This document shows positions 1-61,011 of a DNA stretch of 61,011 bases, in pieces (within the stretch, counting starts at the first letter, position 1; each line of letters starts with the position of its first letter). The translations under genes were made by a program, and so were the position numbers. The notes under the pieces were generated by a model. It did no database searches. It was not told the origin of the DNA and saw only the letters and a program-made list of their open reading frames with translations. The stretch is from a virus (lineage: Duplodnaviria > Caudoviricetes): positions 1 through 61,011 of the IMG/VR virus record IMGVR_UViG_3300007538_000027. One strand, 5' to 3'.

Positions 1-240
1 AATGTATGTAACATAGAACTTCAAGTTAATGGCGATGATATAGCAGATGTAACTATGGTAGATATATTCTGTTGTGAAGGTGATATTAGTGCTGAAATAT
101 ATGAAGAATTTATGTATTTATTTGTGGACAAAGAAGGAGAAAGTATGGCAAAATTAAGTGAACGTAAGACATCGATAAATTGGGAATTATCACAAACAAT
201 CAGCGCCGCTGACATTCAAAACCTTAAAGGAGAAACAAAC

Positions 241-543
241 ATGACTACAAACAATACAGGTACCCTGCGCACATTGAATCTTACCCTTGTAGATAACAAC
301 CCTAACCTAAAGGTTGCACAGAAAGTTGTATTCCAGAAGTTAGGCCATATGACTGAGCATAATGATGAACGTACTATCCAACAAATCCTTATGTCAGGTG
401 AAGTGGCAGAGGCTCTAGTAAAACATAATGATAATCGTGTGAAAGTAGTAGACAAAGCTATCCAACGTGCCACAGGTCGTGATGTTAAGCTAGAAGAAGT
501 AGAAATCTTCGACTTAGATTGGCAAGTGGTTCGTGTAGCGTAG
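241..543 (+). CDS. hypothetical phage protein (likely start at 241 rather than 55)
   Basis: AAGGAG SD before ATG at 241 within ORF 55..543. Confidence 0.6.
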   Translation: MTTNNTGTLRTLNLTLVDNNPNLKVAQKVVFQKLGHMTEHNDERTIQQILMSGEVAEALVKHNDNRVKVVDKAIQRATGRDVKLEEVEIFDLDWQVVRVA

Positions 544-604
544 TTACAACAGGCGGTAAGCCTACTGGAAATCTCTGGTAGGTTTTATAATTTTAGGAGT
601 AAAT

Positions 605-1633
605 ATGTACATACAGTATCTAATAATTATGCTACCTGCATTACTAGTAACCTTATATGGTTATCATAAAACTAAAGATGTGGGTATGTACGGAAAAGTT
701 AATAGTAAAGAACTTGTAATATCCTTGGTAGCAAACGCACTACTAGGTGGACTAATGATTTTAATATTAAATATGTGGATACTAGAGCAAGTATCTGATA
801 GTTATATATTAAATGGAAAAGTAACTAATAAATATAAGGATACAGTTGGTTGCGAACACTCTTACCAAGTGTGTACTACATCAGGTAAAACAACTATATG
901 CACAACCCACTATGAACACTTTGAAGATTATGATTGGGTTGTTGAAACTTCTGTAGGTTCTTTGATTATAGATAGAGAAGATAGACAAGGGGAAACCACA
1001 CCACAAAGATTCATAAAGGTTATTGTAGGAGAACCTGCAAGTATGGAGTTTCATTTTAACAATTATTTATTGGCAGATAAAGAAAGTCTGTTCTTGCAAA
1101 ACTCTGAAACACCAAGTAATATACAACAACCTAGGGTTTATGACTATTATAGAACCAAGCATATAGTAGGTTCTGTGAGTTTACCTAATGTTGAAAAACA
1201 ATTAGATTTACTATTGCAAGGTAAAAGGTTTAATGTTAAAGTAGTTGCCTTGAATAACAGACCAGTGGAGGATTTCTACTCTGTAATGTCAGCTTGGATT
1301 GGAGGTAAGATTAACGATGTGATTCTTGTAGTTAGTTTAGACGAAAATGGAGTAGTATTATGGAGTAAAGTTAATACATATGCTAAAGGGTATAAGAACC
1401 AGATGTTGCTTAAAGACTTAGAATATTTAACAGAAGGAAAGGTGTTCAATGAAGATTTAGTGACAAAGCAAATATCCCTAATCACAAAGCAGTTTTTAAT
1501 TTTAGATGAACAAGAATTTGAAGAGAAATTAGAACTAGTAGAGATACCCATGTGGTTATTGATATTAGTGGTTCTAATTAACATTGGATTAAGTGTAGGA
1601 ATACACATTAAAATGACGAAAGAGGACTTATAA
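605..1633 (+). CDS. membrane protein, 2 N-terminal and 1 C-terminal TM segments, large soluble domain
   Basis: hydrophobic segments; AGGAG SD; coupled to next gene. Confidence 0.7.
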   Translation: MYIQYLIIMLPALLVTLYGYHKTKDVGMYGKVNSKELVISLVANALLGGLMILILNMWILEQVSDSYILNGKVTNKYKDTVGCEHSYQVCTTSGKTTICTTHYEHFEDYDWVVETSVGSLIIDREDRQGETTPQRFIKVIVGEPASMEFHFNNYLLADKESLFLQNSETPSNIQQPRVYDYYRTKHIVGSVSLPNVEKQLDLLLQGKRFNVKVVALNNRPVEDFYSVMSAWIGGKINDVILVVSLDENGVVLWSKVNTYAKGYKNQMLLKDLEYLTEGKVFNEDLVTKQISLITKQFLILDEQEFEEKLELVEIPMWLLILVVLINIGLSVGIHIKMTKEDL

Positions 1634-2182
1634 ATGAAAGCATTCTTAATTGGTTTAGTTGTGGTAATGCTGTTAGTAGCTACGACTTTAGTAGGTAGTT
1701 ACATTACAGGGGTTAACTCTGGCGCTAAATTTGAAGCTAACGTAGAGAAGTTTGATAAAGCTAGTGCTAATACTTTATCAGCGTATACTATGAAGCTGAA
1801 GGAAGCTGCCAAGGTACCTGAGAAGTATGTAGAGGCATTACAAGGAATTATCAAACAAACCTTTGAAGGGCGTTATGGTGATGATGGGAGTAAAGCCGCA
1901 TTCCAGTGGATTAAAGAGAACAACATCCCACTAGATCCTAGTGTGTATACTAAACTTCAAAGTATTATTGATGCTGGTCGAGAAGAATTTAAATTGAGTC
2001 AAGACCGTAAACTAGAATATTGTTCTCAGTACGAGATTGCACGTAATCAATTCTGGAGTGGTATGTGGTTGAATATTGCAGGGTATCCTAAGAAAGATAT
2101 TACTAAGTTATGTCAAGTAGTGATTGATAAGAGTACCACAGATAAGTTTAACACTGGCGTAGATGCCGTAGTGGATTTTTAA
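1634..2182 (+). CDS. membrane-anchored helical protein (LemA-like)
   Basis: N-terminal TM anchor followed by helical domain; abuts upstream gene. Confidence 0.5.
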   Translation: MKAFLIGLVVVMLLVATTLVGSYITGVNSGAKFEANVEKFDKASANTLSAYTMKLKEAAKVPEKYVEALQGIIKQTFEGRYGDDGSKAAFQWIKENNIPLDPSVYTKLQSIIDAGREEFKLSQDRKLEYCSQYEIARNQFWSGMWLNIAGYPKKDITKLCQVVIDKSTTDKFNTGVDAVVDF

Positions 2183-2191
2183 AGTAACTAT

Positions 2192-2461
2192 ATGAGAAAA
2201 CATTATATCTTTAATCACAAAGTTAAATTAGTTGATAACGGATTCGATTATTGTGATACTTGGGATGTTTATAATTGCACCTCTCACAGTTTAAATTGGG
2301 GCAGTTATAATGAAGATGATTGCTTATTACAAATAGTAGAAAGTCTAGACTCATGTTATTACTCTCAACTTACTGAAGGTTATGAAGGCATAAGTAGTAT
2401 TAAAGTATGCAAATGGTTAGCTGATAAAGGTATTACGTGGGAGTTTATTAGAATACCTTAG
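2192..2461 (+). CDS. hypothetical protein
   Basis: ORF in operon context, followed by terminator. Confidence 0.6.
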   Translation: MRKHYIFNHKVKLVDNGFDYCDTWDVYNCTSHSLNWGSYNEDDCLLQIVESLDSCYYSQLTEGYEGISSIKVCKWLADKGITWEFIRIP

Positions 2462-2482
2462 TGACAATTTAAATAATAATAG

Positions 2483-2516
2483 AAGCCCTGACTTAAAGCT
2501 GTAGGGCTTTTCTTTT
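2483..2516 (+). terminator. intrinsic terminator
   Basis: AAGCCCT...AGGGCTT stem followed by T-rich tract. Confidence 0.7.
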
Positions 2517-2767
2517 AGTTGTAATACCATTTACTACCTAATCTAATATAACGTTGTATAGGGCGTTACAGGAGGTATCACTGACTAAGGTAAAAACTAC
2601 GCGGTACGAAATTCATATATTGAAAGATCAAAAGTAAAACTGACGAAGGTTAATTTAATAAGTAAAATCAAGAATTAACAAAGCATAATTTGAGATCCTC
2701 CAACCACTTTACAAAAACACCTAGTCACACTCAGTCGATTATTATAGAAATCCACTAATTTTACTCT

Positions 2768-2788
2768 GAATAATAATCATTATCATTT
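2768..2788. promoter_or_regulatory. Fur box-like palindrome
   Basis: GAATAATAATCATTATCATTT, 18/20 to AAATGATAATnATTATCATTT. Confidence 0.65.
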
Positions 2789-3004
2789 ACCAAATTTAAA
2801 GTAGCATCCCGTATTATTAAGCCCCTCGGATAGTATCCTTTGGTAACCTGAAGTTTATAGACGTTCTCGTCTTTCGATATAAAACATTATACATAATTAA
2901 ATTAAGAATACAACACCATTACATAAATAAATTTACCTGTTTACTTTTGTTTTATCCTTCTATATAGTGGACGTAATTAAACAACACTTAACAAGGTTTA
3001 CAGT

Positions 3005-3484
3005 ATGACACGTATTAACACGGTTCACCCGTCCGACTTAACAAACGAATGGCTGATCGCAGAATGGCGAGAATTGCCGCGCATTGTAAACGAGCTAGAA
3101 AAACACCCGCAAAGATTTAACATTAATAAAATACCTGATCAATATACTTTAAATACGGGTCATGTAATGTTTTTCAGGGATAAACTTCTATACCTTGCAA
3201 GACGTCACAGATTAATCAGAAAGGAATTAAGAAAACGCGGCACTACTTTTAATTCTAAAATTAAAGTTAATCTGTATTACTTGACACCACACTTAAAGAG
3301 TGTAGCTTGTAACGATTGGACGCCCTCACAAGCTGATCATGGCATTTTAATTGAGAGACTGCAAGAACGCTTTGACCTCAGAAAGAAAGCCTACCATGTG
3401 ACGTTTGAAGGTGTTAAACATGTTATTGATTGTGAGAGATCATTCAATTGGTATTGTGGGAAGTTTTTATCAAAGTATTTTTAA
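3005..3484 (+). CDS. denV: pyrimidine dimer DNA glycosylase / endonuclease V
   Basis: N-terminal MTRIN...L...LIAEWRELPRI and Y.LNTGHVMFFRDKLLYL motifs of the T4 DenV family. Confidence 0.9.
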   Translation: MTRINTVHPSDLTNEWLIAEWRELPRIVNELEKHPQRFNINKIPDQYTLNTGHVMFFRDKLLYLARRHRLIRKELRKRGTTFNSKIKVNLYYLTPHLKSVACNDWTPSQADHGILIERLQERFDLRKKAYHVTFEGVKHVIDCERSFNWYCGKFLSKYF

Positions 3485-3562
3485 ATAAACCTTGCCATTA
3501 ATAACGGGGCTGATATACTAGCACCAAGTTAAACAAACAATCAGCCAATTAAGGGTGCTACT

Positions 3563-3949
3563 ATGTCAAAGTATCAAGTTACATTCAATTTAATTTTTCG
3601 TGAACAAGACTACTATAACGAAGGCTGTGATTCTGACAGTGGGATCACTGAATGGTTAGATGAACCGATCATTATTGAATCTGACACGGTACCTGAGTTA
3701 TTAAAGTCGGTGCAAGATTACTTCAATGTCGAGGCTAACGGCCTCTTATTAAATAGCTGTGATGAGATCGGGCGGTTAGATGTACAAACGTACACTAAAG
3801 GAACAAAAGGTTTTAAATGTGCTTACAAGCGATATAAGGAAGTCTTTCAACTTGGTCAATGCGTGTTATGGTTAAACAACATCAGCGGAACAGTGATCAA
3901 GCTGCCTGAAGCCGTGGATCTTTCTATCTATGAGGGCCTATATATATAA
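3563..3949 (+). CDS. early hypothetical protein
   Basis: own promoter and SD. Confidence 0.7.
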   Translation: MSKYQVTFNLIFREQDYYNEGCDSDSGITEWLDEPIIIESDTVPELLKSVQDYFNVEANGLLLNSCDEIGRLDVQTYTKGTKGFKCAYKRYKEVFQLGQCVLWLNNISGTVIKLPEAVDLSIYEGLYI

Positions 3950-4054
3950 CACCTTTGCTATCTTCATAAAATAACCCTTGCACTTTAATTTAAGCCGTGT
4001 ATCATTACTAACATTGATACACGGTAATTAATCCAGTAATAAAGAGGCTTTAAA

Positions 4055-4222
4055 ATGTTTATAATGAAATCAAATGGTCGTCACGCCGTACCTTTGGCAG
4101 ATTCAAGAGACATTGAATTATTGCATACTATAGGTGCAGGTCACATAGCACTATTAATTGATGGTAAGGCTGTATTAACTCGCTTAGTTGATAGCGGTTA
4201 CTTAACAGAAGGAAGTTATTAG
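4055..4222 (+). CDS. small early hypothetical protein (55 aa, below ORF-track cutoff)
   Basis: promoter 3978-4005, GAGG SD, ATG..TAG read manually. Confidence 0.55.
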   Translation: MFIMKSNGRHAVPLADSRDIELLHTIGAGHIALLIDGKAVLTRLVDSGYLTEGSY

Positions 4223-4223
4223 A

Positions 4224-4388
4224 ATGAAAAACTTACACGCTAATTTAGAATCACTTTATCTTGATTATGTAAATAATTTTATATCAGTACTTGGGTTCGC
4301 TCATCATTACGGTTTAGAATATGATCACGCTAGACAGTTGATTGAACTATCCAAGGCAATAACAGAACGTGGACACACTGATAAATAA
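4224..4388 (+). CDS. small early hypothetical protein (54 aa, MKNLHANLESLYLDYVNNF...)
   Basis: translated manually; coupled to upstream ORF. Confidence 0.6.
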   Translation: MKNLHANLESLYLDYVNNFISVLGFAHHYGLEYDHARQLIELSKAITERGHTDK

Positions 4389-4402
4389 TAAGGATCTATA
4401 TC

Positions 4403-4606
4403 ATGACATTATCACAGATTAAAGAAGCCATTGCAGAAGGTAAACTTGTCCACTGGTCAAATGATAGTTATCGGGTAATCAAACATAGAGTATTTGAGGA
4501 TCATTATCTAATACGTTGCCTTGCAAATAACGCTTGCACTGGTTTAGAGTACAAAGGTACTTTACAAGGTGATGAAAAAGATTTTTATGTTAAGGATATA
4601 AAATAA
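4403..4606 (+). CDS. early hypothetical protein
   Basis: AAGGA SD; operon context. Confidence 0.65.
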   Translation: MTLSQIKEAIAEGKLVHWSNDSYRVIKHRVFEDHYLIRCLANNACTGLEYKGTLQGDEKDFYVKDIK

Positions 4607-4913
4607 AAGTTTGACATTATAAATCATTACTGTATATTGAACCAATCGAAACAACAATAAGGTTTTACCCGTTATGAATAATTACCAAGCAAGTTTTACT
4701 AATCAGCGCCAAATAACGTTCCCTTGTGCTAATTTACATGCTGCTAAATTGGAGGCTAAACAGTACGCCATTAAGCACAATTTGTATGTTAGTAATGTTA
4801 AGCAACGATGATGAATAATCTAAAATAAACCTAGACAACGTTAAAACAATATGTATAATGTAACACACTGAAGCGGCAATGATGCCAAATAGATTAAAGA
4901 GAATTAGATTATT

Positions 4914-5303
4914 ATGAAAACATTACAATACTTGCAAAATGATTTATCAGAATTAAAAAGAAGTTTAGCCGAACTTAATGGTAACCTAGTGCATATGGGT
5001 GACGACCCAATGGCCTATTTTGAGGATGAAATCACAGGTCAGTATAATGATTTACTGGATGAACAGTACGGTGAAATGGTGAACGCCTTACCATTCTACT
5101 GTGGTTCCGCCGCTGACCTATGTGGAGACAAAGACCCTACTTTCTACCGTTGTGGTTTAAACGATTATGCTGATAGTGTAGATGTGTCAAGCTTTCAAGA
5201 GTACCAAGATGTACAGGAAGAAATTGAGACATTAGAATCTGATATTGAAGATCTTGAGAGTGAGATCGAAGATTTGGAAAATGAAGAAAGTGAGGAAGAT
5301 TAA
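4914..5303 (+). CDS. highly acidic early protein, candidate DNA mimic
   Basis: 37 D/E versus 5 K/R in 129 aa; own strong promoter. Confidence 0.7.
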   Translation: MKTLQYLQNDLSELKRSLAELNGNLVHMGDDPMAYFEDEITGQYNDLLDEQYGEMVNALPFYCGSAADLCGDKDPTFYRCGLNDYADSVDVSSFQEYQDVQEEIETLESDIEDLESEIEDLENEESEED

Positions 5304-5375
5304 AATATTTAGTTGACATTTATCAATAAGCCTTTAAACTTAACATTAAACCCCACACTTAAACAGGTGAATACC

Positions 5376-5744
5376 ATGACACGTAAAAACTTTAAGCCAG
5401 TAATCAAATCTTATCTTTTAACTGTATTAGCTGATGCCGACCATAAGATAGTTAACCCTAACGATACTGATTTAATCAAGTACGCAAAAGATCGATTTTA
5501 TAGTGAATATAAATTCCGTGTTGATCAAGTTGGTTTGCAGAAAGCTATGATCGATTGGTTGCAGGGGTTGGCTATTAATATAGATTTTTATTACTGTGAT
5601 ATTGAAAAGCTTTTGTTATCTTGGGGTGTGATTAATGGCAGTGAATCTGAATTAGTAATAGACAAACAACTTGATTTGTATTGGTCAAGAATTGCGGTTA
5701 ATTTACTAGAAATGTTTAACACGGTTAGCGGGGATCTAAAATAA
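5376..5744 (+). CDS. early hypothetical protein (start at 5376)
   Basis: promoter 5313-5340 and AGGTG SD before ATG 5376. Confidence 0.65.
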   Translation: MTRKNFKPVIKSYLLTVLADADHKIVNPNDTDLIKYAKDRFYSEYKFRVDQVGLQKAMIDWLQGLAINIDFYYCDIEKLLLSWGVINGSESELVIDKQLDLYWSRIAVNLLEMFNTVSGDLK

Positions 5745-6025
5745 TGAGCTTTATATCAGACATCCTAGACAAGTTACAGCAAGAAAATATCGATAACCGC
5801 CAACAACAAGTTAGTGATTTATACACTGGCTGGGGTGTGTTAACTTCTCCTTGCACAGATACTAAAGAAGTTTTAAAAGTATTGAATGCTGCTTTATCGG
5901 TAAGTGAAGTTATAAAAGAGCATCACACATCACCAGCAACGTTTTACAATCAATTCGTTGTTAATAGTACTGATGTTGTTGCCGTGTATTATTGCAAACG
6001 CTCGAATACAATTAAAGCCGTATAA
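5744..6025 (+). CDS. early hypothetical protein
   Basis: TAATG stop/start overlap. Confidence 0.65.
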   Translation: MSFISDILDKLQQENIDNRQQQVSDLYTGWGVLTSPCTDTKEVLKVLNAALSVSEVIKEHHTSPATFYNQFVVNSTDVVAVYYCKRSNTIKAV

Positions 6026-6321
6026 TTAACTAATTTATTACCAACTTGTTACACTCACTATAGGATACAAATTAAAATGTCAAACTTTGAGAAAATGAAC
6101 AAACCTTCACGTCAGTATGATGAACTGAAAACAGAACGTCTAAACAAAGACCGTAATTTATCGAAACGCCGCCAGAATGGGCAACAGTGTAAACAATGGC
6201 AACAATTCGATGGTGATGCAATTCAACTGTAAACGATAGCTGTTAACTGATAAGGGTTAGATAATAGCCCTTATTGTTAAACGTTATTAATCGCACCATA
6301 ATAAACAAGGTATATACTATC

Positions 6322-6591
6322 ATGTCAAAACTCATCACAAAGTCCATAGAACGTGCTGGTAAAGGTTTAATTGTATCAGGTGACATACAGTGTCAAGTGG
6401 AAGTTTGCCGCCTTGCTGGACGTTCTAGCTTCACTGTATTAATTGATGGAGTAGACAAAGGAGTGAGCAGGGCAGCGGCTTCTTATATGTGGCATTGGGT
6501 GCAAGATTACTTTAATGTTTATGAAATTGAAGAACCACCAAAACCGATAAAGAAAAGTAAAAAGAAAATAGTTGTTGACACAGTAAAATAA
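6322..6591 (+). CDS. early hypothetical protein with basic C-terminus
   Basis: AAGG SD before ATG 6322 within ORF 6274..6591. Confidence 0.55.
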   Translation: MSKLITKSIERAGKGLIVSGDIQCQVEVCRLAGRSSFTVLIDGVDKGVSRAAASYMWHWVQDYFNVYEIEEPPKPIKKSKKKIVVDTVK

Positions 6592-6638
6592 TACTGTATA
6601 TTGATAGGTATTGAAGGCAACAATTAAAGGGTTTACAA

Positions 6639-6896
6639 ATGAAAAAGGTTAAATGTGATAACTGTAACGGTCGTGGGTATATCCACAATTTTAATCATGT
6701 TGCAAATGGTCTTTGTTTCAAATGTAACGGTAAAGGTATTGTTGATAGTTGTCTAACTAAAGCTTTTGTCTTCCCAATACCTACAAAAGAACAAGCAACT
6801 CAAGCTTTTAACGGTAGTGAGTACCATTGGGACCTTTTCCAACAAAAGTTTAATATAAATCCAAGAGATGCACTAAGTAACCTATATAAGGATTGA
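6639..6896 (+). CDS. small zinc-finger protein (DnaJ-type CxxCxGxG x2)
   Basis: CDNCNGRG and CFKCNGKG. Confidence 0.7.
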   Translation: MKKVKCDNCNGRGYIHNFNHVANGLCFKCNGKGIVDSCLTKAFVFPIPTKEQATQAFNGSEYHWDLFQQKFNINPRDALSNLYKD

Positions 6897-6900
6897 TTAA

Positions 6901-7101
6901 ATGACACTTTATAAAGTATGGTCACAAGATAGGCTATCTAACTATGGGTATGATATTGATAGCTTAGAACAATTACAACTTTTAGAGTTTGAAACTGATT
7001 TAAGCTGGTCTAGTGTAGTATCTACTAATGATATACAGCAATTTATTGAGTCAGTACATAATGAGACTAATGTTAAATTATCATATGCTTTTGCATTCTG
7101 A
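6901..7101 (+). CDS. early hypothetical protein
   Basis: operon context. Confidence 0.55.
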   Translation: MTLYKVWSQDRLSNYGYDIDSLEQLQLLEFETDLSWSSVVSTNDIQQFIESVHNETNVKLSYAFAF

Positions 7102-7193
7102 TAACAACTTAAAAAGAAAAGTTGACAGTTAAATTTAGTCGTGTTCTAATGACTCTATTGAAACACAACACACCACTTTAAAGAGACTTAATC

Positions 7194-7376
7194 ATGAAAA
7201 ACTCAGAATTTGACGCAAACAAAAACGGCTTCACTTCATACACTATTAAACCCACGTTTAAACGTCCTCAGACACGTTTTGAGCGACTAAAAGCAACAAA
7301 GGTTATCAGTGTATTTAAATTTGTTTTATACGTCACTGTGGGCTTAATATTGATTAATTACTTTAATGGTGTTTAA
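7194..7376 (+). CDS. small membrane protein
   Basis: C-terminal hydrophobic segment; own promoter. Confidence 0.6.
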   Translation: MKNSEFDANKNGFTSYTIKPTFKRPQTRFERLKATKVISVFKFVLYVTVGLILINYFNGV

Positions 7377-7566
7377 CATGAATATATTACTTAAAATCAA
7401 AACTTACTCACTGTATACAATTATGTTTATGTTGATCCCTTTTATTGTTGGAATTGTGCAAGATAACTTTGCGATGGCTGAATGGTCTGCTATAGTGATT
7501 ATCATTGCAGCGTTATCAGCTAGTGTGTTGGATATAGTCCAGTATATTAAATTAGACAGAGTTTAA
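7366..7566 (+). CDS. small two-TM membrane protein
   Basis: two hydrophobic segments. Confidence 0.6.
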   Translation: MVFNMNILLKIKTYSLYTIMFMLIPFIVGIVQDNFAMAEWSAIVIIIAALSASVLDIVQYIKLDRV

Positions 7567-7652
7567 AATAAAGCTTGCACATTAAATAAAACTATGTTCT
7601 AATGTCTGTGTTGATTGGCAATGGTGCCGAAGATTAAGAAGGGTTAAAGATT

Positions 7653-7931
7653 ATGTATGACTTATCAGTTCAATTTACCTTATCAGGGCACTCTGTTTTA
7701 ACTTTTCCAACGTTAAAACATTTAAAAGATTTCATTAAGCAGGGTATCAATGATAGTAGTTTTAAATCACTTGATAGTGTAATATCATGCCGTGAAGGTT
7801 CAAGTTGTAGTAATCTAGTAGATGTAACTAAATGGATTTTTGAGTCTTATTATTCAAGTCATGCTACTAAATCAGAAAAATCTTATATAGAAAAGCGTTT
7901 TAACTTTAACATAAACAAAGGTACTAAATAA
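7653..7931 (+). CDS. early hypothetical protein
   Basis: own promoter and SD. Confidence 0.65.
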   Translation: MYDLSVQFTLSGHSVLTFPTLKHLKDFIKQGINDSSFKSLDSVISCREGSSCSNLVDVTKWIFESYYSSHATKSEKSYIEKRFNFNINKGTK

Positions 7932-8100
7932 TGAAAACATCTAACATTATCACACTAACTTCAACACGAGAACTTGCACGTAAATTTATACGTGATGCAA
8001 AAGAAGCAGGGATCACAGGTTTTAATCAGCCAAGCAAAGCTTATGGTAAGTGGTTTGTTGAGAGTAAGCCAAAAGAAGTGTTGACACTTAAGAAAGGAGC

Positions 8101-8499
8101 ATGATTATGAAAACTAAAAACGTAAAAGTTAAAGTTAATGATGTAAAACAAGGTAGAATTATTTACACTGCGCACCCTGTTTACGGTATTGTTAAAAAAT
8201 TGATTACTAGCGCGCCTTATATGGTAGCGGGTATCGGTTTATTTGCTAAGTGTAAAACTTTTTACAATATTAAATCGTATGATGATCATTTTTCATTGTG
8301 CGATAGTGGTATTACTTTAGGTAATAGCTACAACGGACGCCGATCATTTTTCAAATTAAAACAAGCTGAAGAATGGGTGAATAAATGGAAAAATGATCAA
8401 GGTTTTATTGCACAACATAAACGCCACACTGACTTCATAGAGGATTATGATCAATATATGGATTATGAAGATGAATCAGATTATGGTTATGATGTTTAA
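8101..8499 (+). CDS. early hypothetical protein with acidic tail
   Basis: AAGGAG SD. Confidence 0.7.
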   Translation: MIMKTKNVKVKVNDVKQGRIIYTAHPVYGIVKKLITSAPYMVAGIGLFAKCKTFYNIKSYDDHFSLCDSGITLGNSYNGRRSFFKLKQAEEWVNKWKNDQGFIAQHKRHTDFIEDYDQYMDYEDESDYGYDV

Positions 8500-8755
8500 T
8501 AAATAACACATTGACTTTTAAACCTTGAGGCTTTATATTAAGGTCTCAATATTAAGAGCCAATACATAACACAAGGGTTAACACCAAATGAATACACTAA
8601 TTGCTTTAGTTTTCACATACACAATATCAGGTCAAGTATATCAAGAGATCCCAGAGTCATTTTACTCAATGGAAGATTGCGTTAATGTAATAATTGAGAA
8701 TAACTTGGGTAACCAATTTCAATGTGTTGTAGTGAGTCAATAAGGAAGTAGGATT

Positions 8756-9019
8756 ATGTTAAAATTAGAAATAAACAAAGAGTTAGTTGTCAGTACTTGC
8801 CATGTTACAGAAAACGAGATTAATAGTAATAGCCTAGTGAACTATTCAAGTGACGATTGCAACGTCAGATTGGTTGTAGAACACGCAGCAAAAGACCTTG
8901 GTGATGGTTATCCTAATTTAAAGAGACTAATCAGTTTAGCTCAAGATTTAGATTGCAAGTGGCTAGTATTAGACTGTGATGCTTATCAAGTGGAAGGGTT
9001 GCCAGTATTTGATTGGTAA
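8756..9019 (+). CDS. hypothetical protein (DUF5983-like)
   Basis: VSTCHVT...LAQDLDCKWLVLDCDA...LPVFDW pattern recalled from this family. Confidence 0.5.
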   Translation: MLKLEINKELVVSTCHVTENEINSNSLVNYSSDDCNVRLVVEHAAKDLGDGYPNLKRLISLAQDLDCKWLVLDCDAYQVEGLPVFDW

Positions 9020-9298
9020 TTTAAAAATAAACTAAAAATAAGTATTGTATTCTATAATCAGAGTGCTATACTTGTTTCATCAGGTAGCAGCTCGTTACCT
9101 CACTTGAAGAGATTAAGATTATGAAAACTAAAACTTTCCAATACAAAGGTAAAACTGTAACAGTTGAAAGAGTTTGCTTACAGACTGCTTGGAATGGCCT
9201 TATAGTAAGATACCATTATTTTATTCACTTAACTTCTGCAAAGCATATGGTAGATAAGTATTATCTTAGATTACTAAAACCAGTATAGTATAAACAAG

Positions 9299-9323
9299 AA
9301 AGCCGCCCAATAGAGGCGGCTTT
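9299..9323. terminator. bidirectional intrinsic terminator
   Basis: AAAGCCGCC/GGCGGCTTT stem between convergent genes. Confidence 0.8.
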
Positions 9324-9445
9324 ATCATATCCACAATTTAACACTATACAACGCCATAGGATGCGATTTAAGAGGGTTTATTGCTAAGGTGGTGTAATGG
9401 GGTGAATGTTAGTACAAAGTTGGTCTATGATGGTTTGAGCTAGTT

Positions 9446-9739
9446 TTAAGTGGGATACTCTAATTTGTTTCTAGCCTCAAATTCTAAGTTAAGTTTGTGT
9501 ATCACTCCACCATGATCATTGACACTATTAATTAAACTTTGTATTACCTTGTCTGGTATACCGTCATAACCTAATAACAGTCCATCATAAAACACCTTCA
9601 TAAACTCTTTATCATTGTCAAGTAATGCACTCATAAACCAACTAGATGCCATTTCGGCAGCATCATTTACACTAAATATAATACCGTTGTCATCTAAGCT
9701 AAAAGTTTTCAAGTTCCCTGTTGTATGCTTGTTTATCAT
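9446..9739 (-). CDS. hypothetical protein
   Basis: overlaps upstream minus-strand gene. Confidence 0.6.
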   Translation of the reverse strand: MINKHTTGNLKTFSLDDNGIIFSVNDAAEMASSWFMSALLDNDKEFMKVFYDGLLLGYDGIPDKVIQSLINSVNDHGGVIHKLNLEFEARNKLEYPT

Positions 9740-10433
9740 TTAATTGTAGTTCCTCATCATTTTCAGTTATCAAACTATCTCTTTGTTCATTTCTCAAATC
9801 AAAGAGAATTTTAAAATCACCGTCTTTAAGTTCATCTTGCATTGAAAACTTAACACCAAAGATTTTCTTATCATAAAGTATGTTAGATGTCTTATCACCT
9901 TGAAGGTATAAACCTGTCATCAATTCATAATGTTTATTAAGTAAGAAATACTTGAGTTGTAAACTTGACCAACTAGGATCAGTTTTTTCATTGTTAAACA
10001 AGTCTAGTAGGTAATCGCGCTTACTTTCAGCATTGCGGAAAAACTTAGTTAGTTGGGAGGATTGTAATTTGTACCTATCATCATTAACAAGGTCCACAAC
10101 TTCCGAATACAAACACCTAGATAGATGTCCTGATTTACTTCTACTTGTTGAATAGGTGACTATCCCAAAAGCCTTAAAGTCTTCAATCTTCCTTTGTACG
10201 GTAGATATACTAGTACCACACTGTAAGGCTATATACTCTAAACTCATTGCTGTTTTAACTTTCTTTCTTGTATTGTAATTAAAACTAGAGAATAGATAAC
10301 AATATATAACCTTATGAGCTAACCCTAGTTTAAGTGTTAACTCTTTACCTTGAGAGGTATCTATTCGTAGTACCTTTTCAGCTTGTCTCAATATGGTAGG
10401 TATCTTGTCGAATGTATCTTTTAATGCAGTCAT
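9699..10433 (-). CDS. winged helix-turn-helix DNA-binding protein (replication-initiator-like)
   Basis: SLEYIALQCGTSISTVQRKIEDFKAFGIVTY HTH followed by a wing. Confidence 0.6.
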   Translation of the reverse strand: MTALKDTFDKIPTILRQAEKVLRIDTSQGKELTLKLGLAHKVIYCYLFSSFNYNTRKKVKTAMSLEYIALQCGTSISTVQRKIEDFKAFGIVTYSTSRSKSGHLSRCLYSEVVDLVNDDRYKLQSSQLTKFFRNAESKRDYLLDLFNNEKTDPSWSSLQLKYFLLNKHYELMTGLYLQGDKTSNILYDKKIFGVKFSMQDELKDGDFKILFDLRNEQRDSLITENDEELQLNDKQAYNRELENF

Positions 10434-10438
10434 ACATA

Positions 10439-10651
10439 TTATAATGACTTTTTAAGGATAAGAAACAACTCATAAGCGATTGCCATATCAAAGAGTAATC
10501 CAATCTTTTTGGCTTTACGTGCCCGATACTTTCTACTGTTAAACTGTTCAGCAGTCACAGCACCTGTTAAAAGGTCGTCTATGAGTTCCCTAGTCTGATG
10601 AGATAAATTAAAACTCTTTGTATATGCTTCTAGTGTGTTGTCATTAATCAT
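10439..10651 (-). CDS. hypothetical protein
   Basis: AAGGAG SD; first gene of small leftward operon. Confidence 0.6.
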   Translation of the reverse strand: MINDNTLEAYTKSFNLSHQTRELIDDLLTGAVTAEQFNSRKYRARKAKKIGLLFDMAIAYELFLILKKSL

Positions 10652-11250
10652 GTTTGTATTACTCCTTTTATGTACCTATGCAATAATGATACCAGTTATA
10701 AAACACTCACTCAATAGTAATGAATCAATAATATTATCTTATCGACATAATAGTGTCGTTTACACCAAAGTTCATAATAAAGTATAAGGTAATATCTTGT
10801 TGGTATTAAGTACCTTTACTGATGGTTAAATAATGTACTTCACCTATATTCATTTTGACCTATGTAGTAGATCCTTAGCTATCGCGAATTTAATAATTTT
10901 CCCAACTTTTTAGAATTGACAACACTGACAAAGCTACAACTGACAAATTGAATAGTGAAAACCAATTTTATGAATAGTGTATAATGAGTTTGGTTTGTAT
11001 GATGGGGTTTATTGAGGTAGGGTACATTTAAAATAGTACTTGAATTGTGATTGCTACAATACTAAAAAATAGCTTGACATATAAACCTAGATGCATTATG
11101 CAAAACAAAATACTACTAAATGATAATAATTATCATTAGCATTATTATTTGTAACAATGTCAGCTACTAAACAACTGGACACATTAAGCACAGGTTTATT
11201 GTTGAATGTCAACATATACCGTTATAACTAAATGTTATTAAAAACCTATA

Positions 11251-11267
11251 TGCATTACGCATGCCAA
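11251..11267 (-). promoter_or_regulatory. sigma54 (-24/-12)-like site
   Basis: TTGGCATGCGTAATGCA, GG-N10-GC spacing. Confidence 0.5.
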
Positions 11268-11485
11268 GATCTGAAGAATTGAGATCTATTTGTTTTGATA
11301 CCAGTATAAGGGTACAACATTATAAAGGCTTAAAACGCTTCCTATTGCGTTTAAGCAGAGAATGAGAATTATTATCGTTTAGATAAATTAATTTAGATTT
11401 ATTTTCAATTAGGGGTTGTTTTATTAATTCAAAGGAGTATACTCTTTATATCGAAACAAAACCTAACAAGTAAACGGGATTCAAA

Positions 11486-11722
11486 ATGTTAAAATTCACA
11501 CGTAAATATAAAGGTTGTTACACAGCTACCATTCAAGGTGTTACTTTTAGAGTTGAAGCTTTAGATGAGCCTTGCGGCAAGGATAACTGGGCTGTCAGGA
11601 TCGATGGTGATAGAGATTGTGATTGGGTAGCTTACTTTGTAACTAAAAGAGAATGTGTGGAAAGTGCAAACAGAACAGCAACATATTGCCTTGCACGTTT
11701 GATTAGAGAATTTGGAGTATAA
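11486..11722 (+). CDS. early hypothetical protein
   Basis: promoter 11416-11443 and SD. Confidence 0.65.
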   Translation: MLKFTRKYKGCYTATIQGVTFRVEALDEPCGKDNWAVRIDGDRDCDWVAYFVTKRECVESANRTATYCLARLIREFGV

Positions 11723-11939
11723 TATTATCATGTACACTAGAAATCACAGTAATCAGCTTATTGAAATTGAACTGAAAGGGAGATTATCTGTCAAGGTATT
11801 AAACCTAATCAGGACTGTTTATTTAAATCTAAATGATAATCATTACTATGTAAAATACAATAGTGATTATGTAAAGGTGTTAAAGGTAAGTAATGGTAAT
11901 GAAATATGGTGGAGGGGTAGTTTAGCACAATGCCAATGA
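11712..11939 (+). CDS. hypothetical protein
   Basis: follows upstream ORF, ends before terminator. Confidence 0.5.
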   Translation: MEYNIIMYTRNHSNQLIEIELKGRLSVKVLNLIRTVYLNLNDNHYYVKYNSDYVKVLKVSNGNEIWWRGSLAQCQ

Positions 11940-11960
11940 GAATAGTTATCGTTGAAATTT

Positions 11961-11985
11961 AGCCCACCTCTGGTGGGTTTTTTCA
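11961..11985 (+). terminator. intrinsic terminator
   Basis: AGCCCACC/GGTGGGTT stem plus T tract. Confidence 0.85.
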
Positions 11986-12001
11986 TACCTATAATTTACC
12001 C

Positions 12002-12082
12002 TGTTGATAACTTATCAACAACCATCATACTTAATGTGAATAACCCTGTGGATAAAACCTAATTTCAACGATCTATTTCTTT
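12002..12082. promoter_or_regulatory. four DnaA boxes plus an oriC-type 13-mer
   Basis: TGTTGATAA 12002, TTATCAACA 12012, TGTGAATAA 12035, TGTGGATAA 12047; GATCTATTTCTTT 12070-12082. Confidence 0.7.
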
Positions 12083-12192
12083 CTATACCAATGTAAAGGT
12101 AAACAAGATAATAGCTTAAATCGCTGTTTAAGAGGCTTATAATTAATATTGTAATTAGCTAATGTAATGTTGTGTTTAACACTATAATTTAA

Positions 12193-12240
12193 TTGGCACA
12201 GGATGTGCATAGTTTATTATGTTGGCACCAATTAGGTGCA
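12193..12240 (+). promoter_or_regulatory. sigma54-like site and NtrC-like box
   Basis: TTGGCACAGGATGTGCA 12193-12209; GGCACCAATTAGGTGCA 12224-12240 (GCAC-N7-GTGC). Confidence 0.5.
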
Positions 12241-13470
12241 ATAATGTAATGGCTGTCACTGTGTGACTAAGTGTTAGAAGTGTTGAGTATGTGATTAGAG
12301 GTAATGTAAGGCTTTACTTATAACCGCTAGGTTAACTAACATAATGGTAGAACCGTTGGTTCAATATATTAATGTGTGGAGGAGTGAAGGGGGAGAATTG
12401 TTAATGTATTACGAAGGAATGCTTAGGGTTATACCGTTAGGTATGAAATTGTATTAAGTACGAACCAACGGTTCAATAGTATAATGGTAGGTAACTTTTA
12501 AATTGTGATGACGGATGAAGTTGGCGAGCTAACGAGTGAGTGAAACGAACGAGGTTATGCTTAACAATCTTTCATCCCTTCACCTTCGATGCATCGCATC
12601 ACACTTTAATATAGTTGGTGGCTACACCCGCCACAATAGAGAACAATAACACTAATGATAATCATTACCATTTACACTGTGAATACTAATACAAATGATA
12701 AGTGTTCTCGTTTACAAATGTAATTAATTGGAACCGTTGAGGTTCAACTATAATAGTGTGCTAATAAGAATCATTCGTATTTAACTCAGGTTATACATGT
12801 GTATTAAAACTGGGTAAAGGTTAACGAGGTTGAATAGAGTTAGTTTGTGAGGTGTGTTGGTCTAAGTTGGTGCCGATTGTAGGCACAGCAAGGGTTTGAG
12901 AGGCATACAAATATTTCATATGGACGAAGATGATAATAAGTCTCATTCGCACTGGGTTAAGCACCACTCTTGGTGAACTTAAGGTTTACCCACATTATAA
13001 CCCACCCAACACTATACTATTGTGCCCACGGCACCACCACATACACCTGTCAGTCACCATTAATCCTCACACCAAAGGTGTAACATATAGATATTTTCTG
13101 TCCCACACAGGGACAAACAGAGGTGCCATTTTATTACCCCAAAAATAGGGGGTGGGTGTTTAGTAAACTCAACATTATAAATTTATCATACCTACCATAA
13201 TCTCTGTAAGCATCACAGTTAAGTTATAATTCTATAATAGTACATTGGCCTTACTAATAGTGTTACAGCCTCTTAGATGGCTTCTATGGAAGCTACAATG
13301 ATATTCGGTGATGTGTATATTGGTGTAGGATATTTTATGTAGGGGTTTATACAGGAATGGGGTGCTATATTTAGATTGGTAAAATCGGGAGGGGTGTATA
13401 ATTTGTAATATAACAACAATAAGGTTGCACAGGGTTAGGATGTACTGATAATAACATTAGAATAAAACTA

Positions 13471-13649
13471 CTGTTGTTATATACAGTGTATTAGTCTATT
13501 AATACAGTATACAAAGTATTGATATCCTTATTTAATATACCTGTTTATATGTACAGTGCTGTATGAATATACAGTAGTTAACATAATAGAATATCACACT
13601 AAATAATGAACAGTGTACACAATAATATTATAGCTGTACATTTATACAG
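13471..13649. promoter_or_regulatory. cluster of four LexA (SOS) boxes
   Basis: perfect CTGT-N8-ACAG with AT-rich spacers at 13471, 13541, 13559, 13634. Confidence 0.8.
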
Positions 13650-13934
13650 TATTAACCAACACATTCAGTTTAAAGTATTACAGTTGTAATCGTTAGCCAA
13701 CTAGATTAAAAACAATGTTTTCTATATTAATATTGGTATCTAATAGTAAATGGTGGATAAACTACTGTGTTATAATGTAATGAGGTGAGCTGAATGAAGC
13801 TGTGAGAGGAGATAATTAAGAAGTGTTATGGTTGTGAGGGTATTGTGTAAGACGGCTTAAAACGCTTCCTATAGAGTCATAGAATATACATAGAAAAACA
13901 CCACCTCAATTGTTATACTGAAGTGGTGTGATGT

Positions 13935-14159
13935 TTACTCCTTGTAACTTTCTAGTAACTCTTTAAACTCTCTTAGTACCATTAACATATCTGTATTACA
14001 TTGTGGTGGTAAGTCTAGAGGTGGTGCATAATAAATATTTTCACACCGTTGTATGAACTGTTCAATCTTCTCAGCAGAACGAATAAACTCATCCATTATC
14101 CATTCATCTGGACGCTCTACTCTCCAGTATTTTAAATGGTCACTTAGTTTAATTGACAT
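13935..14159 (-). CDS. hypothetical protein
   Basis: last gene of leftward operon. Confidence 0.65.
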   Translation of the reverse strand: MSIKLSDHLKYWRVERPDEWIMDEFIRSAEKIEQFIQRCENIYYAPPLDLPPQCNTDMLMVLREFKELLESYKE

Positions 14160-14355
14160 TATTCACCTCCTTACTTACTTTAATAATATGCTCCAGTAAA
14201 TAATCATTATCTTTGCAATATTCAATAAATTTGTCTAAAGTAACATACCCATCTGGACAACTACCATATAGTCTATTGTTAACTTCGAATTCATCTTTAA
14301 GGTACTTTAAATCCTCTGCTAGTTGCATTATTTTCTTAACCTTATCATCTACCAT
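14149..14355 (-). CDS. hypothetical protein
   Basis: GAGGAG SD; operon. Confidence 0.65.
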   Translation of the reverse strand: MVDDKVKKIMQLAEDLKYLKDEFEVNNRLYGSCPDGYVTLDKFIEYCKDNDYLLEHIIKVSKEVNNVN

Positions 14356-14370
14356 ATTGATTCTCCTCAG

Positions 14371-14691
14371 CTACTTAGCCACCCATTTAATACTACGAAC
14401 CTCTTTAGGTTCCACTTCAACCATATCATCAAATGACTGCCATGTGAACCCTGCATCTTCCCAACTGTTATCACCTGAGTATGTGCATACATCAAACATA
14501 AAATATCGTGGTGTATTGTCATCAATAATCTCAACTACACGAGACTCTTCTACACGCCAACGATACTCTACTGAATCACCTTGCCACTTAGCTGGGAAAC
14601 ATTCTGATAATGTCTCACGTAAACCTTCAATAGAGACATCATAACCTCTTTCAATATTATATTCAATCAATAATTGTGCTAATGTTTTCAT
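14371..14691 (-). CDS. hypothetical protein
   Basis: TAATG coupling. Confidence 0.7.
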   Translation of the reverse strand: MKTLAQLLIEYNIERGYDVSIEGLRETLSECFPAKWQGDSVEYRWRVEESRVVEIIDDNTPRYFMFDVCTYSGDNSWEDAGFTWQSFDDMVEVEPKEVRSIKWVAK

Positions 14692-15755
14692 TATTTATTA
14701 CCACTCCCTCTAATGTTAATGTAATCTACTTTGTCGTATGTACAACCTAATCCACCACAGGATTCACACTCATGTACTGGAGCGTTGATTGTATCCATTA
14801 AGGTGTATAAGTATAGCTTCATATTCTCAACTAAGTCTGCTAGGCCATCACCTTTGAAACCTTCAATTGGTGTGTAGTTACCATACTTTTTACTTGGACA
14901 CATTTCAAATATATCCACTTCTTTAGTGGAGATTGTTTGTGTTTTGAACTTAGGTTTAGCATAACTTCTACCATTACTCTTTTTAGTCTCTGTACTCTTC
15001 ACAAACGGTTTAATGTGAATTAGCTTCTTTACAGTCATACAGAACTCATAATCTGCTGTAATCCTAGCATACTTAGGGTTAATATTTTCCTTGATATAAT
15101 TACGTACAATGCTATAAGTAGTGTCTTGGTTGATATAACATGGACGATTGTGCAACACTAAGTCTGGTGTTAATAATTCCTCAAGTTCATAGTAATGTGC
15201 CACTGAAGTAATGTTATTCTCAACTACTTTGTCAGAGTAAGAGTTACGAGTAATAACACGAACCTTCATATCTTTGAAATTATTCTCAACTAAGGTGTGT
15301 TCAATAGTGCCTTTGTAATCTACTTCATATTCCACATCAACCATGACATCTGGTAATCTTTCCTTGACACGGTGATACAATCCTCTGTAAGCATAGTACT
15401 TACTTTCAGAACCAATATACCAATCACAATCTTCATCAATTTCATCAGCCTCAGCAGGAGTTAACACTTTAGGAATAACACCATCAATGTGTGTAGATTC
15501 ATCTCGTAATACCCAAGATACTCCTCCATAGCCACCAGATTGGTTCTTTTTAATAGAAGTGATTTCACTCTCACCTTCTAAGAAGTACCAATCACTTTTG
15601 TGTTCACTTTCAACTAAAGGTTTACCATTTAGTAAGGTTACATTGCAAATACTATCACGCTTCTTAAGATAGTTCCATTTAGAGTTTGCGTAGTACAACC
15701 CTTTCTCTGTATTGTATGCAACAAGACTCAATTTTTGTGTAGTCATTTTAATCAT
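14691..15755 (-). CDS. conserved-type phage protein, C-terminal CxxCxGxG
   Basis: 354-aa ORF, AAGGAG SD. Confidence 0.75.
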   Translation of the reverse strand: MIKMTTQKLSLVAYNTEKGLYYANSKWNYLKKRDSICNVTLLNGKPLVESEHKSDWYFLEGESEITSIKKNQSGGYGGVSWVLRDESTHIDGVIPKVLTPAEADEIDEDCDWYIGSESKYYAYRGLYHRVKERLPDVMVDVEYEVDYKGTIEHTLVENNFKDMKVRVITRNSYSDKVVENNITSVAHYYELEELLTPDLVLHNRPCYINQDTTYSIVRNYIKENINPKYARITADYEFCMTVKKLIHIKPFVKSTETKKSNGRSYAKPKFKTQTISTKEVDIFEMCPSKKYGNYTPIEGFKGDGLADLVENMKLYLYTLMDTINAPVHECESCGGLGCTYDKVDYINIRGSGNK

Positions 15756-15760
15756 TCTCC

Positions 15761-15994
15761 TTACTTAGTTTTAGTCAGCACTTCATTAATCATAATATTC
15801 AGATCAATAGGATGCATATTACCTTTACTTAGGCTTAATAGTGTATCACGTAATAACTTATTATCTTCTACTAATTTATCATGAGAGTCAGCCACATTTT
15901 TACATTTAATGGCTATATCTGCAGCCACACTAGAATCACACGCAAGGTAGACAACTTCTGCAACCTTTCTAATATTATTAACTACATCGCTCAT
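15761..15994 (-). CDS. hypothetical protein
   Basis: operon context. Confidence 0.6.
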   Translation of the reverse strand: MSDVVNNIRKVAEVVYLACDSSVAADIAIKCKNVADSHDKLVEDNKLLRDTLLSLSKGNMHPIDLNIMINEVLTKTK

Positions 15995-15995
15995 A

Positions 15996-16199
15996 TTAAT
16001 ACCCCTTATCTACATTAGCATTAACACACTCCAAGAGACTTACCAGTAGGTTACTCTTTACACTACCAACCCTACCTGTCATAGTTGTATTATATACTTG
16101 TGCAGCCAATAAGGTTTGCGATACTAATTCTTGTAGCTCATAAAACTCTTTCTGACTACGTAAGATAAAGTCTTCATTTGATTCTTTCATATAAACCAC
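15996..16199 (-). CDS. hypothetical protein
   Basis: operon context. Confidence 0.55.
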   Translation of the reverse strand: MVYMKESNEDFILRSQKEFYELQELVSQTLLAAQVYNTTMTGRVGSVKSNLLVSLLECVNANVDKGY

Positions 16200-16410
16200 C
16201 CTCCAGAACTTTATTGATAGTTATACTAACAGGAGACCCGCAGTATAAAGGGTCAATCTTTAGCCACGAATCAGCAAGAATTAAAGCATCTTTCAGCAGC
16301 TTATTTTGCTCGGTTAGTTCGCTTGTCAAGCTTAGTAATTGTTCTGCCGAGTTACATATTTCACCAGTACGCTCAAACTCTTTCCATGCATTATCAAGGT
16401 GTTCATTCAT
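16174..16410 (-). CDS. hypothetical protein
   Basis: AAGGAGG SD. Confidence 0.65.
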   Translation of the reverse strand: MNEHLDNAWKEFERTGEICNSAEQLLSLTSELTEQNKLLKDALILADSWLKIDPLYCGSPVSITINKVLEGGLYERIK

Positions 16411-16420
16411 AACTACCTCC

Positions 16421-16690
16421 TTAAAATAAATCTTTGTTAATAAAATTGATTACCTTCTCGTATGGCTTAGATGATAACACCATTTTACCTAAGATTTCAA
16501 CACTTATTAACCCTAAAGTAAAAATAGTTGAGTGTGGTGCTAGGATAAACACAATAAGGTACTTGAGTTTGAATCCTTGTTTAGGGTATGTGTAGCAATG
16601 GACATTCCACCAATATGCTATTAAAGGTACCATTGCCATCGAGTATACTACAAAACTAAAGAATATAAATATTGGTATAGTGTTGTCCAT
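16421..16690 (-). CDS. two-TM membrane protein
   Basis: two hydrophobic segments. Confidence 0.6.
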   Translation of the reverse strand: MDNTIPIFIFFSFVVYSMAMVPLIAYWWNVHCYTYPKQGFKLKYLIVFILAPHSTIFTLGLISVEILGKMVLSSKPYEKVINFINKDLF

Positions 16691-16695
16691 TTCTA

Positions 16696-17004
16696 TTACT
16701 CTCCTTTCAATTCTTTAAATTTAATAATGGCTTCGTCACCACGTATACAACTTCCATCCCATTTCTGTATGTAAGCTAAACTTGTAGCACCATGACCACA
16801 ACATGCATTCATGACATCACCACTAAGCTTACCTAGACAGCCATCATACACTTCATGTTCACTACCTTGTGTATTATCAAGTATAGGTGGTTTACCGCAG
16901 TGTGTACACTTTCCATATTGACCACTACCTGACATTTCTGGTGTGTAGGTATTCATCTTACTCTCCCTTAATTTATTCTTCAAACACAACAATACCTTGT
17001 TCAA
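16696..17004 (-). CDS. Cys-rich hypothetical protein
   Basis: CTHC...DGCLG...NACCGHG motif. Confidence 0.6.
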   Translation of the reverse strand: MNKVLLCLKNKLRESKMNTYTPEMSGSGQYGKCTHCGKPPILDNTQGSEHEVYDGCLGKLSGDVMNACCGHGATSLAYIQKWDGSCIRGDEAIIKFKELKGE

Positions 17005-17085
17005 TTGCCCACGTCAAGGTTTTTATTTAATTTAAACAGAAAAGCACAAACATACAAGTTACTGTACATTTGTGCTTGTTGTAAT

Positions 17086-17523
17086 TTATAATGTTTCTTG
17101 GTTAACTTTAAATTTATTAACAAATCTACATTGTGTTGGGTTAAGATAACAATCCTTACCTCCATTAAATAAATCCTTAACTTGATTATATTCAGTTTCC
17201 CACAAACTCATATAAAAATTTCCCCAGCCTTTTCTATCTACATCACAGAAAGAAGCTTCGTCTTCTTTAGAAAAAGTTATGTACTTGTTCTTATGTAACC
17301 AACCATGATAGGTATCCATAAAACTTCTTTCGCCAGTATACTTCTCAAATAAAGTTAATTCTCTCCACAATTTATACCACCAAGAAGGCTGGTACTCACT
17401 CTCAGCCAATGCAACTTTCTTACGTACAATACCTCTAGCAGTATTAACACGTAATCTGTAGTTGTCTAATGCCGAACCAATTTCTTCTTTTGTATAAAGT
17501 GCCATTCCAAGAAAATCTGCCAT
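17086..17523 (-). CDS. hypothetical protein
   Basis: AAGGAGG SD. Confidence 0.7.
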   Translation of the reverse strand: MADFLGMALYTKEEIGSALDNYRLRVNTARGIVRKKVALAESEYQPSWWYKLWRELTLFEKYTGERSFMDTYHGWLHKNKYITFSKEDEASFCDVDRKGWGNFYMSLWETEYNQVKDLFNGGKDCYLNPTQCRFVNKFKVNQETL

Positions 17524-17924
17524 GTATGTTTTCCTCCTTCAAATAAGTTATACGTATAGTATCAGGTTAGTTTTGTTTGTCAATATAATTATCAGAGTTT
17601 TCTTCGTCGTCGGTAATATCGGGACAAGGTTTATACCTAAATTTAATAAGATCCTCTATAAATTCTTCATCGCTCATATTGTTTATTTTGATAATTGCTT
17701 TCTTTAATCTGTTATCCATATTCATTATACGTCCTTCTTCAAGGTTTTGGTACCGTTTAGAGTACCACAGTTGTCGCACTTACAACCAGAATGTACTAGC
17801 TCCTTATCACAACTATCGCACCAATGTAATCTACCAGACTTTGGGGTTAATCTCTTCTCCCTGTTACTTTTAGTATATGGGTAGTCTTTATTATCCACAA
17901 TATCACCTCCATCTATATTTATAA

Positions 17925-18278
17925 CTACTCCATTACCTTTTCAATAATATTCTCTACGGCATAACAAGACACTTCTGCGTGATTATCCATGAAAACCTTA
18001 ATCATATTATATAGGGTTATCTTGTCATCACCTGATAGTTTTAGCGCTCCTTCAGAGGCAACATAACAACGTTCATAAAGTTCTTCGTCCATTCGCTCTA
18101 ATATAAAATCCACTACACTGTCATCAACTAACTCTGACGGTTTAATAACTACTATTTCACCTTCGTAGTAGCTATCACCAATATCAAAATCTGGAGTATC
18201 ATAGTTGAACAATTCACCACAAGTAGAGTAACACTTTTCACCATTTTTCATAAAACCTCCTGCAATTTTCCACACCAA
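17925..18278 (-). CDS. acidic hypothetical protein
   Basis: operon context. Confidence 0.6.
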   Translation of the reverse strand: MVWKIAGGFMKNGEKCYSTCGELFNYDTPDFDIGDSYYEGEIVVIKPSELVDDSVVDFILERMDEELYERCYVASEGALKLSGDDKITLYNMIKVFMDNHAEVSCYAVENIIEKVME

Positions 18279-18790
18279 AACTCCATCTGGAGTAATATAT
18301 TAAATTCTGTAGAGTTGACATCAACTCCATTTTCCCATCGTTGTTTGTAACCATTAGGCATAGTACCAACAAATGGAATACCCAACACTTTAGCTGCAAC
18401 TGCTCCAGCTAAGTCGATACCACTTTGCATACCAGAGACTACCTTATCCACCTTTAAGTGGTTAGTTACTAAAGCTAGTATCTCATACACATAATAGTTT
18501 ACATCTTCTTGTGTGAAGCCACACTTGCTTAGAGTGTGAATACTATTACCAGCAATATTGAGGGTAGTAATATTATACTTCTTCATAACTGAATATAACT
18601 TACGTGCATTCTCTATTGCAGGTGCACTGATATCTAAATGTAAGTAATTATCACCTGCAGCCTTCTTAGTTAACCTTTCACCAGCAGTGTTGAAGTCACT
18701 AGCAATTGCAACAGTAAGTTGAGCAGATGCTGCGTTCACGTAAGTCCTAGGTGCATAGCTACTAGATTTGTGTTCTATGATAGTAAACAT
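18248..18790 (-). CDS. SLOG-superfamily protein (circularly permuted YpsA / 'molybdenum carrier'-like)
   Basis: YAPRTYVN, LNIAGN and C-terminal VSGMQSGIDLAGAVAA motifs. Confidence 0.65.
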   Translation of the reverse strand: MFTIIEHKSSSYAPRTYVNAASAQLTVAIASDFNTAGERLTKKAAGDNYLHLDISAPAIENARKLYSVMKKYNITTLNIAGNSIHTLSKCGFTQEDVNYYVYEILALVTNHLKVDKVVSGMQSGIDLAGAVAAKVLGIPFVGTMPNGYKQRWENGVDVNSTEFNILLQMEFWCGKLQEVL

Positions 18791-19767
18791 TAATTACCTC
18801 CAATAAATTGACCACAAGCTGATGAAATATCTTCACCAGATGAATACTGAATTTTAAGTTGTTTAACTTTCATATTTTCTTCTAAGTATTTAACGATCAA
18901 GTTCATCTTACATGACTCTGAATCTACAGTATTAAAGCTGTTATAACGAAGTACTCTAAACTGCGTATCGTAGTAATCATCATTACTATTGAACCAGTTA
19001 ACCAATCCAACCACATCTTCTTCAGAGTCATTCACCACTTCCATGAACATATAGTGTAGTACCACGTTAATTTTAGTAGTGTCACGGAAACATGTAAGAA
19101 TATTCAAAGTGCTGTCTATACTTCTAGTATTAGGAATAATATTACCTCGCTCAACCTGATTATAGTGATGCAAAGAATAAAATAATCTAAGTGGCGTTCT
19201 TTCACCAACCATGTTACTAGGATTTAGGTTATAACCGTATAAGCTTTCATTCAAGTTTGAAAACACATCTTTCCACTTACTGGTTGTCTTTGGCATCACT
19301 GTAGAGATATCCACTCCGTCCACACCAATAGCTAAACCTTCTTCTAGTACCGTGTTCAACACTAGAATACTTACAGTACGTACAGTCTCAGGTTGTAAGA
19401 TAGCTTCTCCCATACCCATCCAACATAGTTTAATATACTTGTTAGAGATGTCTGGACGACTCTTATACACTTCTCGAATAGATGACATTATATTATCAAA
19501 TATTTGTTTTTCAGCAAGAGGTTCAAACTTCATTTTAAGTTTAGTTAAGTGACAGAAATTACATGCCATCTGACAACCCTTAGAACAAGAAATAATAATA
19601 CTGTATTTGGCTTTATCTTCCACAATGGGTTTATTTCTGTCTAGATTACTACTATCAAAACTTCCTGATGGTGACAGCTTAATTGATGTTTCACTACCAT
19701 CTTCATGTGTAAATTTAAAAGCCTGTGTTTCCTGTGAATATAACTTTTTCATACTAACATCCTCCAT
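18790..19767 (-). CDS. RlmN/Cfr-like class A radical SAM methyltransferase
   Basis: CxxxCxxC (CQMACNFC), MGMGE, SLH, C-terminal DISSACGQ. Confidence 0.75.
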   Translation of the reverse strand: MEDVSMKKLYSQETQAFKFTHEDGSETSIKLSPSGSFDSSNLDRNKPIVEDKAKYSIIISCSKGCQMACNFCHLTKLKMKFEPLAEKQIFDNIMSSIREVYKSRPDISNKYIKLCWMGMGEAILQPETVRTVSILVLNTVLEEGLAIGVDGVDISTVMPKTTSKWKDVFSNLNESLYGYNLNPSNMVGERTPLRLFYSLHHYNQVERGNIIPNTRSIDSTLNILTCFRDTTKINVVLHYMFMEVVNDSEEDVVGLVNWFNSNDDYYDTQFRVLRYNSFNTVDSESCKMNLIVKYLEENMKVKQLKIQYSSGEDISSACGQFIGGN

Positions 19768-20461
19768 AAATATTTATATTATGCTTATCTATAACTCGTT
19801 GTAAGCTACTTTGTGTCCACATCTTACCTTTGGGGTTATACACTTCCATATCATTCAGGAAGGCAACCACCTTAACCTGTGTTGGACGTTTACCTAGATA
19901 CTTGAGAGCCTTCTTAACTTCTGGTACCACATAAGATGTAGCCTCAATTGAAGATTGTCTACGTTTAGCTAACACCTCCTCAATATTCTTATCACCATTA
20001 CCAGAGTTCCTCCCGTAGTTAGGTGATGCTCTGCCACTACTAATGCCTTTAGCTTTAGCTGCAGCACAACCACGCTTAACACGGTCACGTATCATAAACC
20101 TTTCTTGTTCAGCCATAGCAGCATACAAATGCAATTGAAAGTTATCAGCATTAGGAATAGAAGCAACTTTAAATTTAACATTACTTTCCATGTACATAGC
20201 AATCTGTGATACCCTACGACTTAGTCGGTCTAATTTCTGGATCACCAATGTAGCCCCAGTACTCTTACAAGTTTCCATAGCTTTATCTAACTCAGGTTTA
20301 ATTTCTGCAGCACCAGATATAAACTCATGGAAGTCTCCTACAATTTCATAAGACTCTAGAGAATTTAAATAGTAATTGATATCTGCAAGTTGTGAGTCAA
20401 AACCATGTTGGTTCTTAGTTATATCCTCTTTACTCAAACGTCTATATAATACCACTTTCAT
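19754..20461 (-). CDS. serine recombinase (resolvase/invertase family) with C-terminal DNA-binding region
   Basis: YRRLS catalytic Ser motif, E..SG, KPEL, LVIQKLDRLSR, ER..IRDRVK.G. Confidence 0.9.
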   Translation of the reverse strand: MKVVLYRRLSKEDITKNQHGFDSQLADINYYLNSLESYEIVGDFHEFISGAAEIKPELDKAMETCKSTGATLVIQKLDRLSRRVSQIAMYMESNVKFKVASIPNADNFQLHLYAAMAEQERFMIRDRVKRGCAAAKAKGISSGRASPNYGRNSGNGDKNIEEVLAKRRQSSIEATSYVVPEVKKALKYLGKRPTQVKVVAFLNDMEVYNPKGKMWTQSSLQRVIDKHNINIYGGC

Positions 20462-20511
20462 ATTTAAATCCTCTCTAATTATTAACTGCAGTCATAGTAA
20501 CGTACTGAATA

Positions 20512-20826
20512 TTATCCGTCAATACTTTTATTGATAATATCTAATATTTTATTTAAGTCATCTTCAGTGACATGCTTTGGGATACTCCCACAAAAGAATG
20601 ATTCATATATTTGCATACTCTTATCAGTGCATCGTTTGTGTACAATGTAATCTTCTTTACTATGGTATAACCTATTACCCCAAGGATATGTTTCAGATCC
20701 AACAGTAATACTAGTACCATCATCTGAAATATCATTGATAGTATTAAACTCATCTCTCTTAGGGTTGTATACTTCCATACCAACAAAGTAAGATTGCCAG
20801 TGGATATGTCTAGGAATTTTACTCAT
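20512..20826 (-). CDS. hypothetical protein
   Basis: operon context. Confidence 0.65.
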   Translation of the reverse strand: MSKIPRHIHWQSYFVGMEVYNPKRDEFNTINDISDDGTSITVGSETYPWGNRLYHSKEDYIVHKRCTDKSMQIYESFFCGSIPKHVTEDDLNKILDIINKSIDG

Positions 20827-21130
20827 AATATCTCCGTGTTGTCATAGAAAAGTCAGGTTCAATTTGAACACTAAAAACCACTTCATTATTATAGGCAAGT
20901 TCAGTCTTGTTTGCAGATATATAGTTTAGTAATGTGTAGTCCTCTTTAAATAGCGTTTCTATTATAAGGTTATTGTGTTTTAAATACCTGAAGAACTCTT
21001 TATCAAGCAAAGCATTAAATTGATCACTAAGACTAAAAGATATATTATCATAAGGTCGTAACCACGAATTACTTATCAAATCTTTATTAGCAAAAGTAGT
21101 GTTTGGTATGTCAAAGTTTAATCTGCTCAT
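20819..21130 (-). CDS. hypothetical protein
   Basis: AAGGAG SD. Confidence 0.65.
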   Translation of the reverse strand: MSRLNFDIPNTTFANKDLISNSWLRPYDNISFSLSDQFNALLDKEFFRYLKHNNLIIETLFKEDYTLLNYISANKTELAYNNEVVFSVQIEPDFSMTTRRYYE

Positions 21131-21131
21131 A

Positions 21132-21377
21132 CTAATCTACTCCTTGCAGGATGTAAGTTCCAGTTGGTTTCAGTTCTTCTTCTGGAGTAAGGTCGCGTGT
21201 TTCCCACACTAAATAACCTAACGCACTATTAGTACGAGCCTTCTTTAACCATCCAAGTAAACCGTTTGCTGGGTATGGACCAGAAACTTTAGTTTCATCT
21301 AAAACTCTGTTGTAACTTGTAAGCATTAAACGTTTCATAAATATAAACCTCCTAAAATAATTAAACCACAGAAACAT
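21132..21377 (-). CDS. hypothetical protein (likely start MKRL)
   Basis: AGGAGG SD before internal ATG. Confidence 0.6.
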   Translation of the reverse strand: MFLWFNYFRRFIFMKRLMLTSYNRVLDETKVSGPYPANGLLGWLKKARTNSALGYLVWETRDLTPEEELKPTGTYILQGVD

Positions 21378-21412
21378 AATAGTCCCTGTGGTTTATAATG
21401 TCAAACACTTTA

Positions 21413-21931
21413 TTACTTACATACACCTTTATATTTATCACCCAACATACGAGTATACTCATTAAAAGGTATCATACCCATGCCATCATATGGTGTAACA
21501 ATCATGTATGCAATCATCTCAAGCGCTACACGTTGCTCAATACCAGCATCATTAATAAGTGTGCCAGCAACAGCTTTAAGTACATCACGGACTTCTGATA
21601 AACTAGCAGCACCTTTCTCAGTTGATGGAGTATGTGCACCAATATCAGTACTGGGATACATACAAACATCATTGCTGAACAATACCATGTACGGTGCTGC
21701 AGAGTAAGCTTTCATAACCTTTAGTTTGATATTCTTATCTCTAAGACAGATACCAATGTTATAAGCTTCTCTTAGCAAACCACCATTACTGAGTACAACA
21801 ATAGTACTATTAGGTTTAACTTGGTCACTACAAATGTAAGTAGTGGTAGCTTCATCTACTTCCTGCAGAATATACTCAGCCTGTGAACCAAATGACATAA
21901 ATAGTAGTACAACACTTAACAAACTTTTCAT
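21413..21931 (-). CDS. secreted protein with ClpP/crotonase-like fold motifs
   Basis: signal peptide MKSLLSVVLLFMSFGSQA; SNGG...IG..LR...SAA...IGAH pattern. Confidence 0.5.
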   Translation of the reverse strand: MKSLLSVVLLFMSFGSQAEYILQEVDEATTTYICSDQVKPNSTIVVLSNGGLLREAYNIGICLRDKNIKLKVMKAYSAAPYMVLFSNDVCMYPSTDIGAHTPSTEKGAASLSEVRDVLKAVAGTLINDAGIEQRVALEMIAYMIVTPYDGMGMIPFNEYTRMLGDKYKGVCK

Positions 21932-21948
21932 AACAGTACCCTCCAATA

Positions 21949-22443
21949 TTAATAGTTTCCAGCCAGATAAATTATCCAACCTATAATGTATACCATTGCG
22001 ACATTCTCAAATGCCCATTGCTTCTTGATGCTGAGTAACACTTCTTCGTTAAACCATAACGACAATAGTATCAACTCAAAACCAAGCATGTTCCACCAAA
22101 TATAATCAACTGGAGGCATAAACCAATTTGTTATAGTTTGAAATTGTAGTATATTAAGCCACAGGAAGCCCACTGCTTGGATAGTGACCACGTACTTAAC
22201 CAATGGATTATATTTAAGTAATCTACCTGCTATGAGTATTGTGATAAGTTCATGAATAGATTGCATCATAAACCAAGCACCACCAGTAAGGTAATACTCC
22301 TTAAAGAATCCTGTGATCATCCAACTAATAGAGAACCAAAGTGCAAATTTACGAAACATAATATTAGGGTGAAATACAATAGTCACAATTATTAGTATTT
22401 TATAAATTATAGCCCAGTTCTCTAATGGTAAGACAAAGAACAC
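21949..22443 (-). CDS. multi-pass membrane protein
   Basis: 5-6 hydrophobic segments. Confidence 0.7.
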   Translation of the reverse strand: MFFVLPLENWAIIYKILIIVTIVFHPNIMFRKFALWFSISWMITGFFKEYYLTGGAWFMMQSIHELITILIAGRLLKYNPLVKYVVTIQAVGFLWLNILQFQTITNWFMPPVDYIWWNMLGFELILLSLWFNEEVLLSIKKQWAFENVAMVYIIGWIIYLAGNY

Positions 22444-23129
22444 TATAGAGCCTTTTTAATTGGTGGGTTTCCTGATCCAGCACTAGGAGTCATGTTAGTA
22501 GCTTTTGCATCTTCCATTGCAGATAACATTGGTGCAAGCATGTCCTCATAGTACTCAGTACCGAATAATGTCACAGTTTTACGTTCTGGAAAGTGGGCAG
22601 TATAAGTAATTTGTTTTTCTATATTGACAAGTCTTGTGGTTGGTTCTAGACAATCACTTCCATATAATTTTAAGCCATTACCAATATCACAACACTCTAA
22701 GTGCTTATCCTCTGAAAAAGAGGCTCCATCAGTAAAAGCAGTAACATCACAACCACAATCGCTGCACATTTTAATATAAGCTTGGATAGTATCTTCGTCT
22801 AAACCATCTAATAGGACAGCAGTATTTTTCATATCGGTAATTTCATTTGTCATAATTGTTTCCTTTTGAGTTGGTTTAGTTAAACCTAAATGTTCGTCAA
22901 GTTGGTCTATGGTTAGTTCTGGCACATCTTCATCTTCTTCTGCATAATTACCAATAATATTCCAGAAATAAGTATCTAACTCAGAATCAAGTCCAAAGTA
23001 TATGTAGTCTCCTCTCCACTCTACACCTTCTGAAAGATTACCACCTGCAGCAAGATATTTATTTATAATTTCGTCAACTTGGTCAAATGACATACCTTCA
23101 ATATTAATACAAAACTGTTTAACACTCAT
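22443..23129 (-). CDS. acidic hypothetical protein
   Basis: own promoter (TTGACA-17-TATAAT) and GAGGAG SD. Confidence 0.7.
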   Translation of the reverse strand: MSVKQFCINIEGMSFDQVDEIINKYLAAGGNLSEGVEWRGDYIYFGLDSELDTYFWNIIGNYAEEDEDVPELTIDQLDEHLGLTKPTQKETIMTNEITDMKNTAVLLDGLDEDTIQAYIKMCSDCGCDVTAFTDGASFSEDKHLECCDIGNGLKLYGSDCLEPTTRLVNIEKQITYTAHFPERKTVTLFGTEYYEDMLAPMLSAMEDAKATNMTPSAGSGNPPIKKAL

Positions 23130-23315
23130 ATTATTTCTCCTCTTAACTTAAATTATTAACTATTATAGCGAAGTCTATTTGTTCTGTCAAGCAGAAATCT
23201 TGTATAGTTTCATATTCATCGCATAGATCTTCTAACCCACAAGACAATGCACCTGTATATGGTGAGTTTGTATAACACATATCTTGGATACTGCTGAATT
23301 CCATTTGATTATTCC

Positions 23316-24623
23316 TTATTTTAACTTCTGCTTACTTTCAATATCCTGTTTACTGTCAGCCACTACCTTATCATAACGTACTTGCTTAAAGATTGGTAAG
23401 AATAGGCTATGTTGTAATGTTTTCTTATCTTGGGTAATAGAATCATACTCTACTTCTACTACTTTGCCAACTAATATTTCTTCATTCCAAAAATTAACAC
23501 GTTGTTCATCAGAGAAACCGCTACCACAGTTAACCTTAATACCACCACAAGAGGATTCTAAAATTAACCCACCTAAAGACCCTTCAGCTTTTCCCTCACC
23601 TTCATAGATGCCAACAACCTCAAGGTCTGCAGGTTCCTTTCTCTTCATTTTAACACAGTCTGCTGGTTTACCATTATCACTCCAAGGAGCTTTAAGTTGT
23701 TTTAAAATAGCACCTTCAAAACCAGAACGTACATAACCTTCAAATACAGTATAAGCTTCTTCTAATGAGTTTACAATAGTACGTGGTATAAGTTTAACCT
23801 TTTCACAATTACTACTAGTGACTAGTTCTTCTAGGAGAAGTCTACGTTTATCATTATTTACATGATACTTACCTTTAGGGGTATAATGTACAGCATTAAT
23901 AATATCCCACACTTGGTAATACACACTATCACATTCCTCTTTTGTGGCAGTACCTTTAATGATTTTATTAATGATACCATTTCCTTGCTCACGAGTACCT
24001 TTAGTTAAGTCAAATACTAATTCCCCTTCAAGGACGTAACCTTCCAATAGTGGATTAGATAACTCACTCTCAAGACTATCCAATCCAGTAATAGGGTTAC
24101 CATTACGAGACATCATACTAACTCCGCACACTGTAGCACAATAGGAACCATCAGACTTTAGTTCTACTGCAGCAGGGTAAGTAATCTTCGATATAGCTTT
24201 GTCAGACATACTTACAGCTCCATGTCTTGGAGGAGTAACAATCAAACCTTTCCACACCTTATTGATAGTAGATTGTCCAACACCACAACGTAAGTCACCT
24301 TTAAGAATGTTAATAATAACTTCTGCGTCTTCACTGGATAAGGAAGTTAATAATGAGGATACGTACTCTTGTGCAGCATGGCCTCTTTTATTCTCAGACA
24401 ACATAACTATTAATTGGTTTAATCCAGCTTCAATACTAGACTCACCAGTACACTCTAAGTATGGTGGAATCTGTTTCATGTAAAAATTAATCGTAGGTGA
24501 ATACGCTAATTCAAAACACAATTTTAGTGTAGTGTTATTCTTATTATCTTGTAGAATTTGTTCTTTACCATTCTTACTTGATTCTTGTGCAACCAAAGAT
24601 AAAACCTCTGATACTTTACTCAT
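23316..24623 (-). CDS. ATP-dependent DNA ligase
   Basis: motif I ELKSDG, LEGEL, FEGAILK, KMK, C-terminal OB fold (SLFLPIF..VRYDK). Confidence 0.92.
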   Translation of the reverse strand: MSKVSEVLSLVAQESSKNGKEQILQDNKNNTTLKLCFELAYSPTINFYMKQIPPYLECTGESSIEAGLNQLIVMLSENKRGHAAQEYVSSLLTSLSSEDAEVIINILKGDLRCGVGQSTINKVWKGLIVTPPRHGAVSMSDKAISKITYPAAVELKSDGSYCATVCGVSMMSRNGNPITGLDSLESELSNPLLEGYVLEGELVFDLTKGTREQGNGIINKIIKGTATKEECDSVYYQVWDIINAVHYTPKGKYHVNNDKRRLLLEELVTSSNCEKVKLIPRTIVNSLEEAYTVFEGYVRSGFEGAILKQLKAPWSDNGKPADCVKMKRKEPADLEVVGIYEGEGKAEGSLGGLILESSCGGIKVNCGSGFSDEQRVNFWNEEILVGKVVEVEYDSITQDKKTLQHSLFLPIFKQVRYDKVVADSKQDIESKQKLK

Positions 24624-24875
24624 TTAATCCTCCTCTATACCATATTTACATAAACATTCTTCATAACCATCTGATCTTCCTTCATGGTACCCATCATTTA
24701 ATCCACTATCATAAGCTGAATCTAACTCTGTATCACCTTCAGGAGTATCTTCATCTAAGTACTTCTCAATTAAATCCTCTAAGTATGACCAATCTTCTCC
24801 TGTAATAATCTCAACTTCACCAAGAGAACCGTAGTGTAACACTTCATCAATTGAATGTAAAGTTTCTATTTTCAT
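24624..24875 (-). CDS. acidic hypothetical protein
   Basis: operon context. Confidence 0.6.
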   Translation of the reverse strand: MKIETLHSIDEVLHYGSLGEVEIITGEDWSYLEDLIEKYLDEDTPEGDTELDSAYDSGLNDGYHEGRSDGYEECLCKYGIEED

Positions 24876-24884
24876 ATCACCACC

Positions 24885-25394
24885 TTAAAACTTAGTAGAA
24901 TTACGTTTCTGTTTATCACTAAGACCATACATGTGTAACCCAGTTAGGTAACCTTCTTCTGTGACATAAACTTTGGTCTTATAAAATACATTATTCATAC
25001 CAAAGAAGTAAACCTGACCTTTCCAGTATTCACCTTCAATACGTTGAGTAATACCTTTGAACACAATATAGCAACTCACAGTAATCCCTTCATTACAAGG
25101 TCGTCCAAACGGAGGTTTAGTGGTATACTTCTCAACAAACCTATTCCAGTTACAAGGTTGAGTTACTTTACCTTTAAGAGTCTGGCAACGATTACGGTAG
25201 TTTAGATGTACGCTATGGTGAACACACTTACTTAGTTCTATAGAGGGACTACCATTATTACACCAATAGTAACCTCTAGCTATATCAGCTTTACATAGTA
25301 TATGTTGAGAATTATAAAACTCTTCCCATGTAGTGTCGCTAGTCTTAGGTAACCCAACACAATTACCAACTTTAAATTCATTCATATTAAACAT
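24885..25394 (-). CDS. hypothetical protein
   Basis: GAGGAG SD. Confidence 0.65.
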   Translation of the reverse strand: MFNMNEFKVGNCVGLPKTSDTTWEEFYNSQHILCKADIARGYYWCNNGSPSIELSKCVHHSVHLNYRNRCQTLKGKVTQPCNWNRFVEKYTTKPPFGRPCNEGITVSCYIVFKGITQRIEGEYWKGQVYFFGMNNVFYKTKVYVTEEGYLTGLHMYGLSDKQKRNSTKF

Positions 25395-25469
25395 CTCCTC
25401 ATAAAATAAAATCCTACACCATTTCTGGAATAGGATTAGTGTATTACAAGTTAATTTAAATTACAACTA

Positions 25470-26297
25470 TTATTTATCAAGATAGTTAATAATTTTCTGG
25501 CGTAGGGTTTCCAACTTGATATTGTGCGGGTATTTAATATCAAGTGATACTGCAGCAGACTTTAGTACAGACAAATCTTGTGTTGTCATGATATCATCAA
25601 TACCTACGTCAACAGATGACTCCTCTAACTTTTCGTGTGTACACTCCCAGACTTCATCAGTATAATCTTCATCATAAATAAAACTTACTAAACGTTCATG
25701 AGGCCATGATTGAAGTTGTTCACGAGTAATTTCTGGTGCTTCATCTTCTGGTGACGTTGCTGCAGCACGAGCTTCTAGGCGAGTGCATACATCATCTGAG
25801 TCAAAATAATAATCAGTTCCAGACAATACACTTTCAATTTCATCTTCAGTAAGGAAGTGTTTATATACTCCACGTACTAATCTGCCAATAGATTTTTGTT
25901 GGTGGACTATATACTCAGCTAAGTTGTTAGTCTTGCCATAATTACCACTACTGCTGGTGTGAACCATGAATTCCAAATGATCATTAACTCTGAACTCATG
26001 TCCAGATAAGAATATCATAGTACCAGCAGAAGCTACTGTACCTACAGCCTCACAAATAATGTGAGCGTGACACTGGTTCATTGCGCTGATTATCGCATGG
26101 GCAGTATCTAACCTACCCCCATCACACGTTATTGAAATGTGTACTACATCTCCTTCTTTTGCTGAACGAATAGCTCCTATTTCTTCACGGAAATCCTCTG
26201 GGGCAGTAATGTCACGGTCAATTGAAATTTCAATATAAGATGACATTGGTGTAACCTGCACTGATGGTGCCGATAAAAGTAATTGATTATTTTTCAA
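25470..26297 (-). CDS. ClpP-like serine protease with C-terminal HeH-like domain
   Basis: I.CDGG.L, VASAG, FMVH motifs; C-terminal LKSAAVSLDIKYPHNIKLETLRQKI. Confidence 0.8.
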   Translation of the reverse strand: MKNNQLLLSAPSVQVTPMSSYIEISIDRDITAPEDFREEIGAIRSAKEGDVVHISITCDGGRLDTAHAIISAMNQCHAHIICEAVGTVASAGTMIFLSGHEFRVNDHLEFMVHTSSSGNYGKTNNLAEYIVHQQKSIGRLVRGVYKHFLTEDEIESVLSGTDYYFDSDDVCTRLEARAAATSPEDEAPEITREQLQSWPHERLVSFIYDEDYTDEVWECTHEKLEESSVDVGIDDIMTTQDLSVLKSAAVSLDIKYPHNIKLETLRQKIINYLDK

Positions 26298-26319
26298 ATT
26301 GTAACCTCCTTAGATTAAA

Positions 26320-26333
26320 ACACATCCATGTGT
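26320..26333 (-). promoter_or_regulatory. CsrA/RsmA-type GGA hairpin upstream of SD
   Basis: ACACAUGGAUGUGU about 10 nt 5' of AGGAGG. Confidence 0.55.
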
Positions 26334-26342
26334 AAAAACTAT

Positions 26343-27131
26343 CTACTCTTCGTATAACTCAACAATTCTACGAGATAAAGCAGAACGCATATTCTCATCT
26401 GCGTATAATCTTACAAAACCCATTGTTGGTTCAGTACTGATTAATTCACCCTCTTCGTCCTCTATTGTAATCTTATTAACAAAATCGCTGAAACCATCTT
26501 TGCGCTTCTTGGTAGAATATTGTTGGAACTTGTCACCTAGTAGACATACCCTACTTCCTTTACCGCAGCGCTCCAGTAATAGTTTTACAGTTTGTGGTGA
26601 TAAGAATTGACTTTCATCGATAATAATCAAACTATCATCTAAAGTCTGTCCTGCAATGAAGTTAGGTATTGTAAATACAATGCGCTCAGCCTTTTCTTCC
26701 ATCTCAAGTTTACCTTTAGACATGAATGTGTGAAAGATAGATTTCATCGCAACCCAGTGCATAAAAAGCTTCTCATCAGCGGTTCCTTTTAAGGCACCAA
26801 GGTCGTCATCACCTACCTGTGATGGAGTTTTAATAAACACAATACGTTTGTAGCAACCACGTTTAAGGTCATTCAACCCTTGCCAAATAGCGGTAGTACT
26901 TTTACCAGTACCAGAACTACCTTGAACTGCGGTAAGTTCATTGACACACATACTATGGATTATTTCCTTTTGACCCTCTGTTGGTTTGAACCAGTCTAAT
27001 TTATAATTCTCAGACGCTGCAGCACGTTCACTCATTACTAACTCTGTACCTTGCTTGGCACGAGATTCATGACGGTCAACTTTAGCTTTATTTCTCTTCC
27101 CTTTACGGTTAACATGGCGTTCCTGATTCAT
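26343..27131 (-). CDS. phoH: PhoH-family ATPase
   Basis: GSSGTGKS Walker A, GQTLD..LIIIDESQ, ERCG, LGD..Q, RS.L. Confidence 0.9.
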   Translation of the reverse strand: MNQERHVNRKGKRNKAKVDRHESRAKQGTELVMSERAAASENYKLDWFKPTEGQKEIIHSMCVNELTAVQGSSGTGKSTTAIWQGLNDLKRGCYKRIVFIKTPSQVGDDDLGALKGTADEKLFMHWVAMKSIFHTFMSKGKLEMEEKAERIVFTIPNFIAGQTLDDSLIIIDESQFLSPQTVKLLLERCGKGSRVCLLGDKFQQYSTKKRKDGFSDFVNKITIEDEEGELISTEPTMGFVRLYADENMRSALSRRIVELYEE

Positions 27132-27211
27132 AGTATTCTCCAGTGTTATTTAATTATAGGACTACTCTTACTTACGAAATTAAATCGTTGCCACTTATGC
27201 CATGTACCTCC

Positions 27212-27820
27212 TTATTTAAAACTCAAACGGTTAATGCACCACCCTACATAGAAATTTTCGTTCTTACCATTGGCACCTCCATTCAAAGCACACTCTCGGT
27301 AGTGGTGTTGTTGACAACAGTTAAGGTTGTTGTATAACATCTTCTCTCCAGAGACACCACGTTTAGCTAAGAAAGCCTTGAGTGCCTTAATAGTATTGTT
27401 ACCTATGTAACCATCAGGTTTAATATCATCATAGTCCAACTCTCTACGATTACATAAGTTTAGTTCCTCTTGCAACCACCGACTTGGGTGCGTAGGATGG
27501 ACATTTACACCTGAGTCGAACAACTCCGCCGCTATCATCTTAGACTCTTTAGCCACAAGGTTAAACTTTGGTACCATATAATATTCGTAAGCGTACAGGT
27601 CTTGTGCGAACGCTAAGGGCATCGTTTTAATATCACCATTCCAATTATACAAGTGGAAATATTCTTTATACTTCAAAGTGGCTTTCTTAGTCACACCCCA
27701 TTTTGTCTCCCCACCAGAGTCATCAGGGTCATTGGTATACTTATCACTACCTTCATGTTTTATGGTGGTATCGATATAAGTCTGCACAAAAGGTAAAGAG
27801 TCTTTGTAGCTATTTAACAT
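27212..27820 (-). CDS. glycoside hydrolase family 108 endolysin with peptidoglycan-binding domain
   Basis: HEG..Y.NDPDDSGGETKWGVT; FDSGVN; DGYIGNNT; FYVGW..NR. Confidence 0.88.
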   Translation of the reverse strand: MLNSYKDSLPFVQTYIDTTIKHEGSDKYTNDPDDSGGETKWGVTKKATLKYKEYFHLYNWNGDIKTMPLAFAQDLYAYEYYMVPKFNLVAKESKMIAAELFDSGVNVHPTHPSRWLQEELNLCNRRELDYDDIKPDGYIGNNTIKALKAFLAKRGVSGEKMLYNNLNCCQQHHYRECALNGGANGKNENFYVGWCINRLSFK

Positions 27821-27824
27821 TAAG

Positions 27825-28523
27825 TTATTCTCCTTCTAAGTAGAATAGATCGTTGAAGTGGTACTCTTTACCTAGTAGTTCATCTGTTACGCTAGTGCCT
27901 ATAAACTGTTTCTTACCATAATATATACGTGTCCACATTGGATCTTCCAATAATCCGTCAACATTATAGAAACAATAAAATTTTGCAATGTGTCTGATTT
28001 GTTCTGGAGTATGTTTACTTAAATCAAACCAATCTCCTTTATTAAACTCAATATCACGACAAACCAACTCACTTTCATCTTCGTCATAAAGTTTAACTGG
28101 TGTGAACCATGAATGGTAGTATCCTGTCATCACCCCACTATCATTTAAGACTACGTGGCGGTGTTCACTATAGACACTCCCATTATAATCCTCTAATACT
28201 TCGTAAGTCTTGCCGTGTGTAAGATGTCCAGCTAAGCAACCAAGCATATCATCCTCTAAGTTTACCACCCATGATTCTGTGTAATGTGGTTCGCTATGTG
28301 GGATACCCAGTGTTGATGTGGTCATAGCATCGTACTGTTTCTTTGATATACAACCAACACCTAAACCTCTATTTGGTAAATATTTTAAAGTAGTACAAAA
28401 ATCATCAAACTCTTTATCATCAAGACCACTTACTATAAAGTTATTTTGGTGTTGTCCATCACACTTTCCCTCAGTACCTGCCATGAAATTGAAATGGTCT
28501 AGGAATTTATTAAAATTATTCAT
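27825..28523 (-). CDS. hypothetical protein
   Basis: AAGGAGG SD; promoter TTGCAC-17-TACACT upstream. Confidence 0.7.
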   Translation of the reverse strand: MNNFNKFLDHFNFMAGTEGKCDGQHQNNFIVSGLDDKEFDDFCTTLKYLPNRGLGVGCISKKQYDAMTTSTLGIPHSEPHYTESWVVNLEDDMLGCLAGHLTHGKTYEVLEDYNGSVYSEHRHVVLNDSGVMTGYYHSWFTPVKLYDEDESELVCRDIEFNKGDWFDLSKHTPEQIRHIAKFYCFYNVDGLLEDPMWTRIYYGKKQFIGTSVTDELLGKEYHFNDLFYLEGE

Positions 28524-28567
28524 ATTGTACCTCCTTTTTTAATTGTCAGCTTACAGTGTAGAACAAA

Positions 28568-28581
28568 GCACATCCTTGTGC
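28568..28581 (-). promoter_or_regulatory. CsrA/RsmA-type GGA hairpin (overlaps a promoter)
   Basis: GCACAAGGAUGUGC. Confidence 0.45.
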
Positions 28582-28590
28582 AAGTGTTAT

Positions 28591-29952
28591 TTAGAAAGAA
28601 TTATCATTTATAAATGACGTACAATCCCCTCTGTAGTTACCTGACGAACAGAATACTTGAGGTACTGTTTTATAACCCTCATTTAACAACCACTCACGTT
28701 TATCAGGATGTAAGATTACATCAACCTTATTATATTTGAGTCCTCTTTCATCTAGGAACTCCGTGAGTTTTTCACAATAAGGGCAATCTGGCTTAGAATA
28801 TACAGTTAAAATATCCTGCAGAGTAATAACTACATCCTCTTTGAACTCACTAAATATATCGTCAGAAAAATCTACATTAGACACATCCTTACTTACGGCA
28901 CTAACCATATAGTTTGTAGGGTCTGCTTCCATAGCTGCGTTCTGCTGACTGTTCAAATCCATCCAATCATTCTCGAACCAAGGTAAAGGGCAGGTAGTGG
29001 TCTTTCTGAATTTAGCTTGAAGTCCTAAAACATCAAATACTTCTTGAGCATTGTAACGCACCCAATCATTCAATATACCTTCATTCATACCTACAAGATT
29101 ACGACCAGAAGAGAATAAATATTTATTCCATGACAACTCTTGGTCTACAACCCCATGTATAATTGCACTAAGGTCTTCTTTGCAGCTATCAAAATATTTT
29201 TCCCAATAATTATCTTGCATCATAATATCTTGCAGTACGTACCTACCAGCTTCGTAGTGGATCATCTCATCCATTAAGATTTTCTGTACTAGTCTAGCAG
29301 CACCTACAAAATACTCTTGTTGTGCTAATGCGAAAGTGCAACTAAAACTAGCCATGAAGCTTATACGTTCCAATGCATAAATGGCAACTACACCTTTCAA
29401 TACATAAGGTCTGCACTCTTCTTCAGTTGCTAGTCCAAGTGTGTATTTAGCTCCATATTCTTTTAGTTCAGATAAAGCCTTTCCCACTACTGTACTTCTT
29501 TCCAGAACCTTGTTGTTCTCAAATACCATGTCAAATACTTCTTGCGGGTCTGAGATACATTGCCTAACAATATTGGAATAAGTATTAGAGTGAAGGTTTT
29601 CATTCTCCCCTATACGAGCCAGTAAGTGCCCATACTCACTGTTAGTTACAAATGGTGCTAGTAGTGTAGGTATGGAAGTAGCTATACTATCAAGACTCCA
29701 CTGGTACGCCAGATTCAATAACATCAAATCTCTTGTATTTTTGTCACAAGTAACTAAGTCCATTCTTGTATCGGTAAGGTCTACATCATTTTCTGACCAA
29801 TCTAGCTGTTTAAGCTTTTCCATTAATTCATACAAGTATGGGTATGGTTGATTAACACTATCATATAAACTTGGTTCTTCCCCAAAAAACAAAGGGTAGT
29901 TGCCAGATTTGTGAGATGTAGACTTTTCATTAAAAACTGTAATATTTGTCAA
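28591..29952 (-). CDS. nrdB: class Ia ribonucleotide reductase beta subunit fused to C-terminal glutaredoxin
   Basis: LDS, ENENLHSNTY (radical Tyr), LERISF, DEMIH; C-terminal VYSKPDCPYC...TVPQVF. Confidence 0.92.
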   Translation of the reverse strand: MTNITVFNEKSTSHKSGNYPLFFGEEPSLYDSVNQPYPYLYELMEKLKQLDWSENDVDLTDTRMDLVTCDKNTRDLMLLNLAYQWSLDSIATSIPTLLAPFVTNSEYGHLLARIGENENLHSNTYSNIVRQCISDPQEVFDMVFENNKVLERSTVVGKALSELKEYGAKYTLGLATEEECRPYVLKGVVAIYALERISFMASFSCTFALAQQEYFVGAARLVQKILMDEMIHYEAGRYVLQDIMMQDNYWEKYFDSCKEDLSAIIHGVVDQELSWNKYLFSSGRNLVGMNEGILNDWVRYNAQEVFDVLGLQAKFRKTTTCPLPWFENDWMDLNSQQNAAMEADPTNYMVSAVSKDVSNVDFSDDIFSEFKEDVVITLQDILTVYSKPDCPYCEKLTEFLDERGLKYNKVDVILHPDKREWLLNEGYKTVPQVFCSSGNYRGDCTSFINDNSF

Positions 29953-29970
29953 CTATTTTCTCCTATATAA

Positions 29971-29984
29971 CCACATCCTTGTGG
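29971..29984 (-). promoter_or_regulatory. CsrA/RsmA-type GGA hairpin upstream of nrdB SD
   Basis: CCACAAGGAUGUGG about 7 nt 5' of AGGAGA. Confidence 0.55.
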
Positions 29985-29996
29985 AGTAAAATTTAA

Positions 29997-30979
29997 TTAC
30001 AAGGTACAACCACCCCCACCACATCCTACATCTTGCACTTCCTCTATTTTCTTAGAGTTGCCAGAGTTTGTTTTACTGTTAACGTAGTATCTAGTCTTCA
30101 TTCCCATAGTTATCATATACATCCAATTCTGCAATAGCATGTCTCCCGTGATAACTCCTTTGGTAAAATCTAAGTACTCATCGGCAGAAATAGTTTGGTC
30201 TGTAAAGCATTGAAAACATGCATACACATCAATCATATCTTTAGTTGGAATGTCATAAGCTAACTCATAGTACTCTGCATGTGTGTCTGCATTTGGGGCT
30301 AAGAACCGTGTTTTCTTCTTCCCATTAGTCTTAACCACCTTAATACTTCTAGCAGGTAAGATGCTGTTAGTGCCATTGGTTGCAATCGAGCTACTTTCGT
30401 TGGGCATAAAATTAGTGGTGACACTAAAGCGCACACCGTATTCCATAACTTCTTTTCGTAACCCTTCCCAGTCTTTGGTCAACCTTTGTTTTACTACTTT
30501 GAACACATTCTTGTTCATTGTATCTACAGGTAACCAACCTTCTCTCCACTTTGTCTTATGTACCCATTCACATTGTCCACGTTCTTTAGCTAGACGTACA
30601 GAAGCTTTAATCATAGAGTATGAATGTAACTCTGCCAAGCGGTGGATAAATTGTTTACCCTCAAGGGAAGAGTATTTAAGTTTCTTCTCTGCCATCAAAC
30701 CAGCCAAATCTGTAATACCTACACCGATATTTCGTCTAGCTTGTGCTGTATATTTCAATGAAGGGAAAGGATAGTCCATAATTTCCATGACATTATCAAT
30801 GCTTAGTGCTGCGTAATAAGCTACATCTTCCCACTCATCCTCTTTTACCCTACGTGCCACAATAGCGGATAAACTACATAATCCAATCTCTGGTATACTG
30901 CCATCTTTATTTACAGGCTGTTCTTCATTTAACTGGTATACATTATCAAACCCTACAGTAGGGAATGCTGTTTCCTGAC
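29997..30979 (-). CDS. nrdA: ribonucleotide reductase alpha subunit, exon 2
   Basis: begins GT CAG GAA; contains IGLCSL, RRNIGVG, MPNESSS, DQTIS, KTRYY and C-terminal CGGGGC. Confidence 0.9.
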
Positions 30980-31226
30980 CATTTTATCTTAATTTTCATT
31001 AAGGGTGGATCATATCATCTTCCGTTCTGGAAGTCGGACGCTTTTTCATTTAGTGACTAAACTAAACTACTTCCTGTTATTAAGCTTATTCGCATAAGCT
31101 CAGGTGATCTCTGAACCTTCCTACTCTGTAGGCTTGGCTGCTGATTGCCATCATCATTACATGTTAAGGTTTCCAGCAATTCATCCAATTTTCAACTTAC
31201 GTTCCCATAAGAGGCTGCATCAGTTT
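30980..31226 (-). mobile_element. group I self-splicing intron (247 nt, no ORF) in nrdA
   Basis: 5' exon ends in U, intron ends in G; P AAUUGCUGGAAA, Q AAUCAGCAG, R GUUCAGAGAUCA, S GAUGAUAUGAUCC; P1 CUGU/GCAG, P10 CUGAU/GUCAG; removal restores SNLCQE. Confidence 0.92.
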
Positions 31227-32502
31227 ACAGGTTAGAACTATAAATCTTATCTTTGTGTGGAGTATGGCGGTTTAATTCATCTGTTCTATGCAGATAAACC
31301 TGACCAGACTCTTGTCCTTGTACTAAGGCTTCAATTGCCAGCTTACGTGCATTAATATACTTACGTGGTTTAATTGACTTCTCATACTCTTCATATAGGT
31401 TATCAAAATTAGTCTGGTCTCCTTCGTACATAGCTTCGTATAATTCAGGTGAGTCCGCATAACTAACTAACATCCAATCTCTATTCTGATACACTTTCTT
31501 AGCGAATAGTCTATTGCTACCAAAAGAGTAATGAATACCATCGACCCTTACTTTAGTTGCAGTCTTCTTGCTCTTCCAAGTAAGAATATCCATTACCTCT
31601 GGGTCAAGACAGTTAAGATGCATAGTGGCACTACCACCGCGGGAATTCTGTAGATTAGCTGCCACAGCACTCTCAGTCATCTTGTAGTAAGGTCTCTTTC
31701 CCTGATGTATTGTAGTACCACCACGAACACCATCTCCCTTACTGCGTGTCTTTAAGTGAGAACCAATACCAGCACTTGCGCAGGTTAACATATATGCTAT
31801 GTGGTCTCCCGCAGCCAATGAGTCAGCCGTATCATGTGTGGTGAACGTAGCACAACTGGCGAATGATCGGCTCGGTGTGCGAAGATTAGTCATAAATGGA
31901 GTTGGTGCACAAATCTTCTTATCGCTTAAGTAGTGGTAATACTTAATAACATCCGTCATTCGTCTATCTAATGGCATATTCTTCATGTTAGCCATTGCCA
32001 TCCCCATATACATAAACTGAGGGGACTCTAAGGCAATATTCTTAATACGATTACGCAAAACGTACTTATCACTAATTTGTTTTATTTCTGGGTAAGAAGA
32101 CTTCAAGTCTTTAGAATGATCTATTACTTCTTGTAGTTTCTCAAAATCTTCTTCGCTATAAGGTAACTTCTCCCAATAGCCTTGACCTTCCATATTATCA
32201 TGATGTTGTTTTAGTGTAGGAATCTTTTTGAAACCACCGAAAGCTTCTTTGTATAAATTACCTGCAAGCACTCTACCAGCTAACATGAAATGTTTTTCAT
32301 CGAACTCTTCCACACAAGCATCAATAATAGCTTTATCTATATCTCTGGTAGTACATTTATCGCTTAATAACTTCAATGCTTTAAAAGATATATCAGACCA
32401 ATTCACTTTACGGGCTGCTGCCCATCTCATCTTCTTATTAAATTTCTCTGCGTCAAAGGGAACACTAGTTCCATCACTTTTAATTACAGTGGTAATACTC
32501 AA
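31227..32502 (-). CDS. nrdA: ribonucleotide reductase alpha subunit, exon 1 (spliced product 752 aa)
   Basis: N-terminal ATP cone, ESPQFMY, PTPFM, ASC, RGGSA; ends SSNL immediately before the catalytic Cys. Confidence 0.92.
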
Positions 32503-32522
32503 TTAATATCTCCTTTATTACT

Positions 32523-32765
32523 CTATACACTTTCCGTATCAAACTCTGACCAAGTATGCTCGAACCCACTCTGGTCCCACATAGCATCTCCAATATGTTC
32601 ATTCTGCATTTTAAGTCGCCACTCTGTGCCTTTGTACCCAAGTAGTTGGTAGATTTCCATGTCAGAAGTATCCTGCCACTTCTCTTCGGCAATACCTAAT
32701 TCTTGTGTGAAACTACCCTCATATTCAATTGGCACTGCTGGCTTTCTATTCTCTACATAAATCAA
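32523..32765 (-). CDS. hypothetical protein
   Basis: GAGGTG SD. Confidence 0.55.
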   Translation of the reverse strand: MIYVENRKPAVPIEYEGSFTQELGIAEEKWQDTSDMEIYQLLGYKGTEWRLKMQNEHIGDAMWDQSGFEHTWSEFDTESV

Positions 32766-32852
32766 ATTACACCTCTTCTTTTACAGTTGAATAGTTATTA
32801 TAGTAGATTACCTCTCCCTAAGCAACCTACTATTCGCGCTAATTTGTGGAAT

Positions 32853-33437
32853 CTAAATCCAACAGATTGTTGGTTCTCCTTCATAGCCAGTTTGAAATTC
32901 TAGCCAGCAATAGGCTGTAGCATTAGGTGACTGTTCGTAGTCCTCTCCTTTTGGACAACTAACCCGTTTGCCAAACACATATACTTTCTTTAGAGGCCAT
33001 TCCTTACTCTTAAATTTATTTGCACGTTTAATACTCTCCAAGGTATTAAGCCTATTGAATATAAATAGATTGTCACACCATAACAAACTCTGATTAATAA
33101 ACTCATATGTAAGTGTGAAAGGTGGGTTAAATACCATCACATGATTTAAGTCAAATTTTCTCGGTTCCATCTCTAAGAAATTACCATAAGTAACGCCATC
33201 TAAGTGAATCGCGTAATCATCCCCGTAGTTTACCAAATCCATGCCGTACACTTGCTTACCTTTATCTTTGAAGAATCTAGTAATATCACCTAAGCCAAAG
33301 CTATTGTCAACCACTGTAGTTGCACGTTTAAGTACATGTGGTGCGTTATCCCATAACAACTGCAAAGACTCCTTAGAAGTGGTATACAGGTCGTTTCTAT
33401 GTGCATCTTTGTTACGTTTAGTATTTGCAGTTGCCAA
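32853..33437 (-). CDS. amino (N6-adenine) DNA methyltransferase
   Basis: NDLYTT, DNSFGLG (SAM motif variant), NPPF. Confidence 0.75.
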   Translation of the reverse strand: MATANTKRNKDAHRNDLYTTSKESLQLLWDNAPHVLKRATTVVDNSFGLGDITRFFKDKGKQVYGMDLVNYGDDYAIHLDGVTYGNFLEMEPRKFDLNHVMVFNPPFTLTYEFINQSLLWCDNLFIFNRLNTLESIKRANKFKSKEWPLKKVYVFGKRVSCPKGEDYEQSPNATAYCWLEFQTGYEGEPTICWI

Positions 33438-33450
33438 GTATTACTCCTCC

Positions 33451-33945
33451 TTACGGTCTTACAATATTTCGAATTGGCTTATTTGGGTCAACACGTTTAT
33501 CTAGTGCAGCCATACCATCATCGTAGAATTTCTTATTACCGATAGTAGAGATATTCTCCATCAATGTCTTATCCATACCAGATAATGTCAATACTTCATT
33601 CTCAATATATACACGTTCCATGAAATGTGACTTTACCTTGCTGAATACAATACACCCATCTTCATCTACATGCAATACTTCTTTGCGAACCTTACCATTG
33701 TATATTATTGATGGGTAAGTTAAATATGGACGGTCTTTATCTCGAATACGTACACCTTCATAAACTGCATAACCCCCACCATTAATATCCACTTGGAAAC
33801 CTAACATGAATAACACCCTAGGTGTAATAGGTTTACCATTTGACATTAGTTGTTCTGGCATTAAAGTTGCAACGTAATTAACTACATCAATACTTACTGA
33901 ACATGGTAAAGCACATTTATCTTTCATATTTTTAAAATAACTCAA
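33451..33945 (-). CDS. hypothetical protein
   Basis: AGGAG SD. Confidence 0.65.
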   Translation of the reverse strand: MSYFKNMKDKCALPCSVSIDVVNYVATLMPEQLMSNGKPITPRVLFMLGFQVDINGGGYAVYEGVRIRDKDRPYLTYPSIIYNGKVRKEVLHVDEDGCIVFSKVKSHFMERVYIENEVLTLSGMDKTLMENISTIGNKKFYDDGMAALDKRVDPNKPIRNIVRP

Positions 33946-33971
33946 TATTGTTTCTCCTGATTTTATTATAA

Positions 33972-34484
33972 TTATTTACGTTTCCAAACTGTCACACTTG
34001 TAGTGGTACCCAGTTTGGTTAAATTATCAAAGTACCAATCTTTTTCATTAGCCCACAAGAAACTCATATCAAAATAAGTATCAGCCTCTGGGAAATCTTC
34101 ATTTACCAATGTCCAGTGAATTTCATCTATATATGGAAGTAATTGTTGGTAGATAGAAGACCCTCCAATAACCCATGCATCTAAGTGGCTGAAAATACTC
34201 TTACCACTTAAAATAGACTTAACCAGACTATCCATACTTACTTTATATGAACCATCATCCTGTTCACCATTACCTTTAGAGGATACTACATAATTAATTC
34301 TATTAGGTAGTACTTTACGTTTATTAGGTAAGCTGTCTTGGGTCTTACGTCCCATCACAACAATGTGGTTAGAAGTCTGATCTTGAAAGTAAGTCATATC
34401 CTCTTTGATATAACCCCAAGGGAGTTTACCATCCTGCCCAATTTCAAAATTAGCACCAGTGGCGATAATCATCTTTATAGTCAT
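33972..34484 (-). CDS. folA: dihydrofolate reductase
   Basis: IGQDGKLPW...EDM.YF...VVMGRKT.DSLP...LPNR.N...IGGSSIY...ADTYF. Confidence 0.95.
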   Translation of the reverse strand: MTIKMIIATGANFEIGQDGKLPWGYIKEDMTYFQDQTSNHIVVMGRKTQDSLPNKRKVLPNRINYVVSSKGNGEQDDGSYKVSMDSLVKSILSGKSIFSHLDAWVIGGSSIYQQLLPYIDEIHWTLVNEDFPEADTYFDMSFLWANEKDWYFDNLTKLGTTTSVTVWKRK

Positions 34485-34493
34485 ACTAACTCC

Positions 34494-35333
34494 TTAGGCC
34501 ACTAAATCAAAGTCAATCTTACCTTGAGGTTTATACCCTGTCAAGGTGAAATAGTCTCTTGCATGAATATCTTCTACAACTAAGTCACTAAAACTACTAA
34601 CCCAATCTTCAACTTTAAACTCTACATCTAGTTTATCAGGGGTACGACTTAACTGTTCTTTAACCCCATCAATATGGGAATCATAAATATGTGCATTAAT
34701 AATATTATGTTTAATTCTCCCCATTTTTAAACCTGTTATGTGACATATCATCTTCAGTATAATCCAGCATTGTAATGAGTTAAAGTTACCACCAAGCCCA
34801 TAATCTAAACTTCTACTCTCTGAACACATATGTAATGTTCTGTCTAATATAGTGAATGAGTGTTTATACATGCATGGTGTGATACATCCATACTGGAACT
34901 TCTCAGGTCTCCAGAAGTTAATCATCATGCGCCTATCATCAATACCCGACATTAGCTTGGTGAATAAATCCCATAATTCCCAATCCTCAAGAGCTGCTCC
35001 ATAAACAAGACCTAAGTGGTTTTCTCCCTTACGGTGTGGGTTGTTAATCCAATCTTTGGTTTCGTTTGCGTTGCAATACCAACTTCGAGTACCAATCTTA
35101 TCAAACTGGTCAGCCCATTCATATCTACGAAGGTAACCCAACATCTCTGCCCAAGCTGATACGGGGAAACTCTTCTTAGTAGATAATAGAGGAATTTCTT
35201 CAGGTTCGTACCACAATGTGTGTTCTGGTATAGTCAAGCAACGTCTACCTGTTCGTACATTATCAACCCATACACCTTCAGTTAGGATACGTTGACCCAG
35301 CTCAAGGTATTGTTGCTCATAGTTTACTGACAA
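34494..35333 (-). CDS. thyA: thymidylate synthase
   Basis: RTG, LG.VYG, PC (catalytic), RS.D..LG.NFN, NAHIY. Confidence 0.93.
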   Translation of the reverse strand: MSVNYEQQYLELGQRILTEGVWVDNVRTGRRCLTIPEHTLWYEPEEIPLLSTKKSFPVSAWAEMLGYLRRYEWADQFDKIGTRSWYCNANETKDWINNPHRKGENHLGLVYGAALEDWELWDLFTKLMSGIDDRRMMINFWRPEKFQYGCITPCMYKHSFTILDRTLHMCSESRSLDYGLGGNFNSLQCWIILKMICHITGLKMGRIKHNIINAHIYDSHIDGVKEQLSRTPDKLDVEFKVEDWVSSFSDLVVEDIHARDYFTLTGYKPQGKIDFDLVA

Positions 35334-35345
35334 TACAACCTCCTT

Positions 35346-35828
35346 TTATAAACCTTGAGCTTTTGCCAATTCTTCTTGTGCTTCCTTTAACTTCTGCTGT
35401 GCTGCAGCCATTAGTTTGTCCTTTTCTGATACAGGAGGTTTTACTCGGTAGATGTCTCCACTGTACCATTTTGGATTTGGACATCCTTCATAGACCATAT
35501 TATATTGGTCAAGGTACTCAATACTATCACCATCTACCCAAGCACCTAGTAAATCCTTTTTAGTATGATTATCTAATTCTCCAAAGGTAAGTGTTAGTTT
35601 AGTAAGACTCTGACCATCTTCTACCAATTCAAAATACTGCGCCTCTTTATGTGTAATTGGACATAACTCTCCTAGCCAACCATTATTTGATGTATCTACT
35701 TTATCTAACTTAATAACGCCATTTTCAACACAGTCCTCATAGATTCCAGCATTTTGGTGGTGGCTAACAAAGTACCTCTCTTTATCAACCAATCTATAAC
35801 TTTTACCTTCTTCTAATTTAGTTACCAT
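35346..35828 (-). CDS. hypothetical protein (shares a domain with 45269..45775)
   Basis: LGAWVDG..IEY...W....IYRVK motif. Confidence 0.7.
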   Translation of the reverse strand: MVTKLEEGKSYRLVDKERYFVSHHQNAGIYEDCVENGVIKLDKVDTSNNGWLGELCPITHKEAQYFELVEDGQSLTKLTLTFGELDNHTKKDLLGAWVDGDSIEYLDQYNMVYEGCPNPKWYSGDIYRVKPPVSEKDKLMAAAQQKLKEAQEELAKAQGL

Positions 35829-36006
35829 ACCACTTCTCCTCTAGATATAAAACCCATTAACAATATTAATCAGCTTAAATATAGCCCAACCAATACCACT
35901 CATCATAACCATTAAAATTTGTGACTTGAATTCTTTAACCGACATCTCTTTGTTAGTTGCAACACAGATTATCATAAATATAAAGAATGTCAACATTACT
36001 TGGATA

Positions 36007-36345
36007 TCAATCGACATTATTTATTCCTTGTGCAAGTTGTAGTCCACAGTAAACTTTTAAGTCTCCCTTCAAACGAAAATCTTCCATGTAGGATTTCAAT
36101 TCTGCCAGTAATTTAGGATCGGTATCTACTGGCATTGTTAAGACTTCATCGAATACGTTAAGTGCTTCGCACAATTCAAGTAGGATTAGTGTGATGTCTT
36201 TATCCTCAATTTCAATAATGTTACCGTTGATGTTCCCTAGTACAGAAGTATTATCTGTCAAGTTAGATTCAATGTCAACAACCTTTTGATATGAGTTGTA
36301 TTTATTTAATAGTGATGTAACGAAGTTACGTGTTTCTAAGTTCAT
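36007..36345 (-). CDS. hypothetical protein
   Basis: operon context. Confidence 0.65.
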   Translation of the reverse strand: MNLETRNFVTSLLNKYNSYQKVVDIESNLTDNTSVLGNINGNIIEIEDKDITLILLELCEALNVFDEVLTMPVDTDPKLLAELKSYMEDFRLKGDLKVYCGLQLAQGINNVD

Positions 36346-36351
36346 ATAGTC

Positions 36352-36543
36352 TTACTCCTCTACAATGACTGCACCAATATCTAAAAATTCATTAGCCCAC
36401 TCATGTGCATACTCCTGAATGTCACGCTCAGTAAGAGCATCACAATCATCTTGTGAAAACCCCCAATCTTCAATTAAGTCAATAATCTCTTTGCGACAAG
36501 AGTGTATATTATTTCCGTTGTCACACCATACTTCAATTTTCAT
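36352..36543 (-). CDS. small acidic hypothetical protein
   Basis: operon context. Confidence 0.65.
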   Translation of the reverse strand: MKIEVWCDNGNNIHSCRKEIIDLIEDWGFSQDDCDALTERDIQEYAHEWANEFLDIGAVIVEE

Positions 36544-36547
36544 TTTA

Positions 36548-38149
36548 TCACCCCCTCCATTTTTTACATCTCTTTAAGGTAATCATAGTACGTTTACCAT
36601 TAGGGTATGTAACTACGTGACTGTGGCTCCAAGATGAACCACCAACAGCATTATATCCCATATTAAGTTTACCAGACACACCTGCTACCCACACGCCATC
36701 CAATATGTTTGCTGAGTGCTGATGTCCTATAGTCACCTTACAACCCCAAGCTCGGAATGTAGCAGTACTTGGTCTTGAGCCGTTATTTCCTTCTGAACCG
36801 TGACTCTCCTTACTAATACCAGCAACTTTGTATGGACTACTTCCATCTATAAACTCTACGTCATCCAAACCATCCACATACTTCTTCATTGCATACTCTA
36901 ACACACAAAAATCTTTATTCAAGCGTATATTTTGATAAGTTTTCAGTTGCATCTCTAAGAAGAATTCTGCATTAACAGGGTCATTACGATAATCCTCTTT
37001 ACGTAAGTATTGTTGCAATGCTAGGTCATGATTACTTTGTACCACAACAGTCTTTATATTGGGACGTAACATAGTCTTCATAAGGTTACCTGACGCAATT
37101 ACTTCATCCAACACACTCTCCGTCCCTTGCACATGCATCTTAAATTTGAAGTAAGGATCATTTATATTATGATGATTACGATTTTTCATGTCAAAGAAAT
37201 CATTCAAAAATTGAACGGAGGGTTTTAATACATCAATTATACCACCCTCCCCCCATGAAGTTTTTGCAACATCATCATCTATTTTAGCTGCATGTATATC
37301 CCCCCAGTTTATACCTGCAACGCAATGCCCCCCAGTAACACCATCTTTGGTGTAGTATTCCACTCCGTTTGCAACATCATAGAAATTACCAGTAATCTTT
37401 TCTCCGCTTAACTGCCTAACAAACCAATCACCTTCATCATCAATCTCAACTACCAACGCTGAGAAACTATGATGATGTTCTGCCAACTGCCCTGCTTTTT
37501 GTGGACGATATTGTCTTTGTGTTACAGTCCCTGTGGTGTACATAAACCTAGCTCCTGTATGTAACGGTGCTGGTAGGCTTAACATTTGTAACTTAGCATG
37601 TGGAATTATACAACTCTCTTGGTTTACGTAATTCTGCATACCACTCATAGGGTTTTTTGCAGTAGGTAAGATATTCAACTCACCACTCCACACTAAACCT
37701 TTAGCAATTTGACAACTCTGATCAACAATATAATCACGTATCTTTGGGTCAAACCAAGTATCGTCTGTAGTACCTGATTGGAAACCTTTCTTATTGTAGA
37801 TATAAGTACCTATCATTAATTCCGCATTATTGTGTTTGCAATAAACCTCTAATGCCTTAAGGAATCCATCGTGGACGTAGGTATTGTTCTGTGCTGATGT
37901 AAATACAAAACGTTTACCTTGTAATTTCCTACGTGATTCTTCTGGGCGTTTAATATAACCACCTGCAGTGGGTTTGTCCTCCTCCTTCTCCCAGAATTCA
38001 GTGTATGTTTCCTTTCTCAATAAGTCTCCAATAGTAGACTTACCAACTCCATAAATCTCAGCAATCTTACGACTTGATAAACCATCTTGTGATGTAAGTC
38101 GTTTGATTTCTATGATGTCATCATTACTAAATATACGTTTATTACTCAA
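36548..38149 (-). CDS. metallophosphoesterase with N-terminal HTH
   Basis: SSRKIAEIYGVGKSTI HTH; GDIH, DFFD, SNHD, HG, GHQH calcineurin-like motifs. Confidence 0.8.
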   Translation of the reverse strand: MSNKRIFSNDDIIEIKRLTSQDGLSSRKIAEIYGVGKSTIGDLLRKETYTEFWEKEEDKPTAGGYIKRPEESRRKLQGKRFVFTSAQNNTYVHDGFLKALEVYCKHNNAELMIGTYIYNKKGFQSGTTDDTWFDPKIRDYIVDQSCQIAKGLVWSGELNILPTAKNPMSGMQNYVNQESCIIPHAKLQMLSLPAPLHTGARFMYTTGTVTQRQYRPQKAGQLAEHHHSFSALVVEIDDEGDWFVRQLSGEKITGNFYDVANGVEYYTKDGVTGGHCVAGINWGDIHAAKIDDDVAKTSWGEGGIIDVLKPSVQFLNDFFDMKNRNHHNINDPYFKFKMHVQGTESVLDEVIASGNLMKTMLRPNIKTVVVQSNHDLALQQYLRKEDYRNDPVNAEFFLEMQLKTYQNIRLNKDFCVLEYAMKKYVDGLDDVEFIDGSSPYKVAGISKESHGSEGNNGSRPSTATFRAWGCKVTIGHQHSANILDGVWVAGVSGKLNMGYNAVGGSSWSHSHVVTYPNGKRTMITLKRCKKWRG

Positions 38150-38325
38150 GTATCTTCTCCTCTAGGTATTTACTATGAATTCTTAGTATTCTTAACAATC
38201 CAATCACCTGCAGCGGTGACAGTCTTAGTAAATTTAACAATATTATTTGCCATATCCACAATAACAATCATTCCAAATTGGTTACGTTGTGGTAATACTC
38301 GATATTGTGTTAACATATTATCTCC

Positions 38326-38901
38326 TTACACTGTTAATAATTTCCTGTACGCTATCCTACGAAGATCAGTATTACTTAACTCTTTAGGAGGGAACCCTGC
38401 CTTCTTTAGTTCAGCTTTCTGTTTGGCTACTGGTTGTTTTAATTTAGCAATCACAGCCTTCTCTGCTTTAGCTTCCCCAAGAGATACCCCGTAACGTTGA
38501 GAGTATGTTAGTTGTGCGTGGCACTCTATACATAAGCATTCAAGTTCGGCGGCACTCACACCAAGAATACTTTTTGCGAATGGTACTACATCATCAAAAC
38601 TTAATAGTGGATTCTCTCCCTTTTTATGGTTGATTTCAATGTCAGATAATTTCTTAGGTAACCTACACATCTCGCAGTCAACAAGCCATTTAGTACGTGT
38701 ATTAGGATTAATGTCAGGGTATGTGTGTTCATAGAGGTATGCAAGCTTGACTGGGTGCTTCATCCAACTTAGACGCACAGCAGACCTAATCTGAGTACAT
38801 AACTTCTTCTCACTCAACCTACCATCTTCATCCAGTACTTTTAGAAACCCTTCTAACTTCTTCTTTCGTTTTAATATCTCAGCCTTAGTAGCAACAACCA
38901 T
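38326..38901 (-). CDS. HNH/zinc-binding endonuclease
   Basis: CEMC...EINH...LECLCIECH. Confidence 0.7.
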   Translation of the reverse strand: MVVATKAEILKRKKKLEGFLKVLDEDGRLSEKKLCTQIRSAVRLSWMKHPVKLAYLYEHTYPDINPNTRTKWLVDCEMCRLPKKLSDIEINHKKGENPLLSFDDVVPFAKSILGVSAAELECLCIECHAQLTYSQRYGVSLGEAKAEKAVIAKLKQPVAKQKAELKKAGFPPKELSNTDLRRIAYRKLLTV

Positions 38902-39198
38902 CTAACCTCCAAAACTCACATGTATAAAACTGAATACCCACAAAATAAACTCAATCACACTCCAACCTACTACACCTAAAACTACAGCTAGAAATAGTAA
39001 CATACTTGTTGTGATTACAGGAGCATAACCTTTCTGCTTACTTCCAAAACTCATATTTTACCTCCACTAGTCAGGACTTCTACCACAACCCTTGCATTGC
39101 CAATACCCACAAGAACACCCACCATCTGGGTATGGTTCACTTCCTTCAGGTATTCCCCAAAACCATCATCTAATTCATCGTCTTCCTGTGTAGTATAC

Positions 39199-39522
39199 TC
39201 ATCCTCGTTTCCAAAACTCATACCATTTCTCCTCTAGTTTAGTATTCTTAATAGTAACCCAACCTTCCTCTTGACACTTCCAGCATGGTTCAAACATTCC
39301 ATTACAAAACACAGCGTGTTCTATCTTACATACGCTGCATGGCATATTATGTGTTGCCAGCATACCACTGTCATGCATATACACTTCTACTTGTGGCAAG
39401 TCCTTACATAAATCCTCTGCTTCTTCATAAGGAATAAAACCATCACCATTTGTATAGTATGCAGTGTAATTAGCTTTCTCGTAACAAACAGATTCTGGAT
39501 ATTTTAGTTTAGTAGTCATCAT
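39199..39522 (-). CDS. zinc-binding hypothetical protein
   Basis: HNMPCSVC...PCWKC. Confidence 0.65.
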   Translation of the reverse strand: MMTTKLKYPESVCYEKANYTAYYTNGDGFIPYEEAEDLCKDLPQVEVYMHDSGMLATHNMPCSVCKIEHAVFCNGMFEPCWKCQEEGWVTIKNTKLEEKWYEFWKRG

Positions 39523-39799
39523 CTACTGTTACTTCTTTGTCCAGAGGAAATAAGAATGTTGTCCAGTAACCCTGTTGAGTGTCTAAGTTAACCACTAAAT
39601 AACCTCCCCATTCAGTTTTATCTTCTGTTTGGTAACCACCGTAAGTATTACCATCTTCATTGTGCAAATCTTCAATTGAGTTATCTGTATTCCATTTGAA
39701 GTCTTTATCATCACGACACCACATACAATCTACAACTTCCATCATAGTTGCAATTTCAATTTCATCTAGAATTTGTTTTAACTGTGTAATTTTATCCAT
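39509..39799 (-). CDS. acidic hypothetical protein
   Basis: AGGAGGA SD. Confidence 0.65.
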   Translation of the reverse strand: MDKITQLKQILDEIEIATMMEVVDCMWCRDDKDFKWNTDNSIEDLHNEDGNTYGGYQTEDKTEWGGYLVVNLDTQQGYWTTFLFPLDKEVTVDDDY

Positions 39800-39866
39800 T
39801 CACATCCTCCTGTGTAACATACTACACTTTATCAATAATTAAGTTTAAATAACACACAATAGTGTA

Positions 39867-40151
39867 TCAAACTACACCTAACAACTCATCCTTTTTAGAT
39901 GTCCATATACGTAACCCTTCCTTGTCTCTCACAGATAATTGATCCATTTCCTCTAGCAACCTAACAAATTCAATGTTACGTTTAACTGCATCCGAGTTCA
40001 AAGCTTCTGTCACCAACTCCTTAATAGCAGCACTCTCATATGCCTCAGTAAGAGTTGGGTGTTGTTTAACATATTCTTTCAGTTGGAACACTGTATTTTT
40101 AGGTAGCCCAACTTTAAACCATTTATATATTTCTTTTCTAGGTGGTGCCAA
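39867..40151 (-). CDS. hypothetical protein
   Basis: AGGAGG SD, TTG start. Confidence 0.6.
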   Translation of the reverse strand: MAPPRKEIYKWFKVGLPKNTVFQLKEYVKQHPTLTEAYESAAIKELVTEALNSDAVKRNIEFVRLLEEMDQLSVRDKEGLRIWTSKKDELLGVV

Positions 40152-40168
40152 GTTAATACCCTCCTATA

Positions 40169-40594
40169 CTAAATTAACTTTGTAGTCCAAGTAGGCTTTA
40201 GATTGATTACTTCATAGTTAATACCAAAGTATATAAAACCATCTTCTTTCTCTACTAGGTAAAAACTTTCACTGGCAGTGTCTCCTAATGAGTATGAATA
40301 TACCTTCAACCACTCAAAACTCTTTAACTCTTTTAGTGCACTAATATCTGGATTAGTCTTAATAGACTCATGTAAATATCTCATAAAAAGATTCCCAACA
40401 AAGTGTTCAGTATGACTAGTTATATTATTACTACTACAGTAACTTTCCAGTTTACATTTAAACCTATCAGGTACCTTTACTTCAGCATTTGTTATCACCC
40501 CGTCTGATACTTCCCCATCAGAGTATATAACTCTCTCTGTCAACTCAAAATCTGCAAGTCCAAGTAATGCAGTGTAATCTTTAACCACCTTCAT
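40169..40594 (-). CDS. hypothetical protein
   Basis: promoter TTGACA-16-TAAAAT upstream. Confidence 0.65.
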   Translation of the reverse strand: MKVVKDYTALLGLADFELTERVIYSDGEVSDGVITNAEVKVPDRFKCKLESYCSSNNITSHTEHFVGNLFMRYLHESIKTNPDISALKELKSFEWLKVYSYSLGDTASESFYLVEKEDGFIYFGINYEVINLKPTWTTKLI

Positions 40595-40679
40595 ATAGTA
40601 ATCCCCTATTTAATCAGCTATGTTTTAGTTATCCATACTAAATTTTAGCATAGCTGATTGTGGTGTCAAGGTTTATTTC

Positions 40680-42092
40680 TTACTTGTGTAATAGGCTTAA
40701 GTTACCTTTAAGTTCATCTAGTGTCTTACTTACTTCATCCAACCGTTCTACTAGTAAAGGTTTTGTTAAACTTTTATATCCAATCATTAATTGTTGTAAG
40801 CTGTCTAATGTAACATTACATGTCTCTAACTTCCCAGCTAAATCTGAGGTATCAACCTCAACCTCACCATAGGAAATCTCACTATTATAATCAATACCAA
40901 TATTAGTTAGATATTCTCTAATCTGAGGTACTACGTCTGGGTAATCCTGCATCTTAACTAACGAATAGCACTGTTGTAAATAATCTAACCAAGTCCACTT
41001 TAGATCTTCCCCTTGTATACTTTTGAACTTATATACTTTGGTATAACCGTAATATTGTTGATAACAGAACACTACACGTTTCCACAATTCTTGATGTGTT
41101 GGAGAATCTTCTAATAATTTCTCTGCTGTCTGTTTACTGGCACCAGTACGTTTACTTAAACCAAATACCTCTTTCACAGAATCTGGTAGTGATGGTAGTC
41201 CTGTTATAAAATCTGTACTATCCCCAGAAATAGTCTGAGATGCTAGTGTTAATTCACACTCAAATTTGGTAGGATATCTCCACCCTCTATCATAATCGTC
41301 ATAACAGAAGCTCGGCGCATATACCATTGAAACGTCTTTATCAATATATGCTATGCAAATCTCCCACTTACTGAAATCATCCCCAACTCTGGCATACTCT
41401 TGATTAGCTTTATGTTGTAATAAATCTTCAGCCTCACAGTAAACAGATTGTAGTACCTTCTTACCATATTGAGCCATCATTGCATCACGAAGTTCTTCGA
41501 AGTAAATAGGCTTGCCATCTCGATTTCCTTTATACTTAACATCTTTAGATTCTTCATCACGGTAGTTTCCTTTACCAGCACCAATGCAGAGGACATAATC
41601 TTCAGCGTCCATAAACTTCTTTATTGCACCAATACTAAAACCCATAGTATCCATAGAGGACTTAAGGGCTGCTTCAAAACTATCATGCCTCTTAGCTAAC
41701 CTAGATTTAGCTTCTATTTCAAAATCTTCTAACATGAAAGGAGATAACCCTTTTTCCTGTCTATCAAAGTTAGTCCATGCCAACCACTTAATATATACGC
41801 CATCTTTATCTACTCTTAGTGTTTCACCTTCTTTAATTTCAATAATTTTATCCCCTCGTATACCAAAGGAAGTTTTATTCTTAAACTCTTTTACCCTACC
41901 AGATTGAATATGTTTTACCTCAATATAATCATCCTGCATGAACTTAGCACAACGGAAAAGAATTGTATCATGATCTACATAACACTTCTTAAATCGTTTA
42001 GGTTTATCATCAACTGTAGTCTTGTCAGCTTCGTTGTAATCAAAGTCGTCTTGCCCAGCATTACCTGTATCTACACTAAATTTAAATGTCAT
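40680..42092 (-). CDS. 5'-3' exonuclease (T7 gp6 / flap endonuclease-like)
   Basis: VDHD, NYR, YKGNR, EAED, DKD, GDSTDFITG motifs. Confidence 0.85.
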   Translation of the reverse strand: MTFKFSVDTGNAGQDDFDYNEADKTTVDDKPKRFKKCYVDHDTILFRCAKFMQDDYIEVKHIQSGRVKEFKNKTSFGIRGDKIIEIKEGETLRVDKDGVYIKWLAWTNFDRQEKGLSPFMLEDFEIEAKSRLAKRHDSFEAALKSSMDTMGFSIGAIKKFMDAEDYVLCIGAGKGNYRDEESKDVKYKGNRDGKPIYFEELRDAMMAQYGKKVLQSVYCEAEDLLQHKANQEYARVGDDFSKWEICIAYIDKDVSMVYAPSFCYDDYDRGWRYPTKFECELTLASQTISGDSTDFITGLPSLPDSVKEVFGLSKRTGASKQTAEKLLEDSPTHQELWKRVVFCYQQYYGYTKVYKFKSIQGEDLKWTWLDYLQQCYSLVKMQDYPDVVPQIREYLTNIGIDYNSEISYGEVEVDTSDLAGKLETCNVTLDSLQQLMIGYKSLTKPLLVERLDEVSKTLDELKGNLSLLHK

Positions 42093-42094
42093 AC

Positions 42095-42469
42095 CTACTC
42101 CTCTACAAAATCAATAAAGTAATTCTGCCCTTGTTTTACTTGACAGAACTCTGCATAAAAGTACCCGTCTTTAATTTTCATAGCACCACTAGCTAATGCT
42201 TTCAGCAAAGTATCTACTGACTTGAGCGACAGTTTATACGTGAAACCATCTTCATCCTCGAATATAAGATTAGCAGCAGACCTACCTCTTACAGTACCCT
42301 TCGGTTTAACAGTTAACCACTTTGTAGTGTGCTGGTCTTGTACAACACCCTTGGTGCTATAATACGACAAGCTATTTACATCACCTTCATAACCTGTAAA
42401 CCACTTATTTTCTTTCTCTGTGAAGATTGCTTGGTATTTACGTTTAGTTATACTAATTCTACTGGTCAC
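42095..42469 (-). CDS. hypothetical protein
   Basis: RGRSAAN motif; operon. Confidence 0.65.
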   Translation of the reverse strand: MTSRISITKRKYQAIFTEKENKWFTGYEGDVNSLSYYSTKGVVQDQHTTKWLTVKPKGTVRGRSAANLIFEDEDGFTYKLSLKSVDTLLKALASGAMKIKDGYFYAEFCQVKQGQNYFIDFVEE

Positions 42470-42610
42470 AGTTCTTCTCCCTTAAAATATTCTTGTAGTA
42501 ACAATGACAGTTCATCAGATGAACCACCTCTACCTTTGGTCTCAAAACATACCATATTAAGGAAGTTCTGAATTAATTGCTTATGTTCTTTGTTTGTCAT
42601 GTATTACCTA

Positions 42611-42814
42611 CTATAAATAGTCCTCTAATATTGTGAGTAATTCTTCTTTATCTACGGCTAATTCCCCGTCATAACATCCTGCATCCAAGAACCCTTCTTC
42701 CCATAAAGCCTCAAATAAGCCTTCCCAGTATTCTGCTTTAGCTTTATACAGATCCTCTTTACTGCTATACATACTCATAGTAAATTGCTTACTCATAATC
42801 ATCTCCAACAACAT
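42611..42814 (-). CDS. hypothetical protein
   Basis: operon context. Confidence 0.55.
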   Translation of the reverse strand: MLLEMIMSKQFTMSMYSSKEDLYKAKAEYWEGLFEALWEEGFLDAGCYDGELAVDKEELLTILEDYL

Positions 42815-42983
42815 CTTTAATATTCTGCTTCAGCTCACCTCTATACTTCCACATAGCAGCGTTACCTAAACCTAATCCATATAACCATTCTACTAGTTCA
42901 TACTTCTTCTTAAGTTGGTTTAGTTCATCACAGTGATCTTCAATAATTTGTTTTGTCATTATCCCTCCAAATAACAAGCACAC
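42789..42983 (-). CDS. hypothetical protein
   Basis: operon context. Confidence 0.55.
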   Translation of the reverse strand: MCLLFGGIMTKQIIEDHCDELNQLKKKYELVEWLYGLGLGNAAMWKYRGELKQNIKDVVGDDYE

Positions 42984-43020
42984 ATAACTCCTTCAAATCA
43001 TGTGTGCGTCTATATTATAA

Positions 43021-43878
43021 TTAATCTTCTTCTACAACTAAACCACCAAACTCTTCAATCAAGTCATCTACTAATTTAATAACTTCTTGTACTTGTAAGA
43101 TTACACTACCAACTTCATCCTCTTTCTCCAAGTTTGCCACTAAATCCTTGGAGAATTTAATACCTGAAATTGAGAAGTCATCCTTGAGTGTAAATAATGT
43201 GAATGAATTATATTCTAATTGTAAACTTGTCACTGTAGCACCATTAGCTACCAAGTCTACAGCTTCACTACCATAAACACTTCCACTAGTCTGAGCTACT
43301 TTCAACTCATCTGGTGTCACTAAGCTCACTTTGTCTGCTAATACAAACTTGTCAGTGTTTAACTCATCCTTAACCATAGTTGTAAGCTTACTGGTGACAT
43401 TCTCAGACACTTCTACAACTTGTACAGGTAATGAACCCAAGATTGCACGAAGATTCGCTAGAATGAGTTCTGCTTGATTATAGCTACCTTCTACATACAC
43501 TTTAGTCTTAGTAATAATAACTACAGCATGTTGTTCCTTACCTGCAGTGGTTGTAGGTAGTAAACTCTCAGTCACCTCGGCTTCCATAGTCTTTAATTCA
43601 GACTTGTTAGGTTTAGTGTCATATTCTTGCATATAATTATCTACAACCACTTTAAGTTGACGTTCAACTTCGGCTTTGTTTACTTTCTTACTTTGAGTGG
43701 TGAATCGTAATACATCTACACCACCAGATAATTCCATAATGTAGCCACCTTCAAGGGTTGGTGACCAACCTGAACGTGACGCATCAAATGTCCCACACTC
43801 AACAAACTTGTGATCCTCTAATTGTTGTGCTGTGAATACTAATGGTGTTGCTAATGTATATGTTACTAATGACTTCAT
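43021..43878 (-). CDS. rdgC: recombination-associated protein RdgC
   Basis: F..C......SGW.P; LLP; LRAILGSLPV; F.L.DD.SI.GIKF; C-terminal LIEEFGG. Confidence 0.85.
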   Translation of the reverse strand: MKSLVTYTLATPLVFTAQQLEDHKFVECGTFDASRSGWSPTLEGGYIMELSGGVDVLRFTTQSKKVNKAEVERQLKVVVDNYMQEYDTKPNKSELKTMEAEVTESLLPTTTAGKEQHAVVIITKTKVYVEGSYNQAELILANLRAILGSLPVQVVEVSENVTSKLTTMVKDELNTDKFVLADKVSLVTPDELKVAQTSGSVYGSEAVDLVANGATVTSLQLEYNSFTLFTLKDDFSISGIKFSKDLVANLEKEDEVGSVILQVQEVIKLVDDLIEEFGGLVVEED

Positions 43879-43893
43879 ATTTGTATTTCTCCT

Positions 43894-44142
43894 TTATTTT
43901 AATTTAATTATGATACTAGCTTCTACTATAAGGTCGCTCACACCGTATTCATACTCACATTCCTCGCAGTAATCTTGTATTGCAACCTCTCCATATTCTA
44001 TGTACTGCTCCTCTAAATCCAGTTCATCTACATGGTGGCAGTTAGGACATTCAATACTAATAATACCATTGGCATACAACCTCTTGATTTCACTTACTTC
44101 AATACTGTAAGGTGTATCTAATCCTTTTATAATTGGCTTCAT
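43894..44142 (-). CDS. zinc-ribbon protein
   Basis: CPNC...CEEC. Confidence 0.65.
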   Translation of the reverse strand: MKPIIKGLDTPYSIEVSEIKRLYANGIISIECPNCHHVDELDLEEQYIEYGEVAIQDYCEECEYEYGVSDLIVEASIIIKLK

Positions 44143-44151
44143 TTTAAACCC

Positions 44152-44853
44152 CTAATAAACAAACTGTGATAATCCACCTAAATCTTCTACTGATAGGAAG
44201 AAGTTTGGTGCTTTAACAATCTTACCTTTTGGAAAGTAAGTACCTTCTTCTAAATCTTTGTGTGCACGAAGGATGATACACTCACCATTAACCTCGCTAA
44301 ACAAATCAGCATATCTACCTTTACTCTCAATAGCAATTAACTCTTTCTCAACCTTGTCAGAATGTGCAACTGGAATAGATTTACTATAATTTGACTTTAA
44401 CACTAAATCAAACCCGCCACGAATATCAAAGTTTAGTTGTTCACGAATGATTAAGTCAATTAGATTAACTTTATAACCATTTAGATATTCAATCTCTAGC
44501 GCTTCCACAATTTCCTCGATTGTAGTATTAATATTAGTTGTGACAAAATTACTAGTACCTTCTCTATCAATTAGCTGGTTAAGCCAAAGTTCTTCACCAG
44601 TAAAACCATCATCACCTAGAGCCATCCACATAAACCCAGTGAAGATGCTATCGACTAATCCGTCTAGACGTCCTTCCATATCACTTTTATTATAACTATC
44701 TAAGTATTCTCCTTCCCCATTAAATTCTTCCTTGGAGAGGTTGATATATGTATTGATTAAACTCTTATCACTTACTAGGTTATCAAAATTTTCATTCCAT
44801 TTAATTACTTCTTCTTGGAAGTATAACAGATCTTCTACAGTTAACTTTTTCAA
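44152..44853 (-). CDS. MazG/PRA-PH-like nucleoside triphosphate pyrophosphohydrolase
   Basis: L.KEE..E, LDGLVD, V..SN.SK, GKIVK motifs. Confidence 0.7.
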   Translation of the reverse strand: MKKLTVEDLLYFQEEVIKWNENFDNLVSDKSLINTYINLSKEEFNGEGEYLDSYNKSDMEGRLDGLVDSIFTGFMWMALGDDGFTGEELWLNQLIDREGTSNFVTTNINTTIEEIVEALEIEYLNGYKVNLIDLIIREQLNFDIRGGFDLVLKSNYSKSIPVAHSDKVEKELIAIESKGRYADLFSEVNGECIILRAHKDLEEGTYFPKGKIVKAPNFFLSVEDLGGLSQFVY

Positions 44854-44856
44854 ATA

Positions 44857-45330
44857 TTACTCCTTAATTTTAATCTGATGATTTGTGCAAAGTAGTTTAT
44901 TCTGCTTCTTTGAGTATTGCAAGTGTGTTGTTATAACTAACTTAGAGTCAATTGCACTTTGTAATTCTTCAACATTAAATTTTAATTTCTCTGCAATTTT
45001 TGGTAGTACTGGTTCTCCATGCCAAGGAAAATCATCAACCTCTACTATGAAATTAGAATTGTACCAAAGTTGTATCTTACTCAAAGAAATATAACACATA
45101 CCTCTTGAAATACCATTATTTACATTGAAAGATGACCAGCCAGCAATATATTTACCGAAGGTATTGTTCCATTCATAACCTAATTGTTGTGCAAACAAAT
45201 CCAAACTTGTCTTCTGCAACTTAGTAGTATCTTTCAATTCAAGTTTTGTGTCGGTAGAACGGAAGTATTTAATTGGCATTAGTTTTCTCCTTGTCACATG
45301 ATTCCAGTTTAGCATCAAACATTTCACCAA
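44857..45330 (-). CDS. hypothetical protein (likely start MPIKYF)
   Basis: AAGGAG SD before internal ATG. Confidence 0.6.
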   Translation of the reverse strand: MVKCLMLNWNHVTRRKLMPIKYFRSTDTKLELKDTTKLQKTSLDLFAQQLGYEWNNTFGKYIAGWSSFNVNNGISRGMCYISLSKIQLWYNSNFIVEVDDFPWHGEPVLPKIAEKLKFNVEELQSAIDSKLVITTHLQYSKKQNKLLCTNHQIKIKE

Positions 45331-45775
45331 CTAACTGACTAATGGATTCGTTTCTATAGGCAGCAGTTGCTATCTTACTAGACCATTCTTCAATGAATAA
45401 TTCACGCTCAGACTTTTGTCTAACTCGATAAATCACTGTAGAATCCCAAATCACATTCTTAGTGGGTTCAAAATCTTCCATTAGTCCATAATAAAACTCG
45501 ATACAATCTTTATCCTTAACCCAACTATTGAATAGTAAACCGCGCTGCTCATCAGACAAGTCTCGTAGTACTTTAGTGTTGTTGTACACCGACCAATCAA
45601 CCTCAATGATTAACTCAAAATTACCAACTGACCAATCAAAATTAGAGTCGGAGTTTACATTGATATATCGATCGTAAACAGATGTTACGACACCAAAATC
45701 TTTTCCATACCGATCAATAAAAGACTCTGGGTTAGAAACACGCCTAACCTTATCTCCCACTTTAAATTTACCCAT
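45269..45775 (-). CDS. hypothetical protein
   Basis: FKVGDKVR N-terminus; domain shared with 35346..35828. Confidence 0.7.
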   Translation of the reverse strand: MGKFKVGDKVRRVSNPESFIDRYGKDFGVVTSVYDRYINVNSDSNFDWSVGNFELIIEVDWSVYNNTKVLRDLSDEQRGLLFNSWVKDKDCIEFYYGLMEDFEPTKNVIWDSTVIYRVRQKSERELFIEEWSSKIATAAYRNESISQLVGEMFDAKLESCDKEKTNAN

Positions 45776-45780
45776 ACAAA

Positions 45781-46446
45781 TTACTCCTTAATAAATAATT
45801 TAATCGCTTCGGTTGAATCATACCCTTTGTGCGCATTCTTGTAAATGTATTCTTCTAGGTTAAGTAAGTTACCCCAGTTATCCTTGCGGAAGTTTGGATT
45901 ATCCTCTACTTTACCATACATGTCAAATAATTTATCTGCTACACGTTTGAGTAGTCTACGAGTGATTGAACGAGAATGCCCGACACGTTTTTTGCGGGTC
46001 TTAAATTTATACTCGTACAACTTCTCATCTGGATCAATCACATTAACCCATGCTGCCACTAACTCAACACGCTTCTTACGAGGATATTCATAAGTGTTAG
46101 AGATGTATGCATGTAAGTAGTCACACTCGTATGCAATCTCCTTGTTCCATACAGTAGATAATTTACCATACTTTGTCAATAAGTAATTTGCAATTTCTAG
46201 TAATTCATCTCGATATCCTACATTGCAGCTAAGTATCAACTCACGATCACATACTCCCATCCATGCTGCAAGATTAGCGTCATTCTTACATTGTGATAAA
46301 TACCAACGCACAGATGAACGTGATAACATCCCACGGTGTAATGGTGGTTTATGCATCTCATGGCGACTTTTAACTTGGTATCTAACATCCTTGATTAAAT
46401 TTAAAAAGTCATGATCTTTCTTGGTAGGTAATTTACGAGGTGCCAT
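45781..46446 (-). CDS. basic hypothetical protein
   Basis: AGGAG SD. Confidence 0.7.
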   Translation of the reverse strand: MAPRKLPTKKDHDFLNLIKDVRYQVKSRHEMHKPPLHRGMLSRSSVRWYLSQCKNDANLAAWMGVCDRELILSCNVGYRDELLEIANYLLTKYGKLSTVWNKEIAYECDYLHAYISNTYEYPRKKRVELVAAWVNVIDPDEKLYEYKFKTRKKRVGHSRSITRRLLKRVADKLFDMYGKVEDNPNFRKDNWGNLLNLEEYIYKNAHKGYDSTEAIKLFIKE

Positions 46447-46447
46447 A

Positions 46448-46693
46448 TTATTCTCCTATTTTAGTATAATTTGGTTGCAAAGTATTTATAACCTCGTAGA
46501 CTCCAGATTTATCTATAACCTCACCATTGTTACATTTAACAGTTATGTCATTATTAGACCATAAATCTATCTTCCTCACACCACCGTGAATACTACAAGC
46601 CTTCTGTGACGCCACAATTGACACTTCATCTATTGTTTGATACATACAGCCACTTAACGGTAGTACCAGTAATAACATCAATAATTTCTTCAT
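46448..46693 (-). CDS. lipoprotein
   Basis: MKKLLMLLLVLPLSGC lipobox. Confidence 0.75.
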   Translation of the reverse strand: MKKLLMLLLVLPLSGCMYQTIDEVSIVASQKACSIHGGVRKIDLWSNNDITVKCNNGEVIDKSGVYEVINTLQPNYTKIGE

Positions 46694-46725
46694 ACTTACT
46701 CCTTATTAATTATAATTTTTATACT

Positions 46726-47238
46726 TTACTCATCCAGTAATTGTTTGGCACGAGTAGACTGACCAATCATAGCATCCCATTCACGAGATAGCGAGTTTTT
46801 ATTATTTGGCATACGAGATAATGTCTTTAAACAATGAAAACCAGCCCCTGACTTCTCTACAGAATTAAGTCCCCACAGGGAGTTTACAAAGTAAGGGTCA
46901 ATTTTAAGTTTAACTACACCAGAATCAATCTCCTCTTGAGTCAGTTTATGTGTATAGTAGTGGTCGTAATGTTTATCAGTCCACTCAGATGATTTAATTG
47001 GTGCTTCAGCATATTCAGGTTTATCTTCTACTTTATTTGTGTATTTCTCAATTAAATATACACGATCTTCCTCCCACTGGGAAGATGCAAAGGTGTAATT
47101 TTCCGTGTCTATGTCAAAACCTGTGTCTTTTCCACAATATACCTTAACTATCACCCCTTCTAGATCTCCATCATAAGCCTCAACTCTTACCTTCATCCCC
47201 TCTTTAACCTGCCCAGCACTTAATAATTTTTGCACCAT
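46726..47238 (-). CDS. hypothetical protein (possible DUF3310/nucleotide-kinase-like C-terminal domain)
   Basis: KHY...IDPY...FH.LK...R motif; weak. Confidence 0.45.
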   Translation of the reverse strand: MVQKLLSAGQVKEGMKVRVEAYDGDLEGVIVKVYCGKDTGFDIDTENYTFASSQWEEDRVYLIEKYTNKVEDKPEYAEAPIKSSEWTDKHYDHYYTHKLTQEEIDSGVVKLKIDPYFVNSLWGLNSVEKSGAGFHCLKTLSRMPNNKNSLSREWDAMIGQSTRAKQLLDE

Positions 47239-47492
47239 TATTTCTCTCCTCCTTCGAGTCTTTTCTTAATCTGAATCAATACCTGTGGTAAAACTTCTAA
47301 CTCTAGATAACTTACCATTGGCGCAGCTTGTAATTTCCACTGTAATGCTTGAGCCATAGAATACAAGGTTTCATCCTTTTCTGCAAGTACACGATCGATG
47401 TAAAGATTAAGCTTTTCAATTGGAATGTGCGCAGTAGATGAGTGTTGCATCTGGGCACCTTGCATCATGCGGATCATTTCTTCGTGTGTCAA
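47238..47492 (-). CDS. hypothetical protein
   Basis: overlapping operon context. Confidence 0.6.
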   Translation of the reverse strand: MTHEEMIRMMQGAQMQHSSTAHIPIEKLNLYIDRVLAEKDETLYSMAQALQWKLQAAPMVSYLELEVLPQVLIQIKKRLEGGEK

Positions 47493-47812
47493 ATTATTTC
47501 TCCTCTTGCCGTAGCTAGTAATCTAAATATTTCATCAGTATTAACTCCATGTTCACACTCCATACTAATAGCTATTTCCTCTAGCATTTTATACATCTTT
47601 GGGGCGGCAGCAATTAAGTGAGCATTAGCCATAGACTCTTCTCTTTCCCACTTACACCAATAAGCTACTGTATTATGGTGATTCTTTGGGTCTGATACAT
47701 TACATATTTTAAACCTACGACCAAGGTTTTTTCCTCTAATACGTATATACTCTTTGTCATCCTCTACAGCCTTAACTTCCCAACTGCCTTTTGTGAATTT
47801 TTCTTCACTCAT
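47489..47812 (-). CDS. conserved phage protein
   Basis: KFTKG.W ... ANAHLIAAAP.MY motif. Confidence 0.7.
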   Translation of the reverse strand: MSEEKFTKGSWEVKAVEDDKEYIRIRGKNLGRRFKICNVSDPKNHHNTVAYWCKWEREESMANAHLIAAAPKMYKMLEEIAISMECEHGVNTDEIFRLLATARGEII

Positions 47813-48237
47813 TCTTTATTTCCTTTAGGTGGAGTTGGGAGTGGTTGCCAAGCTATAACATTTCCAAGGCATAACCAATCATACCCAGTAACTGTATTAT
47901 CAGACCAAAAATAAAACTCTGCTACCCATGATGTTTCACCATCGGTAGCAATTACACTCTCTGTAAGGCTACCTATTACTGGTTTTCTAAATTCATGAAA
48001 ATCCTCAATACTTAAAGGCAGTTTATCATCTACCATGATCCACTCAGATTGTGGTGAGCGAGTGTTCCAAGACTCAATAGCATCCTCTATATGGTCATGT
48101 TCACCATTATAAACACCGCAGTTATCGCAAGAATACTGAAACGAATCTTTATATGCTGACCCGTTAAGATCTACTTCTGAAACTTCTAACTCTGGATCAC
48201 AACCACAAAACGGACACGGTTTTAATTCTTCCTTCAT
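47809..48237 (-). CDS. Lar-family restriction alleviation protein fused to DUF551-like domain
   Basis: LKPCPFCG...C..C...AIESWNTR; WI.V.D.LP ... V.AWQPLP.PP. Confidence 0.75.
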   Translation of the reverse strand: MKEELKPCPFCGCDPELEVSEVDLNGSAYKDSFQYSCDNCGVYNGEHDHIEDAIESWNTRSPQSEWIMVDDKLPLSIEDFHEFRKPVIGSLTESVIATDGETSWVAEFYFWSDNTVTGYDWLCLGNVIAWQPLPTPPKGNKE

Positions 48238-48558
48238 TTAATCTACTCCTTTTGGAATTGAATCTTCATATTTTCTTAGAAATGCTAAGTCGTATTCACA
48301 AAGTAGTTTCATATCCTCTTCTACAATATCTGACTGATTTAGAATTTCCAATGCCATATCAGGTTGGTCATACATTTCAATTAGTCGCGCTAAAGCCCAA
48401 ATTACACCTTCATTGAACTCTTTCTTATCATTTTGTAATGCCCACTTCACACCTGACCTAAAACAATCCGATAGTTGGCTAGGTGTTCCCACAGCTAATC
48501 CATGATTGATAAGTCCAAGTCTCTCAACTTCAGTCAACTCAATTTTATGCATACTCAT
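48238..48558 (-). CDS. hypothetical protein
   Basis: operon context. Confidence 0.65.
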   Translation of the reverse strand: MSMHKIELTEVERLGLINHGLAVGTPSQLSDCFRSGVKWALQNDKKEFNEGVIWALARLIEMYDQPDMALEILNQSDIVEEDMKLLCEYDLAFLRKYEDSIPKGVD

Positions 48559-48559
48559 A

Positions 48560-48946
48560 TTATACTCCTCCTAATTTAAATTCATTACATTTAGTGTTTA
48601 CCCACTCAAGATAATCATTATAATCTAAGTTATGTTTACTTGCAATACTTTTATACTTAGGTGATAACATATCTTCCAATGTTTCTTCATACACCTCAGA
48701 TGGTTTGGTACTTTGGTTAAGTTTAATATCTCTACCAAGTATATTGTGTAAATCTTCCTCTGTATCACATTTACAACTACACTCAGGACAAGGTAGGTAT
48801 CCTGTACCATAGGCTGCTCCAGAGTTATAATCTTCTGGTCTTTCTGTGTAATGTACACTACAGAACCAATCAATACAGCACTTAGGGTAATTGTGAAATT
48901 CACCCCATACTTTAAAACTTTTAATTTCATCTTCGGTGTATGTCAA
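48560..48946 (-). CDS. Cys-rich hypothetical protein
   Basis: YPKCCI.WF...GTGYLPCPEC. Confidence 0.65.
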   Translation of the reverse strand: MTYTEDEIKSFKVWGEFHNYPKCCIDWFCSVHYTERPEDYNSGAAYGTGYLPCPECSCKCDTEEDLHNILGRDIKLNQSTKPSEVYEETLEDMLSPKYKSIASKHNLDYNDYLEWVNTKCNEFKLGGV

Positions 48947-48948
48947 AG

Positions 48949-49575
48949 CTAAACCTCCTTACCAATATCTTCAATTTTAATGTGGTCTTCTTTGTAATAA
49001 GAGGCACCATACTTATCACATAGTCTACACCAATTATCCCAACTGTACATAATTAATTTACCAATGGTGTTTTGTTTATTCTTAGGGTAGTACTGACCTT
49101 GCAGATATTTACCAACTGGAGTCCTATTAGGCTTCCTATGATAACCACTTCCCATTACTAATAAATCTTCTGTGTGGACACAAATAACATACTTGTACTT
49201 CATCTTCTTAGCACCTTTACTAAGTCTCTGTCCATTACATCCAATTTCTTTAGCTAAAGTACTCCAAGTTTTATCGTGGTTAGTGTAACCTCTTGTACAG
49301 TAATCTACAGCGTGTGCAATTTCATGTAACATAGTATCAACCACTGCTGGTTTATCGCTGTGACGGTGCGTATACAAGTTCACAGACACCCATTTGTCTC
49401 TTACACTACACTGACCAAAGTATCGAGCTTTGTTGTTCTGCACAATAGGTCTAAATTTAGATTCTCTCAGCATATTAGAGTATTGTGGAAAGTTCACTTT
49501 GAATTCACCTATAACTTCTAACCACAGTAACTTTAATGACTTCTCATCCCACATACATTCCTCCTTTATCCTCAA
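48949..49575 (-). CDS. SprT-like zinc metalloprotease
   Basis: GQC, DTMLHEIAHA...HDKTW. Confidence 0.85.
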   Translation of the reverse strand: MRIKEECMWDEKSLKLLWLEVIGEFKVNFPQYSNMLRESKFRPIVQNNKARYFGQCSVRDKWVSVNLYTHRHSDKPAVVDTMLHEIAHAVDYCTRGYTNHDKTWSTLAKEIGCNGQRLSKGAKKMKYKYVICVHTEDLLVMGSGYHRKPNRTPVGKYLQGQYYPKNKQNTIGKLIMYSWDNWCRLCDKYGASYYKEDHIKIEDIGKEV

Positions 49576-50103
49576 TACACATTACTTTACCATACCAGAC
49601 TATAGTGTCAACTAAATATTTAATTTATTGAGGTAGGGTACACTATATAGAGTGTAAGTTGAAGTTTACCTGTTATAACGTGTTTATAATTATTTTAATT
49701 TAATTGTTGACATTAAAGTTTAGTGAGGTAATATAGTGGAAATTAGTTGGTTATGGAGTAATGGATATGAAGAAACAATCAGAGTGGATGAGAGGTTTGT
49801 TGGCAGCGGAAGATATGGTAATGTCACATGGGGTAGATTATACTTGGAATAATATTAGATGGTTTAGTTTTAAGGGAATTCTTTTATGAAGGTATGTGTG
49901 ATTACCTAGAGAATTATAAGGAGAGAAATAAATGTCTAAATTAAAGTTGACATCATACAATTATGACGTTACTATTTATGTTCTGAGTGAAGATGAAATT
50001 GTTTAGGGATAAGTATGTACCATAAATATAGTACGATAACAAGAGTTATGGTACCGTGTTAATTTAGTGGTATTTATTATAATTTTAGTAAATAAAGGAG
50101 TAA

Positions 50104-50484
50104 GTGATGTATCCATATTATATTTTCATCACAGATAATTTGACTGGTATAAATTACCGCTGCTCAGTAGAATCCTATCGTCAAGGTATTAGCGAGGATT
50201 CTTTTAGACGAGTATTGAGTAGAACCCCGTTTAAATTGCAAAAGGAAATGGGGAGTTTGTTACCCTATAAAGTGTCACTAAGACATAGGTATGATTTTCA
50301 GTGGCAGGAAGATGAAGCTGTGCTTATGAGTACTCATAGTAACTACAACCCAAAACGTTATGCAGAAGTGGGTTCATTATATGATTTTTATGAGTTCATT
50401 GGTTATGATAAGAAAACTAAGAAGTTTAATGGTATTAGTTACCGTAAATTTTTATTAGGTAGGATAGAGGAGGGTAAAGTTTGA
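50104..50484 (+). CDS. hypothetical protein
   Basis: AAGGAG SD. Confidence 0.65.
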   Translation: MMYPYYIFITDNLTGINYRCSVESYRQGISEDSFRRVLSRTPFKLQKEMGSLLPYKVSLRHRYDFQWQEDEAVLMSTHSNYNPKRYAEVGSLYDFYEFIGYDKKTKKFNGISYRKFLLGRIEEGKV

Positions 50485-51833
50485 GTGAATTTATTTTAAA
50501 CAAAGGTCAGCAATTGGCATATGATAAAGTTGTTACAGGAAGAAATCTAATAGTTAGTGGGGTTGGTGGGACTGGGAAAAGTGTGTTAATTCATAAACTT
50601 AGGGAAGATTTCTCTAATGATACGATTTTCTTATCGACTACTGGCATTAGTGCTGTTGCTATCGGTGGTAATACATTACACAGTGGTATGTCTATACCTA
50701 TTGGACATATAACTAAAGAAAGTCTAAAAAAGGTGTCATCTGATGTGCAGAAACTATTTTCTACTGGAACGGTTAAACGTATTGTAATTGATGAGTGTAG
50801 TATGATTACTCCAAGTACATGGCATGGTTTTATTCAACGTCTTATTAGATTCTCTAAGAAAACTAAGAATCGTCCAGAGGGTGGGTTTCAAGTAATATTG
50901 GTTATGGATGTACTTCAACTAGGTTGTGTGATGCAACCTGTGGATATTAGGTTGGCGCGTGACGAGTATGGTGTTGATAAATTCTTCCTTATGGAATCCT
51001 TCAAAGGTATGGATTTTGATTTTGTTGAGTTATTAGAAGGTATGAGACAATCTGATGTTGAAATGAAGATGATGTTGGGTAGGATCAGAGAAGCCCTACC
51101 AACCTCCTATAACGGTAAAGTTCCTGTATTTGATAAGGAGGTTATGGAGGCTATTGACTACTTTAACAAGAGGGTAGTTTATCCATTACCAAAAAATACA
51201 CCTGTATTGGCAGCAACAAACAAATCAGTAGCTGCATATAACAAGATAGCTTTCGATAATAACTATAACCCTGCAGGTTGTTATGAGGCTGCTTTTACGG
51301 GTGACTTTAAGGCAGCAGATTTACCTTGTGATGAGAAGTTATATTTAAAGGAAGGGTTAGATGTGATTATCGTTAAGAACTCCCCTCGTGATTCAGAAGT
51401 TAAGTATGTGAATGGAGATCAGGCTACTGTGGTCAGTATGTCAGGTGAAGGGGTTTGGGTACGACTTAAATCATCTGGGGTGGATATTTTGATTGAACCT
51501 ACACGTTGGGAGAAACATGGGTATAGTACTGTAGTTCATGAAGACGGTACAAGTGAGTTGGTTCAATATGTATCTGGTTCAGCAACACAAGTGGCTATCA
51601 AAATGAGTGCATCAATATCTGTTCATCGTTCACAAGGATCTAGTTTATCTAAAGCAATCATAGATTTAGGTTGGGGTGCTGGTTGGTGTAATGGTTTAGT
51701 ATACGTTGCTCTAAGTAGACTTAGATCAATTGACGGATTATATCTTAAACGTAAAATACACCCAGAAGATATATCTGTTGACATGGATGCAGTTAATTGG
51801 TTAAACGAGATGAGAAATAAAAGTATTAATTAA
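50481..51833 (+). CDS. Pif1/RecD-like SF1B DNA helicase
   Basis: GVGGTGKS, GGNTLHS, DECSM, RQ, SVHRSQG, YVALSR. Confidence 0.9.
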   Translation: MSEFILNKGQQLAYDKVVTGRNLIVSGVGGTGKSVLIHKLREDFSNDTIFLSTTGISAVAIGGNTLHSGMSIPIGHITKESLKKVSSDVQKLFSTGTVKRIVIDECSMITPSTWHGFIQRLIRFSKKTKNRPEGGFQVILVMDVLQLGCVMQPVDIRLARDEYGVDKFFLMESFKGMDFDFVELLEGMRQSDVEMKMMLGRIREALPTSYNGKVPVFDKEVMEAIDYFNKRVVYPLPKNTPVLAATNKSVAAYNKIAFDNNYNPAGCYEAAFTGDFKAADLPCDEKLYLKEGLDVIIVKNSPRDSEVKYVNGDQATVVSMSGEGVWVRLKSSGVDILIEPTRWEKHGYSTVVHEDGTSELVQYVSGSATQVAIKMSASISVHRSQGSSLSKAIIDLGWGAGWCNGLVYVALSRLRSIDGLYLKRKIHPEDISVDMDAVNWLNEMRNKSIN

Positions 51834-51847
51834 TAGGAGATTTTATT

Positions 51848-52741
51848 GTGAGTGAAATAGGTTGTAATGTACCAAAGAGTAAGTTAATTCCATCTGGTTC
51901 TAGGTCTATTAATAGTTCTGGAAACTACCTAACAGTGTTAGAACGGGCTGATGCCACTAAGTCCTTATATCGGGTTTTATTGGATTCTGGGATTACTCAA
52001 ATTATGGGTTCGAAAGAGATACGTAATGGTAAATGGAAAGATAATATGTCTCCAACTTTATATGGCATAGGTTTTATAGGTGACGGAGTGCATATGTCTA
52101 AAGTAGGTGGAACCAATACTTCAACTTATGATGTATGGAGAGGTATTATGAGGAGATGCTACGATGTCAACCTCAAAAGCCACTATCCTACCTACGGTGG
52201 TGCAGGTATCACTGTTGCAGAAGATTGGCATAACTTCCAAAACTTTGCCGAATGGTATCAGGTAGAATGTCTTAAATTACCAGATATAAAATTAAATATT
52301 GACAAAGACTTAAAGGGTGGTAAAATCTACTCACCTGACAATTGTGTGTTGTTGCCATACAAGTTGAACAATTTTATCACTAATAGTAAAACTGATGGAG
52401 GTTTGGTTGGTTACACTAAGCCACGTAGTACTAAATACACAATCACACTATCAATATTAGGAAAGCAACATTATATTGGTGAGTTTCCTAATCAAGAGGA
52501 AGGTGATTATATCTATCGTGTACTACGTGAATGGACTTACACCAGACTTGGGTATATGTACCATGCACGTGGCATGATTTCAGATGAGGTGTTAAATTTA
52601 TTATCAAATCAATATAGTAATTACGATGATAATCAGATACAGTGTGTAGTTGAAGGTTATAGTAGTTTTATAGAAAAGGTAAATTTATTCCTTAGTAATG
52701 AGGATGTACTTACATGTCGGGTTAAGAAGTTACCAAAATAG
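51848..52741 (+). CDS. free-standing HNH homing endonuclease
   Basis: YDVWRGIMRRCY...YGGAGITV..DWHNFQNF..W...IDKD...YSPDNC. Confidence 0.85.
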   Translation: MSEIGCNVPKSKLIPSGSRSINSSGNYLTVLERADATKSLYRVLLDSGITQIMGSKEIRNGKWKDNMSPTLYGIGFIGDGVHMSKVGGTNTSTYDVWRGIMRRCYDVNLKSHYPTYGGAGITVAEDWHNFQNFAEWYQVECLKLPDIKLNIDKDLKGGKIYSPDNCVLLPYKLNNFITNSKTDGGLVGYTKPRSTKYTITLSILGKQHYIGEFPNQEEGDYIYRVLREWTYTRLGYMYHARGMISDEVLNLLSNQYSNYDDNQIQCVVEGYSSFIEKVNLFLSNEDVLTCRVKKLPK

Positions 52742-52776
52742 TAAGTTATATTTTATCGTCAACAGGAGAAATTAAA

Positions 52777-53019
52777 ATGTCTAAAGTAGAACAAAAATAC
52801 ACCCACCCATTACAGTCTTGTACTGCAGCAGATATACAAAATTTTCCAGATGACCAAGCACATGGTATGTCAAAACGTGAGGTTGTGTTCTTAGAGTTTA
52901 TGGGTAAATTAATTAGCACACCAGATCAATTTGATTGTACTATTAATAATAAAGTTACTAAGGCTAAAAGGTACACCAACCAATATTTTAAAACTCTAGA
53001 GGAATGGGATAATGAATGA
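52777..53019 (+). CDS. hypothetical protein
   Basis: GMSKRE motif; AGGAG SD. Confidence 0.65.
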   Translation: MSKVEQKYTHPLQSCTAADIQNFPDDQAHGMSKREVVFLEFMGKLISTPDQFDCTINNKVTKAKRYTNQYFKTLEEWDNE

Positions 53020-53248
53020 TATTCTAGGAATTATATATGGTGGTATAATGATTATTGGTGTATTATGCTACTTTGCAGCTTGGTACATGTTTTACTATGT
53101 ATTCAACTCTGTTAATAGTACTATTAACTCATGGGATCGACACTATAAATTATTTAGTGAGGCGTTAGATAGTAGTGATCAAGTAGCTGCAGATTACCAC
53201 AAGGTTGAAATGGATAAATGTAATAAACGATTGAGAGGAAGATTATGA
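53012..53248 (+). CDS. membrane protein
   Basis: N-terminal TM. Confidence 0.6.
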   Translation: MNDILGIIYGGIMIIGVLCYFAAWYMFYYVFNSVNSTINSWDRHYKLFSEALDSSDQVAADYHKVEMDKCNKRLRGRL

Positions 53249-53499
53249 TTAGTATATACGATATAACTGAAATTATAGACTCAGTTAGAATTGAAAAAGG
53301 TAATAACTTAATTAATAGTGTTTGCGATCTTACTCAAGATGGTATACGGTTTGGTTACTCCTATGATAACTATGTAAATACCAGTGTATTTGATTACATA
53401 ACATTAGGTACCCACGTTTTTGTAGTTAGAAATAGATGTGAAGATTTACTTGCAGAACTTAAAGAATTATTAATCAAGGAGGGACATTTTAGTGAATAA
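53245..53499 (+). CDS. hypothetical protein
   Basis: ATGA overlap. Confidence 0.6.
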   Translation: MISIYDITEIIDSVRIEKGNNLINSVCDLTQDGIRFGYSYDNYVNTSVFDYITLGTHVFVVRNRCEDLLAELKELLIKEGHFSE

Positions 53500-53881
53500 C
53501 AGACCATCATACTCTTACATTGTATCTCTCACTTATCATAAAATTGGTGATGATACATATGAAGTCCTAGAGGAAAATACTATTGACCTTCGTTATAATA
53601 TGCCATTTGAAGATGTGAATGAGGATATATCATGTTACCAAAGTGAGTGGATTTCTTCTACAAGTGAAGATTGCAATCTTGAATATGATGTCATATACTA
53701 CTCTGTGTTTGCAGTTACCACTTCTTATCACAAAGATTATTGGGGTGAAGTCGATCAGGATATGGATTGGGAGGTATTATCTCACATTCAACTTGATTGT
53801 AGCGTGGATGACTTTATAGAGTTTAGAGGATTAATACCGCCTGTAGAAACATCCTCAGGTACTATCCCAATTATGCTTTAA
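53492..53881 (+). CDS. acidic hypothetical protein
   Basis: operon context. Confidence 0.6.
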   Translation: MNNRPSYSYIVSLTYHKIGDDTYEVLEENTIDLRYNMPFEDVNEDISCYQSEWISSTSEDCNLEYDVIYYSVFAVTTSYHKDYWGEVDQDMDWEVLSHIQLDCSVDDFIEFRGLIPPVETSSGTIPIML

Positions 53882-53978
53882 ACACACCAAACAAGCTCCT
53901 GTAGCTATTATTACAATTAAGTGATACAATGATGCCATGTAGTATTAAAGTGGCTTAGAATTGAATTGAGGAGGTTTA

Positions 53979-54296
53979 ATGAGTAACTTCACTGTAGAAG
54001 AAACTATAACTGATAGTGTAACAGGTAACGTACTATTCACACTAGTTACATGGCAAGGAAGAAACTTCCTATACCAAGGTAATTTCACAGAGGACAGTTG
54101 GCAGCAAAATAGGATCTCCGAGTGTGTAAATGGTGACTATGTTAAGATGTATAAGAATATCAATGGTTGGTTAAATAGTGTAAATAATAGAGAGAAGAAA
54201 AAGAACTTATCTCTACGTGATAGAATTATTAGTTTACAATTGGAATTAGAAACCTGTGATAAGTTAATAAATGATATAGATTATGCTAGGAATTAG
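53979..54296 (+). CDS. hypothetical protein
   Basis: GAGGAGG SD. Confidence 0.7.
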   Translation: MSNFTVEETITDSVTGNVLFTLVTWQGRNFLYQGNFTEDSWQQNRISECVNGDYVKMYKNINGWLNSVNNREKKKNLSLRDRIISLQLELETCDKLINDIDYARN

Positions 54297-54462
54297 GAGG
54301 TTTTAATGTTTGTAATTAAAGATATCAAAAATGGTGACTATTTAGCAGAGTATTTACTGGTAGCAGCTTTTACTCCTAATGTCGTAAATTGCTTTCAGTA
54401 TAAAACACATAAAGGTGCACTTAAAGATTTACACTATTACCAGTTAGGTAGCACATGTAAAA

Positions 54463-54654
54463 TTGTTGAAGTTGATGAGGTTTAACATGACAATAGATGA
54501 TCTACTTAGATATACAACAATACACCGTGAGGTTTATGGAAGTGATATCAACAATAAATCAAACAATCATTGTTACTGGGATGAAGATTTTAATTGTTGG
54601 ATTGAAAATGATCAACACCTTAGAGATAGACTTAGACAATTACTAGAAGTTTAG
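54463..54654 (+). CDS. hypothetical protein
   Basis: GAGG SD before internal ATG. Confidence 0.5.
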   Translation: MLKLMRFNMTIDDLLRYTTIHREVYGSDINNKSNNHCYWDEDFNCWIENDQHLRDRLRQLLEV

Positions 54655-55298
54655 TTAGACAAGGAGTGGATGCTTTAACCACGACTATGGATAACTTAAG
54701 TTAATACTATAATTCCATTAGGAATAAACTTTAAAGCTACATGGTTAAATACTTAAGATAACAGATAAGGTCAAGAGAGTTAGGGATTTTCTTTTTAAAG
54801 ACTATATTTATCTAAAAGCGTAAAGAAGTAACTAGTATGTTAACCAATTAATTTAACTTTTTAGTTTACATTTAATTTTAATAGTGTAAGATGATTAGAG
54901 GTTAACATAATAAATACTTGACCTTAACGGTCTAAAGGGTTATAGTCTATTCCTAACGGAATTAAGTGTATTAGTAAGATTCACTAGACCAACCTATTAT
55001 CACTACGTTCTATACGTATGGTGTTCATCTAGTGTTGGGTAAAATAAAATAACAATTTAAAAGGTATACAAGTGATACCTATTATGTTCATACAATTATA
55101 TTAATTACTATTGTTTTACAAACACTTATTTAAATTATAATATAGTGTTAATTTAGTATATTTAATTTTAACCATTAAGAGAATAGACATTATATAGAGG
55201 TATTATTTAAAGGTATCACAATTATACTTTAATACTTGTATTGGTATCAAATATAAGCTACACTATAGTATGGATAGCGTATAATAAAGGGTCATGAT

Positions 55299-55976
55299 AT
55301 GGGGGATTTTGTATTTAAAGTAGATAGTCAACCTGAAAGTTATACTTTCAAGGTGGATGAGGACAGAGTAGCAGATATAAAAGAACACTATATTGGTGTT
55401 GCTGAAAGAGCTATTAAGCAAGAGATAAACAAGCAGAAAGCTATTGACAAAAGACTTAAAAATGGTTTAAAGTTAAATAGGGTAACATCTTATGAACTAC
55501 GTATGGTATTAGATTATTGGTTCAAGAGTGGTATGGATGTGCTACAAAAAGCCTTTAATTACGTATATGAAAATACTGGTAAACGTCACAAGGAATACGA
55601 TTGGTGTAAGAATATACCTAAAGCTAAACATTATGGTAATGAACTTATTACCGCATTGAATACCAGCGACCACCACCTTGCAATTCTTATACGCAATAGT
55701 ATACTATTTGATAGTATAAACCTTAAAAGAAGTGCTGAACTAACTACGAGGATAAGAGAGATGGACGTTATTGTTAAATTTGAGAAGGTCTTAGAAAAGA
55801 AAGATAGTGATCTTAGTGTAGCTTTGGCTAGGATAGCAGAATTAGAAGGTACTCGTAGCTGGAAAGAGATTGCACTAGAAGCTTTAGCTCTAGGTAAGAA
55901 ACAAAAAGAAGTAGCTAAACTTGTTGGTAAGAGTGTTCCTACAATTAAGCGATTAGTTGCGGATAATAAGAAATAA
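55299..55976 (+). CDS. protein with coiled coil and C-terminal HTH
   Basis: GKKQKEVAKLVGKSVPTIKRL HTH. Confidence 0.7.
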   Translation: MGDFVFKVDSQPESYTFKVDEDRVADIKEHYIGVAERAIKQEINKQKAIDKRLKNGLKLNRVTSYELRMVLDYWFKSGMDVLQKAFNYVYENTGKRHKEYDWCKNIPKAKHYGNELITALNTSDHHLAILIRNSILFDSINLKRSAELTTRIREMDVIVKFEKVLEKKDSDLSVALARIAELEGTRSWKEIALEALALGKKQKEVAKLVGKSVPTIKRLVADNKK

Positions 55977-55990
55977 GAGGAGTTGCATCG

Positions 55991-56698
55991 GTGGATAAAA
56001 AATATAGATATTATGATGATATTATTCTCAAAGAATTGTATAAAGAATTAAAACCTGTTCCTGAGATGTACACTAAAAATTATGAGGGTGAAGTGGTCTG
56101 TATGGACTTCCTCACGTTTAAAATGGTATTGAATTTGAAACCAAACAAAACAATAAAGGGATGTTCCAATGAACTGTGGAAAGTTTGTGAGGATTTAGGT
56201 TATAAACTTAATACCACCGTAACTACATCAATACATAATAAGTGGATTTGGTTTAATATCCTAGGTGAATTTAGGGGTTACCATGAAGATAATCAACTAG
56301 CTCTTGAACTACAGAGACAAGATTTGGCTAAAGAAAATCAGAAACTACTTGATGAAACAATTTTGAATGGGACCTATGGTATTAATAATCCAAAAGAAGG
56401 TGGTGGTGTATACCTATTAAGTTGTGGTGAGTATTTTAAGATAGGTCACAGTGTAAACATAAAATCAAGATTATCTTCTATAAAGACCAGTAACCCCTAT
56501 GAAGTAGAGTTGATTACAAAGTACACCCCATATAAAGTTAATAATAAATTATTAGAGCGGCAATTACATAAACATTTTAAGAATTTCCACCATATGAATG
56601 AGTGGTTTCATAAGGGGTTTACAGAAGATGAATTTATTACAGCTTGTATAAAATTTTACACTAGAACTGTAAAGAAACTTGCACAAGTAGGTGAATAA
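55991..56698 (+). CDS. T5orf172/GIY-YIG-like domain protein
   Basis: VYLL...YFKIG.S.N...RL....TSNP...LERQLH.HF......EWF. Confidence 0.8.
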   Translation: MDKKYRYYDDIILKELYKELKPVPEMYTKNYEGEVVCMDFLTFKMVLNLKPNKTIKGCSNELWKVCEDLGYKLNTTVTTSIHNKWIWFNILGEFRGYHEDNQLALELQRQDLAKENQKLLDETILNGTYGINNPKEGGGVYLLSCGEYFKIGHSVNIKSRLSSIKTSNPYEVELITKYTPYKVNNKLLERQLHKHFKNFHHMNEWFHKGFTEDEFITACIKFYTRTVKKLAQVGE

Positions 56699-56818
56699 AA
56701 TGGATTATATTTTACAAAGTAAACTTGTTATACATAATGATTTTAATTTAACGGTAGTTGCTACAGGTACTAGAATATTTAGTGATATGAACAGGTATCT
56801 TTATTTAAGGTTGTTAAA

Positions 56819-57013
56819 ATGAAAACACTTGAACGCGGAACCAGAGTAACACTACCAAATCACCCATTCCTGTCAGATGGTTATGTGATGAAGTATTTAG
56901 ATGGTTTTGGTTACTGGATTAAATTGGATAAAAAGGCACCTAATACTTATGCATTTAATACTGACGAAATTCTAATGTTCCCAGAAGATGTGGTGGCTAT
57001 AATTAAGGAGTAA
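56819..57013 (+). CDS. hypothetical protein
   Basis: operon context. Confidence 0.6.
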   Translation: MKTLERGTRVTLPNHPFLSDGYVMKYLDGFGYWIKLDKKAPNTYAFNTDEILMFPEDVVAIIKE

Positions 57014-57016
57014 ATT

Positions 57017-57478
57017 ATGAAATCTAAATTAAAATCATGGTTCAACTATATCATGTGCCAGAATGATCAACCTGTACCTGAAGAAGAAGATAGTGTACTA
57101 GCTCCTGCTGTGGAAAGTAAAATAAAAGAGCCAATACTATCCTTTGTTAGCTTCTATAAGAAGAACCACAGAAAGTTTTCTATTGACGTAGGGTATAATA
57201 AATCAGAAGATGTTACAGAGTATGTGTTGGTTGACAATATAAACAATATAAAATATTTTATTAGTCGTAGGTTTGTACCTTGCTTCTCTTCACATTTTTA
57301 TGTTTTTGAAAATTTCAGAATAAATGAAGGTGAAATTGTTAACACTTTTACAAGAGAGGAGATCGAATACGCTTTTAATCAGGTATCTTCATTTATGAAT
57401 GAAAGAGTAGAAAAACTTACTACAATTAAGAGTGCCAGAATTCGTGCTAAACTCATAAAGGTATACGGTAATGAATAG
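57017..57478 (+). CDS. hypothetical protein
   Basis: AAGGAG SD. Confidence 0.7.
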   Translation: MKSKLKSWFNYIMCQNDQPVPEEEDSVLAPAVESKIKEPILSFVSFYKKNHRKFSIDVGYNKSEDVTEYVLVDNINNIKYFISRRFVPCFSSHFYVFENFRINEGEIVNTFTREEIEYAFNQVSSFMNERVEKLTTIKSARIRAKLIKVYGNE

Positions 57479-57597
57479 ACGTATAGAAAGCATACTGTGC
57501 ATAATTCTTGCAATTATATTAATATTTGGTTTGACATCTATGGCTGCATTAGGTACACTTGATAACTTAATATTGTGGTTGAAGGAGATATGAAGGT

Positions 57598-57825
57598 ATG
57601 AAAGTTATTCCTAAAGTAGATCGTATGATTGAAACTTTGTGTGCATATAATGATGTCAACACTTCATCTTCTACGGTAAGAGTATTGTGCCCAACATGTG
57701 ATGGGTTGAAAGTAGTAACACAACGTGAAGGTGACCCTTACCATGTGCATATTGATAAGGATTGTCCTAATTGTAAAGGTACAGGTATTGTTGAATTTGA
57801 AGTTAAAATGTGGAGGGTTGTGTAA
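57598..57825 (+). CDS. DnaJ-type zinc-finger protein
   Basis: CPTCDG...CPNCKGTG. Confidence 0.65.
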   Translation: MKVIPKVDRMIETLCAYNDVNTSSSTVRVLCPTCDGLKVVTQREGDPYHVHIDKDCPNCKGTGIVEFEVKMWRVV

Positions 57826-58289
57826 TGTACATTAAGAAAGGTAAGCCTTATTTCAATACCAAAGATACTTGGAGTATGAGTGGTACGTTATCACCTATTA
57901 TTTCCGCAGGTTTAACTAAGTTTCGCGAAGAGTGGCTTAAAAGTGGTAATGGTATGGCTGGCACAGTAATTAGTAATTGTTTAGACATTGGTGTAGTCAC
58001 TTCACTAGGTGAGAATGTATGGGAGTTTACTGACGCAGATTGGCTTAAATTAGACCAAGTATTTCTGTATTACTTAGATGAGATGATCTTCGCATTCGGA
58101 AGTGATGAGCCAGACTGTACTTTGTACGATATTAGATTCCTACCAAGAGACTTAGAGTTTAGCGATGAAGTACGACAGTTAAATAAAGTTGAGTCTGATA
58201 GGTACCGTAAAGACTTACAGGAATACCATGATCGTTGTGATAGAGGTCGTATGTTCTTTGCAGAGTATTTTAATGCGTTGTTTAATTGA
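57810..58289 (+). CDS. conserved-type phage protein
   Basis: DTWSM..TL.PII...L..F and LDEMIFAF motifs. Confidence 0.65.
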   Translation: MEGCVMYIKKGKPYFNTKDTWSMSGTLSPIISAGLTKFREEWLKSGNGMAGTVISNCLDIGVVTSLGENVWEFTDADWLKLDQVFLYYLDEMIFAFGSDEPDCTLYDIRFLPRDLEFSDEVRQLNKVESDRYRKDLQEYHDRCDRGRMFFAEYFNALFN

Positions 58290-58615
58290 GGAGGTTTATT
58301 GTGGATAGTAAAAGGGTTACAAAAGAAGAAGTGGTAAATAAGTTTATCAATACATTAAAGTATGCAGGTGTAAACCAAACTAATTACAGAGAAGATTTGT
58401 GTGCTGCAATAAAATTACAATTGGATAAGACTGACCTTACTTACAAAGTAGAACTAACACAGGTACCAACTAATGGTTGGTATGAAGAATATACTCAAAT
58501 GCAATTTATCTTAGTGGAAGATTGTAATCATGAGTGGGAATACTCAGCCTCCTATATTTGTCATACGGATAGAGTTAATATTTATACTTGTAAACTATGT
58601 GGAAAGGTGAAATAA
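58286..58615 (+). CDS. hypothetical protein with C-terminal CxH/CxxC
   Basis: CNHEW...CKLCG. Confidence 0.6.
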   Translation: MRRFIVDSKRVTKEEVVNKFINTLKYAGVNQTNYREDLCAAIKLQLDKTDLTYKVELTQVPTNGWYEEYTQMQFILVEDCNHEWEYSASYICHTDRVNIYTCKLCGKVK

Positions 58616-58818
58616 TTATGAAGATTGAATTAGAGAATGGAAAGTACACTTACATGTTTGATGAGAATACTGGTGTGCAGGAAGTATTACGTTATGGAGA
58701 ACCTTGGCGTGGTAAGGAACTAACTGGTGATAATTTTATCTTAGCTATGGCACATGAAATCCAACGTCTACGTAAGCAGCAAAGCTACAAGGAAGATTTC
58801 GAATCAGAGTGTGGTTAG
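58597..58818 (+). CDS. hypothetical protein
   Basis: GKYT...LRYGEPWR motif. Confidence 0.6.
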   Translation: MWKGEIIMKIELENGKYTYMFDENTGVQEVLRYGEPWRGKELTGDNFILAMAHEIQRLRKQQSYKEDFESECG

Positions 58819-58973
58819 TAAATATTACTGGTTGAATAGTGTATAAATTGCTGGTATAATTAGTATTCAATACAAGAGGTGTATAAAATGAATAACGAAG
58901 AACTGTGGGATATAAGCACTGGTACTAACTTTAGTGACCTTGACATTAGTACTGAAACTATATAAGGGGTTAT

Positions 58974-59162
58974 ATGAGTAATATAAAAACTGGACCACTT
59001 AGGTACCATGTAGATGTGAACACTGATAAAGCAATGCAGTATATTGATGACTTGGTTACACAAGGTATAGATGTAGATTACAAAACTGCGGAGGATTATG
59101 CTATGAGTTTAATTGAATATAAATACAACATTGAAATATGTGGTGATTACACAGGACCATAA
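58974..59162 (+). CDS. hypothetical protein
   Basis: AAGGGG SD. Confidence 0.55.
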   Translation: MSNIKTGPLRYHVDVNTDKAMQYIDDLVTQGIDVDYKTAEDYAMSLIEYKYNIEICGDYTGP

Positions 59163-59164
59163 AT

Positions 59165-59353
59165 ATGAAACATCCTCAATACATAGCATGTAAACGTGAT
59201 GGTACGTTTGAGTTTAGAAATGGTGAACCTGTACTTAAACAAGAAGGTGATGTGGCAATATTTAATTGCGCAGACTCCTTGGATTTAAAGTTAATCAGTT
59301 TAGCTGAAGATTATTTCAATTATAGTATTGACAATAATAAGAAAGAAGGTTAA
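59165..59353 (+). CDS. hypothetical protein
   Basis: operon context. Confidence 0.5.
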   Translation: MKHPQYIACKRDGTFEFRNGEPVLKQEGDVAIFNCADSLDLKLISLAEDYFNYSIDNNKKEG

Positions 59354-59372
59354 TATACATTATAGAAACAAA

Positions 59373-59446
59373 GTTCCGTTAGCTCAGATGGATAGAGCAA
59401 CAGCCTTCTAAGCTGTGGGTCGAAAGTTCAAATCTTTCACGGGATA
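59373..59446 (+). tRNA. tRNA-Arg(UCU), no encoded CCA
   Basis: acceptor GTTCCGT/ACGGGAT, anticodon arm ACAGC-CTTCTAA-GCTGT, T arm GAAAG-TTCAAAT-CTTTC. Confidence 0.92.
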
Positions 59447-59447
59447 C

Positions 59448-59523
59448 GCAGTATTAACTCAGTTGGTAGAGTGTCTGATTTCCAATCAGAATGTCGAGAG
59501 TTCGAACCTCTCATACTGCTCCA
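59448..59523 (+). tRNA. tRNA-Gly(UCC)
   Basis: acceptor GCAGTAT/ATACTGC, U73, CCA; anticodon arm TCTGA-TTTCCAA-TCAGA; T loop TTCGAAC. Confidence 0.93.
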
Positions 59524-59527
59524 ATTT

Positions 59528-59604
59528 TAAAACACCGTCAGTACTAGACAACACCATTGAGATATAGTACAGTTTTACTCAGTGTAGTGTGAGAAGGTGT
59601 TTTA
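59528..59604 (+). ncRNA. small structured RNA (closing stem plus loop-loop/pseudoknot pairing)
   Basis: TAAAACACC/GGTGTTTTA, GTACTA/TAGTAC, CATTGAG/CTCAGTG. Confidence 0.45.
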
Positions 59605-59609
59605 TAAAT

Positions 59610-60166
59610 AGTGAGGATACCCCACCCCCTATCTGTGATACCATAAGAAATTGCGACTATGGTTAGAAGTTTAAATGGCAAACAATGTAAGGTACGTTCC
59701 CTCTCACGATCACAGTGATGACAAATACCTTCTATACAACACTTCTGATGTGTATAAACTCAAGACGTATAGTAGATAGAAAGCGCCATACAACGTGAAG
59801 TTGGTCCCTCGTAGAGGTGGTTAGCGAAAACACTAGGACATAACCCTGCCTAGTATAAAACGGTTTTGGGTATGACGCTGTAGTTGAAATTGTCACCATT
59901 CTGAGAAGTTCTGCCATGCAGGTAATTTGGACTAGTCCTACAGATAATTTCTGTGGCTGAGATCGTACACTAGATGTGTGGTCGATAAACTCTATCTTAT
60001 TTAGTTCACCAATCTTAAGGGTGTTTAAGAATAAGACACGTAAGCGATCATGTGAACAAAGAACGCAACACCGATTTTCTCCCATTATTAGAGGTTGGTC
60101 GGTATATAAGTGGCAACCTTAGTAATGACTCAAAACTTTATAAATAACCTTGGAAACGTCCTCACT
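59610..60166 (+). ncRNA. large (~557 nt) structured non-coding RNA, ROOL/GOLLD-like candidate
   Basis: closing stem AGTGAGGAT/GTCCTCACT, many internal helices and a pseudoknot; no credible ORF; in tRNA operon. Confidence 0.55.
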
Positions 60167-60298
60167 TGCGAGTTAGGTTCCTCTACTAAGCTCTATTATA
60201 AAGTCAGAAGTAAGACACTGAGAATGTCTAGGTAGACGTGCCGAACAATTGAGTTCCACTGAAGACAGGTTAGCTTCAGGTATTGTACTCATAATATT

Positions 60299-60322
60299 AG
60301 CCCACCATAGGTGGGCTTTTTC
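60299..60322 (+). terminator. intrinsic terminator ending tRNA/ncRNA unit
   Basis: AGCCCACC/GGTGGGCT stem plus T tract. Confidence 0.85.
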
Positions 60323-60425
60323 ATACCTGTAATTTATACTCACCTCTCATAAGTTTGACCAACATATTCATACGTGGTAACATACTATTATAAATTAAAC
60401 AACAGTGTTTATAACACAATAACAG

Positions 60426-60644
60426 TTGGAAATGAAATCCAATAAGGAAATAAACGTGATCTGTCCATGTGGCGAGATAATTAAAAACCCCTCATACGTC
60501 TCAAACTCTAAGTACGATTACATGTGTAATTCATGTAAGGGTTATGAAGATGAGTATGAACTACCAATTACTGGTGAACAACTATTTAATGTTGCACTAG
60601 ATGAATATAATAAACAAGAATTATTAGGTGATGAAAATGGCTAG
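60426..60644 (+). CDS. small zinc-binding protein
   Basis: CPCG...CNSC. Confidence 0.55.
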   Translation: MEMKSNKEINVICPCGEIIKNPSYVSNSKYDYMCNSCKGYEDEYELPITGEQLFNVALDEYNKQELLGDENG

Positions 60645-60975
60645 ACCTACAACAGAAAATGTGGCTGAGCGTAACTGGCGGGAAATTCCTGCTAAAATGA
60701 AGGCTAAGGTACCTACTCTAGTAGAACAAGCTATGAAGCGTATAGAGGCTATTCTTAATGACGATAAGGCTGCTGATAGTACTGTTCTTCGTGCTGCTGA
60801 TACTACTCTGAAATTATATAAAGAAATGAAGGAATCAGAGGCTGCTACCTTGGCTGCGGATGAGAAAGAAGATGCAGAAGCAGAAGGGTTAGCAGCAGCA
60901 TTAGCTTTACCAAAGTCGAATGCACCATCAATCAGCTTAGTAGCATTCACACCTCCAGAACAGAAACAAGGTTAA
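60628..60975 (+). CDS. helical protein, possible terminase small subunit
   Basis: MARP N-terminus, helical core, position after tRNA cluster; inference only. Confidence 0.35.
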   Translation: MMKMARPTTENVAERNWREIPAKMKAKVPTLVEQAMKRIEAILNDDKAADSTVLRAADTTLKLYKEMKESEAATLAADEKEDAEAEGLAAALALPKSNAPSISLVAFTPPEQKQG

Positions 60976-61011
60976 CATTTGCTTACCCTATTAACCATCT
61001 GATATAATTAC

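What the first reader, a model, noticed from the sequence alone, without database searches (positions are those of the whole stretch)
10652..13934. Host DNA-binding-protein 'landing pad': a ~3-kb array of clustered Fur, LexA, DnaA, sigma54 and NtrC sites at the end of the early module
Seen: in an otherwise very compact genome, this stretch is almost all non-coding and lies largely where transcription converges. It holds homotypic clusters of operators for unrelated host proteins: 8 Fur boxes (11118-12948), 4 DnaA boxes in 54 bp (12002-12055), 4 perfect LexA boxes in 179 bp (13471-13649), two sigma54 -24/-12 sites (11251-11267 minus, 12193-12209 plus), an NtrC-like box (12224-12240), a possible HexR-like box (13404-13418) and repeated unassigned palindromes. 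Most lie downstream of the terminator at 11961 with no gene to regulate. Known: the T5 injection-stop region near the inner end of its terminal repeat contains repeats and DnaA-box-like sequences; multicopy operators titrate Fur and LexA; datA titrates DnaA. Inference: this is a protein-free DNA device. It may be (a) an injection stop or ratchet loaded by abundant host proteins, (b) a multi-regulon decoy that, once replicated to many copies, derepresses iron uptake and SOS and blocks host initiation, or (c) a protein shield for a genome end. I know of no description of such a multi-factor array.
Basis: partly seen in the sequence, partly recalled or inferred. Interest (0 to 1): 0.9.

Follow-up and report, generated by a model that had tools for sequence, protein, structure and literature searches.

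The report
Phage terminal control region with host-factor sites
The clusters of LexA, DnaA and Fur-type sites are real, but they sit in the non-coding region that carries this marine phage's terminal repeat, a likely replication origin and several promoters, so they look like host-sensing control elements and not a gene-free decoy.

Summary
The motif clusters are real and non-random. All 4 perfect LexA boxes of the 61-kb window lie in 179 bp. Five of 7 strong Fur-type boxes lie in the region. Four DnaA boxes lie in 54 bp.

The stretch is the largest ORF-free gap of a relative of Shewanella phages 1/4 and 1/40. In those two records the same gap holds an exact 381-bp terminal redundancy. Its start motif TGYTTAACAA, followed about 60-150 bp later by Fur-type boxes, recurs in 7 of 7 related genomes. 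The gap abuts a replication-initiator-like winged-helix gene.

One LexA box fills the spacer of a recA-like promoter aimed at the repeat. A sigma54-type promoter, found in 5 of 7 genomes, faces it from the other side. Four Fur-type boxes belong to a 1.08-kb cassette with two small genes that the nearest relative lacks.

The LexA and DnaA clusters occur only in the window and its closest relative. They are absent from 1/4 and 1/40, whose flanks are conserved.

Best reading (0.5): a composite terminal, origin and promoter region gated by host factors. A decoy or landing pad is not excluded (about 0.12). Host binding is untested.

The parts
9699..10433 (-). Replication-initiator-like winged-helix protein (244 aa). 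It is the first large gene to the left of the gap.
   Evidence: It matches phrog_9088 at 4.7e-78. It also gives weaker hits to four PHROGs annotated as replication initiation or DnaD-like (best 3.6e-8). 13 of 16 family members hit phrog_8102. The 1/4 orthologue carries HTH_36 at 27.9 bits. The AF2 model has pLDDT 74, and Foldseek lists plasmid RepA initiators at TMt about 0.5 among many winged-helix folds.
10652..10924 (.). Promoter region of the leftward initiator-like operon (72% AT).
   Evidence: It is collinear with 1/4 at 76% identity and with G001 at 88%.
10925..12001 (+). Lineage-specific 1.08-kb cassette. It holds a second copy of the GATCTATTTGTTT element (11283), ORFs 11486-11722 and 11730-11939, four Fur-type boxes (11121, 11363, 11834, 11937) and a terminator at 11961-11979.
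   Evidence: It is absent from G001, where window 10924 joins to 12002.
12002..12055 (.). DnaA-box cluster. There are two pairs, with gaps of 1 nt and 3 nt.
   Evidence: The boxes are listed. G001 keeps two perfect boxes here although the surrounding 60 columns have diverged. 1/4 has none in its gap, and 1/40 has one.
12056..12193 (.). AT-rich 138 bp (75% AT) containing GATCTATTTCTTT at 12070-12082.
   Evidence: Composition is and the motif. The element aligns in 1/4 and 1/40 (window 11281-11357) and is found in G001. Its likeness to the E. coli oriC 13-mer is recalled, not tested.
12194..12209 (+). Sigma54-type -24/-12 element (TGGCAC-N5-GTGCA) pointing rightward at the terminal-repeat equivalent.
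   Evidence: It is listed. TGGCAC-N6-TGCAT is found in the gaps of the window, G001, 1/4, 1/40 and Vibrio phage 1.121.O. The last is a perfect consensus on the minus strand.
12224..12245 (+). Palindrome GGCACC-N5-GGTGCA running into an extended -10-like TGCAATAAT. It is followed by a G-rich stretch without ORFs (GC skew +0.46 over 12194-12562).
   Evidence: It is identical in G001. The promoter reading was made by eye.
12350..12461 (+). 112-bp tandem duplication between GAACC-N3-GGTTC palindromes. A third palindrome lies at 12731-12745. Each palindrome lies just upstream of a TATAAT-like hexamer.
   Evidence: these palindromes occur nowhere else in the window. G001 has a single copy.
12563..12958 (.). 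Equivalent of the 381-bp direct terminal redundancy of phages 1/4 and 1/40. It begins right after TGCTT in TGCTTAACAAT and holds Fur-type boxes at 12656, 12696, 12759 and 12931.
   Evidence: Both records have an exact 381-bp end overlap. TGYTTAACAA occurs in all 7 gaps examined, and a second TGCTTAA lies 373-398 bp downstream in 5 of 7 (inverted in the window).
13322..13336 (+). Conserved element GGTGTAGGATATTTT, followed by a G run.
   Evidence: It is found in the gaps of 6 of 7 genomes and almost nowhere else in the sequence held. It forms a conserved block in the 6-sequence alignment, which gave no consensus RNA structure.
13471..13649 (.). Four perfect LexA boxes at 13471, 13541, 13559 and 13634. 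Boxes 2 and 3 are in tandem with an 18-bp period.
   Evidence: 3 of 4 are kept in G001.
13627..13655 (-). SOS-type promoter TTAATA-17-TATAAT with LexA box 4 filling the spacer. It fires leftward over boxes 3, 2 and 1 toward the terminal-repeat equivalent.
   Evidence: It scores 10 of 12. In G001 the -35 reads TTAACA with the same spacing. The likeness to the E. coli recA promoter is recalled.
13768..13776 (+). Extended -10-like TGTTATAAT. It heads a G-rich unit paralogous to the one at 12236-12330.
   Evidence: (repeat families D16, D17, D19).
13898..13929 (-). Terminator of the long leftward operon that ends with the genes at 13935-14159 and Gad1.
   Evidence: 13 pairs, followed by TTTTTCT.

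Best explanation
The stretch is the phage's main non-coding control region, built around its terminal repeat.

Shown:
- It is homologous to the gap that carries the 381-bp terminal redundancy of Shewanella phages 1/4 and 1/40.
- It lies beside an initiator-like winged-helix gene.
- It carries conserved cis-elements: TGYTTAACAA, Fur-type boxes about 60-150 bp further on, a GGATATTYT element and a sigma54-type promoter.
- It also carries lineage-specific additions: the DnaA cluster, the LexA cluster and a two-gene cassette.

Inferred mechanism:
1. The packaged genome ends at the TGCTTAA motifs, so the boxes at 12656-12945 sit inside the repeat at both ends of the genome.
2. The DnaA boxes, the AT-rich GATCT element and the neighbouring initiator form or assist a replication origin.
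3. Host LexA represses a recA-like promoter, with three further operators downstream, that transcribes toward the repeat. A sigma54-type promoter faces it from the other side. Transcription across the repeat and origin is therefore coupled to host DNA damage and to a host sigma54 activator.
4. The Fur-type boxes are operators. Some overlie sigma70-like promoters and others lie in the repeat. They are bound either by host Fur or by a phage DNA-binding protein such as the small terminase.

In short, host factors are used as sensors and cofactors at ordinary cis-functions (origin, ends, promoters), and not as targets to be soaked up.
For: Terminal repeat:
- Both 1/4 and 1/40 have an exact 381-bp end overlap. 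In both, the overlap starts right after TGCTT and ends in ...AGTTGCT.
- TGYTTAACAA is found in 7 of 7 gaps. A second TGCTTAA lies 373-398 bp on in 5 of 7.

Fur-type boxes are enriched in every gap (<=2 mismatches):
- window 5 of 7;
- G001 3 of 6, 1/40 3 of 9 unique and 1/4 2 of 4 unique;
- Vibrio phage 1.063.O 3 of 9 and 1.121.O 2 of 9;
- L140 has 1.

Boxes behave as operators:
- In 1.121.O the 5 other boxes with <=1 mismatch (5 of 5) are intergenic and just upstream of genes. Those before the portal and tail sheath genes read box-N7-TATAAT and box-N7-TATACT.
- In the window the boxes at 11121 and 11834 overlie promoter-like sites.

SOS promoter: the site is and is conserved in G001.

Initiator. 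In Vibrio phage 1.063.O a different HTH_36 protein occupies the same position, with TGTTCAC-TGTGAACA repeats beside it.

Origin: G001 keeps two perfect DnaA boxes in an otherwise diverged stretch.

Sigma54: the motif is present in 5 of 7 gaps.
Against: - No expression, binding or terminus data exist for this phage. No RNA run was listed.
- The terminal redundancy is not annotated in the two records. It could be an assembly overlap, although identical length and identical boundary motifs in two phages argue against that.
- The LexA and DnaA clusters are absent from 1/4 and 1/40, so neither is essential to the region's core function.
- No ORF and no conserved RNA structure was found for the proposed transcripts. 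Rfam gave 0 hits, the best fold z-score was -2.3, and RNAalifold predicted 0 pairs.
- The sigma54 site lacks a recognisable upstream activator site, and none of the 5 phage records searched encodes a sigma54 activator.
- The initiator assignment rests on a generic winged-helix domain.
- Boxes 1-3 of the LexA cluster have no promoter of their own, which would also fit pure titration.
Confidence: 0.5

Rival explanations
1. Multi-regulon decoy. Once the genome is replicated to hundreds of copies, the arrays soak up LexA, Fur and DnaA. This derepresses SOS and iron uptake and blocks host initiation.
For: The homotypic clusters go far beyond what one promoter needs: 4 LexA boxes, 7-9 Fur-type boxes and 4 DnaA boxes. 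LexA boxes 1-3 and the four boxes inside the repeat have no promoter of their own. Fur-type boxes persist in gene-free gaps across 7 genomes. The copy-number arithmetic is plausible, but only from recalled protein abundances.
Against: The LexA and DnaA clusters are missing in 1/4 and 1/40. Several boxes do overlie promoters. In relatives the same box type sits before portal and sheath genes, which fits an operator role. By inference, a phage with an A1-like gene may degrade host DNA early, which would make derepression of host regulons pointless.
Confidence: 0.12
2. Injection stop, ratchet or end shield. Host proteins bound near the entering end pause DNA entry, as proposed for the T5 iss, or protect the ends.
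For: The region contains the inferred genome ends. The DnaA boxes form pairs, one with a 3-nt gap. The T5 preprint reports pairs with 3-nt gaps (passages read). An A1-like protein is encoded at 36548-38149. Four boxes lie within the repeat, about 90-370 bp from an end.
Against: The repeat in relatives is about 381 bp, not about 10 kb. Only about 1 kb and no gene (in G001) would lie ahead of either cluster, so a stop would admit nothing to express (inference). The A1-like gene is 24 kb away. The DnaA cluster is absent from 1/4 and 1/40.
Confidence: 0.08
3. The conserved 'Fur boxes' are not Fur sites. They are recognition sites of a phage protein, such as the small terminase at a cosB-like site beside the cut site or a phage transcription factor. 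Only the LexA and DnaA boxes bind host proteins.
For: The order is fixed: TGYTTAACAA, then boxes about 60-150 bp on, in 7 of 7 genomes from Shewanella and Vibrionaceae hosts plus one metagenome contig of unnamed host, while the surrounding sequence does not align. The boxes lie inside the terminal redundancy. In 1.121.O the boxes precede late genes, which a host iron repressor would be an odd choice to control.
Against: The consensus over 30 sites reproduces the Fur 7-1-7 palindrome, including the AA and TT flanks. However, the sites were chosen by likeness to that consensus, and they were oriented by a regex on the downstream flank, which biases the flank columns on that side. One window site is a perfect match. 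No FUR-family gene is found in 5 phage records, but that does not exclude another fold.
Confidence: 0.2
4. The motifs are chance matches in AT-rich non-coding DNA.
For: The region is 67% AT, and Fur-like words are AT-rich. The second sigma54 site, the HexR-like box and several 3-4-mismatch Fur boxes are at chance level.
Against: 0 of 200 shuffles reach the LexA count or the strong Fur count. The window as a whole is 65% AT, yet it holds 0 LexA boxes and 2 strong Fur boxes outside the region.
Confidence: 0.02

Closest known systems
T5 injection-stop region (Repeat Region 3 of the left terminal repeat)
   Same: It is a large untranslated stretch near a terminal repeat, full of repeats and palindromes, with paired DnaA boxes. 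The phage also encodes an A1-like protein (passages of 10.1101/866236 read).
   Different: T5 has a 10-kb repeat, 8 boxes set in long inverted repeats, and pre-early genes ahead of the stop. Here the repeat is about 0.4 kb, there are 4 boxes, no genes lie ahead, and LexA, Fur-type and sigma54 sites are present as well. The cluster is not conserved in 1/4 and 1/40.
Lambda cos (cosN cut site plus cosB with terminase R sites and a host IHF site); recalled, not tested
   Same: A cut-site motif is followed within about 60-150 bp by an array of protein-binding boxes, possibly including a host factor.
   Different: These phages appear to have direct terminal repeats, not cohesive ends. The box sequence is that of Fur, not IHF or gpNu1. 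Binding is unknown.
DnaA-dependent origins next to an initiator gene (oriC, P1 oriR, iteron plasmids); recalled
   Same: Clustered DnaA boxes lie beside an AT-rich stretch with a GATCT-led 13-mer-like word and a winged-helix initiator-like gene.
   Different: No iterons for the phage initiator were identified in the window. The DnaA boxes are lineage-specific. Origin activity was not tested.
SOS promoters with LexA in the spacer (recA and colicin genes, recalled; GIL01 P1, listing and start of abstract of PMC4551915)
   Same: A -35 hexamer is followed directly by CTGT-N8-ACAG and then TATAAT, with multiple operators.
   Different: This is a large phage whose relatives are lytic isolates. No ORF lies downstream. 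Three further boxes lie inside the transcribed stretch.
Titration sites (datA for DnaA; the Fur titration assay with multicopy Fur boxes); recalled
   Same: Homotypic clusters of high-affinity sites sit on a replicon that reaches high copy number.
   Different: There is no evidence of titration here. Several sites overlap promoters.

Membership tests
T5-type injection stop signal | It lies near the inner end of a long (about 10 kb) terminal repeat that carries pre-early genes. | tested here: not met
   The terminal redundancy in 1/4 and 1/40 is 381 bp. No gene lies between either cluster and the inferred end in G001.
T5-type injection stop signal | Eight DnaA boxes in pairs with 3-nt gaps inside long inverted repeats, conserved across relatives (as stated in 10.1101/866236). 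| tested here: not met
   There are four boxes. One pair has a 3-nt gap and the other a 1-nt gap. No 131-bp inverted repeat was found. The cluster is absent in 1/4 and 1/40.
LexA (SOS) operator | The gammaproteobacterial palindrome CTGT-N8-ACAG with an AT-rich centre. | tested here: met
   There are four perfect matches, 4 of 4 in the window. The consensus is recalled.
LexA (SOS) operator | It overlaps a promoter that it represses. | tested here: inconclusive
   Box 4 fills the spacer of TTAATA-17-TATAAT. No comparable promoter was found for boxes 1-3. There is no expression data.
LexA (SOS) operator | It is bound by host LexA. | not testable with these tools
   No LexA_DNA_bind or Peptidase_S24 gene is present in the window, so a host protein is the likeliest binder.
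Fur box | It matches TGATAAT-N-ATTATCA or the 19-bp consensus. | tested here: met
   Five sites have <=2 mismatches and one is perfect. The consensus is recalled.
Fur box | It is bound by Fur and confers iron-dependent control. | not testable with these tools
   A phage protein could bind the same sequence. No FUR-family gene is found in 5 related records.
DnaA-dependent replication origin | Clustered DnaA boxes with an adjacent AT-rich unwinding element. | tested here: met
   Four boxes lie in 54 bp, followed by 138 bp at 75% AT.
DnaA-dependent replication origin | It shows origin activity and is conserved among relatives. | tested here: inconclusive
   The boxes are kept in G001 (2 perfect) but not in 1/4 or 1/40. 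Activity cannot be tested here.
Sigma54 promoter | GG at -24 and GC at -12 with fixed spacing. | tested here: met
   The site at 12194 has 1 mismatch. The motif is present in 5 of 7 gaps and is a perfect consensus in Vibrio phage 1.121.O.
Sigma54 promoter | An upstream activator site and a cognate AAA+ activator. | tested here: inconclusive
   No Sigma54_activat gene is found in 5 phage records. The NtrC-like palindrome lies downstream, not upstream. A host activator cannot be assessed.
Direct terminal repeat (packaging ends) | The same sequence is present at both ends of virion DNA, with defined boundaries. | tested here: inconclusive
   Two relatives' records show an exact 381-bp overlap with shared boundary motifs. 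No read data are available for this phage.

The most novel reading that the evidence does not exclude
A family of marine myophages infecting Shewanella and Vibrionaceae carries arrays of operators for host global regulators in and around its short terminal repeat. Fur-type boxes are present in every member examined. LexA and DnaA boxes and a sigma54 site are present in some. On this reading the arrays work as DNA alone. They recruit host proteins to the genome ends for protection, end pairing or packaging. Once the genome is amplified, they drain Fur, LexA and DnaA from the host, turning on iron uptake and SOS and stopping host initiation.
Probability: 0.12. Interest if true: 0.85.

Novelty: new variant of a known kind. 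Interest (0 to 1): 0.55.

Why it matters
If the reading holds, large lytic-type marine phages couple replication, or transcription across their genome ends, to three host signals. These are DNA damage through LexA, iron status through Fur (or a look-alike phage factor), and a sigma54 activator.

A Fur-type box set beside a conserved cut-site motif was found in all seven related genomes examined. That makes it a concrete, testable candidate for a host cofactor in packaging, or for iron sensing by phages in iron-poor seas.

The work also supplies a map of the ends and control region for phage 1/4, which is a laboratory phage. Two literature searches listed no description of such a multi-factor region (listings only).

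Tried and rejected
Searches that led nowhere:
- Megablast of 10000-14500 against the phage collection gave no match. The relatives were found through a protein query and through distant blastn.
- Rfam gave nothing in the region, either at gathering thresholds or at E <= 1 over 10600-14000 (0 hits).
- Single-sequence RNA folds of six candidate transcripts were weak. The z-scores ran from -0.44 to -2.31.
- RNAalifold on six homologous stretches to the right of the repeat predicted 0 pairs. I therefore dropped the idea of a conserved structured RNA, although unstructured transcripts remain possible.
- ORFs of 20 aa or more in 11950-13935 gave no convincing small protein. A 21-aa hydrophobic frame at 13599-13664 starts upstream of the predicted start site, so I set it aside.

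Phage-encoded binders, none found:
- LexA_DNA_bind and Peptidase_S24 in the window;
- FUR in 5 related records (one 13.5-bit hit with three stop codons in 1/40);
- Sigma54_activat in 5 records.

Relatives:
- Two IMG/VR scans with flanking proteins returned only G001 and the 1/4 record.
- The metagenome scan returned G001 again (L139, 100% identical over 14,732 bp) and one distant contig, L140.
- KASIA, pf16 and Slicko01 were only pattern-scanned as whole records. They show no LexA cluster. Their Fur-type counts are 3, 0 and 2, against controls of 0, 0 and 3. Their gaps were not examined.

Sequencing runs: no RNA holder was listed, and there were only two small-share marine metagenome contig sets.

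Initiator gene: the window's 244-aa protein and the positional equivalent in Vibrio phage 1.063.O show no BLASTP similarity, nor do the two 70-aa neighbours. Only the HTH_36 domain is shared. A PDB sequence search gave nothing useful.

The array type is therefore not unique to this phage.

Supplementary files of papers were not requested.

Full report
WHAT THE WINDOW IS. The window is a 61-kb viral contig estimated at 45% complete. Its A1-like protein (36548-38149) is 94% identical to that of Shewanella phages 1/40 and 1/4 from Baltic Sea ice. It is 44-55% identical to proteins of Shewanella phage KASIA, Pseudomonas phage pf16, two Vibrio phages and Alishewanella phages. A closer relative, here called G001, is an IMG/VR contig of 103 kb with 88-92% nucleotide identity. 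A metagenome contig, L139, is the same phage (100% identical over 14,732 bp).

CHECK OF THE OBSERVATION. The stretch 10434-14212 is the longest run of the window without an ORF of 80 aa or more. It is 3,779 bp long, and the next longest is 1,116 bp. The region was 67% AT against 65% for the window as a whole, so AT-richness alone does not explain the clusters.

Counts against 200 dinucleotide shuffles of the region:

| Motif | In region / in window | Shuffle mean | Shuffles reaching the count |
|---|---|---|---|
| LexA CTGT-N8-ACAG, 0 mismatches | 4 / 4 | 0.09 | 0 of 200 |
| Fur 7-1-7, <=2 mismatches | 5 / 7 | 0.14 | 0 of 200 |
| Fur 19-mer, <=5 mismatches | 10 / 16 | 0.45 | 0 of 200 |
| DnaA 9-mer, <=1 mismatch | 7 / 35 | 1.79 | 2 of 200 |
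| Sigma54, <=1 mismatch | 1 / 2 | 0.07 | 13 of 200 |

Four of the DnaA boxes lie within 54 bp. The sigma54 site at 12194 is not significant on its own. The minus-strand sigma54 site at 11251 has two mismatches. The HexR-like box lies in a segment that has diverged even in G001, and I did not score it. Two small ORFs (78 and 69 aa) followed by a terminator occupy 11486-11979. Four of the eight Fur boxes lie upstream of that terminator.

THE REGION HOLDS THE GENOME ENDS OF ITS RELATIVES. In 1/4 and 1/40 the homologous non-coding gap spans the ends of the records. Both records end with an exact copy of their first 381 bp. No repeat feature is annotated there. The redundancy starts right after TGCTT in ...AGTTGCTTAACAATG. 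It ends in ...AGTTGCT and is followed by TAAT, so the same word, AGTTGCTTAA, marks both boundaries.

The window aligns to this segment, which places its equivalent at about 12563-12958. The word TGYTTAACAA is found on the same strand in the gaps of all seven genomes examined: the window, G001, 1/4, 1/40, Vibrio phages 1.063.O and 1.121.O, and contig L140. A second TGCTTAA lies 373-398 bp downstream in five of them, inverted in the window. I take this as good but indirect evidence for a direct terminal repeat of about 0.4 kb. An assembly overlap is not strictly excluded.

WHAT IS CONSERVED AND WHAT IS NOT.
- Fur-type boxes follow the TGYTTAACAA word by about 60-150 bp in all seven genomes.
- They are enriched in each gap. 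The counts are G001 3 of 6, 1/40 3 of 9 unique, 1/4 2 of 4 unique, 1.063.O 3 of 9 and 1.121.O 2 of 9, and L140 1.
- A sigma54-type word, TGGCAC-N6-TGCAT, is in five of the seven gaps. In 1.121.O it is a perfect consensus, on the other side of the boxes but pointing toward them.
- A GGTGTAGGATATTTT-like element is in six of the seven gaps.
- The LexA cluster, by contrast, is found only in the window and G001 (3 of 4 boxes kept). Whole-record scans of 1/4, 1/40, KASIA, pf16, both Vibrio phages and Slicko01 show only scattered background matches.
- The DnaA cluster is likewise limited to the window and G001, which keeps two perfect boxes in a stretch that has otherwise diverged.
- Window 10925-12001 is absent from G001. 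This segment holds the two small ORFs, the terminator, four Fur-type boxes and a second copy of the GATCTATTTGTTT element.
- The window also has a 112-bp tandem duplication at 12350-12461.

LINKS TO ORDINARY CIS-FUNCTIONS.
(a) Promoters.
- LexA box 4 fills the 17-bp spacer of TTAATA...TATAAT on the minus strand (13655-13627, 10 of 12). G001 has TTAACA with the same spacing. This is the layout I recall for the recA promoter.
- That promoter fires leftward over boxes 3, 2 and 1 toward the repeat equivalent. The sigma54-type site fires rightward toward it.
- The boxes at 11121 and 11834 overlie promoter-like sites with 17-bp spacers.
- In Vibrio phage 1.121.O the five other boxes with <=1 mismatch are all intergenic and just upstream of genes. 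Two read box-N7-TATAAT (portal) and box-N7-TATACT (tail sheath).
- The NtrC-like palindrome runs into an extended -10-like TGCAATAAT. A paralogous unit starts at TGTTATAAT (13768).

(b) Origin.
- The gene to the left (9699-10433) belongs to a family in which 13 of 16 members hit a PHROG annotated as replication initiation.
- Its 1/4 orthologue carries HTH_36.
- The AF2 model (pLDDT 74) matches winged-helix folds, including plasmid RepA initiators, at modest scores.
- In Vibrio phage 1.063.O an unrelated HTH_36 protein sits at the same place, with TGTTCAC-TGTGAACA repeats beside it.
- The DnaA boxes are followed by 138 bp at 75% AT that contain GATCTATTTCTTT. This word is shared with 1/4, 1/40 and G001 and resembles the oriC 13-mers as I recall them.

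WHAT IS NOT SHOWN. Nothing here shows that LexA, Fur, DnaA or sigma54 holoenzyme binds the region, that any of these promoters fires, or where this phage's DNA ends.
- No structured RNA or small protein was found for the proposed transcripts.
- The Fur-type boxes could be sites of a phage protein. Their fixed place beside the cut-site word recalls lambda cosB, and their presence before late genes is odd for an iron repressor.
- Against that, their consensus reproduces the Fur palindrome and one site is perfect. The 30 sites were, however, selected by likeness to that consensus, and they were oriented by a regex on the downstream flank.
- None of the five related records searched holds a FUR-family gene.

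The sites are real and the link to genome ends is supported. The claim that there is nothing to regulate is not supported.

An injection stop of the T5 kind is unlikely. The repeat is about 0.4 kb, and no gene would lie ahead of either cluster. One DnaA pair does have the 3-nt gap that the T5 preprint describes (passages).

Titration and end shielding remain possible and untested.

COMPARISON AND NOVELTY. Each module has a known counterpart: SOS promoters, DnaA-box origins, cos or pac regions with host cofactors, and the T5 untranslated repeat region. What seems new is their combination around a short terminal repeat, and a Fur-type box array conserved across the seven genomes of this group that were examined. 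Two full-text searches listed no paper describing such a region (listings only). I rate it a new variant of a known kind, with interest 0.55.

Noticed in passing
window 14691-15755 (-): This is a strong Gad1 (Gabija anti-defence 1) homologue (Pfam 6.9e-95). It is one of the last genes of the long leftward operon, and three small ORFs lie between it and the terminator at the gap.
   Followed up: no
window 30987-31238 (-): Rfam gives a group I catalytic intron at 66.1 bits, inside the leftward gene block. I did not identify the host gene.
   Followed up: no
window 2771-2785: A further Fur-type box with 1 mismatch lies in a 543-bp intergenic gap, about 230 bp upstream of the gene at 3005-3484. 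Another box with 2 mismatches lies at 48609.
   Followed up: partly
L095:28-115, L034:759-838, L033:2313-2385: Unrelated viral contigs carry arrays of 3-4 LexA-like boxes with an 18-bp period. In L095 and L034 a G run follows the array. In all three the array sits just upstream of a terminase large-subunit gene.
   Followed up: partly
L082:118-330: A LexA-like box array at a contig start lies within about 100 bp of a perfect sigma54 consensus. Tail-fibre, terminase and portal-like genes follow. This is the same pairing of site types as in the window, in an unrelated contig.
   Followed up: partly
L137:4690-4870 (Vibrio phage 1.063.O): Three to five copies of the palindrome TGTTCAC-TGTGAACA lie next to the HTH_36 gene. 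They look like iterons.
   Followed up: no
window 12194-12562: GC skew is very strong here (+0.46), with the plus strand G-rich, and there is no ORF. Short GC-rich palindromes of differing sequence are spaced through this stretch and through its counterpart in 1/4.
   Followed up: partly
window 59373-59523: tRNA-Arg(TCT) and tRNA-Gly(TCC) lie back to back. A paper on phage 1/4 mentions tRNA-Arg(UCU) and a tRNA-Gly that it writes with anticodon CCU (passage).
   Followed up: no

What the first reader, a model, noticed from the sequence alone, without database searches (positions are those of the whole stretch)
59610..60166. ~557-nt ornate non-coding RNA in the tRNA operon
Seen: ends pair (AGTGAGGAT 59610 / GTCCTCACT 60158). 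Internal helices: AAGGTA/TACCTT (59689/59726), TATACA/TGTATA (59733/59751) whose loop ACTTCTGA pairs with TTAGAAGT (59663, pseudoknot), ACTAGG/CCTAGT (59832/59849), CTGTAG/CTACAG (59878/59938), GATCG/CGATC (59961/60045), TCTTATT/AATAAGA (59995/60030) and a 14-bp helix 60083-60097/60114-60127. It looks more GC-rich than other intergenic DNA, has no sense ORF of 60 aa or more, and is closed by the terminator at 60299. Known: ROOL and GOLLD are large phage-associated RNAs of unknown function found beside tRNAs. I cannot assign the family; it may be a new class.
Basis: partly seen in the sequence, partly recalled or inferred. Interest (0 to 1): 0.7.

Follow-up and report, generated by a model that had tools for sequence, protein, structure and literature searches.

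The report
tRNA-linked modular phage long noncoding RNA
This gene-free stretch behind two phage tRNA genes is most likely a real untranslated RNA made of small exchangeable folded modules, and it is a relative of the abundant but unexplained long noncoding RNA of cholera phage ICP1.

Summary
No Rfam 15 family matches.

Comparison with relatives shows what it is. Window 59524-60323 is a non-coding unit behind tRNA-Arg and tRNA-Gly. A sigma-70-like promoter lies at 59328 and an intrinsic terminator at 60299. It sits downstream of a gp141-like gene, as the ICP1 lncRNA does. It shares with ICP1 a roughly 65-nt three-hairpin 3' domain (60186-60246). That domain is present in 7 lineages, and 7 of its 13 pairs change on both sides.

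Two more modules have covariation support:
- a second pseudoknot at 59832-59871.

The rest is a mosaic. Modules are inserted, lost or moved between phages and within natural populations. A single 557-nt fold closed by paired ends is therefore not supported.

Function is inferred from ICP1 experiments only: a trans-acting base-pairing or sponge RNA. This scan reached the same reading earlier on related DNA (e1-5883989, e1-5969672).

The parts
59328..59356 (+). sigma-70-like promoter TTGACA-17-TAATAT just upstream of tRNA-Arg; likely start of the tRNA plus lncRNA unit
   Evidence: 10 of 12 consensus matches; consensus scan only. ICP1 and L005 start their lncRNA with TTGACA-17-TAAGAT (sequences printed)
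59373..59447 (+). tRNA-Arg (anticodon UCU)
59448..59523 (+). tRNA-Gly (anticodon UCC)
59524..59610 (+). leader: a stable hairpin (AAAACACC/GGUGUUUU closing) that contains a 40-nt patch 95% identical to Shewanella phages 1/4 and 1/40; the patch also reads as a weaker promoter-like site, 59545-59573
   Evidence: z -2.66, 0 of 200 shuffles; gap coordinates 13-52
59640..59663 (+). module M1, hairpin ACCAUA/UAUGGU with a 12-nt loop
   Evidence: 6 pairs, invariant in 4 of 4 sequences, so no covariation information
59663..59748 (+). module M1 long-range helix / pseudoknot: UUAGAAGU (59663-59670) with ACUUCUGA (59741-59748), enclosing a variable hairpin domain (59685-59737; AAGGUA/UACCUU 59689/59726); the 3' strand overlaps the ACAC/GUGU hairpin 59739-59753
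   Evidence: pairs kept 8/8 window, 7/8 L004, 8/8 phage 1/4, 8/8 phage 1/40, 6/8 L116 with two internal both-side changes, 8/8 L108; enclosed domain 70, 70, 108, 108, 57, 40 nt, always folding closed
59832..59871 (+). module M2, H-type pseudoknot: stem 1 ACUAGG/CCUAGU (59832/59849), stem 2 loop ACCC (59843-59846) with GGGU (59868-59871)
   Evidence: stem 1 has 5 of 6 pairs invariant and the sixth unpaired in one of 5 sequences; stem 2 has 2 of 4 pairs changed on both sides plus one wobble in L116; 98% of cells paired; 20 of 500 shuffles reach the score
59872..60033 (+). module M3, an insert with no counterpart in any fetched relative; absent from some natural variants, present in diverged form in others; holds a 25-nt look-alike (76%) of M1
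   Evidence: no homolog; X7 joint 59870->60036; X7 contig 59841-60066 with 18 substitutions and 3 one-base deletions, 59998 T>A with 60033 A>T compensatory; repeat D1
60034..60164 (+). module M4 (75% identical to L004) with the 14-bp helix 60083-60097/60114-60127, and a roughly 55-nt window-specific insert (about 60137-60192) that carries GUCCUCACU
   Evidence: Helix weakly supported: the L004 3' strand differs (by my reading of the alignment about 5 of 14 pairs remain) and 60119 T>G in 3 runs breaks a pair
60165..60257 (+). conserved 3' domain shared with the ICP1 lncRNA: hairpin P3a, linker CAGAAGUA (60205-60212), P3b AGACA/UGUCU (60213-60229, 7-nt loop), P3c GGUA/UGCC with GACG loop (60231-60242)
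   Evidence: 76.9 bits, E 3e-20; 7 sequences, 95.5% of cells paired, 7 of 13 pairs changed on both sides, 0 of 500 shuffles
60299..60323 (+). intrinsic terminator (8-bp stem, 6 G-C, then T run): 3' end of the unit
   Evidence: equivalent terminators follow the 3' domain in ICP1, L005 and L108 (sequences)
58597..58818 (+). gp141-like gene (phrog_3052): marker of synteny with the ICP1 lncRNA locus
   Evidence: 34% identity to ICP1 ORF141; linked through 10AMN and qdvp001 at E 2e-13 and 2e-8

Best explanation
Window 59524-60323 is an untranslated RNA of about 800 nt. It is probably transcribed with tRNA-Arg(UCU) and tRNA-Gly(UCC) from the promoter at 59328 and ends at the terminator at 60299. It is the counterpart, in a Shewanella-phage-like lineage, of the ICP1-type phage lncRNA.

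It is not one large fold. It is a chain of independently folding modules:
- leader hairpin;
- M1 pseudoknot with a variable hairpin;
- M2 pseudoknot;
- the M3 insert;
- M4;
- a conserved three-hairpin 3' domain, then the terminator.

Phages gain, lose and move these modules.

Shown here: non-coding status, synteny with the ICP1 locus, module mosaicism, and base pairing in M1, M2 and the 3' domain.

Inferred: transcription as one unit, release of the tRNAs by processing, and function.

Most likely mode of action, about 0.3 within this reading: an abundant trans-acting RNA that base-pairs with, or sponges, phage, host or satellite transcripts. The invariant single-stranded linker and loops of the 3' domain would then be the handle for a conserved partner (a protein or an RNase) that gives stability or processing, and the exchangeable modules would supply the specificity.
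For: Non-coding:
- Sense-strand ORFs are at most 48 aa.
- The antisense 117-aa ORF has no Pfam or PHROG hit.
- The 18 substitutions of a natural variant fall 6/7/5 on its codon positions 1/2/3. I counted these by hand.

Transcription unit: promoter-like site and terminator; no other + strand terminator-like site in 59100-60650.

Same locus as ICP1: a gp141-like gene lies upstream.

Shared sequence and structure:
- 48 nt are 87.5% identical to the ICP1 gp140/gp139 gap.
- Model R1 finds the 3' domain in window, L004, phage 1/4, ICP1, L005 and L108. It also finds it in L116, which was not used to build the model (42 bits, E 4e-10).
- 7 of 13 pairs change on both sides, and 0 of 500 shuffles reach the score.
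- The M1 helix and its variable insert and the M2 pseudoknot also show compensatory changes.

Mosaicism.

tRNAs precede the RNA in window, phages 1/4 and 1/40, L108, L116, L004 and IBT_VpB-34.

ICP1 experiments, from passages I read:
- It is the most abundant ICP1 transcript, about 800 nt (PMC7567579).
- Northern blot and Hi-GRIL-seq chimeras with many ICP1 and PLE transcripts; a sponge role was proposed (bioRxiv 10.1101/2022.04.08.487710).
Against: - There is no expression evidence for this phage.
- Thermodynamic stability is not above shuffles, for the whole or for M1, M2, M3, M4 and the 3' domain.
- Homology to ICP1 is limited to about 65 nt. Upstream of that nothing aligns.
- The 3' domain is absent at E<=0.1 from 4 of 5 whole phage records searched (qdvp001, VnaP, IBT_VpB-34, PWH3a-P1). 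The fifth, phage 1/40, has only a weak 18.6-bit hit at E 0.02 elsewhere in its genome. At E<=10, loci 10AMN and P018-4 show only hits of about 11 bits or none. So the domain is not a defining part of every such locus.
- In the window, hairpin P3a has two non-standard pairs.
- Covariation for M1 and M2 rests mainly on one or two diverged lineages (L116, L108), and alignment A8 is fitted to the model.
- L004 has an A.C mismatch in the M1 helix.
- Of 5 new loci found through the gp141-like protein, only 1 (L116) has tRNA and module matches within 4 kb.
- No significant complementarity to the rest of the 61-kb window was found, so no target can be named.
- The genes downstream are of unknown function, so 'upstream of lysis genes' is not shown here.
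Confidence: 0.62

Rival explanations
1. An operon of several separate small stable RNAs rather than one long RNA. The primary transcript would be cut by the tRNA-processing enzymes and RNase E into pieces the size of modules, each acting alone, as in the phage T4 tRNA region with its small stable RNAs (recalled).
For: - Modules move independently between phages.
- In L116 the 3' domain lies internally, directly before M2.
- In Vibrio phages P018-4 and 10AMN only the roughly 125-nt 5' module is present. It ends in a U-rich stretch, and in 10AMN a tRNA-Arg follows it.
- An earlier scan note, e1-5969672, reads a relative this way.
Against: - The only terminator-like site on the + strand lies at the end.
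- In ICP1, coverage and Northern blot were reported as one transcript of about 800 nt (passages). I could not see the figures.
- No processing sites can be read from the sequence.
Confidence: 0.2
2. Mostly non-functional spacer. On this view it is a hyperplastic recombination zone behind phage tRNA genes, filled with remnants. Only short elements would be functional: the promoter, processing signals and the terminator.
For: - The MFE is not better than shuffles.
- There is large insertion and deletion polymorphism.
- M3 has no homolog among the fetched relatives.
- Phages 1/4 and 1/40 carry an annotated pseudo-tRNA beside their tRNAs.
Against: - Patches 87-100% identical are kept between phages whose flanking proteins are only 35-57% identical.
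- Compensatory changes occur in three modules.
- A natural M3 variant keeps its hairpins through a compensatory change and, by my reading of the substitution list, through a shift of pairing register.
- No tRNA-like match was found in the stretch.
- The ICP1 counterpart is conserved in all 67 isolates (passage).
Confidence: 0.1
3. A cis-acting leader or attenuator for the downstream genes. Folding of the RNA would decide read-through of the terminator at 60299 into the next operon (lysis genes in ICP1).
For: - In ICP1-like phages the RNA always lies directly upstream of the lysis cluster (passage).
- The 3' domain sits next to the terminator in ICP1 and L005.
- AGACA, UGUCU and AGAC within the 3' domain could form alternative pairings (seen in the sequence).
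Against: - A separate promoter-like site, TTGACC-17-TAACAT, follows the terminator at 60355. By my reading of the sequence printed (no scan was run on that locus), ICP1 likewise has a TTGACA..TATAAT-like site between its terminator and gp139.
- In ICP1 the RNA accumulates as the most abundant transcript throughout infection, whereas lysis genes are late (passages).
- In L116 the 3' domain is about 130 nt from the terminator, with other modules in between.
Confidence: 0.05
4. It encodes small proteins. Micro-ORFs are annotated as hypothetical proteins in phages 1/4 and 1/40 (S14_84-86, S140_84-85).
For: Annotated CDSs overlap the homologous modules. The window has ORFs of 34 aa (59675-59779) and 48 aa.
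Against: - By my reading, the S140_85 frame is not kept in the window: its N-terminal and C-terminal parts fall in different frames, and the segment between them differs by 38 nt.
- By my reading of the sequence, the 3' domain has stop codons in all three frames in the window.
- The substitution pattern shows no third-position excess (hand count).
- The paired changes fit RNA helices.
Confidence: 0.03

Closest known systems
ICP1 lncRNA (about 800 nt, between gp140 and gp139 of Vibrio phage ICP1; Barth et al. 2020 mSystems PMC7567579; Boyd et al. 2021 PMC9040626; Dunham et al. 2022 bioRxiv 10.1101/2022.04.08.487710; passages read)
   Same: - An ORF-free stretch of 0.8-1 kb on the same strand as its neighbours.
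- A gp141-like gene upstream.
- A sigma-70-like promoter and an intrinsic terminator.
- A shared roughly 65-nt three-hairpin 3' domain with covariation.
- No Rfam family matches the window's stretch. The ICP1 sequence itself was not searched against Rfam here.
   Different: - Here two tRNAs are fused to the 5' side; the paper says ICP1 has no tRNAs, and ARAGORN finds none in the locus.
- Everything upstream of the 3' domain is unrelated in sequence.
- The Vibrio-phage 5' module and the repeated GCUACC word (4 copies in ICP1) are absent from the window.
- Downstream genes are not recognisably lysis genes.
- Expression is not shown.
GOLLD and ROOL large ornate RNAs (Harris and Breaker 2018, cited in PMC7567579; cryo-EM paper PMC12286853 seen only in a search listing)
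   Same: A large non-coding RNA in phage genomes, often next to tRNA genes, with unknown function.
   Different: - No Rfam 15 match, even at E<=10.
- No evidence for one conserved global architecture; the content is a mosaic.
- Nothing here bears on multimer formation.
Phage T4 tRNA-region small stable RNAs (RNA C and RNA D, 'species 1 and 2'); recalled from memory, not fetched
   Same: Stable non-coding RNAs of unknown function, encoded with tRNAs in one phage transcription unit.
   Different: - Those are about 120-140 nt each.
- No sequence comparison was made here.
- Whether the window's RNA is cut into such pieces is unknown.

Membership tests
ICP1-type phage lncRNA locus | ORF-free stretch of roughly 0.5-1 kb on the coding strand | tested here: met
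   59524-60425 has no sense ORF longer than 48 aa inside it
ICP1-type phage lncRNA locus | position downstream of gp141/gp140-like genes | tested here: met
   Window 58597-58818 aligns with ICP1 ORF141 and its homologs in qdvp001, 10AMN and phage 1/4
ICP1-type phage lncRNA locus | directly upstream of the lysis cluster | tested here: inconclusive
   The downstream ORFs 60426-60644 and 60628-60975 match PHROGs of unknown function. They show no similarity to the ICP1 ORFs in the locus. The window ends at 61011
ICP1-type phage lncRNA locus | sequence or structure homology to the ICP1 lncRNA | tested here: met
   Homology covers the 3' domain only: 48 nt at 87.5% and R1 at 76.9 bits. The rest does not align
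ICP1-type phage lncRNA locus | abundant transcript during infection | not testable with these tools
   The 18 public runs that hold the DNA are all DNA runs, and the phage is uncultured
GOLLD / ROOL (Rfam) | match to the family covariance model | tested here: not met
   Nothing reaches gathering score in the stretch. At E<=10 there are only 5 sub-threshold chance-level matches besides the tRNA. That these families are in Rfam 15 is recalled
tmRNA / RNase P RNA | ARAGORN tmRNA call or Rfam model match | tested here: not met
tRNA or pseudo-tRNA remnants | tRNA model match inside 59524-60323 | tested here: not met
   (only the two tRNAs upstream)
T4-type tRNA-operon stable RNAs | co-transcription with tRNAs and processing to stable small RNAs | not testable with these tools
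   Co-location is seen and the single promoter and terminator are consistent with it. Processing needs RNA data

The most novel reading that the evidence does not exclude
Phages of the ICP1, Vibrio and Shewanella groups keep a highly expressed RNA 'accessory island': a tRNA-linked transcript into which small folded RNA cassettes are shuffled by recombination. The cassettes include two pseudoknots and a three-hairpin 3' domain. Each cassette would be a decoy or sponge for a different host, satellite or defence RNA or protein. The invariant 3' domain would be the common handle for stability. That would make it an RNA-level counterpart of the protein anti-defence islands of phages.
Probability: 0.22. 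Interest if true: 0.8.

Novelty: new variant of a known kind. Interest (0 to 1): 0.55.

Why it matters
The ICP1 lncRNA is the most abundant transcript of a well-studied phage, and it has had no known function since 2020.

Three points make that question more testable:
- A relative exists outside the Vibrio phages.
- Only about 65 nt are shared, and those fold into three hairpins with compensatory changes.
- The remainder is built from movable folded cassettes tied to tRNA genes.

Together these give a defined, conserved handle for mutation and pull-down. The cassettes can be swapped. Cultured phages of harmless hosts (Shewanella phage 1/4) carry the same parts.

The result also warns that several 'hypothetical protein' annotations in phages 1/4 and 1/40 probably lie on RNA modules.

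Tried and rejected
- **Rfam.** Searches at gathering score and at E<=10 found no family. ARAGORN found no tmRNA.
- **Thermodynamics.** The whole region and six of seven pieces fold no better than shuffles.
- **Expression.** No RNA holder is listed among the 18 runs.
- **Host mimicry.** The 3' motif pattern has 0 matches in 185,579 species genomes.
- **Antisense targets within the window.** Only 12-13-nt chance-level matches, E 0.6-2.4.
- **Anticodon-loop idea.** I tested whether the RNA carries 7-mers complementary to the anticodon loops of the co-encoded tRNAs.
  - The window scores 2 of 2: UUAGAAG for Arg-UCU and UUGGAAA for Gly-UCC, with shuffle P of 0.09 and 0.06.
  - Phages 1/4 and 1/40 score 1 of 2 each, through the same homologous motif. 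L108 scores 0 of 2, L109 0 of 1, IBT_VpB-34 0 of 1 and 10AMN 0 of 1.
  - Not supported overall.
- **GCUACC word.** It is repeated in ICP1 (4 copies), qdvp001 (3), VnaP (2) and IBT_VpB-34 (2), but absent from the window.
- **IMG/VR scans with short M1 and M2 words.**
  - They gave 53 and 41 stretches.
  - On BLAST filtering of all 106 loci then held against the twelve gap sequences, only one hit fell outside the relatives already known. It was a 71-nt match of 10AMN to L091. None matched the window's stretch.
- **Flawed gapped pattern.** The M1 pattern had a gap lower bound that excluded even the known members. Its 0 hits say nothing, and I did not repeat it.
- **Downstream 115-aa protein.** As a probe it found only the L004 contig and two weak partial hits.
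- **Replication-primer or origin idea.**
  - The ICP1 paper places the theta origin near 60 kb (passage).
  - The lncRNA lies near 80-81 kb in record HQ641347.
  - The two numberings may differ, so this is only weak evidence against.
- **Coding.** The antisense 117-aa ORF has no Pfam or PHROG hit.
- **Tandem or ToxI-like repeats.** Only six two-copy short direct repeats were found.
Full report
**1. The observation**

Every complementarity in the finding is present at the stated coordinates. The two 9-mers at the ends pair 9 of 9 with one G-U. The pseudoknot pair pairs 8 of 8 with one G-U. The other stems are perfect. The sense strand has no ORF of 60 aa or more inside 59610-60166; the longest is 48 aa, and an antisense ORF of 117 aa spans 59732-60085. 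GC is 0.402 against 0.350 for the window. The terminator is a consensus intrinsic one at 60299-60317.

As a single sequence, though, none of this exceeds chance:
- The MFE z-score is 0.08 on the + strand and -0.97 on the - strand.
- Local 6-mer stems number 18 against 10.95 +/- 4.3 in shuffles, and 7% of shuffles reach 18.
- All 6-mer stems number 45 against 45.1.
- A perfect 9-mer stem is expected 0.76 times in shuffles.
- Cut into seven pieces, only the leader 59524-59610 is unusually stable, with z -2.66.

**2. Known RNA families**

Rfam 15 gives only the two tRNAs and an unrelated group I intron in the whole window at gathering score. A permissive search of 59450-60450 at E<=10 gives, besides the tRNA, five chance-level matches far below threshold. 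ARAGORN finds two tRNAs, Arg-UCU at 59373-59447 and Gly-UCC at 59448-59523, and no tmRNA.

**3. Relatives and the link to ICP1**

The window is a complete IMG/VR record of 61 kb, estimated 45% of a genome. BLASTN of 59524-60330 against 50,697 phage records hits 75 records, 4 Shewanella and 71 Vibrio. None covers 80% of the query.

Shewanella phages 1/4 and 1/40 share separate patches, at 59598-59688, 59736-59784 and 59828-59873. Phage 1/4 also shares 60200-60259. These lie within a 1.5-1.8 kb gene-poor stretch behind their own tRNA-Gly and tRNA-Arg.

The Vibrio hits listed (all ICP1 or JSF isolates) share 48 nt, window 60202-60249, at 87.5%. The match lies in the roughly 1-kb ORF-less gap between gp140 and gp139.

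The literature describes that gap as follows (passages read):
- It encodes the most abundant ICP1 transcript, about 800 nt, which the authors compared to GOLLD and ROOL. Its function is unknown (PMC7567579).
- A preprint reports a Northern blot and Hi-GRIL-seq chimeras of the lncRNA with many ICP1 and satellite transcripts, and proposes a base-pairing or sponge role (10.1101/2022.04.08.487710).

My searches listed no paper on a tRNA-linked relative or on a conserved 3' domain. I could not see the figures or supplements.

**4. Same locus**

The window ORF 58597-58818 (phrog_3052) is homologous to ORFs of Vibrio phages 10AMN and qdvp001, and these in turn match ICP1 ORF141. A five-way alignment shows 14 invariant columns. 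The orientation of promoter, RNA and terminator is the same as in ICP1:
- ICP1 and the IMG/VR relative L005 start with TTGACA-17-TAAGAT and end with the shared motif plus a terminator.
- The window has TTGACA-17-TAATAT at 59328-59356 in front of tRNA-Arg, and one terminator at 60299.

**5. The conserved 3' domain**

Pattern scans found the motif in IMG/VR and in the metagenome collection:
- IMG/VR gave 5 loci: L004, L005 and its twin L007, phage 1/4 and ICP1.
- The metagenome collection gave 4 loci: twins of ICP1, of L004 and of the window, plus one new lineage, L108, which again has tRNA-Arg and tRNA-Gly in front.
- It found none in 185,579 species genomes.

RNAalifold on six lineages predicts three hairpins. 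A covariance model built from them, R1, scores the window at 76.9 bits. It also finds L116, which was not used to build the model, at 42 bits and E 4e-10. L116 had been reached independently through the gp141-like protein.

On the seven sequences:
- 95.5% of cells pair.
- 7 of 13 pairs change on both sides.
- No shuffle of 500 reaches this.
- Sliding the partner by 1-3 columns drops pairing to 19-42%.

One pair of hairpin P3c occurs as G-C, U-A, U-G and C-G. The GACG loop is identical in all seven sequences and the linker CAGARGUA is nearly so.

Caveats apply. The alignment is fitted to the model, and six of the seven rows built it.

The domain is not universal:
- Four of five whole phage records searched (qdvp001, VnaP, IBT_VpB-34, PWH3a-P1) have no hit at E<=0.1.
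- The fifth, phage 1/40, has only an 18.6-bit hit at E 0.02 elsewhere in its genome.
- Loci 10AMN and P018-4 give nothing better than about 11 bits.

Upstream of the domain nothing aligns between the Shewanella-type and Vibrio-type RNAs.

**6.

UUAGAAGU (59663) and ACUUCUGA (59741) enclose a hairpin domain. Across six sequences the helix keeps the following pairs:

| Sequence | Pairs kept | Note |
|---|---|---|
| window | 8 of 8 | |
| L004 | 7 of 8 | A.C mismatch |
| phage 1/4 | 8 of 8 | |
| phage 1/40 | 8 of 8 | |
| L116 | 6 of 8 | strands CAUGAGGU/ACCUCAGA; two internal pairs changed on both sides |
| L108 | 8 of 8 | strands CAGAAGUU/AACUUCUG |

The enclosed domain is 70, 70, 108, 108, 57 and 40 nt. 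It is unrelated in sequence between lineages, yet always folds as a closed stem.

The two covarying positions lie in the loop of the ACAC/GUGU hairpin. The pseudoknot reading therefore holds.

**7. Module M2**

ACUAGG/CCUAGU is almost invariant in five sequences. Five of its six pairs never vary, and the sixth is unpaired in one sequence. The loop ACCC pairs with GGGU at 59868. In L116 these become CUUC and GAGG, which makes two both-side changes and one wobble. Overall 98% of cells pair, and 20 of 500 shuffles reach the score. The support comes from a single diverged lineage.

**8. Mosaicism**

All-against-all BLAST of twelve loci shows patches shared in different combinations and orders. Window 59872-60033 (M3) has no homolog in any fetched relative.

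Contigs from four public DNA runs laid on the stretch show natural variants:
- Some skip 59870-60036, 59767-60030, 59605-59736 or 60244-60292.
- One diverged M3 copy has 18 substitutions and three single-base deletions.

By my reading of the substitution list, the inner CACC/GGUG hairpin is rebuilt in a shifted register. The changes at 59948-59949 fall in a hairpin loop.

The same 18 substitutions fall 6/7/5 on codon positions of the antisense ORF (hand count). That ORF has no family match.

The 14-bp helix is weakly supported:
- L004 has a different 3' strand.
- 60119 T>G, seen in three runs, and 60094 G>A each break a pair.

The 'ends' helix rests on a roughly 55-nt insert that L004 lacks at this place. 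By my reading of the sequences, a similar short stretch lies in front of M2 in phages 1/4, 1/40 and L004.

**9. Mechanism**

Shown here:
- The stretch is a non-coding unit.
- It lies at the ICP1 lncRNA locus.
- It has three structured modules with compensatory change.
- Its modules turn over rapidly.

Inferred:
- Transcription is from the promoter at 59328 through the tRNAs.
- The tRNAs are released by the usual processing enzymes.
- An RNA of about 800 nt accumulates.

For function I commit to the ICP1-derived model. The RNA would act in trans as an abundant base-pairing or sponge RNA. The invariant 3' domain would be a handle for a conserved partner that controls stability or processing. The exchangeable modules would give specificity.

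I put about 0.6 on identity and architecture, and about 0.3 on this mechanism within that reading. I found no candidate target in the 61-kb window.

**10. Ideas tested and dropped**

- Anticodon-loop complementarity is striking in the window (2 of 2) but fails in the other lineages.
- The 3' motif does not mimic any host sequence.
- A role at a replication origin has no support: the ICP1 theta origin lies near 60 kb, away from the lncRNA.
- No public RNA run holds the stretch.

**11. Earlier notes of this scan**

Two notes on related DNA reached compatible readings.
- e1-5883989 calls it the tRNA-linked counterpart of the ICP1 lncRNA.
- e1-5969672 describes a patchwork of exchangeable RNA cassettes with one strongly supported pseudoknot.

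I had reached the ICP1 link before looking them up. The second note prompted the further search that led to L116.

**12. Verdict**

This is a real feature whose boundaries and architecture differ from the finding. I file it as a tRNA-linked, modular variant of a published but functionally unexplained kind of phage lncRNA.

Noticed in passing
window 30987-31238 (-): Group I catalytic intron: Rfam RF00028, 66.1 bits against a gathering score of 50, full model length. The host gene was not examined.
   Followed up: no
window 11959-11990 (+) and 60297-60328 (+): Two terminator regions are 87.5% identical over 32 nt. This may be a recurrent terminator cassette of this phage.
   Followed up: no
L014 1498-1635, L015 1498-1635, L011, L012, L016, L005, L003 (Vibrio phages): A roughly 125-nt 5' module directly follows the TTGACA-17-TAAGAT promoter in 7 Vibrio-phage loci. 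7 of its 27 predicted pairs change on both sides. In P018-4 and 10AMN it is the only lncRNA module present at the locus, and in 10AMN a tRNA-Arg(UCU) follows it. It may be a separate small RNA. It is not present in the window.
   Followed up: partly
L003 (ICP1) gap 1150-2200; L011, L012, L013: The 6-mer GCUACC occurs 4 times in the ICP1 lncRNA, 3 times in qdvp001, and twice each in VnaP and IBT_VpB-34. About 0.2 per kb is expected. It is absent from the window's RNA. It may be a repeated binding or tertiary-contact word.
   Followed up: partly
L001 2821-2979, 3616-3804, 3895-3993; L002 2757-2927, 3371-3529: Hypothetical-protein CDSs annotated in Shewanella phages 1/4 and 1/40 lie on the non-coding modules. 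By my reading, the frame of S140_85 is not conserved in the window. These are probably over-annotation.
   Followed up: partly
L116 5692-7260: A new IMG/VR lineage with tRNA-Gly(UCC) followed by about 1.5 kb of non-coding DNA. An M1-like pseudoknot lies at 6655-6765. The 3' domain (7032-7112) sits directly in front of M2 (about 7093-7140) rather than at the 3' end.
   Followed up: partly
L013 1176-1267: ARAGORN calls a 92-nt tRNA-Met(CAU) at the start of the IBT_VpB-34 non-coding stretch. That is unusually long, so it may hold an insert or be a tRNA-like unit.
   Followed up: no
window 59886-59910 versus 59647-59671: The window-specific insert M3 contains a 25-nt stretch 76% identical to the M1 core, including a second AGAAGU. 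A third AGAAGU lies in the 3' domain linker at 60207. All three could pair with the single ACUUCU loop at 59741. In L116 only the M1-internal partner covaries with the loop.
   Followed up: partly
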